Of a stretch of 64,000 nucleotides of DNA, positions 1 to 64,000 are shown one piece after another. This DNA is from Candidatus Omnitrophota bacterium (GTDB lineage: Bacteria; Omnitrophota; Gorgyraeia; Zapsychrales; Fredricksoniimonadaceae). The stretch spans positions 74,117-138,116 of the forward strand of contig JACQCF010000004.1 of the NCBI GenBank assembly GCA_016201795.1. Reading direction: 5' to 3'. The position numbers and the translations under genes are program-made. The notes under the pieces are model-generated. The model saw only the letters and a program-made list of their open reading frames with translations. It did no database searches and had not been told where the DNA came from. Each line of letters opens with the position of its first letter. Positions within the stretch are counted from its first letter, which is position 1.

Positions 1-3
1 AGC

Positions 4-2208
4 ATGAGCGCAGATTTACGCAAAAGGTTTTTGATTATCTTCGTTGTGATCGCAGGTTCTCTGGCTTCTCTTTTTCCCATCAATAAACGCATCAACCTAG
101 GGCTTGACCTTAAAGGCGGTATGCATTTGATTTTAAGGGTGGAAAATGAAAGTTTGCCCACGGATGCGGCTAAAAACGATGCCGTGCTTCGTTCCATGGA
201 AGTTTTGCGCAACCGCATTGACGGTTTAGGCGTAGGTGAGACCCTTATTCAACGTCAGGGCAATAATCAAATTTTGGTGCAATTGCCCGGTGTGACGGAC
301 CGCAGTAAAGCCATTGATATGATCGGCCGGGTAGCGCATTTAGAATTTCATGTGGTGGATTCTGATCCGATCCGTCTTAAAGAAGCTTTGGCCGGCAATG
401 TGCCCGATGGCTATGAGCTTAAAAAAGCCAAAAGAGACGGTAACGAGTCGATTTTAATTTTTAAAGAAACGGCCTTAGGCGGGGATACGATCAAAGATGC
501 CCACGTGGATTTTGATCGCACCGGCATGCAGCCAAAGATTTCTTTATCGTTTAACGATGAAGGGAGCAAAAATTTTGGGGATTTAACCACCGCTCACGTC
601 AATGACCGTTTGGCCATCGTGCTCGATGGTGAAGTGCTCTCCGCCCCCAATATCCACGAGCCGATTTTAACCGGTACCGCGGAAATCACCGGACAGTTTA
701 AATTTGAAGAAGCCAGTCTCCTGGCGTTGGCTTTGCGCACGGGTTCTTTGCCGGTGCCTATGAAAATCGAGGAGGAACGCACCATCGGCCCCTTATTAGG
801 GAAGGATTCCATTGATGCCGGCTTTAAAGCCACTATGTTAGGCGGTCTATTGGTCGTGGCTTTTATGACAATTTATTACTTTATTGGTGGTTTCATCGCT
901 TCTTTGGCGTTGGCCATTAACCTTTTGATGATTTTAGGCAGCATGGGGCTTATCAATATTCTTCTGCCTGATTCTCAGGTGACGTTAACCCTGCCGGGTA
1001 TTGCAGGTATCATTTTAACTTTAGGTATGGCGGTGGATGCCAACGTTTTGATTAATGAGCGTATCCGTGAGGAGCTCAACAATGGACGGCCTTTGACGGC
1101 GGCGATTAATACCGGCTACCAACGGGCGCTGGCAGCCATCATTGATTCTCACGTGACCTCGCTCATTGCCGGGTTTATGCTGTTTCAATTCGGTTCCGGC
1201 CCGATCAAAGGTTTTGCGGTGACGCTCTCGTGCGGCCTTATAGCCAGCCTGCTGACTTCAATTTTTATCACCCGGACACTGTTTAACTTTTTAACCGAGA
1301 CCCGCGTGATTAAATCCTTGCCGATGATGCATATTTTTACAAGACCAAATTTTAATTTTCTTAATAAGAAATATATTTGTTTTGCTTTGTCGGCGTCTTT
1401 ATTGATTTGGGGGATGGTCACTTTGGTTGCCAAGAAAGATGCGGCTTACGGCATTGATTTTGCCGGTGGTCAAATTCAAGAATTTAAATTCGACAAATCG
1501 GTATCTTCTGAAAATCTGCGTACAATTTTCAAAGAAGAAAAAATGGAACATGCGGTTATTCAGGACTTTGCCAATGCGCCGAGCAATATCATCATCCGCA
1601 CACCGGAAGATACCCATGATAAAGTTGTGGAAATATTTAAACGTGAGATGCCAGATAACCATTTCCAGGTATTGCGCATTGAAAAGGTCGGCCCTGTCGT
1701 TGGTAAAGCGTTGCGTACCAAAGCTATTTATGCCATTGGGCTGGCTCTTTTGGGTATGCTTATTTACGTGGGACTGCGCTTTAAGCATTATGATTTTGCC
1801 GCGGCGGCGGTGATTGCCATTTTCCATGACGTTTTAATCACCTTAGGCTTAATTGTCATTTTTGGCCGTCAGGTGGATTTGCTGGTCGTCACTGCTTTGA
1901 TGACGGTGGCGGGTTATTCGATTAATGACAGCATCATCATCTATGACCGCGTGCGCGAAAACGTCCCCAAGACACGCAATAAATCATTGGCAGAAATTAT
2001 TAACGACAGTATCAATCAAACCCTGGGGCGGACTATTTTGACGACGTTTGTCACCCTGCTGTCGGTGTTTGCTTTGTATTTTGTTGGCGGCGAGGTGCTC
2101 AATAGCTTTGCGCTGGTACTCATTATCGGGTTTATCTTCGGAACTTATTCCACGGTTTACATTGTCTCACCGCTGTTTTTGGCATGGCATGGCAAAAAGA
2201 AATGGTAA
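4..2208 (+). CDS. secDF: Protein translocase subunit SecDF (fused SecD-SecF)
   Basis: 734-aa ORF. The N-terminus has the SecD pattern (signal/TM, then GLDLKGG). Two RND-like TM bundles separated by a periplasmic domain. The C-terminal half is SecF-like (…GYSINDSIIIYDRVREN…). The ATG is at the very start of the window but the N-terminus looks complete. Confidence 0.9.
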   Translation: MSADLRKRFLIIFVVIAGSLASLFPINKRINLGLDLKGGMHLILRVENESLPTDAAKNDAVLRSMEVLRNRIDGLGVGETLIQRQGNNQILVQLPGVTDRSKAIDMIGRVAHLEFHVVDSDPIRLKEALAGNVPDGYELKKAKRDGNESILIFKETALGGDTIKDAHVDFDRTGMQPKISLSFNDEGSKNFGDLTTAHVNDRLAIVLDGEVLSAPNIHEPILTGTAEITGQFKFEEASLLALALRTGSLPVPMKIEEERTIGPLLGKDSIDAGFKATMLGGLLVVAFMTIYYFIGGFIASLALAINLLMILGSMGLINILLPDSQVTLTLPGIAGIILTLGMAVDANVLINERIREELNNGRPLTAAINTGYQRALAAIIDSHVTSLIAGFMLFQFGSGPIKGFAVTLSCGLIASLLTSIFITRTLFNFLTETRVIKSLPMMHIFTRPNFNFLNKKYICFALSASLLIWGMVTLVAKKDAAYGIDFAGGQIQEFKFDKSVSSENLRTIFKEEKMEHAVIQDFANAPSNIIIRTPEDTHDKVVEIFKREMPDNHFQVLRIEKVGPVVGKALRTKAIYAIGLALLGMLIYVGLRFKHYDFAAAAVIAIFHDVLITLGLIVIFGRQVDLLVVTALMTVAGYSINDSIIIYDRVRENVPKTRNKSLAEIINDSINQTLGRTILTTFVTLLSVFALYFVGGEVLNSFALVLIIGFIFGTYSTVYIVSPLFLAWHGKKKW

Positions 2209-4113
2209 ATGTTTAAATCTTTAGAGCTTCTCGTCGGCCAGAACATTCATTTCGATGATGTCATCAAAATTCTAGTCGCCTTTGGTTTTTTCAGGGCGAC
2301 TAAAGTTTTTAAAGAGGGTGAATTTGCCCTGCGCGGCGGCATTCTCGACATTTATCCGGCCAATTTCGAGGTTCCCTTACGTATTGATACCGAAGATGAC
2401 GTGATTCACTCCATTACCGGGTTCGATTTATCCAGCGGGAAGATGATTGAAGAGCATCAGATCGTGATCATCCTGCCGTTTAAAACATCTTTCCAGGCGG
2501 TTTTTTCGTCGGAAATTCCTCTTAATAATTTCGTAGACATCGAAGCAGGTGATTTGGTCGTGCATAACAATCACGGCATCGGCCGATTTTTGGGCATCCG
2601 TGAATTTGAACTCAATTGGCAAAAAAAAGAACATTTGATCATTGAGTATAAAGACGGGGACAGGCTTTTTGTGCCCAAACACGACCTTCATCTGGTGCAA
2701 AAATATGTTACTTTTACTAAAAAGACCACCAGGCTTAATAAATTGGGCAGTAAAGAATGGGCAGCGACCCGTCGGGCCATTGAGAAAAAACTAAAACAGA
2801 TGGCCGCTGAGCTTTTACGCATTCAGGCTTTGCGCACCCAGTTGGCCGGCTACGCCTTTTCCAAAGATACCGACTGGCAGAGGGAATTTGAAGCCAGGTT
2901 TCCTTATCAGGAGACTCCGGATCAAATGAAAGCAACTATGGAAGTCAAAAAAGACATGGAGGAAGCCGGGCCCATGGACCGGCTGATTTGTGGGGATGTC
3001 GGTTACGGTAAAACCGAGGTAGCCATGCGTGCGGCGTTTAAAGCAGTCATGGATCATAAGCAGGCGGCGATTTTAGTGCCGACGACGATTTTAGCGGAGC
3101 AGCATTATTACAATTTCACCAAACGCTTGGAAGGTTTTCCGGTGAAAGTGGCCATGCTTTCGCGTTTTCGTACCAAGTCCGAGCAGACAGCGATTATCCG
3201 GGAGCTTCAAGAGGGCAAGGTGGATATCATTATCGGCACGCATCGGCTTTTGTCCAAAGACATTGCCTTTAAAGATTTAGGGCTGGTCATTATCGACGAG
3301 GAACAGCGTTTTGGCGTTAAATCTAAAGAAAAACTTAAAACATTTCGGCTTTTGGCGGATGTGCTGACTCTTTCGGCTACTCCCATTCCACGTACTTTAT
3401 ACATGGCGCTTGCCGGGGCACGGGATATGTCGGTGATTGCAACCCCGCCGACGAATCGTTTATCCGTAAAGACCCAAATCATTCCTTTTGATGAAGAGAT
3501 TATTGAAGAAGCTATTGGGCGGGAATTGGCCCGTCATGGCCAGGTTTTTTTCTTGCACAACCGCGTGGATAATATTGAAATAATCGCTCAAAGCATAAAG
3601 TATATGGTCCCGCAGGCCAGGGTCGAGATTGCTCATGGGCAAATGAGTGGTCGTCTTTTGGAAGAAATTATGTTAAAATTTCTGCAACAAAAAATCGACG
3701 TTCTGGTTTGTACGACGATCGTCGAATCCGGCATTGATGTCCCTTCAGCGAATACTTTGATTGTTAATCGGGCGGATCAATTCGGGCTTTCGGAGCTTCA
3801 TCAATTAAGAGGCCGCGTGGGCCGGCTGGATGTACAGGCCTGGGCCTATTTGATCGTACCGTCAAACCAAGCATTATCCGAAGTGTCCAAACAAAGACTG
3901 AAGGCCATTGAAAAATACAGCGATTTAGGTGCCGGTTTTCATATCGCCTTTGAAGATTTGCAGATTCGCGGCGCCGGCAATTTACTGGGCGCCCAGCAGC
4001 ATGGGTTTATATCCTCGATTGGTTTTGATTTGTATTGCCGAATGCTCAAGGAATCTATCGAACATCTCAAAAAAGAATTGGAGATCAAAGACCATGAACA
4101 CACATTGGTTTAG
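2209..4113 (+). CDS. mfd: Transcription-repair coupling factor Mfd, compact 634-aa form lacking most of the N-terminal UvrB-homology region
   Basis: RNAP-interacting D4-like segment (VVHNNHGIGRFLGIREFE…YKDGDRLFVP). SF2 translocase motifs (GDVGYGKTEV, DEEQRFGV, SATPIPRT, QLRGRVGR). Start of the TRCF domain (DLQIRGAGNLLGAQQHGF). The N-terminal residues keep only one UvrB-like GEFALRGGILDIYP module. The start abuts the secDF stop. Confidence 0.85.
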   Translation: MFKSLELLVGQNIHFDDVIKILVAFGFFRATKVFKEGEFALRGGILDIYPANFEVPLRIDTEDDVIHSITGFDLSSGKMIEEHQIVIILPFKTSFQAVFSSEIPLNNFVDIEAGDLVVHNNHGIGRFLGIREFELNWQKKEHLIIEYKDGDRLFVPKHDLHLVQKYVTFTKKTTRLNKLGSKEWAATRRAIEKKLKQMAAELLRIQALRTQLAGYAFSKDTDWQREFEARFPYQETPDQMKATMEVKKDMEEAGPMDRLICGDVGYGKTEVAMRAAFKAVMDHKQAAILVPTTILAEQHYYNFTKRLEGFPVKVAMLSRFRTKSEQTAIIRELQEGKVDIIIGTHRLLSKDIAFKDLGLVIIDEEQRFGVKSKEKLKTFRLLADVLTLSATPIPRTLYMALAGARDMSVIATPPTNRLSVKTQIIPFDEEIIEEAIGRELARHGQVFFLHNRVDNIEIIAQSIKYMVPQARVEIAHGQMSGRLLEEIMLKFLQQKIDVLVCTTIVESGIDVPSANTLIVNRADQFGLSELHQLRGRVGRLDVQAWAYLIVPSNQALSEVSKQRLKAIEKYSDLGAGFHIAFEDLQIRGAGNLLGAQQHGFISSIGFDLYCRMLKESIEHLKKELEIKDHEHTLV

Positions 4114-5035
4114 AGTTTTTAGTTGTATTGTCTTGGCTTTGATGATCCCTTCGCTGGCGGCGGCCAAGCCCCTTCATGACGCTATTATCGCCATTGTCAA
4201 CGATGATGTGATTACCCTTAAAGATCTCAAAGATTACATGAGCGGTGTTTACCGCCAGTTGAAAGTAGAGAATAAAGACCCTAAGGAAATTCAGGAAACC
4301 ATGGCCTCTTATGAAGAAAAGGGGGTTGATCAGCTGGTGGAAGATAAATTGATTTTAGCCGCGGCGGATGAGAAGGGTTTGGAAATCCGACCGGAGGCTA
4401 TTGAAAAACAGCTTAAAGATATCAAAGACCGTTATCCTTCGGAGGATCAATTTTTGGAGGCCCTTAATACTCAGGGTATGACGGTGACGGATTTAAAAAA
4501 TAAGCTCATCCGTCAGATGAAAGCCAAATATATGGTGGATATCGAAGTCAAAAATAAAATTTTTGTTAACCCTCAGGACGTAACTCGTTATTACAATGAT
4601 CATAGCCATGAATTTGAACACAAAACTAAATACAATCTTGATTCGATTTATATTTCTTTCGACCAGGATAAAGATCAGGCTATCAAGCGTATTGGTGAAG
4701 CCCGTCAGAAGTTAGCTGCTGGCGAAGATTTTCAGAAGATGGCCCAAGAATATTCCGAGGCGCCTTCGGTAGGAACACTCGAAGAAGGACAAATGGTCCC
4801 AGCCGTCGAAAAAGAAGTATTCGGTCTTAAAATAGGAGATATTTCACAGCCGGTGGCGGTCGAAGGCGGGGTGTATGTATTTAAGGTGACCGGTATTTTG
4901 GCAGGAGGGGTGCAATCGCTTCAGGAGGCCAGAGACAGCGTTTACAATAAACTTTACAATCAACAATTTCAGGAAAAATTTAAGGCCTGGATTGATAAGT
5001 TACACGAAAAAGCTTATGTCGAAATCCGCAGTTAG
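4094..5035 (+). CDS. Periplasmic chaperone / peptidyl-prolyl isomerase, SurA-like (SurA_N + PpiC rotamase domain)
   Basis: Signal peptide (MNTHWFRVFSCIVLALMIPSLAAA). SurA-N-like helical region. C-terminal parvulin/PpiC motif (…GQMVPAVEKEVFGLKIGDISQPVAVEGGVYVFKV). The track ORF starts at 3929, but the ATG at 4094 is followed by a signal peptide and overlaps the mfd stop by only 20 nt. Confidence 0.8.
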   Translation: MNTHWFRVFSCIVLALMIPSLAAAKPLHDAIIAIVNDDVITLKDLKDYMSGVYRQLKVENKDPKEIQETMASYEEKGVDQLVEDKLILAAADEKGLEIRPEAIEKQLKDIKDRYPSEDQFLEALNTQGMTVTDLKNKLIRQMKAKYMVDIEVKNKIFVNPQDVTRYYNDHSHEFEHKTKYNLDSIYISFDQDKDQAIKRIGEARQKLAAGEDFQKMAQEYSEAPSVGTLEEGQMVPAVEKEVFGLKIGDISQPVAVEGGVYVFKVTGILAGGVQSLQEARDSVYNKLYNQQFQEKFKAWIDKLHEKAYVEIRS

Positions 5036-5906
5036 GAGCATTAAGTGCGTTGCCATTACCATGGGTGATCCCCGCGGGATCGCTCCAGAGGTTATTGTGA
5101 AAGCTCTGGGCAAAAAAGAGGTGTCGCGTTTGGGGAATTTTGTTGTCGTCGGTGATCGCGCCTTGCTGGCCAAAACCAAAGCCAAGGTGATGGATGTGGC
5201 TTATCGTACGCCTGGTGAAGGTTCCTTGAAATTTTTAGAAAAAGGGGTGGAACTTATTAAAGCGGGGATGGTTGATGCTTTGGTGACAGCGCCTTTATCC
5301 AAAAAGGCCGTCAGCCGTTACCAAAAAGATTTTCGGGGTCATACCGAATATTTAGCAAAGAGCTTTGGCGTTAAGCAGTTTGACATGATGTTTGTATCTT
5401 CTAAGGTACGTTTATCTTTAGTAACCCGTCATGTGCCTTTGAAAGATGTTGCTCCACTCATTACGAAAAAGGCAGTCTTTTCAAGCATTGAACTGATGCA
5501 GCATACCTTAAAGCAAAGATTTGGAATTACAGACCCACGCATTGCTATTTTAGGGTTAAATCCCCACGCTGGTGAAGGGGGGTTGTTGGGTCAAGAAGAG
5601 ATTAAGCATATTATACCGGCGATTCGTTTAGCTCGCCATCACGGGATTAAAGCTCAAGGGCCGTTTCCCGCCGATACATTTTTTTGCCACGATAAAGGTT
5701 TTGACGGCATTGTAGCGATGTATCATGATCAGGGGCTAGCGCCGATGAAGGGGCTGTATTTTAAAGATTTGGTGAATTTTACCGCCGGACTTCCATTTGT
5801 GCGTACCTCGCCGGTGCACGGGGTGGCCTTTGATATTGCCGGCTTGGGGAAAGCTGATCCTTCCTCTATGATTGCGGCCATTAAATTAGCCTTTCAGCTG
5901 GCATGA
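4992..5906 (+). CDS. pdxA: 4-hydroxythreonine-4-phosphate dehydrogenase PdxA
   Basis: N-terminal …AITMGDPRGIAPEV… matches the PdxA GDPxGIGPE signature. The C-terminal H-x-GEGG…HDQGL…TSPVHG metal-site motifs are present. Start is uncertain: ATGs at 4992, 5016 and 5061. Confidence 0.85.
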   Translation: MISYTKKLMSKSAVRSIKCVAITMGDPRGIAPEVIVKALGKKEVSRLGNFVVVGDRALLAKTKAKVMDVAYRTPGEGSLKFLEKGVELIKAGMVDALVTAPLSKKAVSRYQKDFRGHTEYLAKSFGVKQFDMMFVSSKVRLSLVTRHVPLKDVAPLITKKAVFSSIELMQHTLKQRFGITDPRIAILGLNPHAGEGGLLGQEEIKHIIPAIRLARHHGIKAQGPFPADTFFCHDKGFDGIVAMYHDQGLAPMKGLYFKDLVNFTAGLPFVRTSPVHGVAFDIAGLGKADPSSMIAAIKLAFQLA

Positions 5907-6691
5907 ATACCTCCTATCATCGTTCCCAAAAAAGTTTAGGCCAGAATTTTCTCGTTGATGGTCGCATGCAGCAAAGAATTGTTGAAGCCTGCGCTTTGCA
6001 AGCCGATGAGGTGGTAGTGGAAATCGGCCCGGGCAAGGGGGCTATTACCCGTCGGATATGCCCGTTGGTCAAAGGGCTTATAGCGGTGGAGAAAGACCGT
6101 TCCTTGGCCGCTTTGTTAGCCCACGAATTCCAACAGCCTCAGGTAAAAATTGTACAGGCAGATTTTTTAAAATGGGACATGAGTCTGTTGCCGGAAGGGG
6201 TAGTCGTGGTAGGCAACATCCCTTATTACATTTCCACGCCGATTATTGAAAAGATTTTAGCGCATAAAGATAAAATCCGACGGGCATTTTTAACGGTACA
6301 GTTGGAATTTGGACTTCGTCTGGCCGCCACCGCCGGGGGTAAAGATTACGGCTCTTTATCTTGTTTTGTCCAGTATTATGCGGATGTTCAAGTTCTTTTT
6401 AAGATCAGCCGCCATTGTTTTAATCCTCAGCCGAAGGTGAATTCTTGTTTTGTTTCTTTAACCATGAAATCCAAACCCGAGGTAGCGGCGAGGGATGAAC
6501 GTCAATTATTTAACCTTATTCAAAAAGCTTTCACACAGCGACGAAAGACTATTGTCAACGCTCTTAAAAAAACGGTGGGGCAAGAGCGGCTGATGGATGA
6601 ACTCCAAAGATTAGGGATTGATCTGCAATCTAGACCTGAGGATTTAACTTTGTTGAATTACATCAAGCTTTCCAATACTCTCGTGGTATAA
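5903..6691 (+). CDS. rsmA: 16S rRNA (adenine1518-N6/adenine1519-N6)-dimethyltransferase RsmA/KsgA
   Basis: KSLGQNFLVD…VVEIGPGKGAIT… SAM-binding motif, typical of KsgA. 4-nt overlap (ATGA) with pdxA. Confidence 0.9.
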   Translation: MNTSYHRSQKSLGQNFLVDGRMQQRIVEACALQADEVVVEIGPGKGAITRRICPLVKGLIAVEKDRSLAALLAHEFQQPQVKIVQADFLKWDMSLLPEGVVVVGNIPYYISTPIIEKILAHKDKIRRAFLTVQLEFGLRLAATAGGKDYGSLSCFVQYYADVQVLFKISRHCFNPQPKVNSCFVSLTMKSKPEVAARDERQLFNLIQKAFTQRRKTIVNALKKTVGQERLMDELQRLGIDLQSRPEDLTLLNYIKLSNTLVV

Positions 6692-6699
6692 TTACCACT

Positions 6700-7083
6700 A
6701 TGTTTAAAAGAATTTACTATCACGACACCGACGCTGGCGGCATTGTGTATTACGGTCAGTATTTGTGTTATCTGGAAGAAGCCCGTACGGAATTCTTAGA
6801 GCAGAAGGGCTTAAGCGTACAGATGTTTAAAGAACGCGGGTTAGCTTATGCGGTGCGCGAATGCCATGTGATTTACAAAAGCCCCGCCCGTTACGGCGAT
6901 ACGCTCATTTGCCTGGCGAAACTCAAAGTAGCCAGCGCTGCCCAGCTTACTTTTGAACAGACCATTTGTGATAAAAAAGACGGCCGTTTAGTCGTTGAGG
7001 CTGAAGTTGTTTTAGTCTGTTTAAACACGGAATTTAAACCGACAGCTATTCCGGATGATTTAAAAGAAAAACTGCTTGTTTAA
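6700..7083 (+). CDS. Acyl-CoA thioesterase, YbgC/4HBT hotdog family
   Basis: MFKRIYYHDTDAGGIVYYGQYLCYLEEARTEF… is the classic YbgC/4HBT N-terminus with a catalytic Asp (HDTDAGG). Length 127 aa. Confidence 0.8.
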   Translation: MFKRIYYHDTDAGGIVYYGQYLCYLEEARTEFLEQKGLSVQMFKERGLAYAVRECHVIYKSPARYGDTLICLAKLKVASAAQLTFEQTICDKKDGRLVVEAEVVLVCLNTEFKPTAIPDDLKEKLLV

Positions 7084-7086
7084 AAG

Positions 7087-7458
7087 ATGAAATTTAAATA
7101 TTTTACCCCACAAGAAGCCAACCGGCGACTGGCATATATTCGTCCGGTGGTGCAGGATTTGTTGGATAAAGGCAAACACCTACAGGCGTTGGTTTTACTG
7201 CCGCATCAGACCCCACAGATTCAAAAACAACAACAGGTTTTGGAAGAACAAGTTCAAGTGTTGACAGCGGAGCTGGAAGAAGTGGGTTGTTATTTTAAGG
7301 ATTGGAATTTTGAAATCGGCCTGGTGGATTTCCCAGCTATGATCAACGAGCAAGAAGTGTTATTGTGCTGGCGTTCCGACGAACCTGAGGTAACCTGGTA
7401 TCACGGCTATCAGGACGGCTATGCCGGCCGACAACCCATACCTAAGCCGTTGCTATAA
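7087..7458 (+). CDS. Conserved hypothetical protein (possibly DUF2203-like), 123 aa
   Basis: ORF with a coding-like composition, tightly packed between the thioesterase and gatC. It has a Q-rich internal stretch (QTPQIQKQQQVLEEQVQVL). No confident family assignment from sequence alone. Confidence 0.45.
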   Translation: MKFKYFTPQEANRRLAYIRPVVQDLLDKGKHLQALVLLPHQTPQIQKQQQVLEEQVQVLTAELEEVGCYFKDWNFEIGLVDFPAMINEQEVLLCWRSDEPEVTWYHGYQDGYAGRQPIPKPLL

Positions 7459-7543
7459 TTAGCGAAACAAGCTTTCAGATGAAAATCGGCCCACTAACTA
7501 AATCTTGTTTTTGGCTTTCGATGATGGTATTATTTAAACTTCT

Positions 7544-7828
7544 ATGATCACCAAAAAAGACGTTCAATATATCGCCGCTTTAGCCAGGATTCATATGTCG
7601 CCAGATAAGCTGCAAGGGTTAACCAAAAATCTGGCGGATATTGTCGGCTACGTCGAACAATTGCAAAAATTGGATCTTAAAAACGTCAAACCCACCAGCC
7701 ATGCCGTGCCTCTGACCAATGCTTTGCGTCAAGACACGGTCAAACCCTCTCTGTCTAACGAAAAAGCTTTATCCATCGCGCCGCAGACAAGAGGTGGCTG
7801 TTTTCAAGTGCCGCTGGTTATCGAATGA
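7544..7828 (+). CDS. gatC: Glu-tRNA(Gln)/Asp-tRNA(Asn) amidotransferase subunit C
   Basis: 94 aa, the typical GatC length and N-terminus ([23 protein letters not shown]…). Immediately followed by gatA with a 4-nt overlap. Confidence 0.85.
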
Positions 7829-9252
7829 AACTGCACAGTTTAACCGCTCATCAGATTCTGGATCTTTATAAGACTCAAAAGGCTTCCCCCCAGGAAGTTT
7901 TAAAAGATGTTTTATCTCGCATCGGGCTCATTGATTCCAGAGTTCATGCCTATGCCCGTTTAAGCAGTCAGAATGATTTAACTCAAGGGGTTTGTGCGAT
8001 TCCGATTGCCATTAAAGACAATATGTGCACTAAAGATGAGGAAATCACCTGCTCCTCGAGGATTTTAAAAGGTTTTCGTCCGCCTTATGACGCCGCTGTT
8101 GTTGAAAGAATCAAACAAAACGCAGGGATGATTGTCGGCTTTGCCAATATGGATGAATTTGCTTTCGGCTCATCCACCGAGACTTCCTGTTACGGAGCAA
8201 CTTATAATCCCTGGGATTTATCCCGCGTGCCTGGCGGCTCCAGCGGTGGCTCTGCGGCGGCGGTGGTGGCGGATGAGACACTGTGGGCTTTAGGTTCGGA
8301 TACTGGCGGCTCGATTCGCCAGCCGGCGTCCTTTTGTGGCATCGTCGGGCTTAAACCGACCTATGGCCGTGTGTCCCGTTACGGTTTGATTGCCTTTGCC
8401 TCCAGTTTGGATCAAATCGGGCCATTGACCAAAGATGTTAGAGATTGCGCCATGCTGATGAACATCATCGCCGGCTATGATGAGAGGGATTCCACTTCTG
8501 TGAATGAACCTGTGCCGGATTACACTAAAGCTTTAGTCCATGATGTACGTGGGATTAAAATCGGTGTGGTCAAAGAAGCTTTTGTCGAGGGGTTGGATGC
8601 CCAGGTGCGCACGGCGGTTGAAGGGGCAATTGATCAGTTAAAAAAATTAGGGGCGACGGTTAAAGAGATTTCCTTGCCGCATGCGCCTTATGCGGTGGCA
8701 ACCTACTATATTGTGGCGACCGCCGAGGCCAGTTCCAATTTGGCGCGTTTCGACGGTGTGCGTTACGGTCTTCGCCAGTCGCCGGCTAATATGCGCAAGA
8801 ACGGTTTGATGGACATGTACGAAGAAACTCGCGCCAAGGGTTTTGGCGATGAGGCCAAACGCCGCATAATGCTTGGCACCTACGTTTTATCGTCGGGTTA
8901 TTACGATGCCTATTATTTGCGCGGTCAAAAAGTCCGTACGCTTATCAAACAAGATTTGGATGAGGCTTTCAAAGAGTGCGACGTGATTCTAACGCCCACG
9001 GCCCCCACGACCGCGTTTAAAGTAGGGGAGAAAATTTCCGATCCTTTGAGCATGTATTTGTCGGATATTTATACGATTACGGCGAATTTAGCTGGGATTC
9101 CGGCGATATCCATTCCCTGCGGATTTTCCAAACAAGGGCTACCCGTCGGTTTGCAGCTGATGGCCAGGGCTTTTGATGAAGAAATGCTGCTTCGGGTTTC
9201 CTATACTTATGAGCAAAATACAGAGTGGCATTTGAAAAAGCCAAGTTTATAA
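7825..9252 (+). CDS. gatA: Glu-tRNA(Gln) amidotransferase subunit A (amidase signature family)
   Basis: Amidase signature [11 protein letters not shown] plus a Ser-cisSer-Lys triad context. 475 aa. Confidence 0.92.
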
Positions 9253-9254
9253 AG

Positions 9255-9325
9255 GTGTCATTGCGAACGAAGTGAAGCAATCTTTTAAAGAGATTGCTTC
9301 GTCGCTTTGCTCCTCGCAATGACAC
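9255..9325 (+). promoter_or_regulatory. Long intergenic hairpin between gatA and gatB (12-bp perfect outer stem + 10-bp inner stem) covering the gatB initiation region
   Basis: GTGTCATTGCGA(9255-9266) pairs with TCGCAATGACAC(9314-9325). GAAGCAATCT(9274-9283) pairs with AGATTGCTTC(9291-9300). Loop is TTTAAAG. No U-tract follows, so it is not a classic terminator. Confidence 0.6.
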
Positions 9326-9333
9326 ATAAAAAT

Positions 9334-10773
9334 ATGAGTCAAGCATTCGAGACAGTCATCGGTTTGGAAGTGCATCTGCAGTTGTCCACCAAGACCAAAA
9401 TATTCTGCGGATGCGCCAATATGTTTGGGTCAGCACCTAACACCAATGTCTGCCCGGTATGTTTAGGACTGCCGGGGACTTTGCCGGTATTAAATCACCA
9501 GACGCTGTTGTACGCTATCAAAGTGGGGTTGGCCTTAAACGCGCACATCAACCCTTTTATTAAATTCGACCGCAAAAATTATTATTATCCGGATTTGCCT
9601 AAAGGCTATCAAATTTCTCAATACGATTTTCCCGTGGCTAAAGATGGTTTTGTGATGATCAAAACCGACAAAGGTCCCAAGCGCATCGGCATCAAACGCG
9701 CGCATCTGGAAGAGGATGCCGGCAAACTCATGCACGACAACACAGACAATTGTTCTTTGGTGGATTACAACCGCACCGGCACACCGCTGATTGAAATTGT
9801 CACCCAACCGGATTTGCGCTCTGCCGGGGAATCCTATGATTACCTTAATACACTCAAGTTGATGTTACAGTATTTAGGCGTTTCCGACTGTGACATGGAA
9901 AAGGGAAGTTTGCGTTGCGATGCCAATGTTTCCATTCGGCCAGCGGAATCGACGAGCTTTGGTACCAAAACCGAGCTTAAGAATATGAATTCTTTCCGTG
10001 CCGTTAAATCTGCGCTGGAATATGAAGTCGGGCGGCATAAGCAGGTTATTTTATCCGGCGGTAAAATCGTGCAGGAAACTCTGCTCTGGGATGACCAAAA
10101 AAGTGTGACCGTCGCCATGCGTTCCAAAGAACAGGCGCATGATTACCGTTATTTTCCCGACCCCGATCTAGTGCCGTTTACCGTTGATTATAAAGTGCTT
10201 GATCAGGTGCGTGCCGAATTGCCGGAGTTGCCCGGTGTTAAATTAGAGCGTTTTATTAAGCAATATGGTCTGAATGAATACGATGCGGGGGTTTTGGTCA
10301 TGGATCAGGCGGCGGCTAATTTTTTTGAAAGCTGCTGTGAGTCCTACAATCAGCCAAAAAAGATTGCCAATTGGCTTAACGGCGCTATGCTTAAAGAAAT
10401 GAATGAACGCAAAGTCGGTATCAGTGAGCTTGGCTTAACGTCGGTCAATTTGATTGAATTGATTAAATCCGTCGAAGATGGAGTCCTCAGCCATTTGGCG
10501 GGCAAAGAGGTTTTAACACTGATGCTTGATTCCGGCAAAAGTGCCGGGCAGATTATTCAACAACAAAGCCTGGCGCAAGTGTCTGATGATGCGGTGCTGA
10601 TGGCTATCGTGGACGAGATTATCCAGCAAAACCCGACGGCGGTAGAGCAGATTAAACAGGGTAAATTTGCGGCGGCGGGATTTTTGGTAGGCCAGGCCAT
10701 GAAAAAAAGTGGCGGCAAAGCCAATCCTAAAAAACTTAATGAACTTATCACAAGGAGGATTTCCCATGCCTAA
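9334..10773 (+). CDS. gatB: Asp-tRNA(Asn)/Glu-tRNA(Gln) amidotransferase subunit B
   Basis: …FETVIGLEVHLQLSTKTKIFCGC…CPVCLGLPGTLPVLN… is the GatB N-terminal Zn/cradle region. C-terminal YqeY-like tail. The track ORF begins at a TTG (9307) and there is an ATG at 9319, both inside the hairpin. The first ATG outside the stem is at 9334. Confidence 0.88.
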   Translation: MSQAFETVIGLEVHLQLSTKTKIFCGCANMFGSAPNTNVCPVCLGLPGTLPVLNHQTLLYAIKVGLALNAHINPFIKFDRKNYYYPDLPKGYQISQYDFPVAKDGFVMIKTDKGPKRIGIKRAHLEEDAGKLMHDNTDNCSLVDYNRTGTPLIEIVTQPDLRSAGESYDYLNTLKLMLQYLGVSDCDMEKGSLRCDANVSIRPAESTSFGTKTELKNMNSFRAVKSALEYEVGRHKQVILSGGKIVQETLLWDDQKSVTVAMRSKEQAHDYRYFPDPDLVPFTVDYKVLDQVRAELPELPGVKLERFIKQYGLNEYDAGVLVMDQAAANFFESCCESYNQPKKIANWLNGAMLKEMNERKVGISELGLTSVNLIELIKSVEDGVLSHLAGKEVLTLMLDSGKSAGQIIQQQSLAQVSDDAVLMAIVDEIIQQNPTAVEQIKQGKFAAAGFLVGQAMKKSGGKANPKKLNELITRRISHA

Positions 10774-12130
10774 AAAGACGTGGGCCATTGGTTTGGCTTT
10801 TGTTTTATGTTTGTCAGTAGGGGTTTTAACCTTGACGGTGGCGGTACGGGCGGCCGATGAGAAAAGCCGAGAAAATAAAGATGCCAGGGAGGATTTGTAT
10901 TCCAAAGTAGAATTGTTCAGTTATGCGTTAACGACTATTCAATCGGAATACGTTGATGAAAAGACTCCCAAAGATTTGATTTACGGTTCGCTTAAAGGAA
11001 TGTTAGCGTCGCTAGATCCGCATAGCCAGTTTTTAAATCCGGATGATTACAAAAATTTAAAGACGGAAACTCAGGGGAAATTCGGCGGGCTGGGCATTGA
11101 AATTACCATTAAAGATAGTTTGTTGACGATCATTACACCCATTGAAGATACCCCGGCCTGGAAAGCAGGGCTTAAAGCCGGCGATCGCATTGTCAAAATT
11201 GAGAAAGAGTTGACTCGTGACATGACCTTGGACGATGCGGTTAAAAGATTGCGAGGAGATCCCGGTACAGTTATTCATATTACCGTTTTGCGTGAAAACG
11301 AAGGCATTATTAAAGATTACACGATTACCAGGGAATTGATTCACGTGCAGGATGTGAAAGAGCCGCATTTGATGGAGGATCATATTGGGTATATTCGTTT
11401 GACGGAATTCAGAGAAAATTCTTATCATGAGTTTCATAAGGCGGTTAAAAAACTTAAAGAGCAGGGCGCGGATAGTTTAATTGTCGATTTGCGTAATAAT
11501 CCCGGCGGGCTTTTGAATGTGGCGATCAAAATTACCGAAGACTTTTTGCCAGAGGGTAAAACGATTGTTTCCACCAAGGGCAGGCATCCGGTGAGCGATA
11601 CGGTCATGAAATCTAATAATGGTGATGGTGGGTTTTTAGATTGGCCCATGGCGGTGCTGATCAATGAAGGCAGCGCCTCAGCCAGTGAAATTCTTGCCGG
11701 GGCCCTTAAAGATAATAAACGCGCTGTGACGGTGGGAACCAAATCGTTTGGCAAAGGATCTGTGCAATCAGTGATTCCTTTGCCGGACGGCTCGGGTTTG
11801 CGTTTGACCACCGCTAAATATTTTACACCCTCAGGTGTATGCATCCACGGCATTGGCATTACGCCGGATGTGGCGATTGAACGCATTTATCCCAAGGAAG
11901 ATAAGGATAAAGAGGCCGACAAGGACAAGGACAAAAAGGACAAGAAGAACCTGGATCAAATTTTTGAGGATGTAGAAAATAAAGATAAGAAAGAAGCTGA
12001 AGACTTAACCGAAGAGAAAAAGAAAGAGCTTCAACAAAAGAAAAAAGATCAAGAGGATAATCAATTGCAAACGGCAGTGAATGTGATCAAGGGTATTAAA
12101 GTCTACCGTACATCTATGAATCCTGGTTAA
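10766..12130 (+). CDS. Carboxyl-terminal processing protease (S41, CtpA/Prc-like) with PDZ domain and a K/D/E-rich low-complexity C-terminal tail
   Basis: Signal/TM anchor. PDZ region (GKFGGLGIEITIKDSLLTIITPIEDTPAWKAGLKAGDRIVKI). S41 catalytic region (…NPGGLLNVA…SASASEILAGALKD…). Strong RBS AAGGAGGA 6 nt before the ATG at 10766. The track ORF extends upstream into gatB. The tail reads KEDKDKEADKDKDKKDKK…EEKKKELQQKKKDQEDNQ. Confidence 0.88.
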   Translation: MPKKTWAIGLAFVLCLSVGVLTLTVAVRAADEKSRENKDAREDLYSKVELFSYALTTIQSEYVDEKTPKDLIYGSLKGMLASLDPHSQFLNPDDYKNLKTETQGKFGGLGIEITIKDSLLTIITPIEDTPAWKAGLKAGDRIVKIEKELTRDMTLDDAVKRLRGDPGTVIHITVLRENEGIIKDYTITRELIHVQDVKEPHLMEDHIGYIRLTEFRENSYHEFHKAVKKLKEQGADSLIVDLRNNPGGLLNVAIKITEDFLPEGKTIVSTKGRHPVSDTVMKSNNGDGGFLDWPMAVLINEGSASASEILAGALKDNKRAVTVGTKSFGKGSVQSVIPLPDGSGLRLTTAKYFTPSGVCIHGIGITPDVAIERIYPKEDKDKEADKDKDKKDKKNLDQIFEDVENKDKKEAEDLTEEKKKELQQKKKDQEDNQLQTAVNVIKGIKVYRTSMNPG

Positions 12131-12157
12131 TGGCGCAGCAGACTCACCATAAAATAT

Positions 12158-13024
12158 ATGGCTAAAAAAGGAAAAAGTTCTTCCCACAAAAAAGATATCA
12201 AGACCATGCTGGTGATTTTATTTTTGTTTGCCCTGGTCGCCGTGGTTTTCCTATTTTTTCATAAAGAAAAAACTCCTCCAACCATCTCCAGCGCCGTTGC
12301 CCCTGTAAAAGTTCATAAAAAATCAATGGTTAAGAAAATCCCGCCGGGATCAGCAGGCAAGATTGCTTTTATTCTCGATGACTGGGGTTATCATATGGGC
12401 AATTGTCATTATCTAAAGGAAATCAAAGCGCCGCTGGCAGTTTCTGTGCTGCCCAATTTACGTCATAGCGACGATATTATGAAATGCGCCAGTGTGAATA
12501 ATAAAGATATCATGCTGCATCTGCCGCTGGAGCCGTACCATAATCTTGATAGTTATCCGGATAATTATGTGCTTACAACCGCTATGCCTGTCCATAAGAT
12601 CGAGAAGCTTCTGGAGGAGACTTTGACAAAAATGCCTTTGATCGTGGGGGTGAATAATCACATGGGCTCGAAAGCCACCGAGGACAGGGCTTTGATGAAG
12701 GTGATTTTTCAAAAACTTAAGAACAAAGGGTTGTTTTTCGTTGACAGTATGACAGCTCCGCATCATTCCATTTGTGGGCAGCTAGCCGATGAAATGCAGC
12801 TTCCCTTTGTTAAGAGGGATGTATTTTTGGATAACACTAACACCAAAGAAGCCATCGAAAAACAAATAAGAGAACTTGCCCAAAAAGCCCGTCGTCGTGG
12901 CTATGCCATTGCCATTGGCCATGACCGTTCGTTGACTTTGCAAGTGATTAAAGAGGACATTCCCATTCTTCAAACTCAAGGTTTTGAAATCGTTCACGTC
13001 AAAGACCTTTTACGCCATCGATGA
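12158..13024 (+). CDS. Divergent polysaccharide deacetylase family protein (YibQ-like), N-terminally membrane anchored
   Basis: TM helix (MLVILFLFALVAVVFLFF). Then IAFILDDWGY…SVLPN…HLPLEP…VGVNNHMGSK…FFVDS motifs typical of the YibQ/DUF610 family. Commonly found next to ctpA/envC-type genes. Confidence 0.75.
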   Translation: MAKKGKSSSHKKDIKTMLVILFLFALVAVVFLFFHKEKTPPTISSAVAPVKVHKKSMVKKIPPGSAGKIAFILDDWGYHMGNCHYLKEIKAPLAVSVLPNLRHSDDIMKCASVNNKDIMLHLPLEPYHNLDSYPDNYVLTTAMPVHKIEKLLEETLTKMPLIVGVNNHMGSKATEDRALMKVIFQKLKNKGLFFVDSMTAPHHSICGQLADEMQLPFVKRDVFLDNTNTKEAIEKQIRELAQKARRRGYAIAIGHDRSLTLQVIKEDIPILQTQGFEIVHVKDLLRHR

Positions 13025-13968
13025 ATATTTTAGGTATTGAAACTTCCTGTGATGAAACTGCCGCTGCCGTTGTCACGGATGGGGTGCGGGTGCGCTCCAA
13101 CGTGGTGGCCAGCAGCCTTAAAGAACACGCGCCTTTCGGTGGTATTATTCCCGAAATCGCCTCCCGACGACAAATCGAATGGATTCACGGCGTTGTGGCT
13201 CAAGCCCTGGCGCAAGCACATATGAGTTTGAAGGATATTGATGCGGTGGCGGTAACGGTCAAGCCGGGGTTGATTGGTTCTTTGCTGGTGGGTGTTTCTT
13301 TTGCGAAGGGATTAGCTTATGCCACCAAGAAGCCGCTCGTTGAGGTCGATCATATTCAGGCGCACTGGTATGCTAATTTTTTGCGTTTGGCCTTTGAGCA
13401 TAAACCTTTGCCAGTTTTACCGGCGGTAGGGCTGGTGGTCTCGGGCGGCCACACCAGCCTTTTTGATATCAAAGATTTTCATCGGGTTAAATGTTTAGGG
13501 AAAACCCGCGATGATGCCGCCGGGGAGGCTTTTGATAAAGTGGCCCGTCTGTTGAATTTAGGTTATCCCGGCGGGCCGGCCATTGACCGTTTAGCTCAAA
13601 CAGGGGTTAATGACCAGATTCGTTTTCCCCGCTCAGGGCTTGAGGGCAGTTATGATTTTAGCTTCAGCGGTCTTAAAACAGCAGTGCTGTATTATACCCG
13701 TAAGCATAAAGATTTTCGTGTAGAACAAGTCGTTTATGCTTTCCAGGAAAGTGTGGTCAGGGTTTTAACCGATAAAGCCATTGAGGCCTGCCGCCGTAAA
13801 AAGGTAAAGACTTTGCTGGTTGGCGGGGGAGTGGCGGCCAATTCCGCTCTACGACGATATTTAATGGAAGCTTCAGAGTCCCGAGGCATTCAGGTGCATT
13901 TTCCACCCATGGCCTTTTGTCTGGATGACGCCGCTATGATTGCGGGGCTGGGATATCATCTGATGTAG
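13021..13968 (+). CDS. tsaD: tRNA N6-adenosine threonylcarbamoyltransferase TsaD (Kae1/YgjD family)
   Basis: MNILGIETSCDETAAAVV… N-terminus. …VSGGHT… and HxxH-type metal-binding context. 315 aa. Confidence 0.9.
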   Translation: MNILGIETSCDETAAAVVTDGVRVRSNVVASSLKEHAPFGGIIPEIASRRQIEWIHGVVAQALAQAHMSLKDIDAVAVTVKPGLIGSLLVGVSFAKGLAYATKKPLVEVDHIQAHWYANFLRLAFEHKPLPVLPAVGLVVSGGHTSLFDIKDFHRVKCLGKTRDDAAGEAFDKVARLLNLGYPGGPAIDRLAQTGVNDQIRFPRSGLEGSYDFSFSGLKTAVLYYTRKHKDFRVEQVVYAFQESVVRVLTDKAIEACRRKKVKTLLVGGGVAANSALRRYLMEASESRGIQVHFPPMAFCLDDAAMIAGLGYHLM

Positions 13969-13970
13969 CA

Positions 13971-13999
13971 TTGACTTTAACAGGGGAATTTGGTATATA
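13971..13999 (+). promoter_or_regulatory. Near-consensus sigma70-type promoter (TTGACT-17-TATATA) for the bactofilin-HTH operon
   Basis: TTGACT at 13971-13976, a 17-nt spacer, TATATA at 13994-13999. It lies directly after the tsaD stop. Confidence 0.6.
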
Positions 14000-14017
14000 T
14001 GGTTTAAAGGTGGTTCC

Positions 14018-14098
14018 TCTCCCGCCGTTGGCGGGATCGGGATTAATTCCCCCCACTGATTCGTTTTGTATTCGCAAAGCGAATCAAAACGGTGGGGG
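14018..14098 (+). promoter_or_regulatory. Structured 5' leader with a 21-nt perfect palindrome and a nested triple hairpin
   Basis: First element TCTCCCGCCGTTGGCGGGATC (14018-14038). Second element is a nested structure: CCCCCCAC…GTGGGGG enclosing CGTTTTG/CAAAACG, which encloses ATTCGC-AAA-GCGAAT (14049-14098). The RBS AAGGGGGTG and the ATG at 14117 follow. The identical 21-mer recurs at 44469-44489. Confidence 0.55.
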
Positions 14099-14116
14099 TC
14101 ATTAAGGGGGTGAATT

Positions 14117-14638
14117 ATGGCATTTACTCGTCGGGAAATAAAAGAAACTTCACAGGAAAAAGTCATTGAAATCAATGCTCAAATGGATGGAGTGCTCTCT
14201 TTTGGCGATCCGGTCAATTTAAAAATCACCGGGCGTTTTTCGGGTAAATTGGATACCAAAGGGACGCTGACCGTCGGCCAAACAGCCTATGTGGAGGCGC
14301 AGATTCAAGGTGAAAATATTGTCATCGCCGGTAAAGTCAAAGGTAATGTGGTAGCCAAGAAAATGCTGGTCCTTATGCCTACGGCTGTTTTAACGGGGGA
14401 TATTTTCACGCCAAAACTAAATATCGTCGAGGGGGCCGTGTTTCAAGGGCGTTGCCAGATGTTGGATGAATTTTTGAATGTGGAAGATCTAGCCCAATAT
14501 TTGGAAATTGAATCCGCGGCCATTGAAGAACTGGCTACGACCGGCAAAATTCCGGCGATTAAAGACGATCACGGATGGAAATTTGAGCGGATTAAAATTG
14601 ACCAATGGGCCGCGTCTGTCAAGGTGATGAAGTCATGA
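14117..14638 (+). CDS. Bactofilin (DUF583) domain protein fused to a C-terminal excisionase/MerR-type helix-turn-helix (HTH_17-like) domain
   Basis: Residues ~30-115 show the bactofilin beta-helical repeat (ITGRFSGKLDTKGTLTVGQTAYVEAQIQGENIVIAGKVKGNVV…LTGDIFTPKLNIVEGAVFQGRCQM). The C-terminal 50 aa, VEDLAQYLEIESAAIEELATTGKIPAIKDDHGWKFERIKIDQWA, matches the excisionase-family HTH pattern. Confidence 0.65.
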   Translation: MAFTRREIKETSQEKVIEINAQMDGVLSFGDPVNLKITGRFSGKLDTKGTLTVGQTAYVEAQIQGENIVIAGKVKGNVVAKKMLVLMPTAVLTGDIFTPKLNIVEGAVFQGRCQMLDEFLNVEDLAQYLEIESAAIEELATTGKIPAIKDDHGWKFERIKIDQWAASVKVMKS

Positions 14639-14934
14639 GCGGGCAATATATTACCGTACGCGAGACAGCCCAGATTTTAGGTGTTTCCGAGAAGAAAGTC
14701 ATGGATCTCATTGAAGCCGGCCAATTGCAGGCTTACCGCATTGCCGAGCAATTTTTACGTCTCAAACGTAATGAAGTGGCGCAGGTGCGCACCAGCGGCC
14801 AGGTGATAAGCGAACATGCTCCTCACGATTACACCACAGCCCAGAAGGTTAAAGATTTTTTTTATTTTAATGATTTCTACATTTTTTCTTCCCTGGTTAT
14901 CTTAAGCCTGCTGTACGTCATTTTTTTGACGTAA
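14635..14934 (+). CDS. Small excisionase-family HTH (HTH_17-like) protein with a C-terminal transmembrane anchor
   Basis: MSGQYITVRETAQILGVSEKKVMDLIEAGQLQAYRIAEQFLRLKRNEV is an HTH_17-like domain. The C-terminus FYFNDFYIFSSLVILSLLYVIFLT is a hydrophobic TM segment. Its ATG overlaps the upstream stop (ATGA at 14635-14638). Confidence 0.6.
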   Translation: MSGQYITVRETAQILGVSEKKVMDLIEAGQLQAYRIAEQFLRLKRNEVAQVRTSGQVISEHAPHDYTTAQKVKDFFYFNDFYIFSSLVILSLLYVIFLT

Positions 14935-14951
14935 CCATAACCAGAAATTCC

Positions 14952-14980
14952 TTGCGTGCGGTAAATCTTTCACGTAAAAT
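14952..14980 (+). promoter_or_regulatory. Putative promoter for tRNA(CAT): TTGCGT-17-TAAAAT
   Basis: TTGCGT at 14952-14957, a 17-nt spacer, TAAAAT at 14975-14980. It sits ~25 nt upstream of the mature tRNA 5' end. Confidence 0.4.
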
Positions 14981-15004
14981 TAGCCCTTCTCGAAGATAGA
15001 TTTT

Positions 15005-15080
15005 GGCGGCGTAGCTCAGTTGATAGAGCATTCGGTTCATACCCGACAGGTCAGTGGTTTAAGTCCACTCGCCGCCACCA
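15005..15080 (+). tRNA. tRNA with anticodon CAT (elongator Met or, more likely, tRNA-Ile2 / lysidine-CAU type)
   Basis: 76-nt cloverleaf. Acceptor GGCGGCG/CGCCGCC. D-arm GCTC-AGTTGATA-GAGC. Anticodon arm TTCGG-TTCATAC-CCGAC (anticodon CAT, C29 so not initiator). T-arm AGTGG-TTTAAGT-CCACT. Encoded 3' CCA. The variable/T-loop region (AGGTC…GGTTTAAGTCC) resembles E. coli ileX more than metT. Confidence 0.8.
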
Positions 15081-15131
15081 TTTTTATCAGTTTGATCTTT
15101 ACAGGCAGCCTTTATAGAGTAGACTGAATCA

Positions 15132-15257
15132 GTGCGAAGATTTTTCCATTTCATCGTCCTTGGTATGCTTATACTTTCCACCTCGGGCTGTGCGGTCATT
15201 GGCACTGTCATCAGTGCGGGTATTGGTTATGGCATATACAAAGCGATAAAGCATTAG
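15132..15257 (+). CDS. Unannotated small hydrophobic peptide ORF (41 aa from GTG 15132, or 30 aa from ATG 15165), glycine-zipper membrane peptide / lipoprotein-like
   Basis: Translation: (V)RRFFHFIVLGMLILSTSGCAVIGTVISAGIGYGIYKAIKH*. It has a basic N-terminus, a hydrophobic core, a Cys after LSTSG (lipobox-like), then a GxxxG-type segment. Not in the ORF track (<60 aa). It lies between the tRNA and the next gene. Confidence 0.35.
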   Translation: MRRFFHFIVLGMLILSTSGCAVIGTVISAGIGYGIYKAIKH

Positions 15258-15312
15258 CTTTGTCATTATTTTTCTTCCCACCCCTTGAGGTTTTCTGTAA
15301 AATATCGACCCT

Positions 15313-16962
15313 ATGAATCAATTTCTTCTGAAGCGTTCCTCAATACTTTTATTACTTTGCGGTCTTTTCTTTTTTTTCGGTAATAATCTTGTGCATTTAA
15401 CTGATCCGGATGAAGCGTTCTATTCGCTAACAGCTAAAGAAATGACCGCGCGTCAGGAATGGTTGACCCCGTATATTTTTAACCAGCCCCAATTTGAAAA
15501 ACCTGTTTTGACTTTTTGGTTGATGAAAGTCGCTTTTGCGGTTTTTGGCCAGACGCCGTTTGCGGCGCGGTTTTTCTCGGCGGTATTTGCCAGTCTGGGA
15601 GTGTTAGCAGTGTATGCGTTGGGTTTATTGGGTTTTGGCAATGAGCGAAAGGCTTTTCTGGCCGCTTTAGTGCTTTGCACCTCAGCCTTTTATCTGGCCA
15701 TGGGCAAAACCGTTTTTACGGATATGATTTTTGCGGTGCTGGTTCTTTACGCGCTTTTATCGTTTTATTTAGGATTTCATAATCCTGCGTACAAACGCTT
15801 AGGGATTTTGAGCTTTTATTTTTTTGCGGCTCTGGCTGTCTTAACCAAAGGGCCTCTGGGGTTTTTGATTCCGGTATTGATTGTGGTGGGATTTTTATTA
15901 TATCGCCGTCAACTATCTTTTTTAGTTGATCCCGGGGTTGTGGTCGGATTTTTTTTGTGTCTTTTGATTGCTGTTCCCTGGTACTGGTACATGATAGCCC
16001 AGTATGGCCAGGCCTTTATCCGTGAATTTTTTTATAACGATCACTGGCGGCGCGTTATAGAAGCGGAGCATAGAGGTAACGACCACTGGTTTTTTTATCC
16101 GCTAACCATGATAGGGGGCCTGTTTCCCTGGAGTTTGTTTTTGGCGGCAGCTGTAGTGGATTTATATAAGAGACTCAAAGGAGCGATGAAACCTTTTGAA
16201 CATTTTTTGCTTAGCTGGATGTTGGTTGTTTTTGTCATTTTTCAGCTGGCGCATTCGAAATTGGCCAGTTATATCCTGCCGATGTTTCCGGCCCTGGCTT
16301 TGTTGACGGCCAATTTTGTCGATGAAAGAATAGAGCAACTGCGCTATGGAATGATTAAAAAGTTAAGTTATGTGCTGATTGGTTTTTTGACGATACTGGG
16401 AATTGCTTCGGTAGCTGCCTATAAAGCCTATAAACCTTATGTGTCCTCGATGATACCGGCCTATTGGCTTTCCGCGAGTCTGCTTTCTATCAGCGGGATT
16501 AGTTTAACCTTATTGTTTAAAGATAAAATCCGCCAGGCGGTCGCATTGTTGAGTTTTTGCCTGGTGCCGGTTTTCTTGACGGCATTTATGATCAGCTCTG
16601 ATTTGGAGCCGTATATTTCCATGTATGAGCCTTGCCTGTATGTGCCATCGGCGGCAATGCATAAAACCACGATTTTAGTCGCCAAAGCTTATGCCCGGGG
16701 CGTGCACTATTACACCGATCAGGATGTGGCAGTGATGGATTTAGGCGGTCAGAATTATTTTAGTCCGCATCCTATTCCTATTTTAAACACCAAAGAGAAA
16801 TTGCTTGAGTTTCTTCATAGCCAGCCTCAGATTTTCGCCATACTTAAAAAATCCTATTATCAATATTTAACTAAGAACTACGCGGACCATTTTGACATTG
16901 ATGTTTTAAAAATCGCTGGAGTCAATTACATCCTTAAGATTGAACCCCGGAAACCTTCGTAG
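15313..16962 (+). CDS. Membrane glycosyltransferase of the ArnT/PMT (GT39/GT83) family
   Basis: 12 or more predicted TM helices. N-terminal DE-containing loop (LTDPDEAFYSLTAKEM…PVLTFWLMK…) typical of the undecaprenyl-phosphate/dolichyl-phosphate sugar transferases ArnT/PMT. C-terminal periplasmic domain. Confidence 0.75.
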   Translation: MNQFLLKRSSILLLLCGLFFFFGNNLVHLTDPDEAFYSLTAKEMTARQEWLTPYIFNQPQFEKPVLTFWLMKVAFAVFGQTPFAARFFSAVFASLGVLAVYALGLLGFGNERKAFLAALVLCTSAFYLAMGKTVFTDMIFAVLVLYALLSFYLGFHNPAYKRLGILSFYFFAALAVLTKGPLGFLIPVLIVVGFLLYRRQLSFLVDPGVVVGFFLCLLIAVPWYWYMIAQYGQAFIREFFYNDHWRRVIEAEHRGNDHWFFYPLTMIGGLFPWSLFLAAAVVDLYKRLKGAMKPFEHFLLSWMLVVFVIFQLAHSKLASYILPMFPALALLTANFVDERIEQLRYGMIKKLSYVLIGFLTILGIASVAAYKAYKPYVSSMIPAYWLSASLLSISGISLTLLFKDKIRQAVALLSFCLVPVFLTAFMISSDLEPYISMYEPCLYVPSAAMHKTTILVAKAYARGVHYYTDQDVAVMDLGGQNYFSPHPIPILNTKEKLLEFLHSQPQIFAILKKSYYQYLTKNYADHFDIDVLKIAGVNYILKIEPRKPS

Positions 16963-16975
16963 TAGAATAAATTCT

Positions 16976-17509
16976 ATGTCAAGGTATTTTTATTTAGTGA
17001 TTTTATGTTTGATGACATCTTCTGTGGTGGCGGCCGAAGAAGGCGATGAGTTGATTCATTCCACTTCCAAACAAGAACAGGTGCTGGTCGTTAAAGTCAC
17101 CAATACCGATACTATTATTTTAGAGAATGGTCAGAGAATTAAACTTCTCGGTATCGAGTCTTTCGGCCTGCCCCCGCGTTCATACATTAAGTATGACGAT
17201 AAGGGGCGTCCTATTGAAAACAAAGAAACCGAAGCCACTATTCCTTTAGAAGAGCAGGCGATTGTTTTTGCTCAAAATTTGATGGAAGGCAAGAAAGTAA
17301 AATTGGAATATGACGTGGAGTCCCGCGACGATCGCGGCTATAAAACAGCTTATGTCTATTTACCCGATGGACACATGGCCAATACGGAGCTTTTGCGCCA
17401 GGGTTTTGTGCGTCTGAAGATTCGTCCTCCCAATGTCAAGCACGCGGCTTTGTTTAGAAATGCTTATCAAGAAGGCAGAAAAGAACAACGCGGCTTTTTA
17501 AGTGATTAA
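16976..17509 (+). CDS. Secreted thermonuclease (SNase/micrococcal nuclease)-like OB-fold protein
   Basis: Signal peptide (MSRYFYLVILCLMTSSVVAA). Core VKVTNTDTIILENGQRIKLLGIESFG…KVKLEYDVESRDDRGYKTAYVYLPDGHMANTELLRQGFVRL matches the SNase fold pattern (VIDGDT…RLIGIDAPE…RDKYGRLLAYV…NEELVRxGxA), but with substitutions at the IDAPE and YGR positions. Confidence 0.65.
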   Translation: MSRYFYLVILCLMTSSVVAAEEGDELIHSTSKQEQVLVVKVTNTDTIILENGQRIKLLGIESFGLPPRSYIKYDDKGRPIENKETEATIPLEEQAIVFAQNLMEGKKVKLEYDVESRDDRGYKTAYVYLPDGHMANTELLRQGFVRLKIRPPNVKHAALFRNAYQEGRKEQRGFLSD

Positions 17510-17517
17510 CCCTGCCC

Positions 17518-18519
17518 ATGGATTTAGCCACCAAAGTTTTCTACATAATGATTAAAGATCAGCTGACCAATATTGCAGATACGGTGGTGGTGGGCGTTTC
17601 CGGCGGTGCAGATTCCACAGCCTTACTACACATTTTGTATCAACTACGTCATCGTTTGGGTGTCAAACTTCATGTAGCTCATTTTAATCATGGTTTGCGT
17701 TTTCAGGCAGGGGCCGATGAAGCTTTTGTGAAAGATTTGGCAACCAGGCTGAATTTACCTTTTAGCGTTGGACATCGACGTGGCCGTTTAAAATCCTGCC
17801 TTATTTCTGAAGATCAGGCCCGTCAATGGCGGTTTGATTTTTTTTTCAAGGTCGCCCGCCACGTAAAAGCCCAGGCCATTGCTCTGGCGCATACCGAAAA
17901 TGATCTAGCTGAAACAGTACTCATGCGTCTGTTGCGGGGGGCAGGGTTATTGGGATTAAGGGGTATTGCTAGTGAGCATCAGATGGCCCAGATCAAATTG
18001 ATTCGGCCGCTTTTATCCATTGGGCGCCGCGACATCGAGCGTTATCTTAAAACACATCGTTTAACCTACCGTAGTGATGCGACCAATGCGCAAACGCATT
18101 ATTTTCGTAATAAAATCCGTTTGAAACTGTTACCGCTTTTGGTGAAGGAGTATAATCCTAATCTAGCTCATATTTTGGTTGATTTAGCGCATACGGCCCA
18201 GATAGATTATGATTATCTGTTACAACAAGCTCGACGATGTTTCGAAAAAACCGTTGTTGTTTCCAAAAGAAAAGTTACAATGAAACTTAAAATTTTTCTC
18301 AGACAGCATCCATCGATGCAGCGCATGCTTTTAAGATTAGCTTTCGAACGTTTAGTTAAAGATATCAATCAGTTAAGTTTTGCGCATATGCAGGAAGTGG
18401 AAGATTTGTTGGAAAGAAGGCCCGCCGGTTCTGTGGTACATTGGCCCGGCTCTGTCGGGGTTCTTAAATCCAAAGACGCACTGATTTTGTACATGACCCG
18501 AAGCAAACCCTTGATTTAA
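17518..18519 (+). CDS. tilS: tRNA(Ile)-lysidine synthetase TilS
   Basis: PP-loop VVVGVSGGADSTALLHIL. ~330 aa, TilS-like architecture. Confidence 0.85.
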   Translation: MDLATKVFYIMIKDQLTNIADTVVVGVSGGADSTALLHILYQLRHRLGVKLHVAHFNHGLRFQAGADEAFVKDLATRLNLPFSVGHRRGRLKSCLISEDQARQWRFDFFFKVARHVKAQAIALAHTENDLAETVLMRLLRGAGLLGLRGIASEHQMAQIKLIRPLLSIGRRDIERYLKTHRLTYRSDATNAQTHYFRNKIRLKLLPLLVKEYNPNLAHILVDLAHTAQIDYDYLLQQARRCFEKTVVVSKRKVTMKLKIFLRQHPSMQRMLLRLAFERLVKDINQLSFAHMQEVEDLLERRPAGSVVHWPGSVGVLKSKDALILYMTRSKPLI

Positions 18520-18583
18520 TCTCAAGATCAGTTATAATTCAATCTTCAAGTTAGAAGGTCACGGTTATTTTAGGAGATTGTAG

Positions 18584-20518
18584 ATGCCGCAGCCGAATTT
18601 AACAAGTAAAAGGCCTCCTCGTCTTAATCGCAACAATAAACCCAACGGCACTTTTTGGTTTTGGGTGATTTTGGGGATGGTTTTCTTATTGCTTATTCGC
18701 AACAGTCAATATACTGTCAAGAATGAGCAGGAAATTTCTTACAGTGAATTTTATAATATTCTTAAGGATAATCCCAAAACCCATCAGATTAAAAAAGTAG
18801 AGTTAACCGAAGGGCCGGCGAATAGTATCACAGGTGTTTTTGCCGACCAGAGTAAATTCCATTTGAATATCCCGCAGCATGACGAAGACCTTGTTAAACT
18901 CACCCGTGACAATGTGAGTGATTTTACGGTGGTACCGCCGGAACTTTTCTGGGGACAGTTGTTTTTGCAATTGATACCTGTCATCGGTTTTTTTGCTTTG
19001 ATCTGGTTTTTGTCTTATCGGGGCAGCCAGATGGGTAATAAGGTTTTTTCTTTCGGTAAATCCCGCGCGCAGTTGGGTGGCGGTGGGCCGGTGACTTTTA
19101 ATGATGTGGCCGGTGTGGATGAAGCCAAGGAAGAGTTACAGGAAGTCATTGAATTTCTCAAAGACCCCAAGAGGTTTGAACGCTTAGGCGGTAAAATCCC
19201 AAAAGGTGTTTTGCTCGTCGGTCCCCCGGGAACTGGTAAAACCCTTTTAGCGAAAGCTGTGGCCGGGGAGGCGGGCGTACCGTTTTTTTCTTTAAGCGGT
19301 TCGGATTTCGTAGAAATGTTTGTGGGGGTGGGCGCCTCGCGCGTGCGCGATTTGTTCGAACAGGGCCGTAAGGCCGCCAAAACCTCAGGCAAAGGGTGTA
19401 TTATTTTTATTGATGAAATTGATGCGGTGGGTCGTCAGCGTTTTGCCGGTATCGGCGGCGGCAATGATGAGCGCGAGCAGACCCTTAATGCTTTGTTAGT
19501 GGAGATGGATGGGTTTAATTCCGTGAGCGGTTTGATTTTGATTGCAGCCACCAACCGTCCTGACACGCTGGATCCTGCCCTGCTTCGTCCCGGCCGTTTT
19601 GACCGTCAGATCGTCGTGGGCCTGCCGGATATTAATGGCCGTGAGGGTATTTTGAAAGTGCATAGCAAGAATATTAAATTGTCCGAAGATGTAAATTTAA
19701 GACGTGTAGCCCAGCAAACCGTATATTTTTCCGGAGCAGATTTGGCCAACGTGTGCAATGAAGCCGCTCTTTTAGCGGCCCGCCGTAATAAAGAGAAGGT
19801 GGGTATGGATGAAATGTTAGCCGCGGTTGAACGTGTGACCATGGGCCCCGAGAAGAAAAACCGCGTGACCTCCAAAAAAGAAAAAGAGATGACCGCTTAT
19901 CATGAAGCCGGACACGCCCTGTTGTCTGTTTTAATCGATGAAGTGGACACCTTTACTAAAGTTTCTATTATTCCGCGCGGGATGGCCGGTGGTTATACGT
20001 TAACGCCCCCGACAGAAGATAAACATTACATCTCCAAAAGGGAATTGAAGGGGATGATGACGGTACTCTTAGGCGGTATGGTCGGCGAAGAAATTTATAT
20101 GGGAGATACTACGACAGGTGTTTCCAATGATTTGCAGAGAGTTTCTCAACTGGCCCGCAGCATGGTCTGCGAATACGGTATGAGCGATAAGCTTGATAAA
20201 CTGGCTTTCGGTAAACATAATCAACAGATTTTTTTAGGTCGTGATTTTTTTGAAGAAAAGAATTACAGTGAGGAGACGGCGCGCAAAATTGACGAAGAAG
20301 TTCACAATATCGTGCACGGATGTTATGACAGGGCCAGGAATCTTTTGCTGCAAAACCGCGACAAGCTGGATGCGCTGGCCAAGCGTTTGATTGAAAAAGA
20401 AACCTTGGATATTGAAGAAGCCCGGGCATTTTTAAATATCCCCGAACATAAATTAAATTTGCATCATGAAGAGCCGCAGTCTAACGGCATACCCCCTTCG
20501 ACCCCATTATCTTCTTAA
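18584..20518 (+). CDS. ftsH: ATP-dependent zinc metalloprotease FtsH
   Basis: Two N-terminal TM segments. AAA+ Walker [12 protein letters not shown]. Zn-protease HEAGHA motif. 644 aa. Confidence 0.95.
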
Positions 20519-21359
20519 AGCCCGTCACCATACCCTGAAGGTGGGGGATAAGACGCTTTTGATGGGCGTGGTTAATTTAACTCCGGATTCTTTTAGTGAC
20601 GATGGCCGTTTAGTCAAAGGTCATGATCCTGCCGCCAATGTTCGTTTTGCCAAACAGTTAATTGCTCAAGGGGCAGACATCATTGATCTGGGGGCGGAAT
20701 CTTCTCGTCCCGGCGCTAAGACCATTTCTGTTAAGGAAGAACTTGATCGCCTGATGCCGACCTTGGTGAAATTAGCCCGAAGCGTCCATGTGCCGATTTC
20801 CGTTGATACGTATAAACCGCAAGTGGCCAGGCAGGCTTTAGAGGCCGGGGCTAGTATCATCAACAATATTAGGGGCACTCCAATCAATAAGCCGCTTTTG
20901 AAAATGGTGCGTGACTATCAAGCCGCCATTGTGTTAATGCATATGCGCGGCAATCCACGGACCATGCAGAAAAAGGCTTCTTACAAAAATTTGATCAAAG
21001 AGGTTCTTCAAGAACTCAGAGACTCTTTAGAAAAATGCTTGGAGGCGGGTATAAAAAAAGATAGAATCATCATCGATCCGGGCTTAGGTTTTGCCAAGAC
21101 GGGAGAGCATAATTTGGAAATTTTAAGGGATCTCTATCAATTTCATGTTTTGGGCTGTCCGGTGTTGATCGGGCCTTCCCGCAAATCATTTATCGGGCAT
21201 ATTCTTCAAAAAGACACCACCCAACGATTGATGGGAACATCCGCCGCCGTTAGTCTGGGGGTGGCTGGAGGGACACATATCGTGCGGGTACATGATGTAT
21301 CTGCCATGAAAGATGTGGTCTTAGTCGCAGATGCAATAATTAAGGAGGAGAACCAATGA
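20466..21359 (+). CDS. folP: Dihydropteroate synthase FolP
   Basis: …LMGVVNLTPDSFSDDG…DIIDLGAESSRPGA…VDTYKP… pterin-binding motifs. The longest ORF overlaps the ftsH end by 53 nt; the true start may be the GTG at 20541 or the ATG at 20562. Confidence 0.85.
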   Translation: MKSRSLTAYPLRPHYLLKARHHTLKVGDKTLLMGVVNLTPDSFSDDGRLVKGHDPAANVRFAKQLIAQGADIIDLGAESSRPGAKTISVKEELDRLMPTLVKLARSVHVPISVDTYKPQVARQALEAGASIINNIRGTPINKPLLKMVRDYQAAIVLMHMRGNPRTMQKKASYKNLIKEVLQELRDSLEKCLEAGIKKDRIIIDPGLGFAKTGEHNLEILRDLYQFHVLGCPVLIGPSRKSFIGHILQKDTTQRLMGTSAAVSLGVAGGTHIVRVHDVSAMKDVVLVADAIIKEENQ

Positions 21360-21658
21360 ACCAAGATTTGACCATTAAACAGTGGTGTGAACTTTGCCAT
21401 CGTATGGCCAGAGAAAAAGGATTCTGGGACAAGGAGCGCAACATGGGAGAGGCGCTGATGCTCATTGTCACGGAATTAGCTGAGGCCATGGAAGGTTACC
21501 GTCATCAAGACCACGAAAATTTCAGAGAAGAGCTTGCTGATACTTTTATTCGTCTTTTTGATCTTTGCGGCGGTCTGGGAATTGATATTGAAGCGGAAAT
21601 CATCAAAAAATCCGAGAAGAATAAGGCCCGTCCTTATAAACACGGTAAGATTTGTTAA
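21356..21658 (+). CDS. Small MazG-like nucleotide pyrophosphohydrolase domain protein
   Basis: 100 aa. EKGFWDK…EALMLIVTELAEAMEGYRH…ELADTFIRLFDLCGGLGIDIE is a MazG/NTP-PPase all-alpha domain pattern with an EExxE-type motif. ATGA overlap with folP. Confidence 0.65.
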   Translation: MNQDLTIKQWCELCHRMAREKGFWDKERNMGEALMLIVTELAEAMEGYRHQDHENFREELADTFIRLFDLCGGLGIDIEAEIIKKSEKNKARPYKHGKIC

Positions 21659-21678
21659 TTTAGAAAGCAAATAATGCG

Positions 21679-23646
21679 GTGGATCAATTCGTTCTTAAAA
21701 GTCAGTTCAAACCCATCGAAGAGCAGCAAAAAGCTATCACGGCTTTAACGGATGGGCTTCATCAAGGTCTTGATGCCCAGGTGCTTTTAGGGGTGACGGG
21801 CAGTGGTAAGACGTTCACCATCGCCAATGTTATTGCTAACCTCAATCGTCCCGCTTTGGTGATTTCTCATAATAAAACTCTGGCAGCTCAGCTTTATAGT
21901 GAGCTTAAGGATTTTTTTCCTTATAATGCCATCGAGTATTTCGTCAGCTATTACGATTATTATCAGCCCGAAGCTTATATTCCCCAAACCGATGTTTATA
22001 TCGAAAAAGATTCTTCCATCAATGACCGCCTAGATCGTTTGCGCCTGGCAGCGACCACGTCTTTGATGTCCCGCCGGGATGTCATCATTGTCGCTAGCGT
22101 CTCGTGCATTTATAATCTCGGTTCGCCCCAAGATTATCAAAATTATATGGTGCAGTTAAAAAGAGGCCAGCGTATGGACCGCGACGCGGTTTTGGAACAA
22201 CTGGTGGGCATTCAGTATGAGCGCAACGATTATGAATTCACCCGCGGCAAAATGCGCGTGCGAGGCGATGTGCTGGAAGTTTACCCCGCGTATCGTCAGG
22301 ATGCGCTGCGCATCGAATTTTTCGATGAGGAAATCGAAAAAATCCGCCAAATCAATCCTGTCTCGGGAGAGGTGATTGCCGAGTTGGAAAAAGCCGCTGT
22401 TTATCCGGCTAAACATTTTTTGGTTTCACCACCGCGATTGTCCCAGGCTTTGGTTGAAATTGAACAAGAGCTCAATGCGTCGGTGGCTCAGTTTGAAGCC
22501 CAGGGGAAGTTGCTTGAGGCACAGCGGTTGAAATCCCGTACTCGCTATGATATGGAAATGCTCAAAGAAATCGGTCATTGCAAAGGCATTGAGAATTATT
22601 CGCGCGTTCTCTCCGGTCGGCCACCGGGCTCCAGGCCTTTTTGTTTGATTGATTATTTCCCGTCGGATTTTATCACTATTATCGACGAGAGCCATGCGAC
22701 CATTCCTCAGCTTAACGGGATGTATGAGGGAGATCGCTCGCGCAAAGAGATGCTGGTGCGTTACGGTTTTCGTCTGCCATCCTGTCTGGATAACCGGCCG
22801 TTGAAATTCCATGAACAACAAACACTGTTTAAGCAGAGGATTTATGTTTCAGCCACGCCGGGACCGTATGAGCGCAAAGACGCGCATCATCGTATGGTGG
22901 AGCAAATTATCCGTCCTACAGGTATTGTGGATCCACCAGTCCTGGTACGTTCAACGGCTGGACAGGTAGAAGACCTCATCAAAGAGACGCAAGCGCGGGC
23001 GCGTCAAAAAGAGCGTGTGCTGGTGACCACTTTAACGAAGCGCATGTCTGAGGATTTGTGTGAGTATTTGCAGAATGCTGGCCTGGCGGTGAAATATTTG
23101 CATTCTGATATTGAAACCATTGACCGGACCAAAATCCTTCAGGATTTACGGCTTAAGAAATTTGATTGCCTGGTGGGGGTTAATCTCTTGCGCGAAGGTT
23201 TAGATTTGCCGGAGGTCAGTTTAGTTGCTATATTTGACGCCGATAAGCAAGGGTTCTTGCGTTCGCAAACGTCCTTGATTCAAACGGCGGGTCGCGCGTC
23301 GCGTAATATTCATGGCCAGGTGATTATGTACGCCGATACCATTTCCGCTGCCATGAAAGCAATGATGGCTGAGAGTAAGCGCCGCCGTCAGATTCAAATG
23401 GAATTTAACGCCCAACACGGCATTACGCCTAAAACTATTGAAAAAGCCATCAAGCAGGGGATTGAAGAATTCGCCGAAGCAGAAGATTTTACCAGATCCC
23501 TGACAGGACAAAGTGAAGAAGAATACGAGGTGTCTCATTACATGAGCGAACTGGGGCGACAAATGGACTTGGCCGCACGTAATTTAGAATTTGAAAGGGC
23601 CGCGAAAATCAGAGATAAAATCCGCCAATTACAAGGAATTGCTTAA
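21679..23646 (+). CDS. uvrB: Excinuclease ABC subunit B
   Basis: GVTGSGKTFT Walker A. Beta-hairpin region. …YEFTRGKMRVRGDVLEVYPA…RIEFFDEEIEKI… module. C-terminal UVR domain (…EFERAAKIRDKIRQL). GTG start. Confidence 0.93.
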   Translation: MDQFVLKSQFKPIEEQQKAITALTDGLHQGLDAQVLLGVTGSGKTFTIANVIANLNRPALVISHNKTLAAQLYSELKDFFPYNAIEYFVSYYDYYQPEAYIPQTDVYIEKDSSINDRLDRLRLAATTSLMSRRDVIIVASVSCIYNLGSPQDYQNYMVQLKRGQRMDRDAVLEQLVGIQYERNDYEFTRGKMRVRGDVLEVYPAYRQDALRIEFFDEEIEKIRQINPVSGEVIAELEKAAVYPAKHFLVSPPRLSQALVEIEQELNASVAQFEAQGKLLEAQRLKSRTRYDMEMLKEIGHCKGIENYSRVLSGRPPGSRPFCLIDYFPSDFITIIDESHATIPQLNGMYEGDRSRKEMLVRYGFRLPSCLDNRPLKFHEQQTLFKQRIYVSATPGPYERKDAHHRMVEQIIRPTGIVDPPVLVRSTAGQVEDLIKETQARARQKERVLVTTLTKRMSEDLCEYLQNAGLAVKYLHSDIETIDRTKILQDLRLKKFDCLVGVNLLREGLDLPEVSLVAIFDADKQGFLRSQTSLIQTAGRASRNIHGQVIMYADTISAAMKAMMAESKRRRQIQMEFNAQHGITPKTIEKAIKQGIEEFAEAEDFTRSLTGQSEEEYEVSHYMSELGRQMDLAARNLEFERAAKIRDKIRQLQGIA

Positions 23647-24416
23647 TGCTGGCTATTGATATAGGAAATACAACCATTGGTTTAGAGATTGTTCAAAACG
23701 GTAAAGTTTTGGCATCTAGGCGTATGGACACTATCCATCAGCCGCATACTCTCAAGCTCTTGTTAAGTCGACAATTTAAGTATTTTTCTAAAAAAGGATA
23801 TGATTGTCAAAGGGTGGTCATTTGCTCGGTGGTTCCTGAAACTACGGTATTAGTAGAGCGATATATCAAAAAAATTTTTAGTATTGATCCTTATGTAGTA
23901 GGAAGAGACATTATTGTGCCTATCAAGAACTGTTATAAAAAACCTTCTCAAGTAGGTCAGGACAGGCTGGTGGGAGCTTATGCAGCTTTGAAATTATATG
24001 GAAAACCGCTGATTATAGTGGATTTAGGCACAGCGATTACGTTCGATGTGGTTTCTAAAAAAGGAGAGTATTTGGGAGGAGCTATTGTTCCAGGAATTCG
24101 TTTGTCGGCAGAATCATTGTTTTTAAAGACCGCTTTATTGCCGCAAATAGATATTCGCACTCCTCAAAACCCTATTGGTAAAACAACTCAGGAGAGTATT
24201 TTAAGCGGTCTTTTTTATGGTTATGGGGTTTTATGCCAGGGTTTTATTGATCTTCTAGCCCGTCAACTTCGGGCAAGGCCTAAGGTGGTGATGACCGGCG
24301 GGCATACCCAGCTTATGAAAAAATTCGTCTCGCCCAAAATCCGTATTATCGACCAAGACTTGGTTTTTAAAGGACTTTATTTTTTAGTCCCTCGCAACTT
24401 AAATTCTTCATGCTAG
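23646..24416 (+). CDS. coaX: Type III pantothenate kinase CoaX
   Basis: MLAIDIGNTTIG… N-terminal ASKHA motif. …VDLGTAITFDVV…. 256 aa. TAATG overlap with uvrB. Confidence 0.88.
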   Translation: MLAIDIGNTTIGLEIVQNGKVLASRRMDTIHQPHTLKLLLSRQFKYFSKKGYDCQRVVICSVVPETTVLVERYIKKIFSIDPYVVGRDIIVPIKNCYKKPSQVGQDRLVGAYAALKLYGKPLIIVDLGTAITFDVVSKKGEYLGGAIVPGIRLSAESLFLKTALLPQIDIRTPQNPIGKTTQESILSGLFYGYGVLCQGFIDLLARQLRARPKVVMTGGHTQLMKKFVSPKIRIIDQDLVFKGLYFLVPRNLNSSC

Positions 24417-24452
24417 TCACTCGGGATTAATCCCGAATAGTTTTAGGAGGGA

Positions 24453-24540
24453 TTAGCACTCCAAATATCTGACCGCTAATTTTTTCTTGACAAAATTTTG
24501 ATCTCTGGTTATATTAGCACTCTAAATTTGGTAGTGCTAA
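24453..24540 (+). promoter_or_regulatory. groESL control region: degenerate CIRCE, consensus sigma70 promoter (TTGACA-17-TATATT), and a canonical CIRCE operator overlapping the -10/+1
   Basis: CIRCE-like 1: TTAGCACTC-N9-GACCGCTAA (24453-24479). -35 TTGACA at 24487-24492; -10 TATATT at 24510-24515. CIRCE 2: TTAGCACTC-taaatttgg-TAGTGCTAA (24514-24540), which matches the consensus TTAGCACTC-N9-GAGTGCTAA. Confidence 0.85.
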
Positions 24541-24581
24541 ACGAATTTTATAGATTAACCATGTAACAAGGAGGAAGATCT

Positions 24582-24872
24582 ATGGCGATTCAACCATTAG
24601 CTGACCGTATCGTGCTCAAGGTGCTGGAAGCCAAAGAGGTCACCAAAGGTGGTATCGTGCTTCCGGACACCGCCAAAGAAAAACCCCAGGAAGGCAAAGT
24701 CGTCGCTGTTGGTAAAGGCCGTATGGCGGACAATGGTCACATTGTGCCCTTGGAAGTCAAGGCAGGGGATCGTGTGCTATTTGGCAAATACAGCGGCACG
24801 GAAATTACCACTACCGATGGTGAAGAACTTTTGATCATGAAGGAAGAAGACGTTTTAGCGATCGTTAAATGA
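24582..24872 (+). CDS. groES: Co-chaperonin GroES
   Basis: 96 aa. …[40 protein letters not shown]… mobile-loop signature. RBS AAGGAGGA. Confidence 0.95.
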
Positions 24873-24895
24873 CTTCGACCTAAGGTCGAAGTCAT
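24868..24895 (+). other. 12-bp perfect hairpin in the groES-groEL spacer (spans the groES stop), followed by a short U-tract
   Basis: ATGACTTCGACC-TAA-GGTCGAAGTCAT, then TTTTT at 24899-24903. Probably a partial terminator or processing site inside the operon. Confidence 0.5.
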
Positions 24896-24922
24896 GACAT
24901 TTTTAAAACATGGAGGATTCAT

Positions 24923-26566
24923 ATGTCAGCAAAACAGTTATTATTCGATGATGAAGCACGCCGCAAAGTTTTAAGCGGGGTGGAACAATTATCCCGCGCG
25001 GTTAAAATCACCCTGGGCCCCAAAGGCCGCAACGTGGTTTTGGACAAAAAATTCGGCTCACCCACCGTTACCAAAGACGGGGTGTCGGTGGCCAAGGAAA
25101 TCGAATTAGAAGATCCCTTTGAAAATATGGGCGCTCAAATGGTCAAGGAAGTGGCCGAGAAAACTTCCGATATAGCAGGCGACGGCACCACCACGGCGAC
25201 GGTTTTAGCAGAGGCTATTTACCGTGAAGGTTTAAAGAACGTTACGGCCGGCGCTAACCCCATGGCACTCAAGCGCGGTATTGAGCAAGCTGTAGTGAAA
25301 GTGGTTAGCAGAATCGAGAAAATTTCCAAGAAAGTTGATTTGAAGAATTCCAAAGAAGTCGAGCAGGTAGCCGCCATCGCGGCCAACAGCGATACCGTGA
25401 TCGGTAAGAAAATCGCCGAGGCTTTTGAGGCCGTTGGCAAAGACGGCGTCATCACGGTTGAGGAAAGCAAGACGATCAACACGGAGTTAAAAATCGTCGA
25501 AGGGATGCAGTTCGACCAGGGGTATTTGTCTCCGTATTTCTCCACCGATATGGAGAAAATGATCTGCGAACTGGAAGATCCTTATATCCTGCTTTATGAA
25601 AAGAAAATTTCCAGCATCAAAGACATTTTACCAGTGCTGGAAAAAGTGGCCAAATCTGGCCGTCCGTTGTTAATCATCTGCGAAGATGTGGAAGGCGAGG
25701 CCTTAGCCACCTTGGTGGTCAATAAGATGCGTGGCACATTGCATTGTGCTGCGGTTAAAGCCCCGGGCTATGGGGACCGTCGTAAAGAAATGCTCAAAGA
25801 CATTGCCGTTTTAACTGGCGGTAAAGCGGTGACCGAGGATTTAGGCTTAAAATTGGAAAATCTGGACGTTGCCGATTTAGGCCGAGCTAAAAAGGTCAAG
25901 ATTGACAAAGACAATACCACCATCGTTGAAGGTCAGGGCAAACAGGCGGATATCAAAGGCCGCATTGCCCAGATCAAGAATCAGATTGACACTACCGATT
26001 CTTCTTATGATAAAGAAAAATTACAAGAACGCTTAGCTAAGCTTTCCGGCGGTGTGGCCATTATTAATGTCGGGGCTGCTACCGAAAGTGAAATGAAGGA
26101 AAAGAAGGCCCGTGTGGAAGATGCCTTGCACGCAACCCGTGCGGCCGTAGAAGAAGGAATTGTCCCCGGAGGCGGGGTGGCGTTATTACGCTGTATGAAA
26201 GAGCTTGAAAATATTGAACTTCAAGACGATGAAAAGACCGGTGCCGACATCGTGCGTCGAGCCTTAGAGTCACCCATACGCCAACTGGCGTCCAATGCCG
26301 GATTGGAAGGTTCGGTGATTGTGGAACATTTGAAGCATGAAAAAGATAATAATGTCGGCTATGATTTTGACCGAGATGAATATATTGATATGTTTGTCTG
26401 TGGAGTTATTGATCCGGCAAAGGTAACCCGTACCGCCTTGCAAAATGCGGCCAGTATTGCCGGTTTATTGCTAACAACCGAATGTTTGGTTACTGATGTT
26501 CAGGAAAAGGAAAAATCGGCTATGCCAGCCATGCCTCCAGGCGGCGGCATGGGCGGGATGTATTAA
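24923..26566 (+). CDS. groEL: Chaperonin GroEL
   Basis: 547 aa. …[16 protein letters not shown]…. C-terminal GGM repeat (GGGMGGMY). Confidence 0.97.
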
Positions 26567-26589
26567 TTAATTATTTTTTTAAGTTAAAT

Positions 26590-26653
26590 CCCCCACCGTT
26601 TTGCTTCGCCTGTCTGCCGACAGGCAGGCAAAGCGAAGCAGTGGGGGGTTTTT
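26590..26653 (+). terminator. Rho-independent terminator of groESL (long imperfect GC hairpin + TTTTT)
   Basis: CCCCCACCGTTTTGCTTCGCCTGTCTGCC-GACA-GGCAGGCAAAGCGAAGCAGTGGGGGG, followed by TTTTT. The stem contains a degenerate copy of the CCTGCCTGCCGGCAGGCAGG palindrome family. Confidence 0.85.
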
Positions 26654-26658
26654 AATTA

Positions 26659-26687
26659 TTGACAACTATTCTCATTTCTTGTATAAT
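26659..26687 (+). promoter_or_regulatory. Perfect-consensus sigma70 promoter TTGACA-17-TATAAT upstream of the IMPDH-family/guaA/dnaE block
   Basis: TTGACA at 26659-26664; TATAAT at 26682-26687; exact 17-nt spacer. Confidence 0.7.
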
Positions 26688-26765
26688 TTCGCTTCAAAAA
26701 AATTTTATACGTTTTTTGCTGATCGTTTTCATATTCTATCCTATTGAAAATACGGAGGTTATGAA

Positions 26766-27935
26766 ATGGCTGAGTGGATTGGTATTGGCCGCAGGGCACG
26801 CAGATGTTATGGATTTGATGAAGTGGCTTTAGTACCGGGTGATGTGACGGTTAACCCCAATGAAATCGATACCAGTTTTGTCCTAGGTAAACATAAATTT
26901 GAAGTTCCTATTTTAGCCGCAGCCATGGATGGAGTGGTGGATGTAAAATTTGCCATAACCATGGGTCAATTAGGCGGCATGGCCGTTTTAAATCTCGAGG
27001 GTCTGCAAACCCGTTATGAACATCCCGATGAAGTTTTGGATCAAATTGCCAAAGCCTCCCCTGAAGAAGCCACCAAATTCGTTCAAAGCATTTATGACAA
27101 TAAAAAATATCCAGTCAAAAATCAACTGATTACCAAACGCATTGAAGAAATCAAAAAAGCCAAAGTGCCAGCGATCGTCAGCTGTATTCCTCAAAATGCC
27201 GAAAATTTTTATAAAGTAGCCCTGGATGCCGGGGTGGATATTTTTATCGTTCAATCGACGGTTGCCACTGTTCGTCATATTGCCAGTGAATATAAAATTT
27301 TGGATGTAGAAAAATTTTGTACCGGTGCCAAAATTCCGATCATTGTCGGTAATGTGGTCACCTATGAGATGGCCCTTGATCTTATGGAAGTCGGTGCTTC
27401 GGCCATTTTAGTTGGTATCGGTCCTGGTGCGGCTTGTACCTCCCGCGGGGTTTTAGGCATTGGTGTTCCGCAAATTACCGCCACCGTCGACTGCGCGGCA
27501 GCACGCGATTATTATTTTAAACGACGGGGTCAATATATCCCCATTATTACCGATGGGGGTATGCGCATCGGTGGAGAGATTTGTAAAGCCTTTGCCGCCG
27601 GGGCGGATGCGGTGATGGTTGGTTCCGCTTTTGCCAAAGCTCAAGAAGCGCCCGGACGGGGATTTCACTGGGGCATGGCGACTTCCCACGCCAATTTGCC
27701 TCGCGGCACAAGAATACACGTTGGCATCAGCGGTACGCTTAAAGAAATTTTATTGGGACCGGCTAAGGTGGATGACGGCTCTCAAAATTTAGTGGGTGCT
27801 TTAAAGACCTCCATGGGATCTTTGGGAGCGCGTAATATCAGTGAAATGCACGACGTGGAAATGATTTTAGCTCCTTCCATTCAGACGGAGGGGAAAGTAT
27901 TTCAGATTGGACAAAGAGTAGGGATGGGAAAATAG
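26766..27935 (+). CDS. IMP dehydrogenase family protein lacking the CBS subdomain (GuaB-like, 389 aa)
   Basis: N-terminal …[10 protein letters not shown]…[12 protein letters not shown]…LGGMAVLN. Catalytic-loop motif [24 protein letters not shown] (IMPDH GIGPGSICTTR Cys loop). No CBS pair between the halves. The position upstream of guaA fits a guaB role, but a GMP reductase or GuaB3-like function cannot be excluded. Confidence 0.75.
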
Positions 27936-27945
27936 GAGATTCTTC

Positions 27946-29748
27946 ATGGCTAAAAAAGCCGCTAAAAAAATTCTTAAAAAAATTTCTAGGAAAATGGTTA
28001 AAAGGACGCTTAAAAAGAGAGTTAAAAGATCAGTTAGAAAATTAGTCAGAAAATCCGTCAAAAAACCAATTAGAAGAGTTATTAAGAAGATTGTTAAATC
28101 GAGAGTTCGAAAACCTGTTAGAAGAAAAAAATCGGTGCACGGGCTGATGAAGCCTATCAAGCTTCGCTGCTCTTCCAAAATTATCCCCATGGAGGTTAAA
28201 AAACAAAGAAGCCGTGACGTTATTCTTATTTTGGATTTGGGTTCTCAATACACTCAATTGATTGCCCGCCGTATCCGCGAAAGCAAGGTTTTTAGCCAGA
28301 TCGTTCCTTACAATATTTCCGCTAATGAAATTAAAGATTTTCACCCCAAAGGGATTATTCTTTCCGGTGGGCCGCAGAGCGTTTACGACAAAAAATCTCC
28401 TCTGCCGCTCGCGGAAATTTTTAAATTAGGTATCCCGATTCTGGGAATTTGCTACGGTATGCAGGCGATTACCCATATGTTAGGAGGTAAAGTCGCCAAA
28501 GCCAAAGGTCGTGAATACGGCAAGGCTGAGCTTTTTATTGACAGCAATAAAGACCTTTTTGTCAATCTATCCACGAATTTAACCTGCTGGATGAGTCATG
28601 GCGATGAAATTGCTACACCGCCGCCGGGCTTTGTTCGTATTGCGCATACCCTTAATGCCGCCAACGCGGCCATTGTCAACCGTAACCGTAAAATCTGGGG
28701 TGTCCAGTTTCATCCCGAGGTGGTGCATACCCAGAGAGGCTTGCAAATTTTACAGAATTTTGCTTACACTATTTGCGGATGCCTGCCACGCTGGACCATG
28801 GACCGTTTTATCGACGCGACGGTTAAGCAAATCAAAGAAACCGTAGGCCATAAAAAGGTGGTATTAGGTTTAAGCGGTGGAGTGGACTCCTCGGTGGCCG
28901 CCCTGCTTATTCATAAAGCCATTGGCAATAAACTTTACTGTATTTTTGTCGACAACGGTCTTTTGCGTCACAATGAAGCTTCTGCCGTTCAGCGGACGTT
29001 TAAAGGTAATTTTAAAATGAATCTGACGGTGGTGGATGCCCCCCGGCGTTTTCTGGAACGCCTCAAAGGTGTGGAAGACCCCGAACAAAAGCGTAAAATC
29101 ATCGGTGATGAATTTGTGCGGGTTTTTCAAGATGCAGCCAAACGCATCAAAGCCGTTGAATTTTTAGGTCAAGGGACTTTGTATCCGGATGTGATTGAAT
29201 CCGTTGCCGCCCACGGCGGTCCGACAGCTGTTATCAAAAGTCACCATAATGTCGGGGGGCTTCCCAAAGACATGAAATTTAAACTGGTGGAGCCTTTGCG
29301 TGAACTTTTTAAAGATGAGGTGCGATTAATCGGCAAGAATTTGATGATGCCGGACTCCATTCTAAAACGACAGCCGTTTCCGGGGCCGGGACTGGCTATT
29401 CGCGTCATTGGGGAAGTAACCAAGGAGCGTTTGGATATTTTGCGAGAGGCGGATGAGAGAGTACTCGATGAAATCAAAAAGGCCGGACTTTATCATGATT
29501 TATGGCAGTCGTTTGCGGTATTGCTTCCCATTAAAACTGTCGGAGTTATGGGCGATAGCCGTACTTATGAAAATGTTATTGCTATACGCTGTGTGAACAG
29601 TCTCGACGGTATGACCGCGGACTGGGCCCAGCTACCGCATGATCTTTTAGGAAAAATTTCTAACCGTATCATCAATGAGGTCAAAGGCGTCAATCGCGTG
29701 GTGTACGATATTTCCTCCAAGCCCCCAGCTACCATTGAGTGGGAATAG
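27946..29748 (+). CDS. guaA: GMP synthase (glutamine-hydrolysing) GuaA with an ~85-aa periodic polybasic N-terminal extension
   Basis: From ~residue 90: [21 protein letters not shown] (GATase), Cys in GICYGMQ, PP-loop [13 protein letters not shown]-terminal dimerisation domain ending …PATIEWE. Residues 1-85 are a K/R-rich 8-aa periodic repeat. A strong RBS (AGGAG) precedes the first ATG at 27946. Confidence 0.9.
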
Positions 29749-29806
29749 ACCAACAGGGTCTGTTGCTGTATAATACCTTCCTAAACGGTGATTTTCCTTT
29801 TAGACT

Positions 29807-32800
29807 ATGTTATCCTCAGAATTCGTCCATCTGCACGTCCATACGCAATACAGTTTGCTCGATGGGGCCTGTCGTGTTGACGCGTTGGTTCAAAAGGCCG
29901 CCAGCCTTGGCATGCCCGCTTTAGGGATGACCGACCACGGCAATATGTTCGGCGCCATCCATTTTTACCAGGCCTGTCAAAAAGCCAATATCAAGCCTAT
30001 CATCGGCTGCGAAGTCTATATCACGCCCGGCAGCCGTTTGGAAAAAAATAGCGACCAAAAAAGTATTTGTCATTTGACTTTATTAGCGGCCAACGGCGAC
30101 GGCTACGCCAATTTATTGAAATTAGTTTCCGCTGCTTACCTTGACGGCTTTTATTACAAACCGCGCATCGATAAGGAGATTTTAGCCAAACATGCCAAAG
30201 GCCTTATCGGCATTTCAGGGTGTTTGAAAGGCGAGGTCTCGGGGCATTTGCTGCGCGGCAATTTCGAAGCGGCGCTCAAGGCTGCACAGGATTACCGTCA
30301 GATTTTTGAAAAGGGTAATTATTACATTGAATTGATGGACCACGGCCTGAGTGAGCAAAAAAAGGTCAACGAAGACCTGTTGAAAATTGCACAAACATTA
30401 AATCTTCCCATGGTCGCCAGCAATGACGTGCATTACATCGAGCAAAATCAATCCATCGCGCATGAGACGCTTCTTTGCATCCAAACACAGACGACCCTCA
30501 ATGATGCCAACCATATGCGTTTTGGCAGCGATCAATTTTATTTTAAAGACGCCGAGGCCATGAAAGCCTCTTTTGCCTGGGCGCCACAGGCAATCAGCAA
30601 TACTCTAGCCATCGCCGAGAAATGCGATTTGAAATTGGATTTTGACCAATACCATCTGCCGCGTTATGAAGTGCCGCCGGCCAAGACCGCTGAATCCTAT
30701 TTGCGCCAACTATGTGAAGAGGGTTTTCGCAAGCGTTATCCCGCGGGGATTGCCGGTGATTTACGCGAACGCCTGGAGCATGAACTTAAAACCATCGAGA
30801 ACATGGGCTTTGTCAGTTATTTTTTGGTGGTCTGGGATTTTATCAAATACGCGAAATCAACTGGTGTGCCCGTCGGGCCAGGCCGCGGCTCTGCCGCCGG
30901 TAGTTTGGTCAGTTATTTGCTTGGCATCACCGATTTGGATCCCATCAAATACGGTTTGCTGTTTGAACGTTTCTTAAACCCGGGGCGCAGAAGCATGCCG
31001 GATATCGATATTGACTTTTGCTATGAACGCCGCGGTGAGGTGATTGACTATGTGACCAAGAAATATGGTTCGGCTAACGTGGCGCAAATTATCACATTTG
31101 GTTCCATGCAGGCCAAGGCCGCGGTACGCGATGTGGGCCGGGCCATGGGCCTGGCCTATGCTGATGTTGACCGTATCGCCAAGCTCATCCCCTACGAAAT
31201 CGGCATTACCATTGAGGAGGCGCTCAACGTGGAACCGCAATTGCGCCAGCTGGTGGAGGAGGACAAGACCACCAAGCAATTGTTGGAAACCGCCAAAGTC
31301 CTGGAAGGGCTTAACCGTCATGCCTCCATTCATGCGGCAGGGGTGGTTATTTCCGATAAACCGTTAACAGAATACGTACCTTTATTTAAAAGTTCCGATG
31401 GACAGGTGACCACAGCCTATGACATGGACGGTATTTCCAAAATCGGTCTTTTGAAAATGGATTTTCTAGGATTAAGAACGCTGACGGTCATCTCTGATGC
31501 TCTCAAACTTATTCAACAGCATAAAGGTGTAGATATTAATATTGATGCTTTGCCGCTCGATGATAAAAAAACCTATGACATGTTAGGCGATGCCAATGCG
31601 CTGGGAGTGTTTCAGTTGGAAAGCGGGGGGATGCGGGATCTGTTGAAGAAAATGAAACCTTCGGAGCTTGAAGATTTAATTGCTATCCTGGCTCTTTACC
31701 GGCCGGGACCGATGGGCTCTGGTATGCTGGATGATTTTATCAAGCGTAAACGTGGTCAGAACAGAGTCACCTATCCTCATCCTAAATTAGAAGAGGTGCT
31801 CAAAGAGACCTATGGCATTATTGTGTATCAGGAACAGGTTATGCAGATTGCCGCTGTTTTGGCTGGTTTTAACATGACGCAGGCCGATGATTTGCGCAAA
31901 GCTATGGGGAAAAAGATCCCGGCGGAAATGCAGAAGATGCGCCAGGCATTTATCGACGGCTGTGCGAAGGAAAGCGGCATCTCCCAGGAGGAGGCGGGTC
32001 GTTTATTTGATTTGATGGATTATTTTGCCGGCTATGGGTTTAACCGCAGCCACTCGGCGGCGTATGCCCTCATTACTTATCGCACGGCCTATTTGAAAGC
32101 GAATTTTCCGGTGGAGTTTATGTGCGCTTTATTGACCTCGGAACGTGATAACACCGATAAAGTGGTGGAATATGTCAAAGAAGCTGAAAACATGGGGATT
32201 AAAATTTTACCACCGGATATCAATGCTTCGTTAGCGCAGTTTTCCGTGGCGAACGATCACGCCATCCGTTACGGTCTTTTGGCGGTAAAAAATATCGGCA
32301 CTGGGGCTATCGAATCTATGGCGCAACAGCGTCAGAAAAATGGCCAATTTGAATCGATTTTTGATTTCTGCCGTCGAGTGGATTTGCGGTTGAATAACCG
32401 TAAAACACTGGAAAGTTTGATTAAATCAGGCTCCATGGATAGCTTGGGGGGCCGCCGGGCTCAGTTGATGGCGGCTTTAGATCGCGCTTTGGATGTCGGA
32501 ACCAAGACTCAGAAAGAAGAGCAAGCCGGACAAATTTCTTTTTTTAGCATGCAGCAAGAACAAAGTGGGTTTGGCCGCGGCGATGATCAATTACCGGATG
32601 TGGTCGAATGGCCGCAGGCTCAGATTTTAGCCAATGAAAAGGCCATGTTAGGATTTTATTTAAGCGGTCATCCCTTGGAGCGTTACCGGGCGGAAATTGA
32701 AGAGTTTGCGGATTTTACAACCGCTTCTTTAAAAAATGCCCATGATGGTCAGGAAGTACGTATGATCGGCCTCATCCAGACGGTAAAATTGACGACAACG

Positions 32801-33244
32801 AAAAAGACCAATGAGCGTATGGCCATTGTCGGTTTAGAGGATGTGGATGGCACCATGGAATTGGTGATTTTTCCATCGAGCTATTCAACCATGGCGGGTT
32901 ATTTGAAGGAAGGGGCTGTGGTCGTGGTCAAAGGCAGGGTTAATTTTCGGGACGGTTTACCCAAAATGGTTGCTCAAGAAATAGCAGGCATTGAAGAGGT
33001 CTATGGGCTTATTAAAACTATTCACGTAGATGTGTCCCAAGCTGGCAAAGTGGGGTTTGAGAAACTCAAAGAGAAACTGCGGCGTTTTCCGGGCAAGGTG
33101 CCGGTGTATTTGGAGCTAGATACCAAAAATTACAAAAGTGTGCAGATCTTAGTGGGAGAAGATTTGTTTGTGACGCCTTCGGAAGTGTTGATGGAAGAGA
33201 TTAAAGCCCTAGTCGGTGCCGAGCATTTTCGCGTGGCTATTTAA
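29807..33244 (+). CDS. dnaE: DNA polymerase III alpha subunit DnaE
   Basis: PHP domain (FVHLHVHTQYSLLDGA…). Polymerase core (…GVFQLESGGMRDLL…). OB-fold. 1145 aa. Confidence 0.95.
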   Translation: MLSSEFVHLHVHTQYSLLDGACRVDALVQKAASLGMPALGMTDHGNMFGAIHFYQACQKANIKPIIGCEVYITPGSRLEKNSDQKSICHLTLLAANGDGYANLLKLVSAAYLDGFYYKPRIDKEILAKHAKGLIGISGCLKGEVSGHLLRGNFEAALKAAQDYRQIFEKGNYYIELMDHGLSEQKKVNEDLLKIAQTLNLPMVASNDVHYIEQNQSIAHETLLCIQTQTTLNDANHMRFGSDQFYFKDAEAMKASFAWAPQAISNTLAIAEKCDLKLDFDQYHLPRYEVPPAKTAESYLRQLCEEGFRKRYPAGIAGDLRERLEHELKTIENMGFVSYFLVVWDFIKYAKSTGVPVGPGRGSAAGSLVSYLLGITDLDPIKYGLLFERFLNPGRRSMPDIDIDFCYERRGEVIDYVTKKYGSANVAQIITFGSMQAKAAVRDVGRAMGLAYADVDRIAKLIPYEIGITIEEALNVEPQLRQLVEEDKTTKQLLETAKVLEGLNRHASIHAAGVVISDKPLTEYVPLFKSSDGQVTTAYDMDGISKIGLLKMDFLGLRTLTVISDALKLIQQHKGVDINIDALPLDDKKTYDMLGDANALGVFQLESGGMRDLLKKMKPSELEDLIAILALYRPGPMGSGMLDDFIKRKRGQNRVTYPHPKLEEVLKETYGIIVYQEQVMQIAAVLAGFNMTQADDLRKAMGKKIPAEMQKMRQAFIDGCAKESGISQEEAGRLFDLMDYFAGYGFNRSHSAAYALITYRTAYLKANFPVEFMCALLTSERDNTDKVVEYVKEAENMGIKILPPDINASLAQFSVANDHAIRYGLLAVKNIGTGAIESMAQQRQKNGQFESIFDFCRRVDLRLNNRKTLESLIKSGSMDSLGGRRAQLMAALDRALDVGTKTQKEEQAGQISFFSMQQEQSGFGRGDDQLPDVVEWPQAQILANEKAMLGFYLSGHPLERYRAEIEEFADFTTASLKNAHDGQEVRMIGLIQTVKLTTTKKTNERMAIVGLEDVDGTMELVIFPSSYSTMAGYLKEGAVVVVKGRVNFRDGLPKMVAQEIAGIEEVYGLIKTIHVDVSQAGKVGFEKLKEKLRRFPGKVPVYLELDTKNYKSVQILVGEDLFVTPSEVLMEEIKALVGAEHFRVAI

Positions 33245-33255
33245 AGAGAATTCTA

Positions 33256-33284
33256 TTGCAAAAGAAGGCGTCTTTGGATATACT
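33256..33284 (+). promoter_or_regulatory. Putative promoter TTGCAA-17-TATACT for the rpsB-tsf-pyrH-frr operon (long leader)
   Basis: TTGCAA at 33256-33261; TATACT at 33279-33284; 17-nt spacer. ~160-nt leader before the rpsB ATG. Confidence 0.5.
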
Positions 33285-33408
33285 AACGCTTCACTTTATT
33301 GTCAAAGCCGGTGTTTAAGGGTATGAGGTTTGGATAGACACGCGGCTTTTAACCATTAATGTTTTGCCCCAGCCTGACTATTTGTGTCAACCACCGGCAA
33401 AATAAAGC

Positions 33409-33431
33409 AAGCCTGCCTGCCGGCAGGTAGG
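33409..33431 (+). repeat. Palindromic GC element AAGCCTGCCTGCCGGCAGGTAGG (family CCTGCCTGCC/GGCAGGCAGG) immediately upstream of the rpsB RBS
   Basis: A 20-nt near-perfect palindrome. A nearly identical copy lies at 40845-40867 and a degenerate copy sits in the groEL terminator stem. Confidence 0.7.
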
Positions 33432-33444
33432 GAGAAGTTCAAGT

Positions 33445-34185
33445 ATGGCTACAGAGTTAATTAAGCAGTTGTTGGAAGCGGGAGTGCATTTTGGTCATCA
33501 AAGCCGTCGCTGGAACCCTAAGATGAAAAAGTATATTTTTGGGGAACGCGGCGGCATTTATATTATTGACCTGGAAAAAACCGTCGAGAAATTAAGTGCG
33601 GCCCGCGACTTTGTGCGGGATGTGAGCTCTAAAGGAGGCAAAATCCTCTTTGTGGGTACCAAAAAACAGGCCCAGGATGTCATCCAAGAAGAAGCTGCCC
33701 GTTGTGAAATGCCTTATGTGAAATACCGTTGGATGGGTGGGCTTTTAACTAATCTGGAAACCGTCAAAAAATCCATCCGTAAGTTAAATGACATCGAAAA
33801 AATGGAAGCCAGCGGTATCACCGCGCGTTTGACCAAAAAAGAAAATTCGCTTTTGATGAAAGAAAAAGGGCGTCTTTTGCGCGATTTAGGCGGTATTCGT
33901 GATATGGCTACCATTCCTCAAGCCGTTTTTATTGTTGATACCAAAAAAGAAGAAATCGGGGTGGCTGAAGCCAACCGTTTAGGTATTCCGGTGGCGGGGC
34001 TTATCGATACCAATTCCGATCCGGATTTGATTCAGTATCCTATCCCTGGCAATGACGATGCCGTTAAATCCGTTAAATTTATTGTCAGTTTGATGACCGA
34101 CAGTATTATCGAAGGTCGCAAAGAATTTCTAGTCGGCAAAAAAGCTCAAGCACAGGCCGCGGCTGCGGAAGTGATAGTTGTTTAA
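33445..34185 (+). CDS. rpsB: 30S ribosomal protein S2
   Basis: …[19 protein letters not shown]…[10 protein letters not shown]…. 246 aa. Confidence 0.95.
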
Positions 34186-34203
34186 AGGAAAAGGGTTTAA
34201 ATC

Positions 34204-34662
34204 ATGGCAAGATCAGTCGATGACATTAAACAATTAAGAGAGGAAACTTCCTGCGGGGTGATTGAATGCAAAAAAGCATTGGAAGAAGCCAAGGGAAATT
34301 TTCAAAAAGCTAAAGAGATTTTAAGAAAGCGCGGACTTGAGATGGCTGCCAAGAAAGCCGACCGTGTCGCCAAAGAAGGACGGATGGAGGCTTACATTCA
34401 CAATGGTAATAAGATTGGCGTGGTTGTTGAAGTTAATTGCGAGACTGACTTTGTGGCCCGTAATGAGGATTTTTGTAAATTTACTCGTGAGTTAGCCATG
34501 CACATTGCCGCTATGAATCCGCCGGATGTTCAGGGCCTTTTGAGCCAGCCGTTTGTTAAAGACCCCGACAAGAATGTTCAGGACCTTTTGAATGCATTGG
34601 TAGCTAAAATTGGCGAAAATATTCAAATCGGCCGTTTTGTACGGTTTAAGGTGGGGGAATAA
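34204..34662 (+). CDS. tsf: Elongation factor Ts (very compact, 152 aa)
   Basis: N-terminal UBA-like …[37 protein letters not shown]. Core …[20 protein letters not shown]…. Ends …[16 protein letters not shown]. Confidence 0.85.
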
Positions 34663-35381
34663 TGAATAAAAAACCTGTTTATAAAAGAGTTTTGTTGAAA
34701 TTAAGTGGGGAGGCTCTTTTAGGTCGTCTACTCCATGGTATTGAAGCGGAAATGTGCGCCTCTTTGGCTGAGGAAATCAAAGAAGTACATGAGGCAGGGG
34801 TTGAGATGGCCTTAGTCGTGGGTGGTGGCAATATTTTTCGTGGTCAGGTGGAAAGCAAACGTTTCGGCCTGGATCGTTCGGTGGCGGATTATATGGGAAT
34901 GCTGGCGACCGTCATGAACGGTCTGGCTTTGCAAAATGCCCTGGAACAAATCGGTGTACAGACAAGGGTGCTGACGGCCATTCAAATGCATGCGATCGCT
35001 GAACCTTATATTTTACGCCGGGCCATACGCCATTTGGAAAAACGCCGGGTGGTGATTTTTGTTGCCGGTACTGGCAATCCGTATTTTACCACCGATACGG
35101 CAGCGGCTTTACGTGCGACGGAAATTAATTGCGATGTGATCCTCAAAGCTACCAAAGTCGACGGTGTTTATTCAGCGGATCCAGCCAAGGACAAAACAGC
35201 CAAGAAATTTCATGAGGTCAGATTTATTAATGTGCTTAAGAAGAATTTGAAAGTGATGGATGCCACCGCCATCAGTATGTGTATGGAAAATAACCTGCCC
35301 ATTATCATTTTTAATTTACTCCAAAAAGGCAATATCAAGAAAGCTATTTACGGAGAGAAGATCGGGACGTTCGTGCATTAA
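34662..35381 (+). CDS. pyrH: UMP kinase PyrH
   Basis: …[11 protein letters not shown]…[10 protein letters not shown]…[12 protein letters not shown]…. 239 aa. Confidence 0.92.
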
Positions 35382-35408
35382 AGGACGTTTGGGTTCAAGG
35401 GAGCTTAG

Positions 35409-35969
35409 ATGATCGCCAAAGAAATTCTTAAAGAGACTGAAAGTAGAATGAAAAAATGTATGGAGACGCTTTTGCGTGAATTTAACGAAGTGCGCACGGG
35501 CCGCGCCCAGCCGGCTTTGATTGAAGATATGCATATTGATTATTACGGTACTTCCACACCTGTGAAACAAATTGCTGCTGTTTCTTCGCCGGACCCACGT
35601 ATGATCCTCATTCACCCCTGGGATGCAACGGCGATTGTGGAAATAGAAAAGGCGATTTTAAATTCCAAACTCGGCATTACGCCGACTCATGACGGTAAAA
35701 TGATGCGTTTGAGTTTCCCGCCGTTGTCTTCTGAACGACGCGAAGAATTTATCAAGGTTATTAAAGACATGACTGAACGCGGTCGTGTGACCTTGCGGTC
35801 GATTCGCCGCGATGCGAATGAAAAGATCAAGAAAATTCAAAGCGAAGGCCATATGAGTGAGGACGATAAGTTTAAGTCGGAAGAAGAAGTACAGAAAATG
35901 ACGGATCGTTTTATCAAAGAAATTGATACTCTGCTGGAGAAAAAGAGCAAAGAATTACGGGAAGTTTAG
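35409..35969 (+). CDS. frr: Ribosome recycling factor
   Basis: 186 aa. …LREFNEVRTGRAQPALIEDMHIDYYGTSTPVKQIAAVS…LRSIRRDANEKIKK…. Confidence 0.92.
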   Translation: MIAKEILKETESRMKKCMETLLREFNEVRTGRAQPALIEDMHIDYYGTSTPVKQIAAVSSPDPRMILIHPWDATAIVEIEKAILNSKLGITPTHDGKMMRLSFPPLSSERREEFIKVIKDMTERGRVTLRSIRRDANEKIKKIQSEGHMSEDDKFKSEEEVQKMTDRFIKEIDTLLEKKSKELREV

Positions 35970-35970
35970 T

Positions 35971-36046
35971 GACCCACTAGCTCACCCGGTAGAGCACTAC
36001 ACTTTTAATGTAGGGGTACCGCGTTCGAGTCGCGGGTGGGTCACCA
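35971..36046 (+). tRNA. tRNA-Lys (anticodon TTT)
   Basis: Acceptor GACCCAC/GTGGGTC. Anticodon arm CTACA-CTTTTAA-TGTAG. T-arm CCGCG-TTCGAGT-CGCGG. Encoded CCA. It starts 2 nt after the frr stop. Confidence 0.85.
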
Positions 36047-36129
36047 GGTTTCGTTCAAAAATTTTCATGTGTTGAACTTCGCCTGGCAGAGCCCGGCGAA
36101 GCCAAAGGCGAAAGCACTTTGGCGAAGAC

Positions 36130-36214
36130 GGGCGGATGGCGGAATTGGTAGACGCGCATGCCTTAGGAGCATGTGGGGTAACCCGTAGAGGTTCAAGTCC
36201 TCTTCCGCCCACCA
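36130..36214 (+). tRNA. tRNA-Leu (anticodon TAG), class II with long variable arm
   Basis: Acceptor GGGCGGA/TCCGCCC. Anticodon arm CATGC-CTTAGGA-GCATG. Variable arm TGGGGTAACCCGT. T-arm AGAGG-TTCAAGT-CCTCT. Encoded CCA. Confidence 0.8.
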
Positions 36215-36254
36215 AATTTTTGTAAAACAAAAATTTGGTTTCTGAGCGAACTAC

Positions 36255-36330
36255 GCGGCGGTAATTCAGTTGGTAGAATGCCACCTTGCCAAGGTGGATG
36301 CCATGGGTTCGAATCCCATCCGCCGCTCCA
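36255..36330 (+). tRNA. tRNA-Gly (anticodon GCC)
   Basis: Acceptor GCGGCGG/CCGCCGC with discriminator U. Anticodon arm CCACC-TTGCCAA-GGTGG. T-arm ATGGG-TTCGAAT-CCCAT. Encoded CCA. Confidence 0.85.
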
Positions 36331-36354
36331 TATTAAGGTATTTCTGGGGGTTTC

Positions 36355-36825
36355 ATGAAAATTACTGAATTTTTATGCAAAGAAGCGCTGACGAACGATT
36401 TAAAAGCAACGACCAAAGCGGAAGTGATTCAAGAAATGGTGGGGTTACTGGTTGATACGGGAGCGATTGATAAAAAACATAAGAATAAAGTGGTTGAAAC
36501 CCTTATGGCGCGCGAGGCTCTGGGTTCCACCGCTATCGGACAAGGCATCGCTATTCCTCACGGTAAATCTGACAGCACCGATCAATTAGTGGCTGCGTTG
36601 GCCATTAGCAAAAAAGGAGTCAATTTTGATTCTCTTGATGGAGAGCCGGCTTATATTTTCTTTTTATTGGTGGCTCCCATCGATTCCGCCGGTCCACATT
36701 TGAAAGCTCTTGCCAGAGTTTCCCGTCTCTTAAAAGACAAATTTTTCCGCGAAAGTCTTAAAAATGCCAAGATACCTAAAGACATGCTGGAGCTGATTTC
36801 GCGGGAAGACGTGCGTGTCAGTTAA
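36355..36825 (+). CDS. ptsN: PTS EIIA-Ntr nitrogen regulatory protein PtsN (fructose-family IIA domain)
   Basis: 156 aa. …LGSTAIGQGIAIPHGKSD… contains the phosphorylatable His motif of EIIA(Fru/Ntr). Confidence 0.8.
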   Translation: MKITEFLCKEALTNDLKATTKAEVIQEMVGLLVDTGAIDKKHKNKVVETLMAREALGSTAIGQGIAIPHGKSDSTDQLVAALAISKKGVNFDSLDGEPAYIFFLLVAPIDSAGPHLKALARVSRLLKDKFFRESLKNAKIPKDMLELISREDVRVS

Positions 36826-36840
36826 CCATCACTAAAAAAG

Positions 36841-38085
36841 ATGATGTCCAATAATCTTTCCAAATGGCTTTATCCGGGCATCAAAGTCAAGCGCTGGATG
36901 CTGATGTCTTTATTTGGTGTTTTAGTTGTCGGCATTGGTGCTGTCTTTTTCGTTTCCCCTTACTCTTTTGTGCGTACTTTTGCCACGATTATTATCCTCT
37001 GTGGGATTGTATTTATTATCCTGGGGATGGGTAAGATGATTGTGTCTTTGTTGACGTTGTTTTTGCCCCAACGCGAAAGGGATGTCGTCAACATTTTATA
37101 TCAACGTCGTTATCTGGAGCGCGGTCCCAAGATTGTGGCCATCGGTGGCGGGCATGGTTTATCGTATTTGCTTTTAGGGCTGAAGGAATACACCGCCAAT
37201 TTAACCGCCATTGTCACGGTGGCTGACAGCGGCGGTTCCTCCGGCCGTTTGCGCGAAGAGTTTAATATTGTTGCTCCCGGGGACATCCGTAACTGTTTGG
37301 TGGCTTTGGCGGATGCGCCGGCATTGATGGGCGAACTATTCCAATACCGTTTTGCCGAGGATTCTCAGTTAAAGGGGCATAATTTCGGTAATTTGTTTTT
37401 AACGGCCATGGTCCAGATCACCCATGGTGATTTTAAAAAAGCTGTGGAAGAATGCAGCAAGGTTCTGGCGATTCGCGGTAAAGTTATTCCTTCGACGGTG
37501 CATAATGTGCATTTGGTGGCCGAGTATATGGACGGCTCCCGCACTGAGGGCGAGGCTAAAATTTCCAAAACTAATAGGCCCATTAAACATTTGTATTTAA
37601 CCGACCGGGATGCGCAGCCGACCCCCGAGGCATTAACCGCCATCGCACAGGCGGATATTATCGTGTTGGGGCCAGGAAGTCTTTATACCAGCATTATTCC
37701 CAATTTGATTATCAAAGGCATACCGGAGGCTATTGCTCAGTCGCCGGCCTATAAAATTTATGTTTGCAATGTGATGACTCAGCCAGGGGAGACGGATGGG
37801 TTTTCTGCCTGCGATCACATCCGTGTTCTGACAGAATATTCTCATATACAGATTGTCGATGCCTGCGTGATCAATAATGCTTTAGTGCCCGAAGGAGCTT
37901 TGCAGCGTTATCGCAGGGAGAATTCTTATCCGGTAGCGGCGGATATCGACAAAATTAAAACGATGGGTTATAAAGTGGTGGCCACCGATCTTTTGGGAGT
38001 TAACGATTACGTGCGCCACGATTCGAAGAAAATAACCCAGGCGCTTATCAAATTGATCGAATCCCAGAGGGTGATCAAACGTTAG
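36841..38085 (+). CDS. YvcK/CofD-family (UPF0052) gluconeogenesis-factor-like protein with N-terminal TM segments
   Basis: …IVAIGGGHGLSYLLLGLKEYTANLTAIVTVADSGGSSGRLREEF…GDIRNCLVALA… is the YvcK/CofD signature. Two N-terminal hydrophobic helices. Confidence 0.8.
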   Translation: MMSNNLSKWLYPGIKVKRWMLMSLFGVLVVGIGAVFFVSPYSFVRTFATIIILCGIVFIILGMGKMIVSLLTLFLPQRERDVVNILYQRRYLERGPKIVAIGGGHGLSYLLLGLKEYTANLTAIVTVADSGGSSGRLREEFNIVAPGDIRNCLVALADAPALMGELFQYRFAEDSQLKGHNFGNLFLTAMVQITHGDFKKAVEECSKVLAIRGKVIPSTVHNVHLVAEYMDGSRTEGEAKISKTNRPIKHLYLTDRDAQPTPEALTAIAQADIIVLGPGSLYTSIIPNLIIKGIPEAIAQSPAYKIYVCNVMTQPGETDGFSACDHIRVLTEYSHIQIVDACVINNALVPEGALQRYRRENSYPVAADIDKIKTMGYKVVATDLLGVNDYVRHDSKKITQALIKLIESQRVIKR

Positions 38086-38088
38086 TAT

Positions 38089-38367
38089 ATGGACCGTGTG
38101 GAAAAAGATATAACCGTTGCCAATAAAAAGGGTCTGCATGCCAGACCCGCCGCTTTATTCGTGCAGCTGGCGGATAAACTTAATGTTTCCGTGACCATTC
38201 AAAAAGGTGAAGAAAAAATCAACGGTAAATCCATCATGGCGCTGCTGAGTTTGGGGGTTTCCTGCGGGACGGTTTTAAAATTAATCATCGAAGGAGACAG
38301 GGCTCAAGAGGCCATGGGAGAGTTTGAAAAATTTTTTAACAAGCAGGAAGAAGAGATTACTTCATGA
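38089..38367 (+). CDS. ptsH: Phosphocarrier protein HPr
   Basis: 92 aa. …[16 protein letters not shown]… contains the His15 motif. …[11 protein letters not shown]… is the Ser46-type regulatory region. Confidence 0.88.
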
Positions 38368-40106
38368 ATGAGATTGTTTTAAAAGGTATTCCCGCGGCTG
38401 CCGGTATTGCGTACGGGCCGGCGTTTATTTTGGACAAGGGCGAATTCATCGTGCCCAAACGCGCGATTTTGGCGCATGAGGTGGATTCTGAAATCGCCCG
38501 TTTTGAAGAAGCACTCAATTATGCCCGCCGGGAAATACATGCACTCAAAGAAAAAATCAGCCAGAGAGTGGGTTTAAAGCAGGCCCAAATTTTTGATGCG
38601 CATCTTTTGGTTTTAGAGGATCCAACGCTTTTTGAGCAAGTGGCCAACGGCATCCGCCAGCATAGGAACGCGGCCGAATATATCTTTTCCAAACTCATCA
38701 AGAAGTACGTTCAAACCTTTTCGAAAATCCCTGACGAATATTTGCGCGAACGCGCCGGCGATATCAATGATATCGCCCGACGGGTGTTCAAACACCTTAT
38801 GGATGAAACCAAACTCCATGATCTGGATAATCTTCAGAATGAACTGGCGATCGTGGCGCATGATCTTTCTCCCTCGGATGCGGTGGGCCTTTACAATAAG
38901 AAAATCATCGCTTTTATTACCGATATCGGCGGCCGTACCTCCCATACAGCCATTATTGCCAAATCTTTAGGCGTGCCGGCAGTAGTAGGGTTGAAGGATG
39001 CGACGTTAAGAATCAGTAACGATGATCCTTTAATCATTGACGGCCAAAAAGGCCTTGTCATCATTAACCCCACGAAGGCAACACAGGAATTGTACACCAA
39101 AGAACAAAGTCAAATCCATGCCTCTTTAGAGAAATTGGAGGATTTAAAAAATCTCCCGGCCCAAACCACCGACGGTAAAAAAGTTTTGTTATTGGCGAAT
39201 TTGGAACTAGCCAATGAAATTCCCGCTGTTAAAAAATTTGGGGCGCAGGGCATTGGGCTTTACCGTACGGAATTTTTATACATGAACCGTTTGGATTTGC
39301 CCTCGGAAGAGGAGCAGTATCAGGCCTATAAGCAGGTGGCCGAGGCGGTGGTGCCTTACGGGGTGACTATTCGTACCCTGGATATCGGCGGGGATAAATT
39401 TATCTCCAGCGTTCAAATCCCCAAAGACATGTCACCGTTTTTGGGTTCGCGTGCGATCCGTTTTTGTTTGGAACGCGCCGATATTTTTAAGACGCAGTTA
39501 AGGGCCATTTTACGCGCTTCGGTGCATGGTCAGGTGCGGCTGATGTATCCGATGATTTCAGGGGTGGGAGAATTGCGCCAGGCCAATGCGATTCTGGCTG
39601 AAGTCAAACGCGGTCTGCATGAAGAAAAAATTCCTTTTGATGCGAAGCTCAAAGTCGGTGTCATGATTGAAGTTCCCTCGGCCGTGATGACCGCGGATGC
39701 CCTGGCCAAAGAGGCAGATTTTTTTAGCATCGGTACCAATGATTTGATTCAATATACCCTGGCCGTGGACCGTGTGAATGAAAAAACGGCGCATTTGTAT
39801 GAGCCCTCGCATCCGGGGGTGCTGCGCATGATTCAAAGAACCGTGGATGCCGCCCACAGCGAGGGACTGCACGTGAGCCTTTGCGGTGAGATGGCGTCCG
39901 ATCCAGCCATGGCGTTATTGCTCATCGGCATAGGATTGGATGAGCTGAGCATGTCACCTTCGAGCATTTTAGCGATTAAGAAGATGATCCGTTCCGTACG
40001 CTTTAGTGACATTCAGCGCATTTGCCTGGAGACCATGCAGCTGACCACCGCACAGGAAGTGGAAGAGTTTGTGTCTTTGCAAATGCAAAAGTTAGGGTTA
40101 TCATGA
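38364..40106 (+). CDS. ptsI: Phosphoenolpyruvate-protein phosphotransferase (PTS enzyme I)
   Basis: …[21 protein letters not shown]… (phospho-His domain). PEP-utilising TIM barrel (…CGEMASDP…). 580 aa. ATGA overlap with ptsH. Confidence 0.93.
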
Positions 40107-40834
40107 AAGCTCTCATTTTAGCGGCCGGTTATGGTACACGTTTGGCGTCCGTCATTAAAGACACTTCTAAATCTTTAATTCCCATCAATGGTCGGCCTTT
40201 GATTGATTATATTGTTTGCCGTTTAAAAGATGTTGAGTCTTTGACGGATATCGTGGTGGTGACGAATAATAAATTTTATACTTCTTTTAAGCAATGGGCC
40301 AAAACCCATCAGGATCTGAACATTCGTATCGTTAATGACAAAACCAGTACCCCCCACCAGAGACTGGGGTCAGTGGGGGATATCCACTTTGTTTGGAAGC
40401 AGGAAAGAGAAGCGGACGACTGGCTGATTATCGGCGGAGATAATTTATTTGATCAAAATCTAAAAGATTTCATGCGCTTTGCTTTAAAACAGGACTCGGC
40501 CATCACCATCGGTGTTTATGATATCCATGACACACAAGCGGCCAGCAAATTCGGGGTCGTAGCCTTGGATAGTAATAAAAAGGTTATTTCTTTTGAAGAA
40601 AAGCCCTCTTTGCCGGTCTCCAGTTTGATTACCATGTGTTTGTATTATTTCCCTAAAACCACGCGGGCTTATTTGCAGGAATATGTAAGTCAGTCCGGGG
40701 CGTTGGATGCCGCCGGAAGCTATATTCAATGGCTCTGCCGCAAGAAAGATGTTTATGGTTTTCAATTCGGCGGAAAATGGTATGATATCGGAAGTCTTGA
40801 ATCCCTTCAGGATGCTCAAGAACATTTCAGATAA
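40103..40834 (+). CDS. Sugar-phosphate nucleotidyltransferase (NTP_transferase family)
   Basis: [14 protein letters not shown]… G-rich NTP-binding loop. ~243 aa. The track ORF starts earlier (40022) but the ATG at 40103 overlaps the ptsI stop as ATGA. Confidence 0.75.
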
Positions 40835-40844
40835 AAATTATTTT

Positions 40845-40867
40845 AAGCCTGCCTGCCGGCAGGCAGG
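40845..40867 (+). repeat. Palindromic GC element AAGCCTGCCTGCCGGCAGGCAGG (perfect 20-nt palindrome) immediately upstream of the metK RBS
   Basis: CCTGCCTGCC is the reverse complement of GGCAGGCAGG, so the element is a perfect palindrome. It matches the 33409-33431 copy at 22 of 23 positions and is followed by GGAGG and the metK GTG start. Confidence 0.7.
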
Positions 40868-40876
40868 GAGGCAATT

Positions 40877-42082
40877 GTGAAAGGACGTTATTTATTTACT
40901 TCAGAATCGGTCGGCAACGGCCATCCGGATAAAATGTGTGATCAGATTTCCGACGCGGTGCTGGACGCGGTTTTAAAGGATGATTCCAAAGGCCGTGTGG
41001 CCTGCGAAACATTTTGTTCCATGGGGCTGGTCATTGTCGGTGGTGAAATCACGACAACGACCTATGTGGATGTGCATAAACTGGTGCGCCAGGTTTTGCT
41101 GGATATCGGGTATAACCATCCCAAATACGGTTTTGATGCCAACACCTGTTCTATCTTAAACGCCATTAACAAACAGTCTCCTGATATTGCCCAGGGGGTG
41201 GACGTCGGCGGTGCCGGTGACCAGGGCATTATGTTTGGTTACGCCTGCGATGAAACGCCGGAATTGATGCCGCTGGCGATTATGCTGGCGCACCATCTGG
41301 TCGAGCGCGTTGAGGAAGTACGCAAAAAAGGTATTTTGAAATATTTGGGGCCTGACTGCAAGTCGCAGGTGACCATTGAATACGAAGATGACAAGCCTTT
41401 GCGGGTGGATGCGGTTGTGTTAGCCTGCCAGCATACCGAGGAGATTCTGGATAAAAGCGGCAAACGGATCACTGAAAAAGCCAGAAAAGAAATCATTGAA
41501 ACCGTCGCTCATCCGATGGTGGGCAAAATGATCGATGTCAAGACCAAATTTTATATCAATGAAACCGGCAAATTCGTGTTGGGCGGGCCGCAATGCGATA
41601 CCGGCGTGACAGGCCGTAAAATCATTGTGGATACCTATGGCGGTGTGGTACCGCATGGCGGCGGCGCTTTTTCAGGCAAAGACCCCACCAAGGTGGACCG
41701 TTCCGCAGCTTATATGGCTCGTTACATCTGCAAGAATATCGTGTCTGCTGGCCTGGCGAAAAAATGTTTGCTACAGCTCGGTTATGCCATCGGGCATCCG
41801 CAGCCAGTGAGCGTCATGGCGGATACTTTCGGTACGGGAAAAATTTCGGAACAAAGATTGGTGGAGCTTATTCGCAAACATTTTGACTTAAGCCCGCGCG
41901 GTATTATCCAGACTTTGGATTTGCTTAAACCCATTTATCAAAAGACCGCTTGTTATGGCCATTTCGGCCGCCCCGGATTTTCATGGGAGCGTACCGATAA
42001 AGCCGAGGCGTTAAAAAAAGAGGCCCAATCTTATGACCACAGCCATATTAAAGAATCCAAAAAAGTTAAAGTCTATGCCTAA
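40877..42082 (+). CDS. metK: S-adenosylmethionine synthetase MetK
   Basis: …[26 protein letters not shown]…[12 protein letters not shown]…[19 protein letters not shown]…. GTG start at 40877. Confidence 0.95.
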
Positions 42083-43394
42083 GACCGCCGCTTCCGATTT
42101 TAAGGACTATAAGGTCAAAGATCTTTCTTTGGCCCCATGGGGGCGTAAGGAAATTACCATTGCCGAAGGTGAAATGCCAGGTCTTATGGCATTGCGTCGG
42201 GAATTCGGTGCCAAAAAACCTTTAAAAGGTGCCCGCATTGCAGGGTGCATTCACATGACGATTGAAACCGCAGTTTTAATTGAGACCCTGGTGTATTTAG
42301 GCGCTCAGTTGCGCTGGTCTTCGTGTAATATTTTTTCTACCCAGGACCATGCGGCCGCCGCCATGGCTGTTAGCGGTATTGCCGTTTTTGCCTGGAAGGG
42401 AGAGACCTTGCGGGAATATGATTGGTGTGTACAGCAGACCATTCATTGGCCCGATGGGCAGGGACCTAACATGCTTTTAGATGACGGTGGGGATTTGACG
42501 CTGATGATGCATGAAAAATATCCGCACTTATTAAAAAATGTGCGTGGGCTTTCGGAAGAAACCACCACCGGTGTGCACCGCTTGTATGAAATGATGAGCA
42601 AGGGCACGCTCAAGGTTCCGGCGATCAATGTGAACGATTCGGTCACCAAATCAAAATTTGATAATCTTTATGGCTGTCGTGAGTCATTGATTGATGGCAT
42701 TAAACGCGCCACTGACCGCATGATCGCTGGTAAAGTCTGCGTGGTGGCCGGCTACGGTGACGTGGGCAAAGGCTGTGTGCAGTCTTTTAAAGGTTTAGGC
42801 GGACGGGTGATCGTGACGGAGATTGATCCTATCTGCGCGTTGCAGGCATCTATGGAAGGCTACCAAGTCATGCCTATGGATGAAGCCGCCAAAATCGGCG
42901 ATATTTTTGTCACCGCCACCGGCTGTATCGACGTCATCAAGGGTGCGCATATGGAAGTGATGAAAAGCGGGGCTATTGTCTGCAATATCGGGCATTTCGA
43001 TTCCGAAATCGAGGTGGCGTATTTGAACAACCGCAAAGACATCAAAAAAATCCAGATCAAGCCGCAGGTGGACGAATACACTTTTCCTAACGGCAAAAAG
43101 ATTATCCTTTTGGCCGAAGGTCGTTTGGTGAATCTTGGCTGTGCCATGGGGCACCCTTCCTTTGTCATGAGTAATTCTTTTACCAATCAGGTGTTGGCTC
43201 AAATGGAGCTGTGGCAAAACGCTCATCAATATGAGAACAAGGTGTACACCTTGCCCAAATACCTGGATGAAAAAGTCGCTCGTCTGCATTTAGAGAAGGT
43301 AGGCGCACGCCTTGACACGTTAACCCCATCGCAGGCTAAATATCTGGGTGTTAAGACAGAAGGGCCTTACAAGCCGGATCACTATCGTTATTAG
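42033..43394 (+). CDS. ahcY: Adenosylhomocysteinase AhcY
   Basis: …[31 protein letters not shown]…. NAD-binding [11 protein letters not shown]. 453 aa. RBS AAGAGG before the ATG at 42033; an alternative start is at 42075. Confidence 0.93.
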
Positions 43395-43397
43395 ATC

Positions 43398-44369
43398 ATG
43401 TCTCAAAAAATTAAAAAAATCGGACTTTTGACGTCCGGCGGTGATGGCCCTGGGATGAATGCCGCCATACGTTCGGTGGTGCGTTATGCCCTGCATTATG
43501 GCCTGGAGGTAGCCGGCATCATGCGCGGCTATCAGGGACTTTTGGAAGAAGACATTGTGCCGATGAATCACCGCTCGGTGTCTAACATCATCAATCGTGG
43601 CGGTACCATTTTAAAAACCGCTCGTTCCAAGGATTTTGCGACCGACGAAGGCAAGGCCAGGGCTGCTGAGGTTTTACGCCGCCATCACATTGGCGCATTA
43701 ATTGTCATCGGGGGAGACGGTTCTTATGCTGGTGCTTCCAGGTTTTATGAAAAATGGGGATTCCCTACGATCGGCTTGCCCGGCACCATTGACAATGATT
43801 TAAACGGGACAGATCAGACTATTGGCTGCTCCACCGCTATCAACACGGCGCTAGAGTCTATTGATAAAATTCGTGATACAGCCCAGAGTATGGAACGTGT
43901 TTTTGTGGTGGAAGTCATGGGTAATCAAAGCGGATACATTGCCATGGAAGTGGCTTTGGCCGCTGGCGCGGAAGATGTGATTATCCCGGAGCGTTCATTT
44001 GATTATGAAGCCATGCATCAGGACATGGTTGAAGGTAATAGAAAAGGCAAAATCAGTTATATTATTATCGTGGCTGAAGGGGCGGCGCAGGCACCCGTGG
44101 TGGCGGAAAATATCACCCGTCATACGGGGTTAGAAACTCGTTACGTCGTTTTAGGTCATGTGCAGCGCGGAGGAACCCCCAGCGGCCAGGATAGGATCCT
44201 TTCCACCCGATTGGGAGCCGCGGCCGTGGATTTAATCCTCAATGGTTATTTCGGCAAAGCGGTGGGAGTTTTGCAGGATGAAATCAATGTGATTAATTTA
44301 AAAGATGCCACCCGCCGCGAGCATACCGATATGGACCGCCGCTACGAGCTTCTCAAAATTCTCACCTAG
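43398..44369 (+). CDS. pfkA: ATP-dependent 6-phosphofructokinase
   Basis: …IGLLTSGGDGPGMNAAIRSVV…GGDGSY…GTIDNDL…. 323 aa. Confidence 0.92.
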   Translation: MSQKIKKIGLLTSGGDGPGMNAAIRSVVRYALHYGLEVAGIMRGYQGLLEEDIVPMNHRSVSNIINRGGTILKTARSKDFATDEGKARAAEVLRRHHIGALIVIGGDGSYAGASRFYEKWGFPTIGLPGTIDNDLNGTDQTIGCSTAINTALESIDKIRDTAQSMERVFVVEVMGNQSGYIAMEVALAAGAEDVIIPERSFDYEAMHQDMVEGNRKGKISYIIIVAEGAAQAPVVAENITRHTGLETRYVVLGHVQRGGTPSGQDRILSTRLGAAAVDLILNGYFGKAVGVLQDEINVINLKDATRREHTDMDRRYELLKILT

Positions 44370-44376
44370 TCCACCC

Positions 44377-44405
44377 TTTACAGGAAAACCAGGTTTTGCT
44401 ATAGT
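44377..44405 (+). promoter_or_regulatory. Putative promoter TTTACA-17-TATAGT for the fba-ilvC-leuA-aroE… operon
   Basis: TTTACA at 44377-44382; TATAGT at 44400-44405; 17-nt spacer. Confidence 0.5.
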
Positions 44406-44468
44406 ACATCTTTCTTTCGGTGGTTTAAGGCAATCCCTCATCCCACTGAGGCAGGACTCGGGATAAAT

Positions 44469-44489
44469 TCTCCCGCCGTTGGCGGGATC
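44469..44489 (+). promoter_or_regulatory. Second copy of the leader palindrome TCTCCCGCCGTTGGCGGGATC, 5 nt upstream of the fba RBS
   Basis: Identical at 21 of 21 positions to 14018-14038. The arms CCCGCC/GGCGGG flank a GTTG loop. Followed by AGGAGG and the ATG at 44509. Confidence 0.6.
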
Positions 44490-44508
44490 ATTTAGGAGGA
44501 TGATAGAA

Positions 44509-45831
44509 ATGGCAGTAAATACTGCTTTTGATGTAGATGCAACAGTGCAAAAATTAGTCTTGAGTGATCATGTTAAAGACAAGGAAGCTATCGCCCACGA
44601 AATTCAGGCGCAGGCTAAAGCCAAAGGTATTTTTTTGGCCTCCATCCATGACGTGTATATGGCCCGCGGCAAGGGCAAGGGCAAAAATTTTACCGTGCCG
44701 GCCATGAACTTGCGCTGTTTGACTTATTACTTAGCCCGGGCTGTGTTTCGCGTGGCGAATCGCCATAAAGCCGGTGCGTTTATTTTTGAAATCGCTAAAT
44801 CCGAAATGGGTTATACTAGTCAAGCGCCGATTGAATACGCCGGCGTTGTTTTAGCCGCGGCCATTAAGGAAGGGCATCACGGTCCTGTTTTTATTCAAGC
44901 TGATCATTCCCAAATCAAAGCTTCCGGCTATTTTGAAAATCGCGGCAAAGAAATCACCGCGCTGAAAGATTTGATTCAGGATGCGGTGGCGGCGGGCTTT
45001 TACAATATCGACGTGGATAGCTCGACCACCGTGAAATTGGAACGGCCCACGTTAACCGAGCAGCAGCGTGATAATTTTGAAAGCTGTGCACAGCTGACGA
45101 CTTTTATCCGCAAACTTCAGCCCAAAGGGATTACGATTTCGGTGGGCGGGGAAATCGGGGAGGTCGGCGGCAAAAACAGCACCGTTGAGGAATTGGCGGC
45201 GTTTATGGATGGCTACCATAAGTCCCTGCTAAGTGGCGTGACGGGTTTAAGCAAAATCAGCGTGCAGACCGGAACATCGCATGGCGGCGTGGTTTTGCCG
45301 GACGGAACGATCGCTGATGTTAAGGTGGATTTCGATGCTTTACAAAAGCTTTCCAAGCACGCCAAAGAAAAATACGGTTTGGGCGGTGCGGTCCAGCATG
45401 GCGCCTCAACACTGCCGGAGTCCGCGTTTAATAAATTCCCGGAAATCGGCACCATTGAAATTCATCTGGCCACAAATTTTCAGAATATGGTTTTGGACAG
45501 CAAGAAATTCCCAAAGGACTTCAAAGATCGGATGGACAAATGGACGTTTGAGAATTGCGCCAGCGAACGTAAAGCCAAAGACACCGATGAGCAATTCCTG
45601 TACAAAGCCCGCAAGCGCGCGCTGGGCCCGTTTAAAAAGGATATGATGAACCTGCCGGAAAATATTAAAGAGGCCATTGCACTGGAAGTTGAAAAGAATT
45701 TTGAATTCCTCTTTAAGAAACTTAATGTCACGGATACCAAGGATTTTGTGACGGCTATTGTCAAGCCGGTGGATGTCACTATAGGTTTGCGCGCTGTCCA
45801 GGCAGAGTTGACTGGAGAAGGAGATGATTGA
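44509..45831 (+). CDS. fba: Class II fructose-bisphosphate aldolase family protein (long ~440-aa form)
   Basis: …[11 protein letters not shown]… and …[12 protein letters not shown]…[12 protein letters not shown]…SHGG…QHGAS… match class II (metal-dependent) FBA TIM-barrel motifs. Glycolytic neighbourhood (pfkA upstream). Start chosen at the ATG preceded by AGGAGG; the track ORF starts at 44479. Confidence 0.75.
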
Positions 45832-46847
45832 TGGCTAAAATTTACTACGACAAAGATTGCAACATTAACGATATCAGAAACAAAACCATTGCGGTGGTCG
45901 GCTACGGCATCCAGGGCCGCGGGCAGGCTTTGAATTTGCGCGACAGCGGCTTGAAGGTGATGGTGGCCCAGCGGCCCCCGACGCTACACTCGGCCGGCAG
46001 GAACAATTATGATCAGGCCATTAAAGATGGTTTTAAACCAACGTCCGTTGAAGATGCGGCCAAGAAAGCGGATGTCATCATTATTTTGACCCAGGACCAT
46101 TTACAGGCGGATATCTATAAAAGTTCGATTCGGCCGCATTTGACCAAGGGCAAAGCTTTGGCATTCTCCCACGGGTTTAATATCCATTTTAAATTCATTG
46201 TGCCGCCTAAAAATGTGGATGTATTTATGATCGCTCCTAAAAGTCCGGGCGCTTTGGTGCGCCGTCAGTATGAAGAAGGCAAGGGTGTGCCGTGTTTGGT
46301 AGCTGTTCATCAAAATGCCACGGGCAAGGCGCTCAAAATTGCTTTGGCCTATGCCAAGGGTATTGGCGGATCGCGGGCGGGGGTTATTCAAACAACTTTT
46401 AAAGAAGAAACCGAAACTGATTTGTTTGGTGAGCAGACCGTGTTGTGTGGTGGCGCCAGCGAATTGATTAAAGCTGGTTTTGAAACCCTGGTGAAAGCCG
46501 GCTATCAGCCGGAAATTGCCTATTTTGAATGTTTGCATGAATTGAAGCTCATCGTGGATTTGATTTATGAAGGCGGCATTCAGGGTATGCGCAAACGTGT
46601 CTCCGACACCGCGGAATATGGAGATATGACCCGCGGCCGGCGTATTATCAATGAGCGCACGCGTCAAGAAATGCGGAAAATTTTAAAGGAAGTCCAAAAC
46701 GGCAAATTCGCTAAAGAATGGATGGCGGAAAACAAAAAAGGCCGTCCGAATTTTAATAAAATGCGCAAAGCCGGTGAAAATCACCCCGTGGAAAAAGTGG
46801 GTGTTCGACTTCGGGCGATGATGAGCTGGATGCCCACCAAATTGTAA
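45831..46847 (+). CDS. ilvC: Ketol-acid reductoisomerase IlvC
   Basis: [10 protein letters not shown]…[21 protein letters not shown]… Rossmann fold. …[16 protein letters not shown]…. 338 aa. TGATG overlap with fba. Confidence 0.93.
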
Positions 46848-46909
46848 AACAATTTGGCGAGGTCTCGCCAAAATCAAAGATTTTGGCGGAAAGGCCAAGG
46901 GACAATCCT

Positions 46910-48439
46910 ATGAACAATAAAAATAAAGTATTGATTTTTGACACTACCTTGCGCGACGGAGAGCAGGCGCCCGGGGCGAGCATGAACCGTCAGGAGAAAT
47001 TAGAAATCGCCTACGCTCTGGAGCATTTGGGAGTGGATATTATCGAAGCCGGGTTTCCCGTGTCTTCCAAAGGGGATTTTGAGTCTGTCAAGGACGTTGC
47101 CCGATGCATTAAGAACTCGACGGTTTGCGGTTTGGCCCGCTGTTTGACTAAAGACATTGATGCCGCGGCCCAAGCGGTAAAAATGGCTAAACATCCTCGC
47201 ATTCACGTGTTTTTGGCCACCTCTAAAATTCACCTGGAGCATAAATTCAAAAAAAGCCAGGACGAAATTTTGCATATGGCCCTGGAGGCGGTCAAATATG
47301 CCCGCGGTAAGATTGACGATATTGAATTTTCACCAGAAGATGCTTCCCGTACCGAAAAAGAATTTTTGTACCGTATCTTGGAAGCCGTCATCAAGGTCGG
47401 AGCAACCACCATCAATATTCCCGATACGGTCGGTTATGCCACGCCGCAGGAATACGGGGCGGTGATCGCCGGCATTTGTCACAATGTCTCTAATATCAAC
47501 AAGGCGGTGATCTCCACCCATTGCCATGATGATTTGGGTTTGGGGGTGGCTAATTCTTTGGCTGGCGTTATCAACGGTGCCCGTCAGGTGGAGTGTACCA
47601 TCAACGGCATCGGGGAGCGCGCCGGCAATGCCTCCATGGAAGAAATTGTTATGGCCATCAAAACCCGTACGGATTTTTACGGTTTGTCGACGAATATCAA
47701 TACTAAAGAATTTTACCGCACCTCAAGGCTGGTTTCTAAAGCCACCGGTTTTATCGTGCCGCCTAATAAAGCCATTGTGGGAGCCAATGCCTTTCGCCAT
47801 GAATCAGGCATTCATCAAGACGGCATTTTGAAAGAGAAGCGTACGTATGAAATTATGGATCCCGCAGATGTGGGTGTGCCTTCGCAGGGAGGGTTGGTTT
47901 TGGGCAAACACTCCGGCCGTCATGCGTTTAAAGATCGTTTGAAATCCTTAGGGGTTTACTTGAATGAAATTCAAATGGATAAGGCCTTCGAGCGTTTTAA
48001 AGATTTGGCGGATAAAAAGAAGGAAATTTTTGATGAAGATTTAATCGCCATCGTGGATGAATCCGGCCATAGTCTCCAAGAGTTTTGTTTGTTGCAAGAT
48101 TTGGTGTACACCAGTGGCAGCCACGTGGCGCCTAAGGTTAAGGTGACTTTGAAGTTTAAAGGAAGGACATACCAGAAAGAATCCTCTGGCGACGGGCCGG
48201 TGGATGCCAGCTATAAAGCCATTGAGGCGATCACCAAGATCAAAGCCAGGCTACTTGATTACAGCATTCAGTCCGTGACTGGTGGCAAGGATGCTCTGGG
48301 TCAAGTGACGGTGAAGGTGATCGTGGGCAATCGTCGTGTGATCGGCCATGGGGCAAGTACCGATATCATTGAAGCCTCGGCGAAAGCCTACATCAATGCG
48401 ATTAACAAAGCGATGACTCTGCAAAAGTTAAGGACTTGA
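46910..48439 (+). CDS. leuA: 2-isopropylmalate synthase / citramalate synthase family (LeuA/CimA)
   Basis: …IFDTTLRDGEQAPGASMN…HCHDDLGLGVANSL… plus a C-terminal LeuA-dimer regulatory domain. The track ORF starts at the TTG at 46883; the ATG at 46910 has an AGGGA RBS. Confidence 0.85.
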   Translation: MNNKNKVLIFDTTLRDGEQAPGASMNRQEKLEIAYALEHLGVDIIEAGFPVSSKGDFESVKDVARCIKNSTVCGLARCLTKDIDAAAQAVKMAKHPRIHVFLATSKIHLEHKFKKSQDEILHMALEAVKYARGKIDDIEFSPEDASRTEKEFLYRILEAVIKVGATTINIPDTVGYATPQEYGAVIAGICHNVSNINKAVISTHCHDDLGLGVANSLAGVINGARQVECTINGIGERAGNASMEEIVMAIKTRTDFYGLSTNINTKEFYRTSRLVSKATGFIVPPNKAIVGANAFRHESGIHQDGILKEKRTYEIMDPADVGVPSQGGLVLGKHSGRHAFKDRLKSLGVYLNEIQMDKAFERFKDLADKKKEIFDEDLIAIVDESGHSLQEFCLLQDLVYTSGSHVAPKVKVTLKFKGRTYQKESSGDGPVDASYKAIEAITKIKARLLDYSIQSVTGGKDALGQVTVKVIVGNRRVIGHGASTDIIEASAKAYINAINKAMTLQKLRT

Positions 48440-48440
48440 T

Positions 48441-49310
48441 GTGTCTTATCAACCTCCAGCCATTTACGGAATTATCGGTTATCCTTTAACACATAGCTTA
48501 TCCCCTCTTATGCATAACGCCGCTTTCAAAGCTTTGAAAGTCAATGCGGTGTATAAGCTGTTTGAACTTAAAGATGACGAGGAATTAAAACTCTTTTTTG
48601 AAGACCTCAAGCAAGAGGGTAATCCCATCCTTGGTCTTAATGTCACGGTTCCTTACAAGGAGAAAGTTTTAGCTTATGTGGATAGTTTGGATCCTTTTGC
48701 CGAGAAGGCAGGGGCCGTCAATACCCTTGCGATCACCCACCAGCGCAAAATCCACGGCTTTAATACCGACGGGCCGGGGTTTTTAAGTCATTTGGAAGAG
48801 TTAAACTTTTCTCTGAAGGGTAAACGTATTGCGATGTTGGGGGCCGGTGGTACCGCCCGGGCGATCTTAAGTGTTTTGTGTTTGGTCAACCAAAGACCTG
48901 CCGGTATTAAGCTTTATAACCGAACGTTGAGCAAAGCCCGGAATTTGGTCGAAGAATTGGCTCAGAAAATGGATACCAGTATAGTGGCCGTTGTTGATAG
49001 TGTAGAGGATCTTAATGTGGAACTGGCGGATTGTTTGATTAATACAACCTCCGTGGGATTAAAAGCTGAAGCAAAACCTTTGGTGGACCCTGGCCACTTT
49101 CATGCTGATATGTTAGTCTACGATGTGATTTATAATCCTGCACAGACAGATTTGTTAAAAGCAGCCAAAGCCAAAGGAGCTAAAACCTCTAACGGTCTTG
49201 GGATGCTGTATTATCAGGCAGTGCTGGCGCTCAATCATTGGTCCGGAGTCGATATCGACGACAAATATAAAAAAGTTATGCGCCAGACATTGGAGAGCAG
49301 CCTTAAATAA
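48441..49310 (+). CDS. aroE: Shikimate dehydrogenase AroE
   Basis: …IYGIIGYPLTHSLSPLMHNAAF…MLGAGGTARA…. GTG start. 289 aa. Confidence 0.88.
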   Translation: MSYQPPAIYGIIGYPLTHSLSPLMHNAAFKALKVNAVYKLFELKDDEELKLFFEDLKQEGNPILGLNVTVPYKEKVLAYVDSLDPFAEKAGAVNTLAITHQRKIHGFNTDGPGFLSHLEELNFSLKGKRIAMLGAGGTARAILSVLCLVNQRPAGIKLYNRTLSKARNLVEELAQKMDTSIVAVVDSVEDLNVELADCLINTTSVGLKAEAKPLVDPGHFHADMLVYDVIYNPAQTDLLKAAKAKGAKTSNGLGMLYYQAVLALNHWSGVDIDDKYKKVMRQTLESSLK

Positions 49311-50287
49311 TGGATATCTTTGTTATCTTTATGGCGGGTTCGATCGTCGGCAGCTTTTTAAACGTCTGCATTGTGCGTCTGCCGCAAGCCAAATCTGTTG
49401 TCTTTCCCTCATCTCATTGCCCGCGTTGCCAAAAACCTATTGCCTGGTATGACAATATTCCTTTGGTAAGCTGGATCGTACTTGGCGGCCGCTGCCGTCG
49501 CTGTAAGACAACCATAGATTTTCGTTATTGGCTGGTGGAGTTTTTAACAGCTTCTTTTTTTGCGGTCTTCTATCTCACTTATGGCTTCAACCCACTTTTA
49601 CCGGCGTATCTGGTTATGATCTGCTGTTTTATGGTGGCGACCTTCGTGGATTTGGAGCATCGGATTATTCCCGATGAGGTTTCCATTGGCGGTCTGTGGG
49701 CAGGACTTATTTTAAGTGCCTTCATTCCTCAACTGCACCCGTCTTCGGAAAATTTGGTTTTAGGCGGGTTTATCGCCGGATTTTTAGTAGTGCTGTGTTT
49801 ATTGTTGAGCTGGATTTATCCTTTTTTCTGCAAACATCTCATGGAAGAAGAACCGTATAACGATAAGCCGTTTAAAATTTTGGTTTTATTATCTTTACTC
49901 TTTATTGCGTTTGTCAATAATTTTATGTTTATACCGCCACCTGGGATAGCAAGTTTAGCAGCGGCTTTGATTGGTTTTATCATAGGCGCAGGAGCTATTT
50001 ACGCCATGGGATTATTGGGAGATATACTCTTTCGCAAAGAAAGCATGGGCGGCGGTGATGTCAAACTCATGGCCATGATTGGCGCATTTTTAGGCTGGAA
50101 AACAGCCCTACTATCGTTTTTTATTGCCCCATTCTTTGGAGCGATCGTCGGTATTATTGAAAAAATCCGCACCAAAGACAGCACCATTGCCTACGGGCCT
50201 TTTTTAGTTTTAGGAGCTTTGGTGAGCCTTTTTTGGGGGCGGGCCATTATTCAATGGGTTATCCAAGGGGGGGTTTATCGGTTATGA
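49310..50287 (+). CDS. Prepilin (type IV pilin/pseudopilin leader) peptidase, A24 family, long 325-aa form
   Basis: N-terminal Zn-binding CPRC…CRRC tetracysteine motif. …IPLVSWIVLGGRCRRCKTTIDFRYWLVE…. Multiple TM helices. Catalytic Asp context (…GGGDVKLMAMIG…). Confidence 0.85.
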   Translation: MDIFVIFMAGSIVGSFLNVCIVRLPQAKSVVFPSSHCPRCQKPIAWYDNIPLVSWIVLGGRCRRCKTTIDFRYWLVEFLTASFFAVFYLTYGFNPLLPAYLVMICCFMVATFVDLEHRIIPDEVSIGGLWAGLILSAFIPQLHPSSENLVLGGFIAGFLVVLCLLLSWIYPFFCKHLMEEEPYNDKPFKILVLLSLLFIAFVNNFMFIPPPGIASLAAALIGFIIGAGAIYAMGLLGDILFRKESMGGGDVKLMAMIGAFLGWKTALLSFFIAPFFGAIVGIIEKIRTKDSTIAYGPFLVLGALVSLFWGRAIIQWVIQGGVYRL

Positions 50288-50682
50288 AAACAATTTATGT
50301 GCTTTGGTGGGTTATGGTATTTGGTGTTTATTCTTCTTTGGTGGGGGCGGCACCGGCGAGCAACATACAATTAAGTTACGACACCGATAAGCAGACGCTT
50401 CACGTGGAAGCGGATCACCCTACGGACAGGTTAGATAGATATTTTATTCGTAGGGTGGTGGTGACCAAAAATCCTCAGGAATCCCAAGAATTTTATTTTT
50501 CCCGTCAGACATCGCCCGCTAAGTTTATCGCCGATCTGGATTACCCGGCAAACCCGGGGGACCATTTGGAGGTGCAGCTTTTTGCCAGTGAAGGAGGAAC
50601 AACACAAGGCAGTTTAGATGTGATTAAAGCCGAACAGGCAAAGGATGGCGATGAAAAAAAGACTGTACCGGATAGATGGTGA
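50284..50682 (+). CDS. Secreted hypothetical protein (signal peptide, ~132 aa, no Cys), translationally coupled to the prepilin peptidase
   Basis: MKTIYVLWWVMVFGVYSSLVGAAPAS… signal peptide with an AxA-type cleavage site. ATGA overlap with the upstream gene. No confident family match. Confidence 0.5.
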   Translation: MKTIYVLWWVMVFGVYSSLVGAAPASNIQLSYDTDKQTLHVEADHPTDRLDRYFIRRVVVTKNPQESQEFYFSRQTSPAKFIADLDYPANPGDHLEVQLFASEGGTTQGSLDVIKAEQAKDGDEKKTVPDRW

Positions 50683-50845
50683 TCGTAAAATAGCCGGCGT
50701 CTGCGGCGGTATCGCCGAATATTTTGACTGGGACCCTTCGCTGGTGCGTTTGGTCTTTGCGCTCATTTGTTTTTTAGGCGGGTTCGGTATCATTTTATAC
50801 GTCCTTCTGTGGGTCATTGTACCTTCTCAATCGAAAGTCTTATGA
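50645..50845 (+). CDS. PspC-domain protein (phage-shock-protein-C family small membrane protein)
   Basis: …KKRLYRIDGDRKIAGVCGGIAEYFDWDPSLVRLVFALICFLGGFGIILYVLLWVIVP is the canonical PspC domain. Alternative ATG at 50651 with RBS AAGGA. Overlaps the upstream ORF end. Confidence 0.75.
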   Translation: MAMKKRLYRIDGDRKIAGVCGGIAEYFDWDPSLVRLVFALICFLGGFGIILYVLLWVIVPSQSKVL

Positions 50846-51363
50846 CTTCAAAAAAATTGATTAAAAATATTGTGCTCATTGGGTTTATGGGCTCCGGCAA
50901 AACCATGATTGCTAAAGCTTTGGCGAAAAAGCTTAAAATCGAGCGGTTTTCCATCGACGAGATGATCGAAGAAGAACAAAATCGTTCGGTGGCGCAAATC
51001 ATCACAGAGAAAGGATGGCCTTATTTTCGTCGGCTTGAGCATCAGATGGTGAAAAAACTTTCGCGTAAGAAAGGTGTTATCATCGACTGCGGCGGCGGTG
51101 TGGTGCTGAAGGCACAAAATTTTGAACTTTTAAAAAAGAATGGTATAATATTTTACTTGAAAGCAACACCCCAGGTGATTTACAGGCGTATCAAGGACGA
51201 CAAAACTCGCCCACTTTTCAACGGGCCTCATCCCCAGGCGCGTTTAAAAGCCATCTTCAAAGAAAGACTTCCCCTCTACAACCAGGCCGATTACACCATT
51301 GATGCCTCAGAGGCATCCATTGACGGGCCGGTTGCAGAAATACTCAAGAAAGTTCTCGCATGA
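50842..51363 (+). CDS. aroK: Shikimate kinase AroK
   Basis: …NIVLIGFMGSGKTMIAKALA… P-loop. …IDCGGGVVL…. ~173 aa from the ATG at 50842 (ATGA overlap with the PspC-domain gene). The track ORF starts at 50767. Confidence 0.85.
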   Translation: MTSKKLIKNIVLIGFMGSGKTMIAKALAKKLKIERFSIDEMIEEEQNRSVAQIITEKGWPYFRRLEHQMVKKLSRKKGVIIDCGGGVVLKAQNFELLKKNGIIFYLKATPQVIYRRIKDDKTRPLFNGPHPQARLKAIFKERLPLYNQADYTIDASEASIDGPVAEILKKVLA

Positions 51364-52451
51364 CATCCCAAGAAGCTTTGATGGTCCTTAACGCCATCCC
51401 CGGGTTGGCCGCCAGCGGCATTAGAAAACTCATGGACGCTTTTGGTAGTGCCGATCAAATCTTACAACAGAATTATAAAACGCTTTTAGAGCAGGGTCTG
51501 GCGCCGAGTTTAGCGACAAATATTGTTCATTTTCCTAAAGACAAATTCCTGGAAGGTGAATATAATCACCTGCGGCAAAAAGATGTCGAGGTTATCACTG
51601 TTGTTGATGAGCGTTATCCGTCTTGTTTAAAAGCAATTCCCTCACCACCCCTTGTTCTTTATATGAGAGGGAAGCATCAGATGTTATCATTGCCGGCGGT
51701 GGCGATGGTTGGTTCACGGCGAGCTTCTTTTTACGGGATAAAAATTGCTGAACGTTTCGCCGGCGTATTTGCCCGGGTCGGGGTAGCGGTGGTTTCGGGT
51801 TTAGCCAAGGGGATTGATACCGCTTCTCATCAAGGATGTTTAAAAGCGCAAGGGGCGACGATGGCGGTACTCGGGTGCGGGTTAAACCATATTTATCCTA
51901 AAGAGAATACACGATTGTTGGAAGATATTGCTCAAGGGGGACTTTTGGTTTCCGAGTTTCCCATGGATACCGCCCCTTTGATGTATAATTTTCCTCGTCG
52001 TAATCGCATTATCAGCGGTTTGAGCCTGGCGACACTGATCATTGAGGCGGCCGAAAAAAGCGGGGCTTTAATCACGGCGGATTGTGCCTTAGAACAAGGC
52101 AGGGATGTTTTTGCGGTGCCTGGTAATATTGACAGCGATTTGTCGCAAGGGACCAATCGTTTAATCAAAGATGGCGCCAAAATAGCTTTATCAGCCGAGG
52201 AGATTTTGCAGGAATTAGGCCTGGAGATGAAAGCGCAGTTAGAACAAGAGAAAAGCTACGAAAAGCCTCGAGTCAATTTATCGGTGGATGAATATAAAGT
52301 TTATGAAATGCTGGACCATCAGCCGAATCATATTGATGTCATTGCCGCGCGATGCGGCCTGGACATTGGCGCATTAATGATCCAGGTGTTAAACTTAGAA
52401 CTTAAAGGAGTCATTAAGCAGTTGCCGGGGCAGTATTATATTAGAGTGTAG
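51360..52451 (+). CDS. dprA: DNA processing protein DprA (Smf)
   Basis: Rossmann-like …AMVGSRRASFYGIKIAERFAGVFARVGVAVVSGLAKGIDTASHQG…. C-terminal winged-helix-like domain. 363 aa. Confidence 0.88.
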   Translation: MTSQEALMVLNAIPGLAASGIRKLMDAFGSADQILQQNYKTLLEQGLAPSLATNIVHFPKDKFLEGEYNHLRQKDVEVITVVDERYPSCLKAIPSPPLVLYMRGKHQMLSLPAVAMVGSRRASFYGIKIAERFAGVFARVGVAVVSGLAKGIDTASHQGCLKAQGATMAVLGCGLNHIYPKENTRLLEDIAQGGLLVSEFPMDTAPLMYNFPRRNRIISGLSLATLIIEAAEKSGALITADCALEQGRDVFAVPGNIDSDLSQGTNRLIKDGAKIALSAEEILQELGLEMKAQLEQEKSYEKPRVNLSVDEYKVYEMLDHQPNHIDVIAARCGLDIGALMIQVLNLELKGVIKQLPGQYYIRV

Positions 52452-52470
52452 GGGCGGGGTGACCCCGCCC
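52451..52470 (+). other. GC hairpin GGGGCGGGG-TGA-CCCCGCCC between dprA and topA
   Basis: A perfect 8-9-bp G/C stem directly after the dprA stop. No U-tract follows. Confidence 0.5.
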
Positions 52471-52491
52471 GTACGGAGAATAGAGGAAATT

Positions 52492-54459
52492 ATGGCTAAA
52501 GCTAAAGCGTTGGTTATCGTTGAGTCTCCTGCCAAAGTTAAGACGATCAATAAAATTTTAGGCAATAAATACAAAGTCACCTCCTCCATGGGGCATTTGA
52601 TTGATTTACCCAAATCCAAATTGGGGGTGGATATCGAGACTGATTTCAGCCCTCAATTTATCGTGGTGCGCGATAAGCAAAAGATTTTAAAGAAGCTTAA
52701 AGATGAAGCCAGGGGGGTTGATGAAATTTATATCGCCACCGACCCGGACCGCGAGGGGGAGGCCATTGGCTGGAATTTGATCGAACATATCGGCGATGGC
52801 AAAAAAGTCAAGCGCGTGGTGTTTCATGAAATTACCAAAGAGGCTGTCAAAAAGGCTTTTGAACATCCCCGGGAGTTTGACCGTAAAAAAGTGGACGCTC
52901 AAAACGCCCGACGGGTGCTGGATCGCATTGTGGGGTATCAGATTTCACCGCTGCTCTGGAAGAAGGTGGGTTCACGTTTAAGCGCCGGGCGCGTACAGTC
53001 GGTGGCTTTGCGTTTGATCGTTGATCGAGGTGCGGAAATTAAAAGCTTCGTGCCGCAGGAATATTGGCAGATTGCGGTTGATTTACACAAAAAAGGTGTC
53101 CAGGACCTTCTGACGGCCAATTTAGAAAAAATCGATGATAAAAAAGCTGATTTAAAAACCGAAGGGCAGACTAAGGGAATCGTTAAAGAGATTAAACAAC
53201 AGGCTTTCAAGGTCAGCGCCATTGGTCAAAAGCAAGTCAAGCGTCATGCCCCGCCGCCTTTTATCACCAGCACCCTCCAGCAAGAAGCATTTGCCAAATT
53301 AGGTTTTAATACCTCCAAAACTATGTCCATTGCCCAGCAATTGTATGAAGGGGTGGAAATCGGCGATGAAGAGCCGGTGGGTTTAATTACGTACATGCGT
53401 ACCGACTCGTTTCATATGGCCAATGAAGCTATTGATAAGGTACGCTTATATATCAAAAAAGAATACGGATCTAAATTTTTACCTGAAACTCCCAATCGTT
53501 ACAAATCCAAAAAAAGTGCGCAGGAAGCGCATGAAGCTATTCGCCCGTCGGATGTGTTTCGCAAACCCGAAGAACTTAAAACTTATTTAACCGAAGAACA
53601 GTTTCGTCTTTATCATCTTATTTACAAACGTTTTATCGCCTGCCAGATGACAGCGGCGAGCTTTGAGCAGACCAAGATTGAGGTTGTTGCCGGTCGTTTT
53701 ACTTTTGGCGTTTCAGGGTCACTGATGAGTTTTGCCGGGTATTTGTCCGTATATAAAGACAGCGACGAAGAGGAACAAAGAAAACTCGATCCTTCCCATT
53801 ATCATCAAGGGGATGTTTTACAGTTAAAGGAAGTTAAACCATCCCAACATTTTACCAAGCCGCCGGCCAGATATTCAGAGGCCAGCCTGGTCAAAGCTTT
53901 GGAAGAGAATGGTATCGGACGGCCCAGCACTTATGCCTCGATTATTCAGACTTTGGTTTTCCGCAACTACGTGGCGCGCGATCGCGGTTATTTTGACGCC
54001 ACGGATTTAGGCATTAAGATTTGTCAGCTTCTGATGGAATATTTTAAGAAGATCATGGACATTGGTTTTACCGCCCACATGGAAGAGGGGCTGGACTCTA
54101 TCGAGGAAGGCCACACCAAGTATGAGAAGCTGCTCAAAGATTTTTACGGTCCCTTTAAAAAAGAACTTGATTATGCCTCGGCGAATATTCAAAAGACGCA
54201 TGCGACCATCGATCGGTTCTGCCCGCAATGCGCCAGACCTTTGGCGGTCAAATGGGGACGGCGCGGACGATTTATCAGCTGTACGGGGTTTCCCCAATGC
54301 AAGCATGCCGAGCCTTTTACGACGGATATTGCCTGTCCTTTGCCCGGATGCACGGGGAAATTAGTCGAGCGCCGCTCCATGCGCGGGACCACCTTTTATG
54401 GCTGTAGCCGTTATCCGGAATGCAAATTCATTGCCAATAAATTACCTGTGGCACAATAA
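52492..54459 (+). CDS. topA: DNA topoisomerase I (compact, ~656 aa, with two C-terminal zinc ribbons)
   Basis: Toprim N-terminus (KALVIVESPAKVKTI…). Active-site Tyr region (GLITYMRTDS). C4 zinc ribbons (CPQC…C…C and CPLPGC…C…C). RBS AGAGGAA before the ATG at 52492. Confidence 0.92.
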   Translation: MAKAKALVIVESPAKVKTINKILGNKYKVTSSMGHLIDLPKSKLGVDIETDFSPQFIVVRDKQKILKKLKDEARGVDEIYIATDPDREGEAIGWNLIEHIGDGKKVKRVVFHEITKEAVKKAFEHPREFDRKKVDAQNARRVLDRIVGYQISPLLWKKVGSRLSAGRVQSVALRLIVDRGAEIKSFVPQEYWQIAVDLHKKGVQDLLTANLEKIDDKKADLKTEGQTKGIVKEIKQQAFKVSAIGQKQVKRHAPPPFITSTLQQEAFAKLGFNTSKTMSIAQQLYEGVEIGDEEPVGLITYMRTDSFHMANEAIDKVRLYIKKEYGSKFLPETPNRYKSKKSAQEAHEAIRPSDVFRKPEELKTYLTEEQFRLYHLIYKRFIACQMTAASFEQTKIEVVAGRFTFGVSGSLMSFAGYLSVYKDSDEEEQRKLDPSHYHQGDVLQLKEVKPSQHFTKPPARYSEASLVKALEENGIGRPSTYASIIQTLVFRNYVARDRGYFDATDLGIKICQLLMEYFKKIMDIGFTAHMEEGLDSIEEGHTKYEKLLKDFYGPFKKELDYASANIQKTHATIDRFCPQCARPLAVKWGRRGRFISCTGFPQCKHAEPFTTDIACPLPGCTGKLVERRSMRGTTFYGCSRYPECKFIANKLPVAQ

Positions 54460-54474
54460 GATTATTTACTTTCT

Positions 54475-55335
54475 ATGAAACAGCATCTCGCTAAATTCTT
54501 GTCTTACCTTGAAATTGAAAAAAATTATTCCCGCCATACCATATTAAATTATCGCCTTGATTTAGAAGAGTTTGCCAGATTCTTGAGGGGGACTGCTATT
54601 GAAACGGTGGCCTATGTGGACTTGCGCCGGTTCTTGGCACAGTTAAAAGGGCGTAATTTAAAACCGCGCACCTTGGCTCGCAAATTGTCCAGCTTGCGTT
54701 CTTTTTTTAAATTTTTGCAGCGGGAGAAAATTGTTAAGAACAATCCCGCCTCACTTCTGGTCACCCCGAAATTAGACAAACCCCTGCCGCATTTTTTAAG
54801 CGAAGAGGAGGCGGTCAAGATCATCGAGGCGCCTCCATCGGATAAGGTCAGCCAATGGCGCGACAAAGCTATTTTTGAAACCCTTTACTCAACGGGAATT
54901 CGCGTCAGCGAGCTGGTCGGCTTAGACGTGGATGATGTGGATTTTATCAGCAATATCGTGCGGGTCATGGGCAAGGGCAAGAAGGAACGTCTGGTACCCA
55001 TCGGTGATAAAGCTTTGGATGCGATCAGAGAATATATCGACCGGCGTAAAATGGAATCCGAATGTGTGTTCTTAAACAAAAATGGGACGCGATTAACCAC
55101 CCGCAGTATCTGTGACATTATCAATAAATATGTTCTCCAACAGGCCGTGGCCCAGCATGTAACCCCGCATATGTTCCGCCACTCGTTTGCCACGCATTTA
55201 CTCAATCGCGGTGCGGATTTGCGCTGTGTCCAGGAATTATTGGGGCATGTCAATTTATCGACCACCCAAATTTATACCCATCTAACCACCGATAAACTCA
55301 AAAAAGTCTACGACCAGGCCCATCCCAGGGCGTGA
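54475..55335 (+). CDS. Tyrosine site-specific recombinase XerC/XerD
   Basis: …HMFRHSFATHLLNRGADLRCVQELLGHVNLSTTQIYTHL… catalytic R…HxxR…Y box. 286 aa. Confidence 0.88.
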   Translation: MKQHLAKFLSYLEIEKNYSRHTILNYRLDLEEFARFLRGTAIETVAYVDLRRFLAQLKGRNLKPRTLARKLSSLRSFFKFLQREKIVKNNPASLLVTPKLDKPLPHFLSEEEAVKIIEAPPSDKVSQWRDKAIFETLYSTGIRVSELVGLDVDDVDFISNIVRVMGKGKKERLVPIGDKALDAIREYIDRRKMESECVFLNKNGTRLTTRSICDIINKYVLQQAVAQHVTPHMFRHSFATHLLNRGADLRCVQELLGHVNLSTTQIYTHLTTDKLKKVYDQAHPRA

Positions 55336-55388
55336 ACCTGTAGGTTTTTCGCTGGCTCACCGACGCTATTTAATGTACAATAACCTCT

Positions 55389-56708
55389 ATGTTTTTTGAT
55401 GTTTTATTCTTTATTTACGCCCTTGTTTATCTGCCTTATTTGCTTTTAACGGGCCGTTGGTATAAGGGTTATGGTTTGCGTTTTGGCTCCTTTACAGACG
55501 CGCTCAAAGCCCGTTTATCTTCGGCTTCCACGATATGGATTCACGCGGTCAGTGTCGGTGAGGTCATGGCGGTGGTAACGCTAGTGGAAGAGATGAAATC
55601 CCGCTGGCCGACTTACACTTTGGTCGTGACCACCACCACCAAAACAGGTTACCAGTTAGCTCAAAGTAAGCTGAGGCAGACCGCTGTGGTGATTCCATCG
55701 CCTTTGGATTTTAGTTTTGTGGCCGCTTCCTTTTTACGTTTGATTAAACCCAAAGTTTATATCGCCGTTGAGACCGAAATTTGGCCTAATCTTTTTAACT
55801 GTCTTTCGCGCCATGGCATTCCTATTATTATCATCAATGGCCGTATATCAGATGTTTCGTATGGACGCTACAAAGCCATCAAGTTTTTGCTTAAAAGGGT
55901 TTTAGAAAAAGTTTCTTTGTTTTGTATGCAAACAGATAGAGATGTCCGCCGGATGGTTGAATTAGGGGCGCCTCAAGATAAAGTTTTTACTGTCGGCAAT
56001 ATTAAATTCGACGACCTGCCGTCTGACTCAACGATGTCATTCCCGTCCCGCCATGGCGGGATTATCGGGAATCCAGAATATACAAGTTCTAGATCTCCGA
56101 CTAATGCTTTCGGGGATGACCGAATTTGGGTTGCCGGAAGTACTCATCCCGGCGAAGAGGAGATTGTGTTGGATGTGTATGGCAAAATGATCAAAGAGCA
56201 TTCTCAATGGCATTTGATTATTGCGCCGCGGCATGTGGAGCGTACAGCAGAAATTGTGCGTTTAGTTGAAAAGAAGGGTTTATCTGCCATCAAACTTTCA
56301 GACAGCGGGTGGCCGAGGCAGGGACAGGACCCGCTGTTAGGCAGTAGTGTGGTGGTGGTTGACACTATCGGCCATTTGCGTTCTTTATACGCCAGATCCT
56401 CTTTGGTGTTTGTGGGCAAAAGCCTTTGTGTCGGCGGGGGGCATAATATTATCGAGCCGGCTTTTTATGCCAAGCCCATCATCATCGGCCCGCACATGGA
56501 CAATTTTCGCGATATCGCCGCGCTTTTTAAAACCCAGGGGGCCCTGATACAAGTTAAAGATAGTATGGAATTTGAACAACAAGTGAAGCGTTTGATGACG
56601 GATGAATTTTTAAGAACACAGTTGGGAGAAAAAGCCTACGGCGTTGTCAAAGCCAATCAAGGAGCAGGCGCGCGTATTCTTAAAATGCTTGAGAAATGGT
56701 TATTATGA
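55389..56708 (+). CDS. waaA: 3-deoxy-D-manno-octulosonic acid (Kdo) transferase WaaA/KdtA (GT30)
   Basis: …IWIHAVSVGEVMAVVTLVEEM… N-terminal domain signature. C-terminal GT-B domain. 439 aa. Confidence 0.88.
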   Translation: MFFDVLFFIYALVYLPYLLLTGRWYKGYGLRFGSFTDALKARLSSASTIWIHAVSVGEVMAVVTLVEEMKSRWPTYTLVVTTTTKTGYQLAQSKLRQTAVVIPSPLDFSFVAASFLRLIKPKVYIAVETEIWPNLFNCLSRHGIPIIIINGRISDVSYGRYKAIKFLLKRVLEKVSLFCMQTDRDVRRMVELGAPQDKVFTVGNIKFDDLPSDSTMSFPSRHGGIIGNPEYTSSRSPTNAFGDDRIWVAGSTHPGEEEIVLDVYGKMIKEHSQWHLIIAPRHVERTAEIVRLVEKKGLSAIKLSDSGWPRQGQDPLLGSSVVVVDTIGHLRSLYARSSLVFVGKSLCVGGGHNIIEPAFYAKPIIIGPHMDNFRDIAALFKTQGALIQVKDSMEFEQQVKRLMTDEFLRTQLGEKAYGVVKANQGAGARILKMLEKWLL

Positions 56709-57748
56709 AGAAATATTTTTATGAGCTTATGATGGACAAACGCCATGGCTTGATTGATAAAATCATTCAGGCGGTTTTATGGATTTTGTCGTTGGGCTAT
56801 TGTCTGATGGTTGCCCTTACGCGGCTGTTGTATCAAAAAGGCTTTTTGTCCGTCTATGAGAGCCCCCGACCGGTTGTTAGCATCGGCAATATTACCAGCG
56901 GAGGAGTTGGCAAAACACCTCTGGTTATTTGGCTGGCTAAAGTTTACCATGAAAGGCAAGTGAAGGTTGTTGTTTTGAGCCGCGGCTACGGTTCTGTTGA
57001 AGGCTTAAATGATGAAACCAAGATGTTCCAAGAACTATTACCGCAAGTGCCGATTGTCATCGGATCAAACAGAAAAGAAAGTATTCGAAAAATTTTTGAG
57101 AAATGGCCGGTGGATATTTTTCTGGCCGATGATGCCTTTCAGCATTGGCCTTTAAAGAGAGATTTGGATATTGTCACGGTGGATGCCGCCTATCCGTTCG
57201 GTAATGGTCATTTGTTGCCGCGGGGAATTTTACGCGAGAAGCCATCGGCCTTGGAGCGTGCGGATATTTTTGTATTAACCAAAACAGATAAAGTACAAAG
57301 TACTCAAGAGCTTTGTAATCAATTGCACCAGATTAATCCTGGGGCTTTAGTTGTCAAATCCCGTCATGTCCCTCGGCGTTTTCATAATTTTGAAGGACAT
57401 ACGACCAACCTTGAGATTCTTAAGGGTCAGAAAGTGTTGGCGTTTTGCGCTATTGGGGATCCCTCTTCGTTTGAACACACACTGCAACAATTAGGGCTTG
57501 TGGTATCCAAAGTTTTTACTTTTGTGGATCATCATCATTACAGCGAAGATGATCTTCAGAAAGTGGTCAACCATGCCAGAAAAGAAAATATCAAGATTAT
57601 TGTGACGACGCACAAAGATGACGTTAAAATAACACCTTTTAGAAATGTGTTTTACAAGGAAACTGTTCTAATTTTGGATATTGAATTAGAAATCACTCAA
57701 GGTCAAGATGAGCTCATTCAACGAGTCCTTTCTTTGCGGCGCCGTTAG
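56696..57748 (+). CDS. lpxK: Tetraacyldisaccharide 4'-kinase LpxK
   Basis: …VVSIGNITSGGVGKTPLVIWLA… P-loop. …VVLSRGYG…. Alternative start at 56705 (ATGA overlap with waaA). Confidence 0.88.
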   Translation: MVIMKKYFYELMMDKRHGLIDKIIQAVLWILSLGYCLMVALTRLLYQKGFLSVYESPRPVVSIGNITSGGVGKTPLVIWLAKVYHERQVKVVVLSRGYGSVEGLNDETKMFQELLPQVPIVIGSNRKESIRKIFEKWPVDIFLADDAFQHWPLKRDLDIVTVDAAYPFGNGHLLPRGILREKPSALERADIFVLTKTDKVQSTQELCNQLHQINPGALVVKSRHVPRRFHNFEGHTTNLEILKGQKVLAFCAIGDPSSFEHTLQQLGLVVSKVFTFVDHHHYSEDDLQKVVNHARKENIKIIVTTHKDDVKITPFRNVFYKETVLILDIELEITQGQDELIQRVLSLRRR

Positions 57749-59675
57749 ATTTTTAGGCGCTTGTTTCTGCCGACTGCCTTATTGCTTAAGCCGGGGCATG
57801 GCCCGCAGCATAGGGCTGGTGGGCTATTATCTGTTGGGTAAAAAAAGGGCTGTTGTCGAGGCTAATCTCAGGATAGCTTTATCCACCATCAAATCCCCGC
57901 AGGAAATTCGTCCTCTGGTTAAAAATGTTTTCCAAAATTTTGTCTGTAGCTTTGTGGATTTGCTTTGCGTACCTAAAATTAAAAGCCGAGGATTTGAGAA
58001 GTTCGTTACTTGCCAGGGGTGGGAAAATATCACTCAGGCTTTGTCTTTGGGCAGAGGATGTATCCTTTTAGCGGTTCATTCAGGAAGTTGGGAGTTGGCC
58101 AGTTTAGTCGGAAGCATGTGCGGCCACCCCTATAATGTTGTCGTTAATGATCAACCCAAAGCTTCCAAGCTTAATGAACTCCTTAATGAGTATCGACGTT
58201 TGGCGGGAGCAAAAGTGATTTATCCTGGTTCTGCCATCCGTGAGATTATGCGCGTTTTGAAGGACAATGAAATTGTCACTCTGGTGCTGGACCAGGGAGG
58301 TAAAGACGGTATTCCTGTAGAGTTTTTGGGTAAAACAGCCTCTATGTCAACAGGGGCCATTCGTTTAGGACTTAAATATCAAATACCAGTTTGTCCGGTA
58401 TGGATTGAGCGCCAATCAGAAGGCAGGCATGTGCTTAAATTTTTTTCTGCTTTGACGTTGCAGACGGGCAGTCCTATGGAAGAGGACGTAAGAGTCAATA
58501 CCCAAAAAGCTGTAAGGTTTTTTGAAAATTTTTTGCGTGAACACCCTGCGGAATATATGTGGTTTTACAAGGTCTACAAATACACCACCCAGGCCGATGT
58601 GCTGATTTTAGATGACGGTAAAACAGGACATTTACGTCAGTCCCAGGCCGTGGCAGAGGTGCTTAAGACAGCGTTGAATAGAGCGGGTAAACAAGTACGT
58701 CTTAAGACGGTGACGATTGAGTTTATTCATCCTTTGAATCAGAAAATATTTGTTGTTTATTGCCTCGCAGCTCAAATTCTTACCTTTTTAAGACAAGAAG
58801 AAATTCTGCGGTTTTTTCTCAAGCCGGATTGTTACAAAGCATTGATGGCCACCAGGGCTAATTATATTATTTCTTGCGGTTCTCAAACAGCGGGGATCAA
58901 TTTTATAATGGCACCTTTAGGAGGGGTTAAATCTATTCATATTTTAAAACCAGGGCTTTTGGATTGGAGTTGGTTTTCTTTGATTGTTTTGCCAGAGCAT
59001 GACAAGGCTCACAGCAAAAGCCACCCACGCCTGGTATTCACAAAAGTGGCTTTAAATTTGATTAGCCCTGATTATTTGAAACAACAGCAGGAAAAACTTT
59101 TGCTTCGTTATTCGCATTTGAAAACGAGTGTACGCTCCAAAATGGGTGTTTTATTGGGAGGCAACGCTAAAGGAGTTCTTTACAATGTGAATCAGTTGCG
59201 TTTGTTGATTCGTCAGCTCAAAGAAGCAGCGCAGCATTTTAATATGGACCTTCTGGTGACAACTTCCCGCCGCACACCGCCTCAAGTGGATGAAATGATC
59301 ATCAAAGAACTGCGCCGTTTCGAGCGATGTCCCTTTTTGGTGATCGCCAATGAAAGCAATGTTCCCGAAGCACTCGGCGGTATTTTAGCTTTGTCTGACC
59401 TTTTGATCGTCTCGGGGGAAAGTATTTCCATGGTTTCGGAGGCTATAGCGTCGGGCAAAAAGACTATCGTCTTTGCTCCCAATGGCACCTATGCGCCGCG
59501 GCCCTCCAATAAATATGACCGTTTTGTTTTAGAGTTAAACCAGCAGGGGTACTTGTTGGCCTCGTCGATTAAAGATATTTCTAACTCCATCAGCCAGGTG
59601 ATGCGTCAAAAAATTTCTCCTAAAACCATGGATGATCAGACCAACATTTTACAAGCCATCGAGGCTATTGTGTAA
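57708..59675 (+). CDS. Two-domain protein: N-terminal lipid A biosynthesis (Kdo)2-lipid IVA acyltransferase (LpxL/HtrB family) fused to a C-terminal ELM1/DUF1022-like domain
   Basis: N-terminal half has the Lip_A_acyltrans pattern with HSGSWE (H-x4-E/D catalytic dyad) and …IVTLVLDQGGKDGIPVEFLGKTASMSTGAIRLGL…. The C-terminal ~350 aa (…MGVLLGGNAKGVLYN…DLLVTTSRRTPPQ…IANESNVPE…LIVSGESISMVSEAIASGK…) resembles the ELM1/DUF1022 family often found in LPS loci. Confidence 0.65.
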   Translation: MSSFNESFLCGAVRFLGACFCRLPYCLSRGMARSIGLVGYYLLGKKRAVVEANLRIALSTIKSPQEIRPLVKNVFQNFVCSFVDLLCVPKIKSRGFEKFVTCQGWENITQALSLGRGCILLAVHSGSWELASLVGSMCGHPYNVVVNDQPKASKLNELLNEYRRLAGAKVIYPGSAIREIMRVLKDNEIVTLVLDQGGKDGIPVEFLGKTASMSTGAIRLGLKYQIPVCPVWIERQSEGRHVLKFFSALTLQTGSPMEEDVRVNTQKAVRFFENFLREHPAEYMWFYKVYKYTTQADVLILDDGKTGHLRQSQAVAEVLKTALNRAGKQVRLKTVTIEFIHPLNQKIFVVYCLAAQILTFLRQEEILRFFLKPDCYKALMATRANYIISCGSQTAGINFIMAPLGGVKSIHILKPGLLDWSWFSLIVLPEHDKAHSKSHPRLVFTKVALNLISPDYLKQQQEKLLLRYSHLKTSVRSKMGVLLGGNAKGVLYNVNQLRLLIRQLKEAAQHFNMDLLVTTSRRTPPQVDEMIIKELRRFERCPFLVIANESNVPEALGGILALSDLLIVSGESISMVSEAIASGKKTIVFAPNGTYAPRPSNKYDRFVLELNQQGYLLASSIKDISNSISQVMRQKISPKTMDDQTNILQAIEAIV

Positions 59676-59703
59676 TAGTAATTGTTTAGAAATTTTGATA
59701 CGG

Positions 59704-59800
59704 TTTCCCCTCCCTTGGTGGGAGGGGTTAGGGGAGGGGGATCAACGCAGATCATCGCTTTTATGCCCCCTCCCTTACCCTCCCCACAAGGGGGAGGGAA
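59704..59800 (+). repeat. G-rich inverted-repeat element, 'empty' copy: arm A (59704-59740) and arm B (59766-59800) separated by 25 nt
   Basis: A = TTTCCCCTCCCTTGGTGGGAGGGGTTAGGGGAGGGGG. B = CCCCCTCCCTTACCCTCCCCACAAGGGGGAGGGAA. B is approximately the reverse complement of A. Each arm contains an internal hairpin and four G-runs. Confidence 0.75.
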
Positions 59801-59820
59801 GACAATGAGAAATATTTATC

Positions 59821-61908
59821 ATGAATATCTTGCAAATTCTTCCAGAGCTTAATGTGGGCGGAGTGGAGACCGGCACGCTTGATCTGGCCCGGTATTTAAT
59901 TCATCAGGGGCATAAATCGGTGGTGGTCTCTGCCGGCGGAACTTTGGTGGCTGAACTGGAGAAAAACGGCTCCATTCACTATATCCTACCGGTGAATAAG
60001 AAAAATTTTTTTGTGATGTTTTCGGCGATCCATAAGCTCATGGGTATTATCCGCAGAGAAAAAGTCGATATTGTGCATGCGCGTTCCAGAGTCCCGGCTT
60101 GGGTGGCGTTTTTGGCCTGCCGTCGGACGCAGGCTGTTTTTATGACCAGCTGCCATGGCTATTACAGCCGACATTTCTTCAGTCGCGTGATGGGCTGGGG
60201 TAAATTGGTGATCGCCATCAGTGAAGTGATCGGCCAGTACATGGTGCAGGATTTTGGTGTACCTTCGCGTTATGTGCGTATTATTCCCCGCAGTGTGGAT
60301 ACGTCCAAATTTAATCTTGCGCGTGGGACCAAAGGGCCTGGGGATCCTTTTCTCATCACTATGATCGGCCGTCTGACACCGCTGAAAGGCCATCCGTTTT
60401 TCCTCAAAGCCATGGCGCAGGTTCTAAGGTCCTTGCCCAATGTCAAAATCCAAATCATCGGCGATGCGTCCCCTAAGCGTCCCAGATATAAAGAGGAGTT
60501 GGTGCTGTTAACCAAACGTTTAGGGATCACTCATCATGTGGAGTTTATGGGCAATCGCCGGGACATTCCTCAGTTATTGGCCGCCTCGGACTGTTTGGTT
60601 TTATCCACTATCACTCCAGAGGCCTTTGGCCGGGTGATTTTGGAAGCTCAGGCCGCCGGTGTGCCGGTGGTGGCCACCAAAGTCGGAGGAGTATCAGAAA
60701 TCATTGATCATGAAAAAACCGGTCTTTTAGTATTACCCAATAATATCGAAGCGATGGCACAGGCGGTGTTGCGTATTCTCAAAGACCGCGCTTTCGCGGC
60801 CAGCCTGGTAGTCGAGGCCCAAAAAAAGATCGAACAGCATTATACGTTAAAGCATATGGCTGAGGCGACGCTGCACGTTTATCATGAAGCCGTGAGCTCG
60901 CTTAACATTCTGGTGATTAAATTGACGGCGCTAGGAGACGTGGTTTTAGCAACCGCCTCTTTAAAAGCGCTGCGTCAGAAATTTCCCACGGCCCAGATTC
61001 ATGTGCTCACCTCACCGCAGGCCAGCTTAATCGTGCAGCGTTGTCCTTATGTGAATGGCGTCATTGTTTTTGACCCATCCCATAAAGACCCGCTTTCGAT
61101 TTGGCGGATGAGTCAGATGCTGCGTCAATATCGTCTTGATAAAGTCATTGATTTGCAAAATAATCGGCTCAGCCATCTTTTGAGCTTCTTAAGTCTTGCC
61201 AAACAAACTTACGGTTATCATAACGGTAAATTCGGATTTCTTTTAAGTCATTCGATCAAAAATAACATACTGTCTATGGCGCCGGTGGAGCATCAGTTTC
61301 GTGTGCTTAAACTTTTGGGGATCGACTATAATCCGCCGGTGTCCTTAGAACTTTGGCCCTCCGCTAAAGATTACGAATATGCTCAAAGTCTTTTGGACAG
61401 CGAATGGATGGGCCATTATAAAGATATGGTGGGATTAAATATTTCGGCGTCCCGGCGATGGGCAACGAAGAATTGGCTAACGGAGCACATGGTCAAGTTA
61501 TGTGATCTTTTAGGTGCTCATAATATTCGGGTGATCCTAACCGGACAAGCCAAAGATCAAAATCTGGCCCGTCTGCTGGTGTCGAAATCGAAGTCCAAAC
61601 CCGCCAACTTCACGGGCAAAACCAACATTTTACAATTGGCTGCTTTGATTAGCCGATGCCGGGTGTACATTTCCCCTGATTCGGCCCCGCTGCATGTAGC
61701 CTCGGCCATGCAGGTACCGGTGGTTGCTTTTTTTGGTCCTACGGATCCTGTACGGCATATGCCGCCGGTGACCAAAGCAGCGGTTTTGCGGCGGGACCTT
61801 AAATGTTCGCCGTGTTATGCGGGGGTTTGCAAAATTAAAACACACGCGTGTATGAAAGAAATCACCCCAGAGTACGTTGCTCAAAAAGTGATGGAACTGA
61901 TGCGATGA
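59821..61908 (+). CDS. Bifunctional glycosyltransferase: N-terminal GT4 (RfaG/WaaG-like) fused to a C-terminal GT9 ADP-heptose:LPS heptosyltransferase domain
   Basis: N-terminal MNILQILPELNVGGVETGTLDLARYL…E-x7-E-type GT4 motifs (…FGRVILEAQAAGVPVVATKVGG…). C-terminal LNILVIKLTALGDVVLATASLKAL… and …PDSAPLHVASAMQVPVVAFFGPTDP… are typical of RfaF/RfaC heptosyltransferases. Confidence 0.8.
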   Translation: MNILQILPELNVGGVETGTLDLARYLIHQGHKSVVVSAGGTLVAELEKNGSIHYILPVNKKNFFVMFSAIHKLMGIIRREKVDIVHARSRVPAWVAFLACRRTQAVFMTSCHGYYSRHFFSRVMGWGKLVIAISEVIGQYMVQDFGVPSRYVRIIPRSVDTSKFNLARGTKGPGDPFLITMIGRLTPLKGHPFFLKAMAQVLRSLPNVKIQIIGDASPKRPRYKEELVLLTKRLGITHHVEFMGNRRDIPQLLAASDCLVLSTITPEAFGRVILEAQAAGVPVVATKVGGVSEIIDHEKTGLLVLPNNIEAMAQAVLRILKDRAFAASLVVEAQKKIEQHYTLKHMAEATLHVYHEAVSSLNILVIKLTALGDVVLATASLKALRQKFPTAQIHVLTSPQASLIVQRCPYVNGVIVFDPSHKDPLSIWRMSQMLRQYRLDKVIDLQNNRLSHLLSFLSLAKQTYGYHNGKFGFLLSHSIKNNILSMAPVEHQFRVLKLLGIDYNPPVSLELWPSAKDYEYAQSLLDSEWMGHYKDMVGLNISASRRWATKNWLTEHMVKLCDLLGAHNIRVILTGQAKDQNLARLLVSKSKSKPANFTGKTNILQLAALISRCRVYISPDSAPLHVASAMQVPVVAFFGPTDPVRHMPPVTKAAVLRRDLKCSPCYAGVCKIKTHACMKEITPEYVAQKVMELMR

Positions 61909-63023
61909 ATATTTTATTTTTGACCACTCATCTAAATACGGGGGGCATTACCAGTTATCTTTTGAGCTTGAGCCGCGGTTTGCAAGCGCAAGGTCATCAG
62001 GTGTTTGTGGCCAGCGCCGGCGGGGATTGTGAAAATATTTTCAAAAATGATGGCGGCAGGCATTTCAATTTGGGTTTTCGCACCAAATCCGAAATTGACC
62101 CAAGAATTTATTTGAGTTTGGGGCCTTTAAAAAAATTTGTCTATAAAGAAAATATTAATATTATCCACGCCCAAACCAGAGTCACGCAGGTGATGGGATA
62201 TTTTTTGGCACGCATGAGCCACAAACCTCTGGTGACAACCTGCCACGGCTTTTTTAAACCGCGGTTTTTCCGTCGGATTTTTTCCTGCTGGGGCCAGGCG
62301 GTGATTGCGATTAGTAAACCCGTTAAGGAACATTTAGTGAGAGATTTTGGCCTCGATCCTAAAAAAGTTCATTGGATTGCCAACGGCATTGACTGCTCCA
62401 AGTTTGTTTTGGCCACCGAGGCTTTAAAACAACAGACACGTCAAAGGTGGAATATTCAGGCTAAATTCGTGATTGGCCTCATTGCCCGATTTTCAGATGT
62501 GAAGGGCATTGATGTTTTGATTAAGAGTATGCCTTTAGTCATTCAACAATATCCGGACGTGCTTTTCATGGTTGTCGGCCAGGGGCCCGAACAAGAGAAA
62601 TTGTTTAATCTGGCGGAAGGTTTAAATTTAAAAACTCACGTGCGTTTTGAGAACATTGTCAATCAAACGGCAGATATTTTACCGGCTTTTGATCTATTCG
62701 TGATGCCTTCACGTCAGGAAGGCCTGGGATTGTCGGTGATGGAAGCTCAGTCCTGTGGACTGCCGGTGATCGCCTCTGGCGTTGGCGGTCTGGTGGATTT
62801 GATTGAAGACGGCAAAACAGGATATTTGGTGTCAGCGGGCGACAGCAAGGCTTTGGCTGCTAAAATCAACGAGGTCTTGCGAAATCCTTTGCAGGCTAGA
62901 GAGGTTGGTCTGGCTGCCAGAGAATATATCGCCCGGAATTTTTCTCTGGAAAAAATGGTGTCCGCTACCGAAAAAATTTATGAACGTAATTGTGGTTTCC
63001 CCTCCCCTTGTGGGAGGGGTTAG
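61905..63023 (+). CDS. GT4 family glycosyltransferase (LPS core / RfaG-like)
   Basis: MNILFLTTHLNTGGITSYLLSL…; …LSVMEAQSCGLPVIASGVGG…. ATGA overlap with the preceding gene. The last 10 codons (…CGFPSPCGRG*) are encoded by repeat arm A2. Confidence 0.8.
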   Translation: MNILFLTTHLNTGGITSYLLSLSRGLQAQGHQVFVASAGGDCENIFKNDGGRHFNLGFRTKSEIDPRIYLSLGPLKKFVYKENINIIHAQTRVTQVMGYFLARMSHKPLVTTCHGFFKPRFFRRIFSCWGQAVIAISKPVKEHLVRDFGLDPKKVHWIANGIDCSKFVLATEALKQQTRQRWNIQAKFVIGLIARFSDVKGIDVLIKSMPLVIQQYPDVLFMVVGQGPEQEKLFNLAEGLNLKTHVRFENIVNQTADILPAFDLFVMPSRQEGLGLSVMEAQSCGLPVIASGVGGLVDLIEDGKTGYLVSAGDSKALAAKINEVLRNPLQAREVGLAAREYIARNFSLEKMVSATEKIYERNCGFPSPCGRG

Positions 63024-63398
63024 GGGAGGGGGTAAATTGAAGAAAGCATTAACGCTCAGAGCAAAAGAATTGAGAAATAATTCCACTGAAGCTGAAAAAT
63101 ATCTCTGGTATGTCCTTCGACTTGAAAACCTGGGGGTTAAGTTTCGTAGGCAAACCGTTATTGGTCGATATATTGTAGATTTTGTATGTTTTGAAAGGAA
63201 ATTGGTGGTTGAGCTTGACGGTGGACAACATGCTCAGAGTCAGCATGATCATGTACGGGACCAATGGCTTAAGGGGCAGGGGTTTGAGGTTTTAAGGTTT
63301 TGGAACCATGATGTACTTGGGAATCGGGAGGAAGTTTTACAAAAGATAGTTGATTGTTTGACTCCCCCTCCCTTACCCTCCCCACAGGGGGGAGGGAA
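62996..63398 (+). mobile_element. Second copy of the G-rich inverted-repeat element, here carrying a DUF559 endonuclease-like gene between arm A2 (62996-63032) and arm B2 (63364-63398)
   Basis: A2 = TTTCCCCTCCCCTTGTGGGAGGGGTTAGGGGAGGGGG and B2 = CCCCCTCCCTTACCCTCCCCACAGGGGGGAGGGAA. Each is ~95% identical to A1/B1. The internal segment is ~330 nt here versus 25 nt in the empty copy. Confidence 0.6.
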
Positions 63399-63438
63399 TA
63401 CATGTTATCAAAACCCACAGGGGGATGGAATCCAATGA
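63037..63438 (+). CDS. DUF559 domain protein (Vsr/very-short-patch-repair endonuclease-like fold), cargo of the repeat-flanked element
   Basis: …KKALTLRAKELRNNSTEAEKYLWYVLRLENLGVKFRRQTVIGRYIVDFVCFERKLVVELDGGQHAQSQHDHVRDQWLKGQGFEVLRFWNHDV… matches the DUF559/YcjD pattern (LRk..T.aE..LW..LR…kFrRQ…yivDF…kLvvElDG..H…D..R…L…G..VlRF.N.dv). Probable TTG start at 63037 right after arm A2. The C-terminal tail …TPPPLPSPQGGGN is encoded by arm B2. Confidence 0.65.
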   Translation: MKKALTLRAKELRNNSTEAEKYLWYVLRLENLGVKFRRQTVIGRYIVDFVCFERKLVVELDGGQHAQSQHDHVRDQWLKGQGFEVLRFWNHDVLGNREEVLQKIVDCLTPPPLPSPQGGGNTCYQNPQGDGIQ

Positions 63439-63461
63439 TAAAGAACGCTAAATAAATACCT

Positions 63462-64000
63462 ATGAACAATATTCTGGTTGTTAATGTCAATTGGCTGGGG
63501 GATGCGGTTTTTTCCACGCCTGTTTTTGGTGCGCTCAAAGATAATTTCCCTAAGGCGCGCGTGAGCTGTTTGTGCGTCCCCAGGGTTCAAGAGGTGTTGA
63601 AATTCTGCCCTTTTATTGATGAGCTCATTGTTTACGACGAAAAAGGCTCCCATCAATGGCCCTTAGCCAAATGGTTTTTGAGTAGTGATTTGCGCCGCCG
63701 TTCGTTTGACGCGGCCTTTTTACTACATCGCTCCACGACCCGCGCGCTTTTGGTTTATCTGGCCGGTATTCCTATCAGGGTTGGTTATTCCAAAGCCAAA
63801 AATCTTTTGACGCATCCGGTGGATTTTAATGATGAAGGTATTCATCGCTCTGACCTTTATTTAGAAGCGCTGGAATCTTACGGTTTAAAAATCAACAATA
63901 GGACCTGCCGGTTGAATTTGAATCTCGAGGATGCCAAAAGGTTAGATCAACTTTTGCAGGGCAAAGGCATAGACCCTCAGGAAAAATTTATGGTGCTTCA
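63462..64000 (+). CDS. ADP-heptose:LPS heptosyltransferase (GT9, RfaF/RfaC/RfaQ family), 3'-truncated by the window end
   Basis: MNNILVVNVNWLGDAVFSTPVFGALKDNFPKARVSCLCVP… is the hallmark GT9 N-terminus. It runs to the end of the window without a stop. Confidence 0.75.
   Translation, partial: MNNILVVNVNWLGDAVFSTPVFGALKDNFPKARVSCLCVPRVQEVLKFCPFIDELIVYDEKGSHQWPLAKWFLSSDLRRRSFDAAFLLHRSTTRALLVYLAGIPIRVGYSKAKNLLTHPVDFNDEGIHRSDLYLEALESYGLKINNRTCRLNLNLEDAKRLDQLLQGKGIDPQEKFMVL

What the first reader, a model, noticed from the sequence alone, without database searches (positions are those of the whole stretch)
13971..14934. Bactofilin fused to an excisionase-type HTH, coupled to a membrane-anchored HTH protein, behind a consensus promoter and an elaborately structured leader
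- The ORF at 14117-14638 has a clear bactofilin beta-helix signature (…KVKGNVVAKKMLVL…LTGDIFTPKLNIVEGAVFQGRCQM).
- Its C-terminal ~50 aa match the excisionase/MerR-like HTH_17 pattern (LNVEDLAQYLEIESAAIEELATTGKIPAIKDDHGWKF…IDQWA).
- The next gene overlaps by ATGA and encodes a second HTH_17-like domain ending in a single TM helix.
- Bactofilins are polymer-forming scaffolds that usually carry unstructured tails; a direct fusion to a DNA-binding domain, paired with a membrane-tethered DNA-binding partner, suggests a self-contained filament-based module for DNA anchoring, segregation or positioning.
- It sits as a two-gene insert between tsaD and a tRNA gene.
- Its promoter TTGACT-17-TATATA and ~120-nt leader, containing two strong hairpin systems, indicate dedicated regulation.
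Basis: partly seen in the sequence, partly recalled or inferred. Interest (0 to 1): 0.78.

Follow-up and report, generated by a model that had tools for sequence, protein, structure and literature searches.

The report
Omnitrophota bactofilin–HTH membrane scaffold pair
This is a real, uncharacterised gene pair found across the uncultured phylum Omnitrophota: a filament-forming bactofilin fused to a DNA-binding-type domain, made together with a small membrane-anchored protein carrying a related domain. It is a conserved core-genome module rather than an insert, and the fused domain looks more like a protein-docking piece than a DNA reader.

Summary
**Observation: confirmed.**
- ORF 14117-14638 is a bactofilin (Pfam 84 bits) joined directly to an excisionase/BldC-type winged HTH. 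The HTH_17 score is 27.2 against a cut-off of 27.
- ORF 14635-14934 overlaps it by ATGA. It encodes an HTH_17 domain, a conserved DFFYFNDFY motif and a C-terminal transmembrane tail anchor.

**Interpretation: partly supported.**
- The pair is not an insert. Thirteen species-level Omnitrophota genomes keep ctpA–deacetylase–tsaD–pair–tRNA(CAT).
- Divergent relatives (36-58% identity) keep the pair in other neighbourhoods, and 65 of 66 metagenomic loci have the partner directly downstream.
- Thousands of protein clusters carry the fusion. Every named one is Omnitrophota.
- The promoter TTGAC-N15-TGnTATATA is conserved. The two-hairpin leader occurs only in the closest relatives.
- The fused HTH is acidic in all 118 close members. 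Its recognition helix is the most variable part of the protein and lacks the basic residues of BldC and RacA.

**Best reading:** a membrane-bound bactofilin scaffold whose HTH docks the tail-anchored partner. Direct DNA tethering remains possible.

**Verdict:** new variant of a known kind, with no literature found on it. Interest 0.55.

The parts
13971..13999 (+). Promoter: -35 TTGACT (13971-13976), 17-nt spacer, extended -10 TGgTATATA (13991-13999). The -35 lies directly after the tsaD stop codon.
   Evidence: Read from the sequence. The pattern TTGAC-N15-TGnTATATA is unique in the window with up to 1 mismatch (chance 0.12). It occurs exactly once in 9 of 25 related loci; in seven (L001, L004, L005, L006, L023, L024, L025) it lies directly upstream of the bactofilin gene, and in L012 and L013 it lies about 280-300 nt upstream, in L012 inside the MgtC-like ORF. 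The generic scanner missed it because the -10 ends in A.
14011..14045 (+). Leader hairpin P1: outer stem GGUUCC/GGGAUU enclosing the perfect 7-3-7 palindrome UCCCGCC-GUU-GGCGGGA.
   Evidence: MFE fold. The outer stem is shared with L023 and L002, and the apical part is variable. It is absent from most relatives.
14050..14098 (+). Leader hairpin P2: CCCCCCAC...GGUGGGGG with a 34-nt apical extension, ending 8 nt before the Shine-Dalgarno sequence.
   Evidence: MFE fold, z = -3.9. The basal stem is kept in L023 and L002 with compensatory changes (6 of 22 pairs, but only 3 sequences). It is not repeated elsewhere in the window and has no Rfam family.
14106..14112 (+). Shine-Dalgarno sequence GGGGGTG of the bactofilin-HTH gene.
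   Evidence: Read from the sequence. A purine-rich AGGAG/GGGGG element sits at the same place in relatives.
14117..14638 (+). Bactofilin-HTH fusion gene (173 aa).
   Evidence: ORF, Pfam and AF2 model at pLDDT 86. There are 798 homologous clusters at E<=1e-3, the listed ones 68-94% identical and full length.
14117..14161 (+). N-terminal disordered tail (residues 1-15, MAFTRREIKE...), resembling a bactofilin membrane-targeting sequence.
   Evidence: pLDDT is below 50, yet M1, F3 and R5 are invariant in 42 relatives. Compare the published MTS consensus MFSKKKK with key residues M1, F2, K4 and K7 (PMC12448750). The membrane-binding role is inferred.
14162..14461 (+). Bactofilin beta-helix core (residues 16-115), including F109, the counterpart of the polymerisation-critical Phe.
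   Evidence: PF04519 at 84.2 bits. Foldseek 2n3d TM-score 0.86 and rmsd 1.8 A. F109 aligns with BacA F130 and TtBac F105 and is invariant in close relatives.
14471..14617 (+). C-terminal winged HTH (residues 119-167; helices 122-129 and 133-142, wing 148-157, helix 158-172). It is acidic, and its recognition helix is variable.
   Evidence: PF12728 at 27.2 bits. Foldseek hits are RdfS, BldC, RacA and Xis. Net charge is -3 to -6 in 118 of 118 close members. Entropy peaks at residues 133, 134, 137 and 141.
14621..14638 (+). Translational-coupling junction: Shine-Dalgarno-like AAGGTGA (14621-14627), then ATGA, in which the partner start 14635-14637 overlaps the bactofilin stop 14636-14638.
   Evidence: Read from the sequence. 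The overlapping or abutting start/stop is kept in 10 of 12 related loci.
14635..14934 (+). Partner gene (99 aa): N-terminal HTH_17, linker, aromatic motif and C-terminal transmembrane tail anchor.
   Evidence: Pfam 35.3 bits and TIGR01764 'excise' 32.4 bits. There are 671 homologous clusters, all about 99-101 aa. It is present directly downstream of the fusion in 65 of 66 testable metagenome loci.
14647..14784 (+). Partner HTH_17 domain (residues 5-50), with a nearly invariant recognition helix SEKKVxDLI and wing QAYRIAxQFLRLKR.
   Evidence: The profile matches the DNA-binding excisionase Pukovnik Xis 4j2n at E 2.7e-4. Mean net charge is +1.3.
14854..14880 (+). Conserved juxtamembrane aromatic motif DFFYFNDFY (residues 74-82).
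   Evidence: D74, F75, Y77, N79, D80, F81 and Y82 are invariant in 33 relatives. The motif is kept as DFWRFNNFY in the distant subfamily.
14872..14928 (+). C-terminal transmembrane helix (residues 80-98). Only 1 residue follows it, so this is a tail anchor.
   Evidence: Kyte-Doolittle 19-residue window 2.29. AF2 helix 80-98 with pLDDT about 90. Conserved in all partners.

Best explanation
This is a two-protein, translationally coupled structural module found throughout the phylum Omnitrophota. It builds a membrane-attached bactofilin scaffold.

**Shown**
- The first protein has a complete bactofilin core with the polymerisation Phe.
- It has a conserved N-terminal peptide that resembles a membrane-targeting sequence.
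- A BldC/excisionase-type winged HTH replaces the usual disordered C-terminal tail.
- The second protein is a 99-aa tail-anchored membrane protein with a distantly paralogous winged HTH.
- The two genes stay together, start overlapping stop, across deep divergence and changing neighbourhoods.

**Inferred**
- The bactofilin polymerises on the inner face of the membrane.
- Its acidic HTH has lost the basic recognition-helix residues and no longer reads DNA. Instead it acts as a docking domain for the mildly basic HTH of the partner, possibly in the head-to-tail manner seen in BldC and Xis multimers.
- The polymer therefore clusters and positions the tail-anchored protein, and the anchor reinforces the polymer's attachment to the membrane. 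This parallels the membrane client PbpC, which can substitute for the membrane-targeting sequence of Caulobacter BacA.
- Any DNA contact would come from the partner's HTH or from the conserved basic wing residues, and would be of low sequence specificity.
For: - **Domains and fold:**
- **Polymerisation residue:** F109 aligns with BacA F130 and TtBac F105.
- **N-terminal tail:** M1, F3 and R5 are invariant although the tail is disordered, compared with the MTS consensus MFSKKKK.
- **The pair is the conserved unit:**
  - 13 of 13 genome loci carry it.
  - Distant members L014, L016, L018, L019 and L021 carry it in different contexts.
  - 65 of 66 metagenome loci carry it.
  - The family sizes are similar, 798 and 671 clusters.
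  - The ATGA junction is conserved.
- **The fused HTH is unlikely to read DNA:**
  - It is net acidic in 118 of 118 close members and 18 of 20 distant ones.
  - Helix-2 surface positions 133, 134, 137 and 141 have the highest entropy (2.0-2.7 bits), whereas K144, P146, A147, W154, F156, R158 and W164 are invariant.
  - It carries S-A-A-I-E-E where BldC has K-T-V-T-R and RacA has K-T-V-Q-R.
- **The partner HTH is constrained over its whole surface.** It has a mean charge of +1.3 and still matches a real excisionase by sequence.
- **Precedent:** membrane clients support bactofilin membrane binding (PMC12448750).
Against: - No interaction was tested.
- All structural relatives of the fused domain are DNA binders.
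- Conserved K144, K149, K155 and R158 in the wing could still hold DNA backbone.
- Two of 20 distant representatives have a basic fused HTH.
- The partner's HTH was modelled poorly (pLDDT 52-66), so its fold rests on HMM matches only.
- Polymerisation with a folded domain only about 6 residues from the C-terminal interface is assumed, not shown.
Confidence: 0.4

Rival explanations
1. A DNA-tethering filament. The bactofilin polymer displays arrays of functional winged HTH domains that bind chromosomal DNA directly. Tail-to-tail subunit junctions would place two HTHs side by side. Together with the membrane-anchored HTH partner, the polymer would fasten or position the nucleoid at the membrane, giving a self-contained system for chromosome anchoring or segregation.
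For: - The best structural matches of the C-terminal domain are all DNA binders. They include the chromosome-anchoring protein RacA and the multimerising BldC, Xis and RdfS, and the profile also matches BldC and RacA.
- Wing residues K144, K149, K155 and R158 are conserved.
- The partner resembles Pukovnik Xis.
- The module is conserved across the phylum like a housekeeping function.
- Bactofilins already organise ParABS in Myxococcus (PMC5703909).
Against: - The fused HTH is consistently acidic (-3 to -6 over 47 aa) and its recognition helix is variable and non-basic.
- No linkage to parAB, smc, ftsK or the origin was seen in any context.
- No conserved candidate binding site was found beyond the promoter itself.
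Confidence: 0.3
2. A BacR-like regulatory switch. The tail-anchored HTH protein would be a membrane-tethered transcription factor, for example an autoregulator of the operon's conserved promoter. Its activity would be set by sequestration on the bactofilin polymer through the fused HTH, coupling gene expression to the state of the envelope or cytoskeleton.
For: - In B. subtilis the HTH protein BacR is encoded with bactofilins. They bind it, which lowers its DNA binding and recruits it to the membrane (PMC13649987).
- The promoter upstream of the pair is conserved and dedicated.
- In the window's subclade, palindromes lie just downstream of the promoter.
- The partner's recognition helix is almost invariant.
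Against: - The partner is permanently tail-anchored and has no sensor or release domain.
- The palindromes are absent from most relatives.
- There is no DUF4004 or BacR homology.
- Stoichiometric translational coupling fits a structural complex better than a regulator.
Confidence: 0.15
3. A remnant of a mobile element or a defence system, such as an excisionase or a MADS-type HTH, that landed next to a tRNA gene.
For: - HTH_17 is the excisionase family.
- There are weak matches to MADS MAD1 (38.2 bits), to PADLOC mad1 and MTase_II (E about 1e-3), and to PHROG excisionases.
- A tRNA gene lies 70 nt downstream.
Against: - All these matches are below the curated cut-offs (MAD1 cut-off 80) and cover only the generic HTH.
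- No integrase, repeats or methyltransferase are present.
- Synteny with housekeeping genes is conserved across 13 species, and the proteins are 62-84% identical.
- The module is kept across the phylum.
Confidence: 0.02

Closest known systems
Canonical bactofilins (Caulobacter BacA, Thermus TtBac; Pfam PF04519)
   Same: - Full-length match to the bactofilin HMM, with a predicted right-handed beta-helix (TM-score 0.86 to 2n3d).
- The polymerisation Phe is conserved (F109 = F130/F105).
- It has a short N-terminal Met-hydrophobic-basic peptide like the membrane-targeting sequence.
   Different: - The normally disordered C-terminal tail is replaced by a folded winged HTH joined with almost no linker.
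- The gene is always paired with a tail-anchored HTH protein.
- The family is confined, as far as names show, to Omnitrophota.
Myxococcus BacNOP–PadC–ParB/ParA (PMC5703909)
   Same: A bactofilin scaffold connected to DNA-organising proteins through a dedicated adaptor.
   Different: - There the link to DNA is indirect: the BacP tail binds the PadC adaptor, which connects to ParB and ParA.
- Here no ParB- or ParA-like domain is present, and the DNA-binding-type domain is part of the bactofilin itself.
B. subtilis BacR (YhbD, DUF4004) with bactofilins BacE/BacF (PMC13649987)
   Same: A small HTH protein is encoded in one operon with bactofilin genes. It binds them physically and is held at the membrane by them.
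   Different: - BacR is soluble, belongs to DUF4004, and switches between membrane and nucleoid.
- Here the HTH protein is HTH_17 and integral to the membrane, and a second HTH is fused to the bactofilin.
RacA–DivIVA chromosome anchor of sporulating B. subtilis (PDB 5i44)
   Same: A small MerR-like winged HTH is attached to a self-assembling, membrane-associated scaffold. RacA is among the structural and profile matches.
   Different: - RacA's HTH is N-terminal and basic, and it reads GC-rich sites.
- Its scaffold is a coiled coil plus DivIVA rather than a bactofilin.
- The domain here is acidic, with a variable recognition helix.
BldC and Xis/RdfS excisionases (HTH_17 / MerR-like minimal winged HTH; PDB 6ama, 4j2n, 8dgl)
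   Same: - Same fold, with TM-score 0.64-0.80 normalised to the target.
- The partner profile matches Pukovnik Xis at E 2.7e-4.
- From general knowledge, these proteins act as head-to-tail multimers.
   Different: - They are free-standing DNA-binding proteins of mobile elements or developmental regulators.
- Here one copy is fused to a cytoskeletal polymer and the other to a membrane anchor, with no integrase nearby.
Caulobacter PbpC as a membrane-bound bactofilin client (PMC12448750)
   Same: A bitopic membrane protein binds the polymer through a short cytoplasmic region and contributes to the polymer's membrane association.
   Different: - PbpC is a large cell-wall synthase with a periplasmic catalytic domain.
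- The partner here has essentially nothing outside the membrane, and its cytoplasmic part is an HTH.

Membership tests
Bactofilin (PF04519 / DUF583) | Sequence match to the family HMM above the curated threshold over the whole domain | tested here: met
   84.2 bits against a cut-off of 27.9; profile positions 2-98 of 98.
Bactofilin (PF04519 / DUF583) | Right-handed beta-helical core fold | tested here: met
   AF2 model with pLDDT 90-97 over residues 21-110. Foldseek 2n3d has TM-score 0.86 and rmsd 1.8 A, and 6rib has TM-score 0.77. This is a prediction, not an experiment.
Bactofilin (PF04519 / DUF583) | Conserved hydrophobic residue at the C-terminal polymerisation interface (BacA F130, TtBac F105) | tested here: met
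   F109 aligns with both. It is invariant in 42 close relatives and is hydrophobic (F/L/I/V) in distant ones.
Bactofilin (PF04519 / DUF583) | N-terminal membrane-targeting peptide (consensus MFSKKKK) | tested here: inconclusive
   The window has MAFTRRE, the family consensus is MAFNRKE with M1, F3 and R5 invariant, and distant members have MFKRKPK, MLKRKGK or MKFFSQKKR. These are similar but shifted by one residue, and acidic residues follow. Membrane binding was not tested.
Bactofilin (PF04519 / DUF583) | Nucleotide-independent polymerisation into non-polar filaments | not testable with these tools
   Needs purified protein and EM. A folded HTH about 6 residues from the C-terminal interface could interfere.
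HTH_17 / excisionase-type winged HTH (PF12728, TIGR01764) | HMM match above the curated threshold | tested here: met
   The partner scores 35.3 bits (cut-off 27) and TIGR01764 32.4 bits (cut-off 28.8). The fused domain scores 27.2 bits (cut-off 27), which is borderline, and TIGR01764 19.4 bits, which is below cut-off.
HTH_17 / excisionase-type winged HTH (PF12728, TIGR01764) | Helix-turn-helix plus beta-hairpin wing plus C-terminal helix fold | tested here: met
   Fused domain: H122-129, H133-142, strands 148-150 and 153-157, H158-172. It matches 8dgl, 6ama, 6amk and 4j2n with TM-score 0.64-0.80. The partner is inconclusive (pLDDT 52-66, wing modelled as a helix).
HTH_17 / excisionase-type winged HTH (PF12728, TIGR01764) | DNA binding | not testable with these tools
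   Indirect indicators are unfavourable for the fused domain: net charge -3 to -6, a variable non-basic recognition helix, and E where BldC and RacA have R. They are neutral to favourable for the partner.
Excisionase (recombination directionality factor) of a mobile element | Genetic association with an integrase or mobile element | tested here: not met
   The flanks are housekeeping genes, and synteny is conserved in 13 species. No integrase appears in any of the inspected contexts.
MADS defence system protein MAD1 (NF047737) | Equivalog HMM score above cut-off, plus the other MADS genes nearby | tested here: not met
   38.2 bits against a cut-off of 80. PADLOC gives only E about 1e-3 on the generic HTH of the partner. 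No methyltransferase or other system genes are nearby.
BacR / DUF4004 bactofilin regulators | DUF4004 domain | tested here: not met
   Neither protein has a DUF4004 match in Pfam at E<=1. The resemblance is functional only.
ParB-adaptor type bactofilin systems (PadC-like) | ParB-like or ParA-binding domain in an adjacent gene | tested here: not met
   Neither protein has a ParB or ParA domain, nor do the window neighbours. A ParA/MinD-like gene occurs only near the most divergent member, L020.

The most novel reading that the evidence does not exclude
Omnitrophota, a phylum of mostly ultra-small uncultured bacteria, would use a bactofilin polymer studded with BldC/RacA-like winged HTH domains, plus a tail-anchored HTH partner, as a nucleotide-independent tether between membrane and nucleoid. 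This would be a cytoskeletal filament that itself binds DNA and organises or segregates the chromosome without a ParB-type adaptor.
Probability: 0.22. Interest if true: 0.8.

Novelty: new variant of a known kind. Interest (0 to 1): 0.55.

Why it matters
- **A new architecture for bactofilins.** Bactofilins are widespread scaffolds whose clients and regulation are known in only a handful of model species. Their terminal tails are usually short and disordered.
- **Strong evidence for a partnership.** Here the tail has been replaced by a folded domain of DNA-binding type, across a whole phylum, and it is always co-expressed with a membrane-anchored paralogue. The conservation (62-84% identity across species, pair kept in 65 of 66 loci) indicates an important cellular role in a lineage whose cell biology is almost unknown.
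- **Either outcome is informative.** If the HTHs dock to each other, this is a clear case of a DNA-binding fold recruited as a cytoskeletal adaptor. If they bind DNA, it is the first bactofilin that contacts the chromosome directly.
- **It is testable.** Both proteins are small (173 and 99 aa) and suited to heterologous expression, so the question can be addressed without culturing the organism.

Tried and rejected
2. **Rfam on the leader.** Only the tRNA matched. The wcaG hit at 16 bits (cut-off 42) is noise.
3. **Is the leader hairpin a dispersed repeat?** No. It has a single copy in the window.
4. **Generic promoter scan.** It did not list the promoter because it requires a T at -10 position 6. 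Conservation shows the promoter is real.
5. **Single-sequence PDB search with the fused HTH.** It gave only spurious hits such as L25 and a CBS-associated domain. A family profile was needed.
6. **Metagenome scan with a 22-sequence diverse alignment.** It failed for lack of a conserved stretch and was repeated with one subfamily.
7. **Neighbour clustering in 39 distant loci.** It returned only housekeeping genes (acpS, ydjC, greA, mnmA) and no partition or division genes.
8. **Defence or phage origin.** PADLOC and PHROGs gave only weak generic HTH matches.
9. **Partner AF2 model.** It is too uncertain in the HTH part to use.
10. **BLASTP between the two HTHs.** It found no meaningful alignment. 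Only the family HMM detects the relationship, at E 5e-5.
11. **Frameshift artefact.** Rejected, because the fusion is continuous in thousands of independent clusters.
12. **Leader peptide.** The 44-aa ORF at 13971-14105 starts inside the -35 box and is not conserved, so it was rejected.
Full report
**1. What is in the sequence**

The window carries ORF 14117-14638 (+, 173 aa) and, overlapping its stop by ATGA, ORF 14635-14934 (+, 99 aa). tsaD ends at 13968 and a tRNA with anticodon CAT lies at 15005-15080.

Pfam results for the first protein:
- Bactofilin at residues 16-114: E 7.8e-24, 84.2 bits, cut-off 27.9.
- HTH_17 at residues 119-167: 27.2 bits, cut-off 27.0.

The second protein has HTH_17 at residues 5-50 (35.3 bits). 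NCBIfam adds the 'excise' domain for the partner. Its matches to MADS MAD1 and MamR are all below their cut-offs.

An AlphaFold2 model of the first protein (42-sequence alignment, mean pLDDT 86) shows three parts:
- a disordered tail at residues 1-13;
- a beta-helix at residues 16-115;
- a winged HTH at residues 122-172.

Foldseek against the PDB matches the N-terminal part to BacA (2n3d, TM-score 0.86) and Thermus bactofilin (6rib). It matches the C-terminal part to RdfS excisionase, BldC, RacA, Pukovnik Xis and MerR-family DNA-binding domains.

The partner ends in a hydrophobic helix (Kyte-Doolittle 2.29; AF2 helix 80-98 at pLDDT about 90) with one residue after it, so it is tail-anchored.

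**2. It is not an insert but a conserved core module**

A scan of one genome per GTDB species found 13 loci. All are Omnitrophota MAGs or TPA bins mislabelled 'Planctomycetales'.
- Nearly all keep the order S41 protease – YibQ-type deacetylase – tsaD – fusion – partner – tRNA(CAT) – PMT_2 glycosyltransferase – SNase – tilS.
- The fusion is 62-84% identical across them. That is as conserved as tsaD (62-79%) and more conserved than the deacetylase (46-65%).
- The partner's start overlaps or abuts the fusion's stop in 10 of 12 loci.

The large protein collection gives these counts:
- The fusion has 798 homologous 90%-identity clusters. The 120 listed are full length and nearly all carry both Pfam domains.
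- The partner has 671 clusters, all about 99-101 aa.
- An exhaustive search of 1.84 billion 50%-identity representatives found about 25 further full-length fusion representatives at 36-58% identity.

Contigs encoding these distant members show the same gene pair in different neighbourhoods:
- greA/acpS/ydjC;
- BatD/TPR/MgtC with a PDZ protein;
- SPOR with TPR-PDZ;
- MgtC/purE.

A metagenome scan with one distant subfamily returned at least 522 loci. Of the 66 that have enough downstream sequence, 65 carry an HTH–linker–DFWRFNNFY–TM protein directly downstream. That subfamily alone has 2353 clusters at E<=1e-10, and every cluster that carries an organism name is Candidatus Omnitrophica/Omnitrophota.

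The pair is therefore the conserved unit, and it is a signature of the phylum.

**3. Promoter and leader**

TTGACT-17-TATATA at 13971-13999 is better described as TTGAC-N15-TGnTATATA, an extended -10 promoter.
- This pattern is unique in the 64-kb window even with one mismatch allowed (chance expectation 0.12).
- It occurs exactly once in 9 of the 25 loci then held. In seven of them it lies directly upstream of the bactofilin gene. In L012 and L013 it lies about 280-300 nt upstream, in L012 inside the MgtC-like ORF.
- Dedicated transcription is therefore well supported.

The leader folds into two hairpins (14011-14045 and 14050-14098; -51.2 kcal/mol, z = -3.9).
- The closest relative (L023, 94% protein identity) and L002 share the two basal stems, with a few compensatory changes and different apical inserts. 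Three sequences are too few for statistics.
- L001 keeps one hairpin.
- L003, L006, L024 and L007-L011 have short unstructured spacers of 17-60 nt.
- Nothing matches Rfam, and the hairpin is not a dispersed repeat.

The leader is thus a local feature of one subclade, perhaps an mRNA-stabilising or translation-tuning structure. It is not part of the conserved system.

**4. How it probably works**

Bactofilin features:
- The polymerisation-critical phenylalanine (F130 in Caulobacter BacA, F105 in Thermus bactofilin) aligns with F109, which is invariant in close relatives.
- The disordered N-terminal peptide is nevertheless conserved (M1, F3, R5). It resembles the published membrane-targeting consensus MFSKKKK (PMC12448750).
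- That paper also shows that a bitopic membrane client can substitute for the membrane-targeting sequence.

Features of the fused HTH:
- Its 47-residue core has a net charge of -3 to -6 in 118 of 118 close members. It is negative in 18 of 20 distant representatives.
- The exposed positions of helix 2 (residues 133, 134, 137 and 141) have the highest entropy of the whole protein.
- K144, P146, A147, W154, F156, R158 and W164 are invariant.
- A family profile aligns weakly to BldC, RacA and Xis. Where BldC reads K-T-V-T-R-W and RacA reads K-T-V-Q-R-W, the window protein has S-A-A-I-E-E-L.

Features of the partner HTH:
- It is nearly invariant over helix 2 and the wing.
- Its mean charge is +1.3.
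- Its profile still matches the DNA-binding excisionase Pukovnik Xis at E 2.7e-4.
- The two HTHs are distant paralogues (family HMM E 5e-5).

My preferred reading (confidence 0.4) is a membrane-bound bactofilin polymer whose acidic, degenerate HTH serves as a docking domain for the tail-anchored partner. Any DNA contact would come from the partner or from the basic wing residues.

All structural relatives bind DNA, and the wing basic residues are conserved.

A BacR-like sequestration switch is a third option (0.15; PMC13649987).

A mobile-element or defence origin is contradicted by the synteny and by sub-threshold matches only.

**5. Comparison with what is known**

The protein passes the tests for membership of the bactofilin family: HMM, predicted fold and interface residue. 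The membrane-targeting peptide is inconclusive and polymerisation is untestable here.

Both HTHs are HTH_17 members by HMM, the fused one only marginally. The excisionase role is not met, because there is no integrase or mobile context.

It is not a member of BacR/DUF4004, PadC/ParB-adaptor or MADS systems.

Literature searches found no paper combining bactofilin with Omnitrophota. None describes a bactofilin-HTH fusion. The search covers only the open-access library held here.

**6. Verdict**

This is a real, strongly conserved and uncharacterised architecture: a new variant of a known kind. The 'insert' and 'elaborate leader' points do not generalise, and the DNA-anchoring mechanism is weakened but not excluded.

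Interest is 0.55. Specialists in the bacterial cytoskeleton would find it notable, and it is readily testable in vitro. It extends a known family rather than defining a new kind of system, and its function remains inferred.

Noticed in passing
window 1-64000: Every ORF of 200 aa or more lies on the + strand. The content of the first 34 kb is pure housekeeping: secDF, mfd-like, surA-like, pdxA, ksgA, gatA/gatB, S41 protease, tsaD, tilS, ftsH, folP, uvrB, coaX, groEL, guaB/guaA, dnaE and rpsB. This is an unusually long co-oriented stretch.
   Followed up: partly
window 2209-4113 and 3929-5035: The Mfd-like ORF is only 634 aa, with UvrB_inter, CarD_TRCF_RID, DEAD and Helicase_C domains but no long N- or C-terminal parts. 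It overlaps the next ORF (SurA-like, GTG start) by 185 nt. This is either a compact Mfd or a mis-set start for the next gene.
   Followed up: no
window 15005-15080 and 17518-18519: The tRNA called Met (anticodon CAT) lies 2.4 kb upstream of tilS, and this linkage is conserved in relatives. It could be the lysidine-modified tRNA-Ile2 rather than tRNA-Met.
   Followed up: no
window 15132-15257: A 41-aa ORF, MRRFFHFIVLGMLILSTSGCAV..., has a lipobox-like LSTSGC. It is weakly conserved at the same position in L004 (41% identity), so it may be a small lipoprotein.
   Followed up: no
L012 3528-3965, L018 4535-4972, L021 855-1580: An MgtC-family membrane protein gene lies directly upstream of the bactofilin-HTH gene in three separate lineages. 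In L012 the conserved promoter motif lies inside it.
   Followed up: partly
L020 290-5848: The most divergent fusion (32% identity, N-terminus MKFFSQKKRN, a textbook membrane-targeting sequence) sits behind a Volactin-like actin gene and a ParA/MinD-like ATPase gene. It is followed by a different gene encoding a protein that starts with a hydrophobic segment, not by the HTH-TM partner, although the contig ends there.
   Followed up: partly
window 14854-14880 (partner residues 74-82) and all partner homologues: The aromatic motif DFFYFNDFY (DFWRFNNFY in the distant subfamily) just before the transmembrane helix is as conserved as the HTH itself. Its role is unknown: it could be an interfacial helix, an oligomerisation site or a bactofilin contact.
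   Followed up: partly
L002, L007, L008, L009, L012, L013 (record titles): Several TPA metagenome bins that carry this Omnitrophota-type syntenic block are titled 'uncultured Planctomycetales bacterium'. This is probably a taxonomic mislabel in the public records.
   Followed up: no

What the first reader, a model, noticed from the sequence alone, without database searches (positions are those of the whole stretch)
27946..28200. GMP synthase carries an ~85-residue periodic polybasic N-terminal extension encoded by cryptic 24-nt tandem repeats
- The first ATG with a strong AGGAG RBS opens directly into [62 protein letters not shown]….
- That stretch has an 8-residue periodicity ([VIL]-[KR]-[KR]-x-[VIL]-[KR]-K-x), the form of an amphipathic basic helix, and is nearly free of acidic residues.
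- The canonical GuaA glutamine amidotransferase domain begins only at ~residue 90.
- Histone-H1-like or ribosomal-protein-like basic tails on a purine biosynthesis enzyme are not standard. The tail could mediate nucleic-acid, ribosome or membrane association, or be a recently expanded repeat.
- The antisense ORF at 27867-28190 is an artefact of this repeat.
Basis: seen in the sequence. Interest (0 to 1): 0.55.

Follow-up and report, generated by a model that had tools for sequence, protein, structure and literature searches.

The report
Polybasic disordered tail on GMP synthase
In one large branch of the uncultivated phylum Omnitrophota, the housekeeping enzyme GMP synthase carries a conserved, very positively charged, floppy N-terminal extension that no other sampled GMP synthase has; it probably sticks the enzyme to RNA or DNA, but that has not been tested.

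Summary
ORF 27946-29748 encodes a canonical GuaA, with model residues 1-512 mapping to residues 93-600. A 92-residue extension precedes it: 41 K/R and 2 D/E in the first 91 residues.

- **Period:** 4 residues / 12 nt (x-φ-K/R-K/R), not 8 residues / 24 nt.
- **Structure:** predicted disordered, not an amphipathic α-helix.
- **Translated and selected:** there is an SD 7 nt upstream. 118 of the 120 closest homologues keep an in-frame basic tail of 34-107 aa before the DxGSQ motif; the other two are short start calls. All indels are multiples of 3. The internal Met is not conserved.
- **Distribution:** tailed GuaAs form one monophyletic Omnitrophota clade. Sister Omnitrophota, other phyla and about 100 diverse GuaA representatives lack a basic tail. 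Among the 59 ORFs of the window, only GuaA has one.
- **Two modules:** a hypervariable polycationic repeat (residues 1-64; 29% identity between near relatives) and a 27-residue basic linker conserved like the enzyme core (84% vs 87%; 249 synonymous vs 103 non-synonymous codon differences).

NCBI's annotation of this genome omits the tail. The function, electrostatic tethering to nucleic acid or another polyanion, is inferred only. I found no literature on it. I class it as a new variant of a known enzyme, of moderate interest.

The parts
26659..26687 (+). σ70-type promoter-like site (TTGACA-17-TATAAT, 12 of 12) upstream of guaB3; likely promoter of a guaB3-guaA operon
   Evidence: This is a consensus match only.
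26766..27935 (+). guaB3-family IMP-dehydrogenase-related gene (389 aa, no CBS/Bateman insert), directly upstream of guaA
   Evidence: TIGR01304 scores 429 bits against a cut-off of 342. Pfam IMPDH also matches. The synteny groEL-guaB3-guaA-dnaE is conserved in tailed and tail-less Omnitrophota.
27934..27938 (+). Shine-Dalgarno AGGAG, overlapping the guaB3 stop codon, 7 nt before the guaA start
   Evidence: SD-like sequences lie at the same place in relatives L081, L082, L001 and L002 and L108.
27946..29748 (+). guaA, glutamine-hydrolysing GMP synthase with N-terminal extension (600 aa plus stop)
27946..28137 (+). Module 1 (residues 1-64): hypervariable polycationic tetrad repeat x-[VIL]-[KR]-[KR]; net charge about +34; predicted disordered
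   Evidence: - Composition and period.
- pLDDT 35-56.
- 29% identity and lengths of 15-69 aa among 31 near relatives whose cores are 87% identical.
- 11 of 12 Arg codons are AGA/AGG, against 19 of 27 CGT/CGC in the core.
28029..28065 (+). The only stretch that Tandem Repeats Finder scores as a DNA tandem repeat (12-nt unit, 3.1 copies, 80% matches)
   Evidence: family D1
28138..28218 (+). Module 2 (residues 65-91): conserved basic linker [27 protein letters not shown], ending in the clade-wide pattern φ80-x-φ82-x-φ84-x-K86-x-R88-x-K90-D91
   Evidence: - 84% identity among near relatives, against 87% for the core.
- Alignable with almost no gaps across 114 sequences; K/R at position 90 is 100% and D/E at position 91 is 100%.
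- 249 synonymous against 103 non-synonymous codon differences.
28189..28191 (+). Internal Met82, the start used in NCBI's 519-aa annotation of this same gene (P0001); not a conserved start
   Evidence: - P0001 is 100% identical and 519 aa long.
- Position 82 is M in 37, I in 36 and V in 22 of 114 sequences.
- There is no SD upstream.
28222..28767 (+). Class-I glutamine amidotransferase domain (residues 93-274) with invariant C169, H256 and E258
28807..29745 (+). ATP pyrophosphatase (PP-loop S310-G-G-V-D-S315) and C-terminal dimerisation domain (residues 288-600)
   Evidence: TIGR00884 covers 288-600 and PF00958 covers 508-599. Invariant columns are listed.
27867..28190 (-). Antisense 107-aa ORF; a compositional by-product, not a gene
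   Evidence: Long antisense open frames (105-133 codons) are present over all six tails examined, although their sequences differ. This is as expected opposite a purine-rich, T-poor sense strand.

Best explanation
**Shown**
- guaA of this Omnitrophota MAG is translated from ATG 27946. It yields a catalytically intact GMP synthase preceded by a 92-residue, lineage-specific appended region.
- The region arose once in the ancestor of a large Omnitrophota clade that includes Ca. Zapsychrus. It was inserted between guaB3 and the guaA core, which overlap by ATGA in three of the five sister-clade loci.
- It has two modules. A 27-residue basic linker is held by purifying selection at the sequence level. 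N-terminal to it lies a polycationic low-complexity segment of tetrads (x-φ-K/R-K/R).
- The polycationic segment is held only at the level of composition and reading frame. It grows, shrinks and turns over rapidly, by in-frame indels and Lys(AAA/AAG)↔Arg(AGA/AGG) changes.
- The window carries one of the longest and most regular versions.

**Inferred**
- The disordered polycation (about +34 over 64 residues, no acidic residues) acts as a non-specific electrostatic tether to cellular polyanions, most probably RNA, ribosomes or nucleoid DNA.
- In these very small cells this would place GMP synthesis on, or concentrate it with, nucleic acid. As the first part to leave the ribosome, the tail might also keep the nascent enzyme soluble.
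- The conserved linker would be the specific structural or docking element that joins the tether to the amidotransferase domain.
- Catalysis itself is expected to be that of ordinary GuaA.
For: **Real start and translation**
- SD and ATG are in place.
- 118 of the 120 closest homologues keep an in-frame basic tail; 27 of the 119 tails measured begin MAKK.
- Indels are only multiples of 3.
- The linker shows 249 synonymous against 103 non-synonymous codon differences.
- The internal Met is not conserved.

**Canonical enzyme**
- NF000848 scores 812.8 bits against a cut-off of 400, mapping to residues 93-600.
- The catalytic triad and PP-loop are invariant.
- The synteny is orthologous.

**Single origin and clade restriction**
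- The NJ tree shows one tailed clade.
- Tail-less Omnitrophota and other phyla were seen.
- Of the best 150 cluster representatives, none of the 103 in which the DxGSQ motif was located has a basic N-terminal extension.

**Gene-specific**
- GuaA is the only one of the window's 59 ORFs with more than +10 net charge per 30 aa.

**Two modules**
-.

**Disorder**
- Block-mean pLDDT is 35-56 over residues 1-90.

**Composition**
- Pooled over 119 tails: K 30%, R 9%, A 8%, V 8%, S 7%, P 6%, D+E 1.6%; median net charge +22.
- This resembles H1-type nucleic-acid-binding tails. Small free-standing ORFs with the same MAKKAVKK... tetrads exist in metagenomes.

**No acidic compensation in the core**
- Core net charge is about +12, so an intramolecular electrostatic latch is unlikely.

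**Precedent**
- The lysine-rich, disordered N-terminal appended domain of eukaryotic LysRS binds tRNA (PMC6213541, found).
Against: - No binding, localisation or expression data exist. The function is inferred from charge and disorder alone.
- The polybasic module can be almost absent: P0119/L109 has a 35-aa extension that is essentially the linker only, and P0030 has 15 aa before the linker. Its length is therefore not strongly constrained, and part of it may be neutral.
- The tail has no detectable homology to any DNA- or RNA-binding family or solved structure.
- AlphaFold2 does not dock the conserved linker onto the enzyme, so its role is unknown.
- Gene-specificity was tested on only 64 kb of this genome.
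Confidence: 0.5

Rival explanations
1. Only the roughly 30-residue linker is functional. The polybasic repeat is a largely neutral, slippage-prone low-complexity expansion that is tolerated because it is disordered and harmless.
For: - The polybasic module is only 29% identical between genomes whose cores are 87% identical, and its length ranges from 15 to 69 aa.
- It is nearly absent in P0119/L109.
- The 12-nt periodicity, and Arg codons one step from Lys codons, point to mutation-driven turnover.
Against: - The frame is kept open and the charge kept strongly positive (D+E median 1.6%, net charge +9 to +51) in all 119 tails across deep divergence.
- A-rich sequence would acquire stops quickly if it were unconstrained.
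- No lineage has replaced the tail with neutral or acidic sequence.
- It is specific to one gene in the window.
Confidence: 0.2
2. The tail is a cationic amphipathic segment that anchors GuaA to anionic membrane lipids.
For: - A hydrophobic residue recurs at every fourth position beside K/R pairs.
- AlphaFold2 draws a weak helix at residues 3-20.
Against: - The hydrophobic moment is low at 100° (0.40) and peaks at exactly 90°, so no straight amphipathic face would persist.
- The hydrophobic positions are mostly Val, or Ala/Thr/Ser/Pro in homologues. F, W and L are rare.
- pLDDT is below 50.
- Nothing else about a soluble purine enzyme points to the membrane.
Confidence: 0.1
3. The extension regulates the enzyme itself. 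It could do so by controlling oligomerisation, filament or condensate formation with RNA or polyphosphate, or by coupling to GuaB3.
For: - The linker is conserved as strongly as the core, which implies a specific contact.
- guaB3 is always adjacent.
- Polycationic IDRs commonly drive complex coacervation (general knowledge).
Against: - The core carries no compensating acidic charge.
- GuaB3 adjacency is the same in tail-less sister lineages.
- AlphaFold2 finds no docked conformation in the monomer.
Confidence: 0.12
4. The basic region is not part of the protein. Translation starts at internal Met82, as in NCBI's annotation, and the upstream frame is open by chance or acts at the RNA level, for example as an A-rich leader or a poly-Lys translational brake.
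For: - NCBI annotates this very gene as 519 aa (P0001) and a relative as 523 aa (P0103).
- The region is A-rich, with A6-A7 runs.
Against: - There is no SD before Met82, and Met82 is not conserved.
- The upstream frame is open with a conserved MAKK start and SD in relatives.
- Upstream of P0103 there is likewise an in-frame basic ORF with its own SD.
- Indels are in frame and the linker shows an excess of synonymous changes.
- Relatives use AAG as often as AAA, so A-runs are not what is conserved.
Confidence: 0.03

Closest known systems
Canonical bacterial GuaA (e.g. E. coli 1GPM, PDB 7SBC)
   Same: Residues 93-600 match the equivalog model end to end. The catalytic triad, PP-loop and dimerisation domain are all present, and the gene sits in an orthologous context.
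   Different: All solved GuaA structures, and all of the roughly 100 diverse representatives in which the core start could be located, begin a few residues before β1 or carry a non-basic extension. None has a polybasic extension.
Lysine-rich N-terminal appended domains of eukaryotic aminoacyl-tRNA synthetases (e.g. the LysRS RNA-interaction domain, PMC6213541)
   Same: An N-terminal, intrinsically disordered, Lys-rich segment appended to an otherwise complete, ancient catalytic core in one lineage only. That domain supplies non-specific RNA affinity.
   Different: - It occurs in eukaryotes on RNA-handling enzymes.
- Here the host enzyme has no nucleic-acid substrate.
- No sequence homology was found.
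- RNA binding has not been tested here.
Histone H1 C-terminal domain and bacterial H1-like lysine-repeat tails (Chlamydia Hc1/Hc2, Pseudomonas AlgP, actinobacterial HupB/HupS and TopA lysine repeats; from general knowledge)
   Same: Short K-rich oligopeptide repeats, near absence of acidic residues, disorder and rapid length variation.
   Different: - Those tails sit on DNA-binding proteins, whereas this one sits on a purine-biosynthesis enzyme.
- Composition here is richer in Val/Ile and poorer in Ala/Pro.
- There is no Pfam or PDB similarity.
Other metabolic enzymes with MAKKAVKK-type N-tails found here (enolase in L101; hydantoinase-B-like protein in L097)
   Same: The same kind of tetrad-repeat polybasic N-terminus precedes a complete enzyme domain.
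   Different: - They come from unrelated, higher-GC organisms.
- The tails are much shorter (38 and 16 residues before the domain).
- There is no evidence of clade-wide conservation, and they are not described in the literature I could search.

Membership tests
Glutamine-hydrolysing GMP synthase (GuaA; NCBIfam NF000848 / TIGR00888 + TIGR00884) | Full-length match to the equivalog model above the curated cut-off | tested here: met
   812.8 bits against a cut-off of 400; model positions 1-512 map to residues 93-600.
Glutamine-hydrolysing GMP synthase (GuaA; NCBIfam NF000848 / TIGR00888 + TIGR00884) | Class-I amidotransferase catalytic triad Cys-His-Glu | tested here: met
   C169 (GICYG), H256 and E258 are invariant in 114 aligned sequences.
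Glutamine-hydrolysing GMP synthase (GuaA; NCBIfam NF000848 / TIGR00888 + TIGR00884) | PP-loop SGGxDS of the ATP pyrophosphatase domain and the C-terminal dimerisation domain | tested here: met
   S310-G311-G312-V313-D314-S315 are conserved. PF00958 covers 508-599 with E = 4.9e-47.
Glutamine-hydrolysing GMP synthase (GuaA; NCBIfam NF000848 / TIGR00888 + TIGR00884) | Enzymatic conversion of XMP to GMP | not testable with these tools
   Needs an enzyme assay or complementation of a guaA mutant.
Histone H1 / bacterial H1-like nucleoid proteins (Hc1, AlgP-type) | Detectable sequence homology to a curated family | tested here: not met
   - The tail gives no Pfam family at E ≤ 0.01.
- Only sub-threshold noise appears at E ≤ 10.
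- There is no PDB match.
- The word-based search found nothing.
Histone H1 / bacterial H1-like nucleoid proteins (Hc1, AlgP-type) | Lys-rich, acid-free, disordered oligopeptide repeats | tested here: met
   33 K/R and 0 D/E in residues 1-62; 4-residue period; pLDDT 35-56.
Histone H1 / bacterial H1-like nucleoid proteins (Hc1, AlgP-type) | DNA binding and compaction | not testable with these tools
   Needs EMSA or in vivo localisation.
SPKK-type minor-groove-binding tetrapeptide repeats | Repeated [ST]-P-[KR]-[KR] | tested here: not met
   The tetrads are x-[VIL]-[KR]-[KR]. Pro occurs only twice (KKPIRR, RKPVRR) and never after S/T.
Membrane-targeting amphipathic α-helix | Hydrophobic periodicity near 3.6 residues (100°) and helical propensity | tested here: not met
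   The hydrophobic moment is 0.40 at 100° against 2.09 at 90°. AlphaFold2 gives coil apart from a weak helix at 3-20, all at low pLDDT.
   TRF finds only a 12-nt unit × 3.1 copies at 28029-28065. Self-identity is 0.59 at shift 12 and 0.54 at shift 24.
Appended lysine-rich RNA-interaction domains (eukaryotic aaRS type) | N-terminal, disordered, Lys-rich, lineage-restricted addition to a complete catalytic core | tested here: met
   This is an architectural analogy only; no homology is claimed.
Appended lysine-rich RNA-interaction domains (eukaryotic aaRS type) | Measured RNA binding that depends on the appended domain | not testable with these tools
   Needs binding assays with and without residues 1-64 and 1-91.

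The most novel reading that the evidence does not exclude
In this clade of ultra-small Omnitrophota, GMP synthase has been turned into a nucleoid- or ribosome-bound enzyme, or even a moonlighting H1-like nucleic-acid-coating protein. A tunable polycationic tether and a conserved docking linker would do this, spatially coupling guanine-nucleotide supply to transcription and translation. This would be a bacterial counterpart of the appended RNA-binding domains of eukaryotic synthetases, on a metabolic enzyme.
Probability: 0.25. Interest if true: 0.65.

Novelty: new variant of a known kind. Interest (0 to 1): 0.42.

Why it matters
- **A natural experiment on disordered tails.** This is a clean, phylogenetically well-bounded case. 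A core metabolic enzyme acquired a polycationic disordered tail once and kept it through more than 100 diverged lineages. That makes it a natural experiment on what such tails do in bacteria: localisation on nucleic acid, RNA-assisted folding, or condensates.
- **Two kinds of constraint in one extension.** A sequence-conserved linker sits beside a composition-conserved repeat. The functional and the tolerated parts can therefore be separated by simple deletion constructs.
- **An annotation problem.** NCBI's pipeline starts this gene (and at least one relative) at an internal Met, and so hides the feature. Similar lineage-specific basic extensions on enzymes, such as the enolase found here, may be systematically under-annotated in MAGs.

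Tried and rejected
- **Tail-only database search.** Searching the 5.8-billion-protein database with the tail alone (residues 1-62) returned nothing, probably because of low complexity. It cost one capped search.
- **Pfam and PDB with the 92-residue extension.** At E ≤ 10 only noise came back (annexin, Ty5 Gag, DUFs), so there is no homology lead.
- **Literature.** Searches on Omnitrophota + lysine-rich, GMP synthase + N-terminal extension, Omnitrophota + GMP synthase, bacterial lysine-rich IDRs on metabolic enzymes, and term searches in two Omnitrophota genomics papers found no description of this tail.
- **Proteome-wide basic tails.** Rejected for the 64-kb window. It could not be tested genome-wide.
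- **Link to the CBS-less GuaB3 upstream.** Rejected, because tail-less sister lineages have the same guaB3-guaA arrangement.
- **Electrostatic autoinhibition by an acidic core.** Rejected, because the cores are net positive in tailed and tail-less Omnitrophota alike.
- **Antisense ORF 27867-28190 as a gene.** Rejected as a compositional artefact.
- **RNA elements.** Rfam and tRNA scans of the window show none in or near the tail.
- **Docking of the linker.** The AlphaFold2 monomer did not resolve any docking. A dimer or GuaB3 co-fold could not be run.
Full report
**What is at the coordinates**

The window comes from a Candidatus Omnitrophota MAG. An identical protein is in NCBI as 'MAG: glutamine-hydrolyzing GMP synthase [Candidatus Omnitrophica bacterium]'.

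ORF 27946-29748 (+) encodes 600 residues. Its ATG lies 7 nt downstream of AGGAG (27934-27938), which overlaps the stop codon of the preceding gene.

Pfam places the class-I amidotransferase domain at residues 94-274 and GMP_synt_C at 508-599. The NCBIfam GuaA equivalog model (512 positions) maps end to end onto residues 93-600 with 812.8 bits against a cut-off of 400. Every solved bacterial GuaA aligns from query residue 85-93 onward. There is therefore a genuine 92-residue extension in front of a complete GuaA.

**The observation, checked**

- Residues 1-62 contain 21 Lys, 12 Arg and no Asp or Glu. Residues 1-90 contain 41 K/R and one Glu; the next acidic residue is D91.
- Among the 59 non-overlapping ORFs of the window, GuaA is the only one whose net charge in any 30-residue stretch exceeds +10. 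It reaches +17.
- The periodicity is real. Lag-4 autocorrelation of basic residues is 0.68, reached by none of 20,000 shuffles.
- The period is four residues (x-[VIL]-[KR]-[KR], about 15 tetrads), not eight. Lag 8 is only the harmonic.
- DNA self-identity is 0.59 at shift 12 against 0.54 at shift 24.
- Tandem Repeats Finder reports only 3.1 copies of a 12-nt unit at 28029-28065 and no 24-nt array. The repeat finder finds only short imperfect matches.
- The 'amphipathic helix' reading fails. The hydrophobic moment peaks at exactly 90° (2.09) and is 0.40 at the α-helical 100°.
- AlphaFold2, given a 114-sequence alignment, models the core confidently. It leaves residues 1-90 at block-mean pLDDT 35-56, with only a weak helix at 3-20.

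The polybasic periodic extension is real. The 24-nt tandem repeat and the helix are not.

**Is it translated?**

- *Frame conservation.* Of the 120 best database homologues (68-100% identical), 118 carry an N-terminal basic extension of 34-107 residues before the DxGSQ motif. Of the 119 tails measured, 27 begin MAKK.
- *The two exceptions.* Both are NCBI start calls. One is this very gene, called at internal Met82 (P0001, 519 aa). The other is P0103, whose DNA also has an upstream in-frame basic ORF with its own SD.
- *Internal Met.* Position 82 is Met in only 37 of 114 sequences, Ile in 36 and Val in 22. It has no SD.
- *Start context.* SD-like sequences precede the MAKK start in relatives.
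- *Indels.* In a DNA alignment of seven tails, every gap is a multiple of three: 3, 6, 9, 15, 24, 39, 42, 99.
- *Codon changes.* In the 27-codon linker, differing codon pairs are synonymous 249 times and non-synonymous 103 times.

**Distribution**

- In the species-representative genome collection, only the three closest loci (L001-L003) have the tail.
- Ten other Omnitrophota GuaA genes (58-68% identical) and all loci from other phyla lack a basic extension; most begin a few residues before DFGSQY.
- A neighbour-joining tree of the cores places all tailed sequences in one clade, sister to tail-less Omnitrophota L004-L008.
- An exhaustive HMMER search of 1.84 billion cluster representatives returned 150 diverse GuaAs. 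In the 103 where I could locate the core start, only five have 25 or more residues before it, and none of those is basic.
- The gene order groEL-guaB3-guaA-dnaE is the same with and without the tail. In three of the five sister loci (L004, L005, L008) guaB3 and guaA overlap by ATGA, so the tail is extra DNA inserted between them.
- The clade includes Ca. Zapsychrus exili (P0047). Seymour et al. place Zapsychrales in class Velamenicoccia (PMC10066038).

**Anatomy: two modules**

Among 31 near relatives whose cores are 87% identical to the window's:

- The segment [27 protein letters not shown] (residues 65-91) is 84% identical.
- Everything N-terminal to it is only 29% identical and varies from 15 to 69 residues.

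Across all 114 aligned sequences, the last ~22 residues before β1 align almost without gaps. They follow the pattern φ80-x-φ82-x-φ84-x-K86-x-R88-x-K90-D91. Positions 88, 90 and 91 are 99-100% conserved in class. This alternation looks strand-like, although AlphaFold2 does not dock it.

The polybasic module can shrink almost to nothing: P0119/L109 has 35 residues in total, and P0030 has 15 before the linker.

Pooled over 119 tails, length is 25-102 residues (median 61). K+R is 20-56% (median 37.5%) and D+E has a median of 1.6%. Net charge is +9 to +51, with a median of +22.

In the window, 11 of 12 tail Arg codons are AGA/AGG, one transition from Lys AAA/AAG. The core uses CGT/CGC for 19 of 27. 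Relatives mix AAG and AAA freely, so the protein's charge is conserved, not A-runs in the mRNA.

**Mechanism**

*Shown:*
- A catalytically intact, orthologous GuaA. The triad C169/H256/E258 and the PP-loop 310-315 are invariant.
- A lineage-specific, translated, disordered polycationic N-terminus.
- A sequence-constrained linker.

*Inferred:* a chain of about +34 charge with no acidic residues must be associated with polyanions in a cell. The composition (K, then R/A/V/S/P/T) and the disorder resemble H1-type and synthetase-appended nucleic-acid-binding tails rather than membrane anchors.

I therefore favour electrostatic tethering of GuaA to RNA, ribosomes or nucleoid DNA, at a confidence of about 0.5. 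A role in keeping the nascent enzyme soluble is possible. The linker would be the specific joint or docking element.

The core is itself net positive in tailed and tail-less Omnitrophota alike (about +12 and +15), against about 0 in other phyla. That argues against an intramolecular electrostatic latch.

*Rivals:*
- A mostly neutral repeat expansion on a functional linker (0.2).
- Regulation of assembly, condensation or GuaB3 coupling (0.12).
- Binding to anionic lipids (0.1).
- Non-translation or an RNA-level role (0.03).

**Comparison with what is known**

- *By membership,* the protein is GuaA; all sequence-testable features are met. The tail belongs to no curated family. It is not an SPKK repeat, not an α-helical amphipath and not a 24-nt tandem repeat.
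- *By analogy,* it works most like the lysine-rich, disordered, lineage-restricted N-terminal RNA-interaction domains appended to eukaryotic aminoacyl-tRNA synthetases (PMC6213541). It also resembles the lysine-repeat tails of bacterial H1-like proteins and actinobacterial HU and TopA (general knowledge).
- *Elsewhere.* A metagenome scan for genes beginning MAKKAVKK[AV]VKK gave 24 loci:
  - one more GuaA of this clade;
  - many small H1-like ORFs;
  - an enolase with a 38-residue polybasic N-tail (L101);
  - a hydantoinase-B-like protein with 16 residues before its Pfam domain, of which the first ~15 are the basic MAKKAVKK-type stretch (L097).
  
  Such tails on metabolic enzymes therefore occur sporadically elsewhere.
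- *Literature.* I found no description of the GuaA tail.

**Verdict**

This is a real, conserved, clade-specific, two-module basic extension of GMP synthase, unannotated in this genome's public record. It is a new variant of a known enzyme, with an inferred but untested nucleic-acid-tethering role.

It is moderately interesting (0.42). It is not an artefact, and it is more than a recent repeat expansion. Low-complexity basic extensions are a known kind of thing, however, and no mechanism has been demonstrated.

Noticed in passing
window 28189 (Met82); locus L108 1340-1503: NCBI's pipeline starts this guaA at the internal Met (P0001, 519 aa) and a relative's guaA at a comparable internal Met (P0103, 523 aa). 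In both cases an upstream in-frame basic ORF with an SD exists. Lineage-specific basic N-terminal extensions may be systematically clipped in MAG annotations.
   Followed up: partly
window 26659-27935: The gene directly upstream of guaA is a GuaB3-family, CBS-less IMPDH-related protein (TIGR01304, 429 bits). A perfect TTGACA-17-TATAAT promoter-like site precedes it. The order groEL-guaB3-guaA-dnaE is conserved across Omnitrophota, which suggests that GuaB3 may serve as the working IMP dehydrogenase there. Whether a canonical guaB exists elsewhere in the genome was not checked.
   Followed up: partly
L101 3407-3766 (+): A metagenomic enolase (GC 0.59) carries a 38-residue polybasic N-terminal extension (MAKKAVKKVVKKVTKKIARKAAPVKAVAKAPAAASPLK) before Pfam Enolase_N. 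This is another metabolic enzyme with an H1-like tail.
   Followed up: partly
L097 7527-9287 (-): A hydantoinase-B/oxoprolinase-family protein (587 aa) begins with MAKKAVKKAVKKARK, with 16 residues before the Pfam domain starts at residue 17.
   Followed up: partly
L085, L086, L088, L090, L098, L099, L104 (high GC); L103; L094/L095; L100; L102: These are small free-standing ORFs (19-120 aa) made almost entirely of AVKK / PVVK-type repeats, often with a Pro-rich C-terminus. They are candidate H1-like nucleoid proteins with no Pfam match.
   Followed up: no
L084, L087, L106, L107 (GC 0.32-0.34): This is a family of ~96-aa proteins. Each has a MAKKAVKKVVKK N-terminus, an acidic segment, a Gly/Ala/Trp-rich hydrophobic stretch and a Cys-rich C-terminus. 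One member (L084) was scanned and has no Pfam match; the identity of the family is unknown.
   Followed up: no
GuaA cores of Omnitrophota loci L004-L008, L016, L020, L032, L039, L064 and the tailed clade: Even without the tail, Omnitrophota GuaA cores are net positive (means +12 to +19), against about 0 for other phyla sampled. This hints at a generally basic proteome or a lineage-specific surface change.
   Followed up: no
window 27946-28137 vs 28222-29745: Arg codon usage switches sharply within one gene: AGA/AGG for 11 of 12 in the tail, against CGT/CGC for 19 of 27 in the core. This is consistent with tail Arg residues arising from Lys codons.
   Followed up: yes
P0127 (1653 aa), P0136 (653 aa), P0148 (675 aa): Some GuaA cluster representatives are much longer than usual. 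P0127 has the GuaA ATP-pyrophosphatase part at residues 1354-1653 of a 1653-aa protein. P0136 and P0148 have 130-150-residue non-basic N-terminal extensions. These may be fusions or mis-assemblies and were not examined.
   Followed up: no
window 35971-36330 and 15005-15080: A tRNA cluster of Lys(ttt), Leu(tag) and Gly(gcc) lies at 35971-36330, and a tRNA-Met lies at 15005-15080. No other Rfam family reaches its gathering score in the window.
   Followed up: yes

What the first reader, a model, noticed from the sequence alone, without database searches (positions are those of the whole stretch)
59704..59800. 'Empty' copy of the G-quadruplex-capable inverted-repeat element between the acyltransferase fusion gene and the GT4-GT9 gene; it supplies the downstream RBS
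- A1 (TTTCCCCTCCCTTGGTGGGAGGGGTTAGGGGAGGGGG) has four G-runs, G3-A-G4-TTA-G4-A-G5, with 1-3 nt loops. That is a canonical G-quadruplex-forming arrangement, and it even embeds a TTAGGG unit.
- B1 carries the equivalent G-runs on the opposite strand.
- The end of A1 (GGGGAGGGGG) can pair with the start of B1 (CCCCCTCCC) across a 25-nt loop, so the RNA could fold into a long hairpin or a G4.
- The 3' end of the element (GGGGGAGGGAAG) sits exactly where the next gene needs a Shine-Dalgarno sequence.
- A structure-forming repeat acting as an intergenic regulatory or insulator element, and as a hotspot for insertion, is unusual.
Basis: seen in the sequence. Interest (0 to 1): 0.6.

Follow-up and report, generated by a model that had tools for sequence, protein, structure and literature searches.

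The report
Triplex-motif repeat pair linked to DUF559
The 97-base element is an inserted, gene-less copy of a widespread selfish DNA repeat (an inverted pair of BoxC/PIT-type triplex-forming motifs) whose gene-carrying copies encode a small DUF559 endonuclease, a link that may explain where these long-puzzling repeats come from.

Summary
The sequence is as described and far from chance. It is not a local duplication. It is an inverted pair of G/C-rich class II intrastrand-triplex motifs, the kind already described as BoxC, PIT or TMECO in E. coli, Synechocystis and others.

- **It is an insertion.** The closest relatives (74-87% identical) lack it. There the two flanking LPS genes overlap (ATGA). 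The window has a 146-nt insert at that point.
- **The G4 reading is secondary.** G4 potential is real on paper (G4Hunter 2.6), but it is not conserved across the family. Hairpins plus a mirror-repeat third strand are conserved (80 arms against 3). NMR on the E. coli motif showed a triplex, not a G4.
- **The RBS claim fails.** GGAGG lies 23 nt from the true start codon. It serves only a 15-codon uORF.
- **New point.** The filled copy, and at least 60 of 77 related metagenomic loci, carry a DUF559 (YcjD-like, Vsr-fold) endonuclease gene between the two motifs. E. coli ycjD itself sits beside the original BoxC. I found no published report of this link.

Best model: a REPIN/RAYT-like selfish system in which DUF559 acts on the triplex-forming arms. 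The association is shown. Mobilisation by DUF559 is inferred.

The parts
59673..59818 (+). Whole 146-nt insertion relative to the closest relatives. It holds a 29-nt AT-rich left part with stops TAA TAG TAA, the two arms, and a 20-nt right tail.
   Evidence: Alignment with L205 (87%) and L204 (78%), where the two genes overlap as GTGTCATGA. Gene tables of L204, L205, L207 and L208.
59707..59740 (+). Left arm A1: a class II purine-motif intrastrand triplex motif on the + strand. Order: Y CCCCTCCC, loop TTGGT, R GGGAGGGG, loop TTA, mirror third strand GGGGAGGGGG.
   Evidence: Sequence. ITxF-like scan. G4Hunter +2.60.
59741..59765 (.). 25-nt spacer between the arms. The DUF559 gene sits at this position in the full copy.
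   Evidence: Not significantly similar to the DUF559 interior (p = 0.41). Spacers of clean pairs elsewhere are 22-88 nt, median 35.
59766..59798 (-). Right arm B1: the same kind of triplex motif read on the - strand. Order on that strand: Y CCCTCCCCC, loop TTGT, R GGGGAGGG, loop TAA, third strand GGGAGGGGG.
   Evidence: G4Hunter -2.16.
59799..59818 (+). Right tail of the insert (AAGACAATGAGAAATATTTA). It resembles the distal tail of the full copy.
   Evidence: tail similarity p about 0.03.
59805..59852 (+). 15-codon uORF (MRNIYHEYLANSSRA*). Its ATG lies 7 nt after the arm's GGGAGG. It is out of frame with the GT4-GT9 start at 59821 and runs across it.
62986..63459 (+). Full copy: a 474-nt insertion made of left arm, DUF559 gene, right arm and tail.
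   Evidence: Relatives L207 and L208 have the GT4 and GT9 genes overlapping by 23 nt with no insert.
62979..62985 (.). Left copy of the 7-bp direct repeat TATGAAC, an apparent target-site duplication.
   Evidence: Read. Relatives have a single TATGAAC at the GT4/GT9 junction.
63460..63466 (.). Right copy of TATGAAC. It contains the ATG of the downstream GT9 gene.
62999..63032 (+). Left arm of the full copy. It supplies the last 9 codons and the TAG stop (63021-63023) of the GT4 gene. Its GGGAGG is the SD, 7 nt before the DUF559 TTG start.
63037..63438 (+). DUF559 endonuclease ORF (TTG start). The domain covers aa 5-108. The ORF reads through the right arm.
   Evidence: Pfam PF04480, E 2.9e-40. 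PDB 3HRL, E 1.4e-31. NCBIfam PRK09767/YcjD. Invariant D48, E59, D61 and H65.
63364..63396 (-). Right arm of the full copy: a triplex motif on the - strand.
63413..63442 (+). Degenerate second right end (CCCACAGGGGGATGGAATCCAATGATAAA).

Best explanation
**What it is**
The element is a gene-less (non-autonomous) member of a selfish repeat family. Each unit is an inverted pair of G/C-rich class II intrastrand-triplex motifs, the BoxC/PIT/TMECO kind. Each motif runs pyrimidine strand, loop, purine strand, TTA, mirror-image purine strand.

**Where it landed**
This copy arrived as a 146-nt insertion in the 4-nt stop/start overlap of two LPS-core genes. It gave the upstream gene new stop codons. It separated the downstream gene from its old SD.

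**The gene-carrying form**
Full members of the family, including the copy 3.2 kb downstream, carry a DUF559 (YcjD-like, Vsr-fold PD-(D/E)xK) endonuclease gene between the two motifs. The gene is translated from the SD formed by the inner G-run.

**Proposed mechanism (inferred, not shown)**
- When the DNA is single-stranded or supercoiled, each arm folds into a hairpin or triplex.
- The DUF559 nuclease recognises and cuts these structures.
- Host repair or replication then copies the pair, with or without the gene, into new sites. RAYT transposases do something comparable for REP/REPIN doublets.

**How sure**
- Identity as an inserted triplex-motif pair: about 0.85.
- A family-wide link to DUF559: about 0.9.
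- DUF559 being the mobilising enzyme: about 0.4.
For: **Insertion**
- Relatives lack both copies and have overlapping genes at those points.
- A 7-bp TATGAAC duplication flanks the full copy.
- A Logan contig carrying the GT4-GT9 gene ends at both copies, consistent with assembly breaking at a repeat.

**A family, not a local duplication**
- The exact 20-mer occurs in at least 120 stretches from many phyla.
- Of 126 occurrences, 63 have an inverted partner within 130 nt downstream, 30 have it upstream, 6 have a far partner (4 of these with DUF559), and 34 are solo.

**Link to DUF559**
- About 100 of the 120 best homologues have C-terminal tails that translate the right arm in one of three frames, or stop inside it (my reading of the tails printed).
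- 60 of 77 metagenomic DUF559 loci have a significant flank inverted repeat.
- Triplex motifs occur in 45 of 77 upstream and 47 of 77 downstream flanks, against 4 of 201 and 1 of 201 control windows. There are 41 distinct sequence versions.
- The third strand fits mirror geometry in 80 arms and direct geometry in 3.
- Arm similarity tracks protein similarity (rho 0.23, Mantel 0 of 500).
- No other protein recurs near the repeat across phyla.
- The same layout is seen in Sphingomonas, Deinococcus, Synechocystis and Neisseria.
- E. coli ycjD lies next to a perfect TMECO upstream of fabI.

**Nuclease likely active**
- Catalytic D/E/D/H columns are invariant.
- A DUF559 protein causes DNA damage in Caulobacter (PMC12907096).

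**Triplex**
- TMECO forms a triplex by NMR (PMC4666352).
Against: - No biochemical or genetic evidence exists that any DUF559 protein binds, cuts or moves these motifs. The fold has no known strand-transfer activity.
- Copy 1 has no recognisable target duplication. A systematic search for duplications around 93 pairs did not differ from shuffles, apart from single cases.
- The spacer of the empty copy shows no trace of a deleted DUF559 gene (p = 0.41).
- The identical 20-mer sits next to DUF559 proteins only 38-67% identical to the window's.
- E. coli genomes without ycjD still hold 2-19 motifs.
- Holder et al. found no mobility genes near TMECOs, and Maher's group found no promoter or terminator activity.
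Confidence: 0.5

Rival explanations
1. The triplex-motif pairs are an independent, pre-existing repeat. DUF559 is a free-standing homing endonuclease gene that cuts empty pairs and copies itself into their centre by recombination, using the arms as homology. On this view the 59.7-kb copy is an unoccupied homing site, not a derivative of the gene-carrying form.
For: - Empty pairs vastly outnumber filled ones (63 against about 4 of 126).
- The spacer is unrelated to DUF559, and spacers vary widely.
- Vsr-fold homing endonucleases exist: I-Bth0305I (PMC3239194) and the fractured-genes family (PMC2677866), both listed.
- The gene sits exactly between the arms in both orientations of the pair.
- The full copy has a second degenerate right end, which suggests a two-step history.
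Against: - It leaves the spread of the pairs themselves unexplained.
- The full copy is flanked by a 7-bp duplication at a site where relatives have no pair.
- The arms offer only about 35 nt of homology.
- DUF559 relatives are nearly absent from phages (2 of 50,697 records), where such genes usually thrive.
Confidence: 0.25
2. One reading: a G-quadruplex-forming regulatory or insulator element in DNA or mRNA that also provides the Shine-Dalgarno sequence for the GT4-GT9 gene.
For: - Four G-runs with 1-3-1 nt loops.
- G4Hunter 2.60 and -2.16, the highest values in the window.
- GGGAGG followed by ATG at 7 nt.
Against: - The C-rich complement lies directly alongside, so a hairpin or triplex competes.
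- The G4 motif is not conserved in the family.
- TMECO NMR shows a triplex, not a G4.
- The SD is 23 nt from the real start and serves only an out-of-frame uORF.
- The element is absent from close relatives whose genes are translationally coupled.
- It is a repeat found next to unrelated genes in many phyla.
Confidence: 0.07
3. A selfish insertion by origin, but now kept because its strong hairpin in the polycistronic mRNA serves the host. It could act as a REP-like barrier to 3'-5' decay, or as a way of uncoupling and tuning expression of the two LPS genes.
For: - Very stable predicted RNA hairpin (-65.8 kcal/mol).
- It lies inside a co-directional operon.
- Full copies are likewise wedged between co-oriented operon genes.
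- REP elements are known to act this way (established knowledge).
Against: - Absent from all four relatives examined.
- No U-tract, so it is not a terminator.
- PIT elements showed no promoter or terminator activity and no effect on RNA polymerase.
- No positional conservation.
Confidence: 0.12
4. A local duplication restricted to this gene cluster.
For: Both copies lie within 3.3 kb of each other in one LPS cluster.
Against: - At least 120 stretches in other genomes hold the 20-mer.
- The two copies have different flanks and different contents.
- Both are absent from relatives.
Confidence: 0.01

Closest known systems
BoxC / PIT (potential intrastrand triplex) / TMECO motifs. Sources: Bergler 1992; Hoyne and Maher 2000; Holder et al. 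2015 (PMC4666352).
   Same: - Same layout: C-rich stem, loop of 3-6 nt, G-rich stem, 3-nt loop (TTA = 'type A'), then a G-rich mirror third strand.
[quoted passage not shown]
- Multi-copy.
- Often found as two motifs in inverted configuration; E. coli K-12 has 5 such pairs.
- Associated with local presence/absence variation.
   Different: - The stem sequence is CCCCTCCC/GGGAGGGG, not CCCTCNCCC/GGGNGAGGG, so the published TMECO pattern is not matched.
- The host is Omnitrophota; TMECO was reported in Proteobacteria.
- Here one pair encloses a DUF559 gene. The published work states that no mobility-type genes were ever found nearby.
REP/REPIN doublets and their RAYT transposase (REPtron)
   Same: - Short palindromic repeats that occur as inverted doublets forming a long hairpin.
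- Many gene-less copies per gene-carrying locus.
- A small nuclease gene flanked by the repeats.
- Repeat and protein co-vary.
   Different: - The enzyme is a PD-(D/E)xK Vsr-fold protein, not an HUH Y1 transposase.
- The arms are homopurine/homopyrimidine mirror repeats (triplex-capable), not GTAG-headed REPs.
- Mobilisation has not been demonstrated.
Vsr-fold homing endonucleases (I-Bth0305I, 'EDxHD' family) and Vsr
   Same: - Same fold family in Pfam and the PD-(D/E)xK classification, which groups Vsr, DUF559 and 3R3P (PMC3424549).
- Small selfish nuclease genes.
   Different: - Not located in an intron or intein.
- No cytosine methyltransferase partner gene was seen in what I examined of this locus (not searched for systematically).
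- Flanked by structured inverted repeats, and at one site by a 7-bp duplication.
MITEs and Rickettsia palindromic elements (RPEs)
   Same: - Short, non-coding, with terminal inverted repeats.
- Inserted between genes.
- Related copies lie in frame inside SecA, RecG and Der in CPR bacteria, as RPEs do in Rickettsia.
   Different: - No DDE transposase parent is known.
- Target duplications are inconsistent.
- The arms have internal triplex geometry.

Membership tests
Class II G/C-rich intrastrand triplex motif (BoxC/PIT/TM sensu Holder 2015, ITxF criteria) | Y stem, loop of 1-6 nt, R stem, loop of 1-6 nt, then a third strand antiparallel to R giving G*G:C and A/T*A:T triplets. Stems are 6-15 nt with at most 1 mismatch. 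| tested here: met
   A1 on the + strand and B1 on the - strand both qualify, with 8 perfect triplets (9 with one mismatch) and loops of 5 and 3 nt.
TMECO sensu stricto | Pattern CCCTCNCCC-N3-6-GGGNGAGGG-N3-GGGNGAGGG | tested here: not met
   The stems are CCCCTCCC / GGGAGGGG / GGGGAGGG. Same layout and TTA loop, different sequence.
BoxC/PIT/TM motifs | Oligonucleotide folds into a triplex rather than a G4 or plain hairpin in vitro | not testable with these tools
   Known only for TMECO (CD and NMR, PMC4666352). Indirect support here: mirror geometry is preferred in 80 arms against 3.
BoxC/PIT/TM motifs | Multi-copy, dispersed, often in inverted pairs | tested here: met
   Four arms in the window. 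At least 120 stretches elsewhere, of which 63 of 126 occurrences are pairs like this one.
REPIN/RAYT system | Inverted doublet of a palindromic repeat, plus a gene flanked by the same repeats | tested here: met
REPIN/RAYT system | The associated gene is an HUH Y1 (IS200/IS605-like) transposase | tested here: not met
   The gene is Pfam DUF559 / MTES_1575 with the Vsr fold.
MITE | Terminal inverted repeats and a target-site duplication of fixed length | tested here: inconclusive
   Inverted repeats are present. A 7-bp duplication flanks the full copy, and none is recognisable at the empty copy. Single cases of 7-12 bp occur elsewhere, but there is no overall signal.
MITE | Derived by internal deletion from an element that encodes a transposase | tested here: not met
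   The spacer is not similar to the DUF559 interior (p = 0.41). DUF559 is not a known transposase.
Canonical G-quadruplex motif | Four runs of G3 or more with loops of 1-7 nt, and a high G4Hunter score | tested here: met
   G3-A-G4-TTA-G4-A-G5. G4Hunter 2.60 and -2.16.
Functional G-quadruplex element | The G4 motif is conserved among related elements | tested here: not met
   Present in 24 of 78 upstream flanks and 39 of 78 downstream flanks; both in 20 of 78.
Shine-Dalgarno site of the downstream gene | GGAGG-like core about 5-10 nt upstream of the true start codon | tested here: not met
   23 nt from ATG 59821. The start is confirmed by the 695-aa homologues.
Intrinsic terminator | G+C-rich hairpin followed by a T/U run | tested here: not met
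   No T-run follows either outer hairpin on either strand.
Any Rfam RNA family | Score at or above the family's gathering threshold | tested here: not met
   Only sub-threshold generic miRNA-hairpin matches.
Homing endonuclease gene (Vsr-fold) | The nuclease cleaves the unoccupied allele, and gain occurs without a target duplication | tested here: inconclusive
   Cleavage is not testable here. The full copy has a 7-bp duplication, which is atypical for homing.

The most novel reading that the evidence does not exclude
DUF559/YcjD proteins are the missing partner enzyme of the BoxC/PIT/TM triplex repeats. Together they would form a REPIN/RAYT-like selfish system built on a PD-(D/E)xK nuclease that recognises intrastrand-triplex or hairpin DNA. 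The system would span many bacterial phyla, from E. coli to Omnitrophota and CPR. Its gene-less pairs can insert between overlapping genes, and even in frame inside essential genes.
Probability: 0.4. Interest if true: 0.8.

Novelty: new variant of a known kind. Interest (0 to 1): 0.65.

Why it matters
BoxC/PIT/TMECO repeats have been known since the 1990s. They are abundant: 3610 copies in 262 proteobacterial genomes under one pattern alone. They are linked to local genome instability. No origin, function or mobility mechanism has been found for them.

DUF559/YcjD is a very large family with a solved structure (3HRL) and no assigned function.

A consistent physical association between the two gives a concrete, testable hypothesis for both. 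It would be an example of a protein that may act on triplex-forming DNA in vivo.

For genome annotation it also explains three things:
- the P/G-rich tails on DUF559 proteins, which are translated arms;
- assembly breaks at these sites;
- odd in-frame insertions in CPR genes.

Tried and rejected
- **Rfam scan of the region.** Only sub-threshold miRNA-like hairpins.
- **Literature search for the exact sequences.** Nothing found.
- **Searches on DUF559, ycjD and COG2852.** No paper links them to repeats.
- **Minimum-energy folding of concatenated flanks, to classify three hairpins against one long hairpin.** Uninformative, because the arms are both inverted repeats and self-palindromes, and control windows also gave helices. 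Replaced by alignment-based inverted-repeat scores.
- **Regex classification of pairs.** Too strict. Replaced by alignment.
- **Empty copy as a deletion derivative of the local full copy.** Not supported.
- **Systematic search for target-site duplications.** No overall signal.
- **E. coli empty-versus-full allele comparison at ycjD.** Strains lacking ycjD have a different (eef efflux) segment there, not an empty pair.
- **Phage carriage.** Essentially none.
- **PADLOC defence models.** Only a weak DpdF fragment hit.
- **Two further triplex-motif hits in the window** (25999-26029 and 20230-20263). These are A/T-rich chance matches inside coding genes.

Full report
**1. The observation**

The sequence at 59704-59800 is exactly as described. 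Read in order it holds:
- CCCCTCCC (59707-14), loop TTGGT;
- GGGAGGGG (59720-27), loop TTA;
- GGGGAGGGGG (59731-40);
- a 25-nt spacer;
- CCCCCTCCC (59766-74), loop TTA;
- CCCTCCCC (59778-85), loop ACAA;
- GGGGGAGGG (59790-98).

The octamer GGGAGGGG occurs 8 times in 64 kb, all in two places. Shuffles give 1.9 on average and never 8.

The second place has a left arm at 62994-63032 (95% identical) and a right arm at 63357-63402 (89%), with 324 nt between them.

The strand folds far better than shuffles:
- as RNA, one long hairpin of -65.8 kcal/mol, z -5.5;
- as DNA, three consecutive hairpins of -31.2 kcal/mol, z -4.9.

G4Hunter gives +2.60 on A1 and -2.16 on B1. These are the only |score| >= 2 sites in the window apart from the second copy.

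**2. What fills the other copy**

The 324 nt encode a 107-aa DUF559 domain:
- Pfam PF04480, E 2.9e-40;
- NCBIfam PRK09767, which is E. coli YcjD;
- PDB 3HRL 'endonuclease-like protein', E 1.4e-31.

The ORF starts at TTG 63037, 7 nt after the GGGAGG of the inner G-run, and reads through the right arm. The left arm supplies the last nine codons and the stop of the preceding GT4 gene. The best database match is a Candidatus Omnitrophica MAG protein at 99% identity.

**3. Both copies are insertions**

Nearly all of the 120 listed homologues of the GT4-GT9 fusion are 695 aa. This fixes its start at ATG 59821.

In relatives 87, 78, 76 and 74% identical (L205, L204, L207, L208), the acyltransferase-Elm1 gene and the GT4-GT9 gene overlap as GTGTCATGA. 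The window has 146 extra bases there, 59673-59818 (alignment).

At the next junction the relatives' GT4 and GT9 genes overlap by 23 nt around a single TATGAAC. The window has a 474-nt insert (62986-63459) flanked by TATGAAC on both sides. This looks like a 7-bp target duplication.

No such duplication is recognisable for the empty copy.

A Logan contig carrying the GT4-GT9 gene ends at both copies, consistent with assembly breaking at a repeat.

**4. It is a widespread family**

The hosts include many Sphingomonas, Planctomycetota including Brocadiaceae, Ktedonobacterales, Omnitrophota, Uhrbacteria, deltaproteobacterial/Desulfatiglandales MAGs, Thermodesulfovibrionia and others.

The 126 occurrences break down as follows:

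| Arrangement | Count |
|---|---|
| Inverted partner within 130 nt downstream (same layout as the finding) | 63 |
| Inverted partner upstream (a permuted 'type B' layout) | 30 |
| Partner 130-650 nt away (4 of them with DUF559 in between) | 6 |
| Solo | 34 |

Clean pairs have spacers of 22-88 nt, median 35. This excludes the local-duplication reading.

**5. The DUF559 link is general**

- About 100 of the 120 best DUF559 homologues end in peptides such as SPSLTLPTRGRE, PLPNPPHKGEG or PPPLPSPQGGG. These are the right arm read in three frames. Others stop within it, and 17 begin with left-arm peptides such as GGVRGGG. The figure of about 100 is my reading of the tails that one search's pattern-matching left unclassified.
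- In 80 metagenomic loci with relatives 50-71% identical, 60 of 77 usable loci have a flank inverted repeat above the 95th percentile of displaced control windows.
- The arm sequences differ between lineages, for example CCCTCTCCC/GGGAGAGGG, CCTTCCCCC/GGGGGAAGG and GGTGAGGGGG. The layout is kept.
- Arm similarity rises with protein similarity (rho 0.23, Mantel 0 of 500).
- No other protein recurs within 2 kb of the repeat across phyla.
- Sphingomonas, Deinococcus and Synechocystis loci show triplex-motif arms on both sides of the gene. The Neisseria locus, from the species listed for the closest solved structure, shows only a degenerate motif on each side. In Deinococcus and Synechocystis the motifs are in the type B orientation.
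- Full copies in two other Omnitrophota MAGs are also wedged between co-oriented operon genes.

**6. What the arms are**

Each arm is a pyrimidine strand, its purine complement, and a second purine segment that is the mirror image of the first. This is the class II purine-motif intrastrand triplex described as BoxC, PIT and TMECO (PMC4666352).

That paper reports the following:
- the pattern CCCTCNCCC-N3-6-GGGNGAGGG-N3-GGGNGAGGG, with a TTA ('type A') or CCG second loop;
- 3610 copies in 262 proteobacterial genomes;
- five inverted pairs in E. coli K-12;
- NMR evidence that the oligonucleotide is a triplex and not a G4;
- no promoter or terminator activity (citing Maher's group);
- raised local variability around the motifs;
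- explicitly, no transposase or integrase remnants nearby.

With an ITxF-like scan, A1 on the + strand and B1 on the - strand both qualify. The four arms are the only G/C-rich hits in the window.

Among DUF559 loci the motif is present in 45 of 77 upstream and 47 of 77 downstream flanks, against 4 of 201 and 1 of 201 controls. There are 41 distinct purine/third-strand pairs.

Where the purine strand is asymmetric, the third segment fits the mirror orientation better than the direct one in 80 arms. The reverse holds in 3, with 4 ties. The inverted repeat and the hairpins do not imply this mirror relation. It is therefore evidence that triplex geometry, or something that reads it, is under selection.

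By contrast, a canonical four-run G4 motif survives in only 24 of 78 upstream and 39 of 78 downstream flanks.

**7. E. coli**

The 3' end of ycjD runs into a degenerate motif. Between ycjD and fabI lie a duplicated fragment of the ycjD 3' end and a perfect TMECO. From my own knowledge, BoxC was first noted near envM (= fabI).

ycjD is single-copy and present in 3378 of 5426 complete genomes. Genomes without it carry an efflux (eef) segment at that site instead.

In an evenly spaced sample, a combined ycjD + TMECO query gave these counts:

| Genomes | Places per genome | Mean |
|---|---|---|
| With ycjD | 13-30 | about 22 |
| Without ycjD | 2-19 | about 9.5 |

This fits the model but is confounded by phylogroup.

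**8. The RBS claim**

Strong SD matches in this window mostly lie 5-9 nt from the start codon. The arm's GGGAGG lies 23 nt from ATG 59821. It is 7 nt from ATG 59805, which opens a 15-codon out-of-frame uORF running across the real start.

The ancestral SD (GAGG inside the upstream gene) was displaced by the insertion. The element therefore breaks translational coupling rather than providing an RBS. Any help through the uORF is speculative.

**9. Mechanism**

*Shown:*
- the element is an insertion;
- it belongs to a multi-phylum family;
- the family has triplex-type geometry;
- it is physically associated and co-inherited with DUF559;
- the DUF559 catalytic columns are conserved.

*Inferred:* DUF559 recognises or cuts the folded arms, and this leads to copying of pairs with or without the gene. 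That would be a REPIN/RAYT-like system with a different enzyme.

The main rival is that DUF559 is a homing endonuclease gene that invades pre-existing pairs. That view fits the unrelated spacer and the excess of empty pairs. It leaves the spread of the pairs unexplained, and it sits badly with the 7-bp duplication.

Against both models:
- there is no biochemistry;
- target duplications are inconsistent;
- the identical 20-mer lies next to DUF559 proteins only 38-67% identical to the window's.

**10. Novelty**

The motif type is known. This sequence version and this phylum are new members. I could not find the DUF559 association in the searchable literature, and the main paper on the subject states the opposite. 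I rate it a new variant of a known kind, with moderate to high interest. It makes two old unknowns testable: the origin of BoxC/PIT repeats and the function of DUF559/YcjD.

Noticed in passing
L050 (about 4350-4640, oriented as), L108 (two sites), L114: In the Uhrbacteria locus L050 and two other loci (L108, L114), whose source organism I did not read, a type B pair of the same triplex motifs lies inside SecA, RecG (twice) and Der/EngA. It is in frame and free of stops, and is always read as ...SPPLVGGVRGGG.... This resembles Rickettsia palindromic elements in protein-coding genes.
   Followed up: partly
L095 (about 3430-3560 in the orientation); also L086 and L070: Type B elements in loci L095, L086 and L070 (L070 is a Brocadiaceae MAG; I did not read the taxonomy of L095 and L086) have outer inverted repeats (ACAGTTCACCCCC...GGGGGTGAACTGT) and flanking direct repeats of 9-12 bp. 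In L095 the repeat is ACCTATGACGAA and the host peptide LLTYDET/LFTYDEI is duplicated. A systematic search over all pairs gave no general signal.
   Followed up: partly
L202 7163-7420 (E. coli K-12 NC_000913.3, about 1351162-1351419, minus strand): Downstream of ycjD lie a partial duplicate of the ycjD 3' end and a perfect TMECO (GGGAGAGGGTTAGGGTGAGGGG at L202 7205-7226). The boundary of the strain-variable segment falls just beyond it.
   Followed up: partly
E. coli complete genomes: Genomes with ycjD show about twice as many TMECO-like places as genomes without it (mean about 22 against about 9.5). ST131 and Nissle-type strains have only 2-5. The comparison is confounded by phylogroup.
   Followed up: partly
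window 63413-63442: The full copy has a second, degenerate right end. It matches the empty copy's right end and tail (25 of 30 positions). This may be a trace of nested or two-step insertion.
   Followed up: partly
window 63397-63420; L209 and L210 just after the right arm: A conserved post-arm tail (AATNCATGTTATCAAAAC) is shared by full copies in different genomes. It is mirrored in homologue protein tails such as ...LSKLSVNTEDKK.... In this lineage the element therefore extends beyond the arms.
   Followed up: partly
L216 (Deinococcus proteolyticus plasmid), L214 (Synechocystis sp. B12 plasmid): DUF559 is flanked by the two motifs in the opposite relative orientation, with the third strands outermost. 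This matches the type B gene-less pairs. Two architectures of full element therefore exist.
   Followed up: partly
window 59673-59681: The insert begins with three consecutive in-frame stop codons (TAA TAG TAA). They now terminate the acyltransferase-Elm1 gene one codon earlier than in relatives.
   Followed up: no
window 57708-59675 and 59821-61908: Two unusual fusion genes: a lipid A acyltransferase fused to an Elm1-like domain, and GT4 fused to a GT9 heptosyltransferase. Both are conserved with fixed lengths across many Omnitrophota-like metagenomic relatives.
   Followed up: no
window 25999-26029 (+) and 20230-20263 (-): Two A/T-rich sequences meet the formal triplex-motif criteria, but they lie inside coding sequence (the translations looked to me like GroEL and FtsH; not checked) and look like chance matches.
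   Followed up: yes
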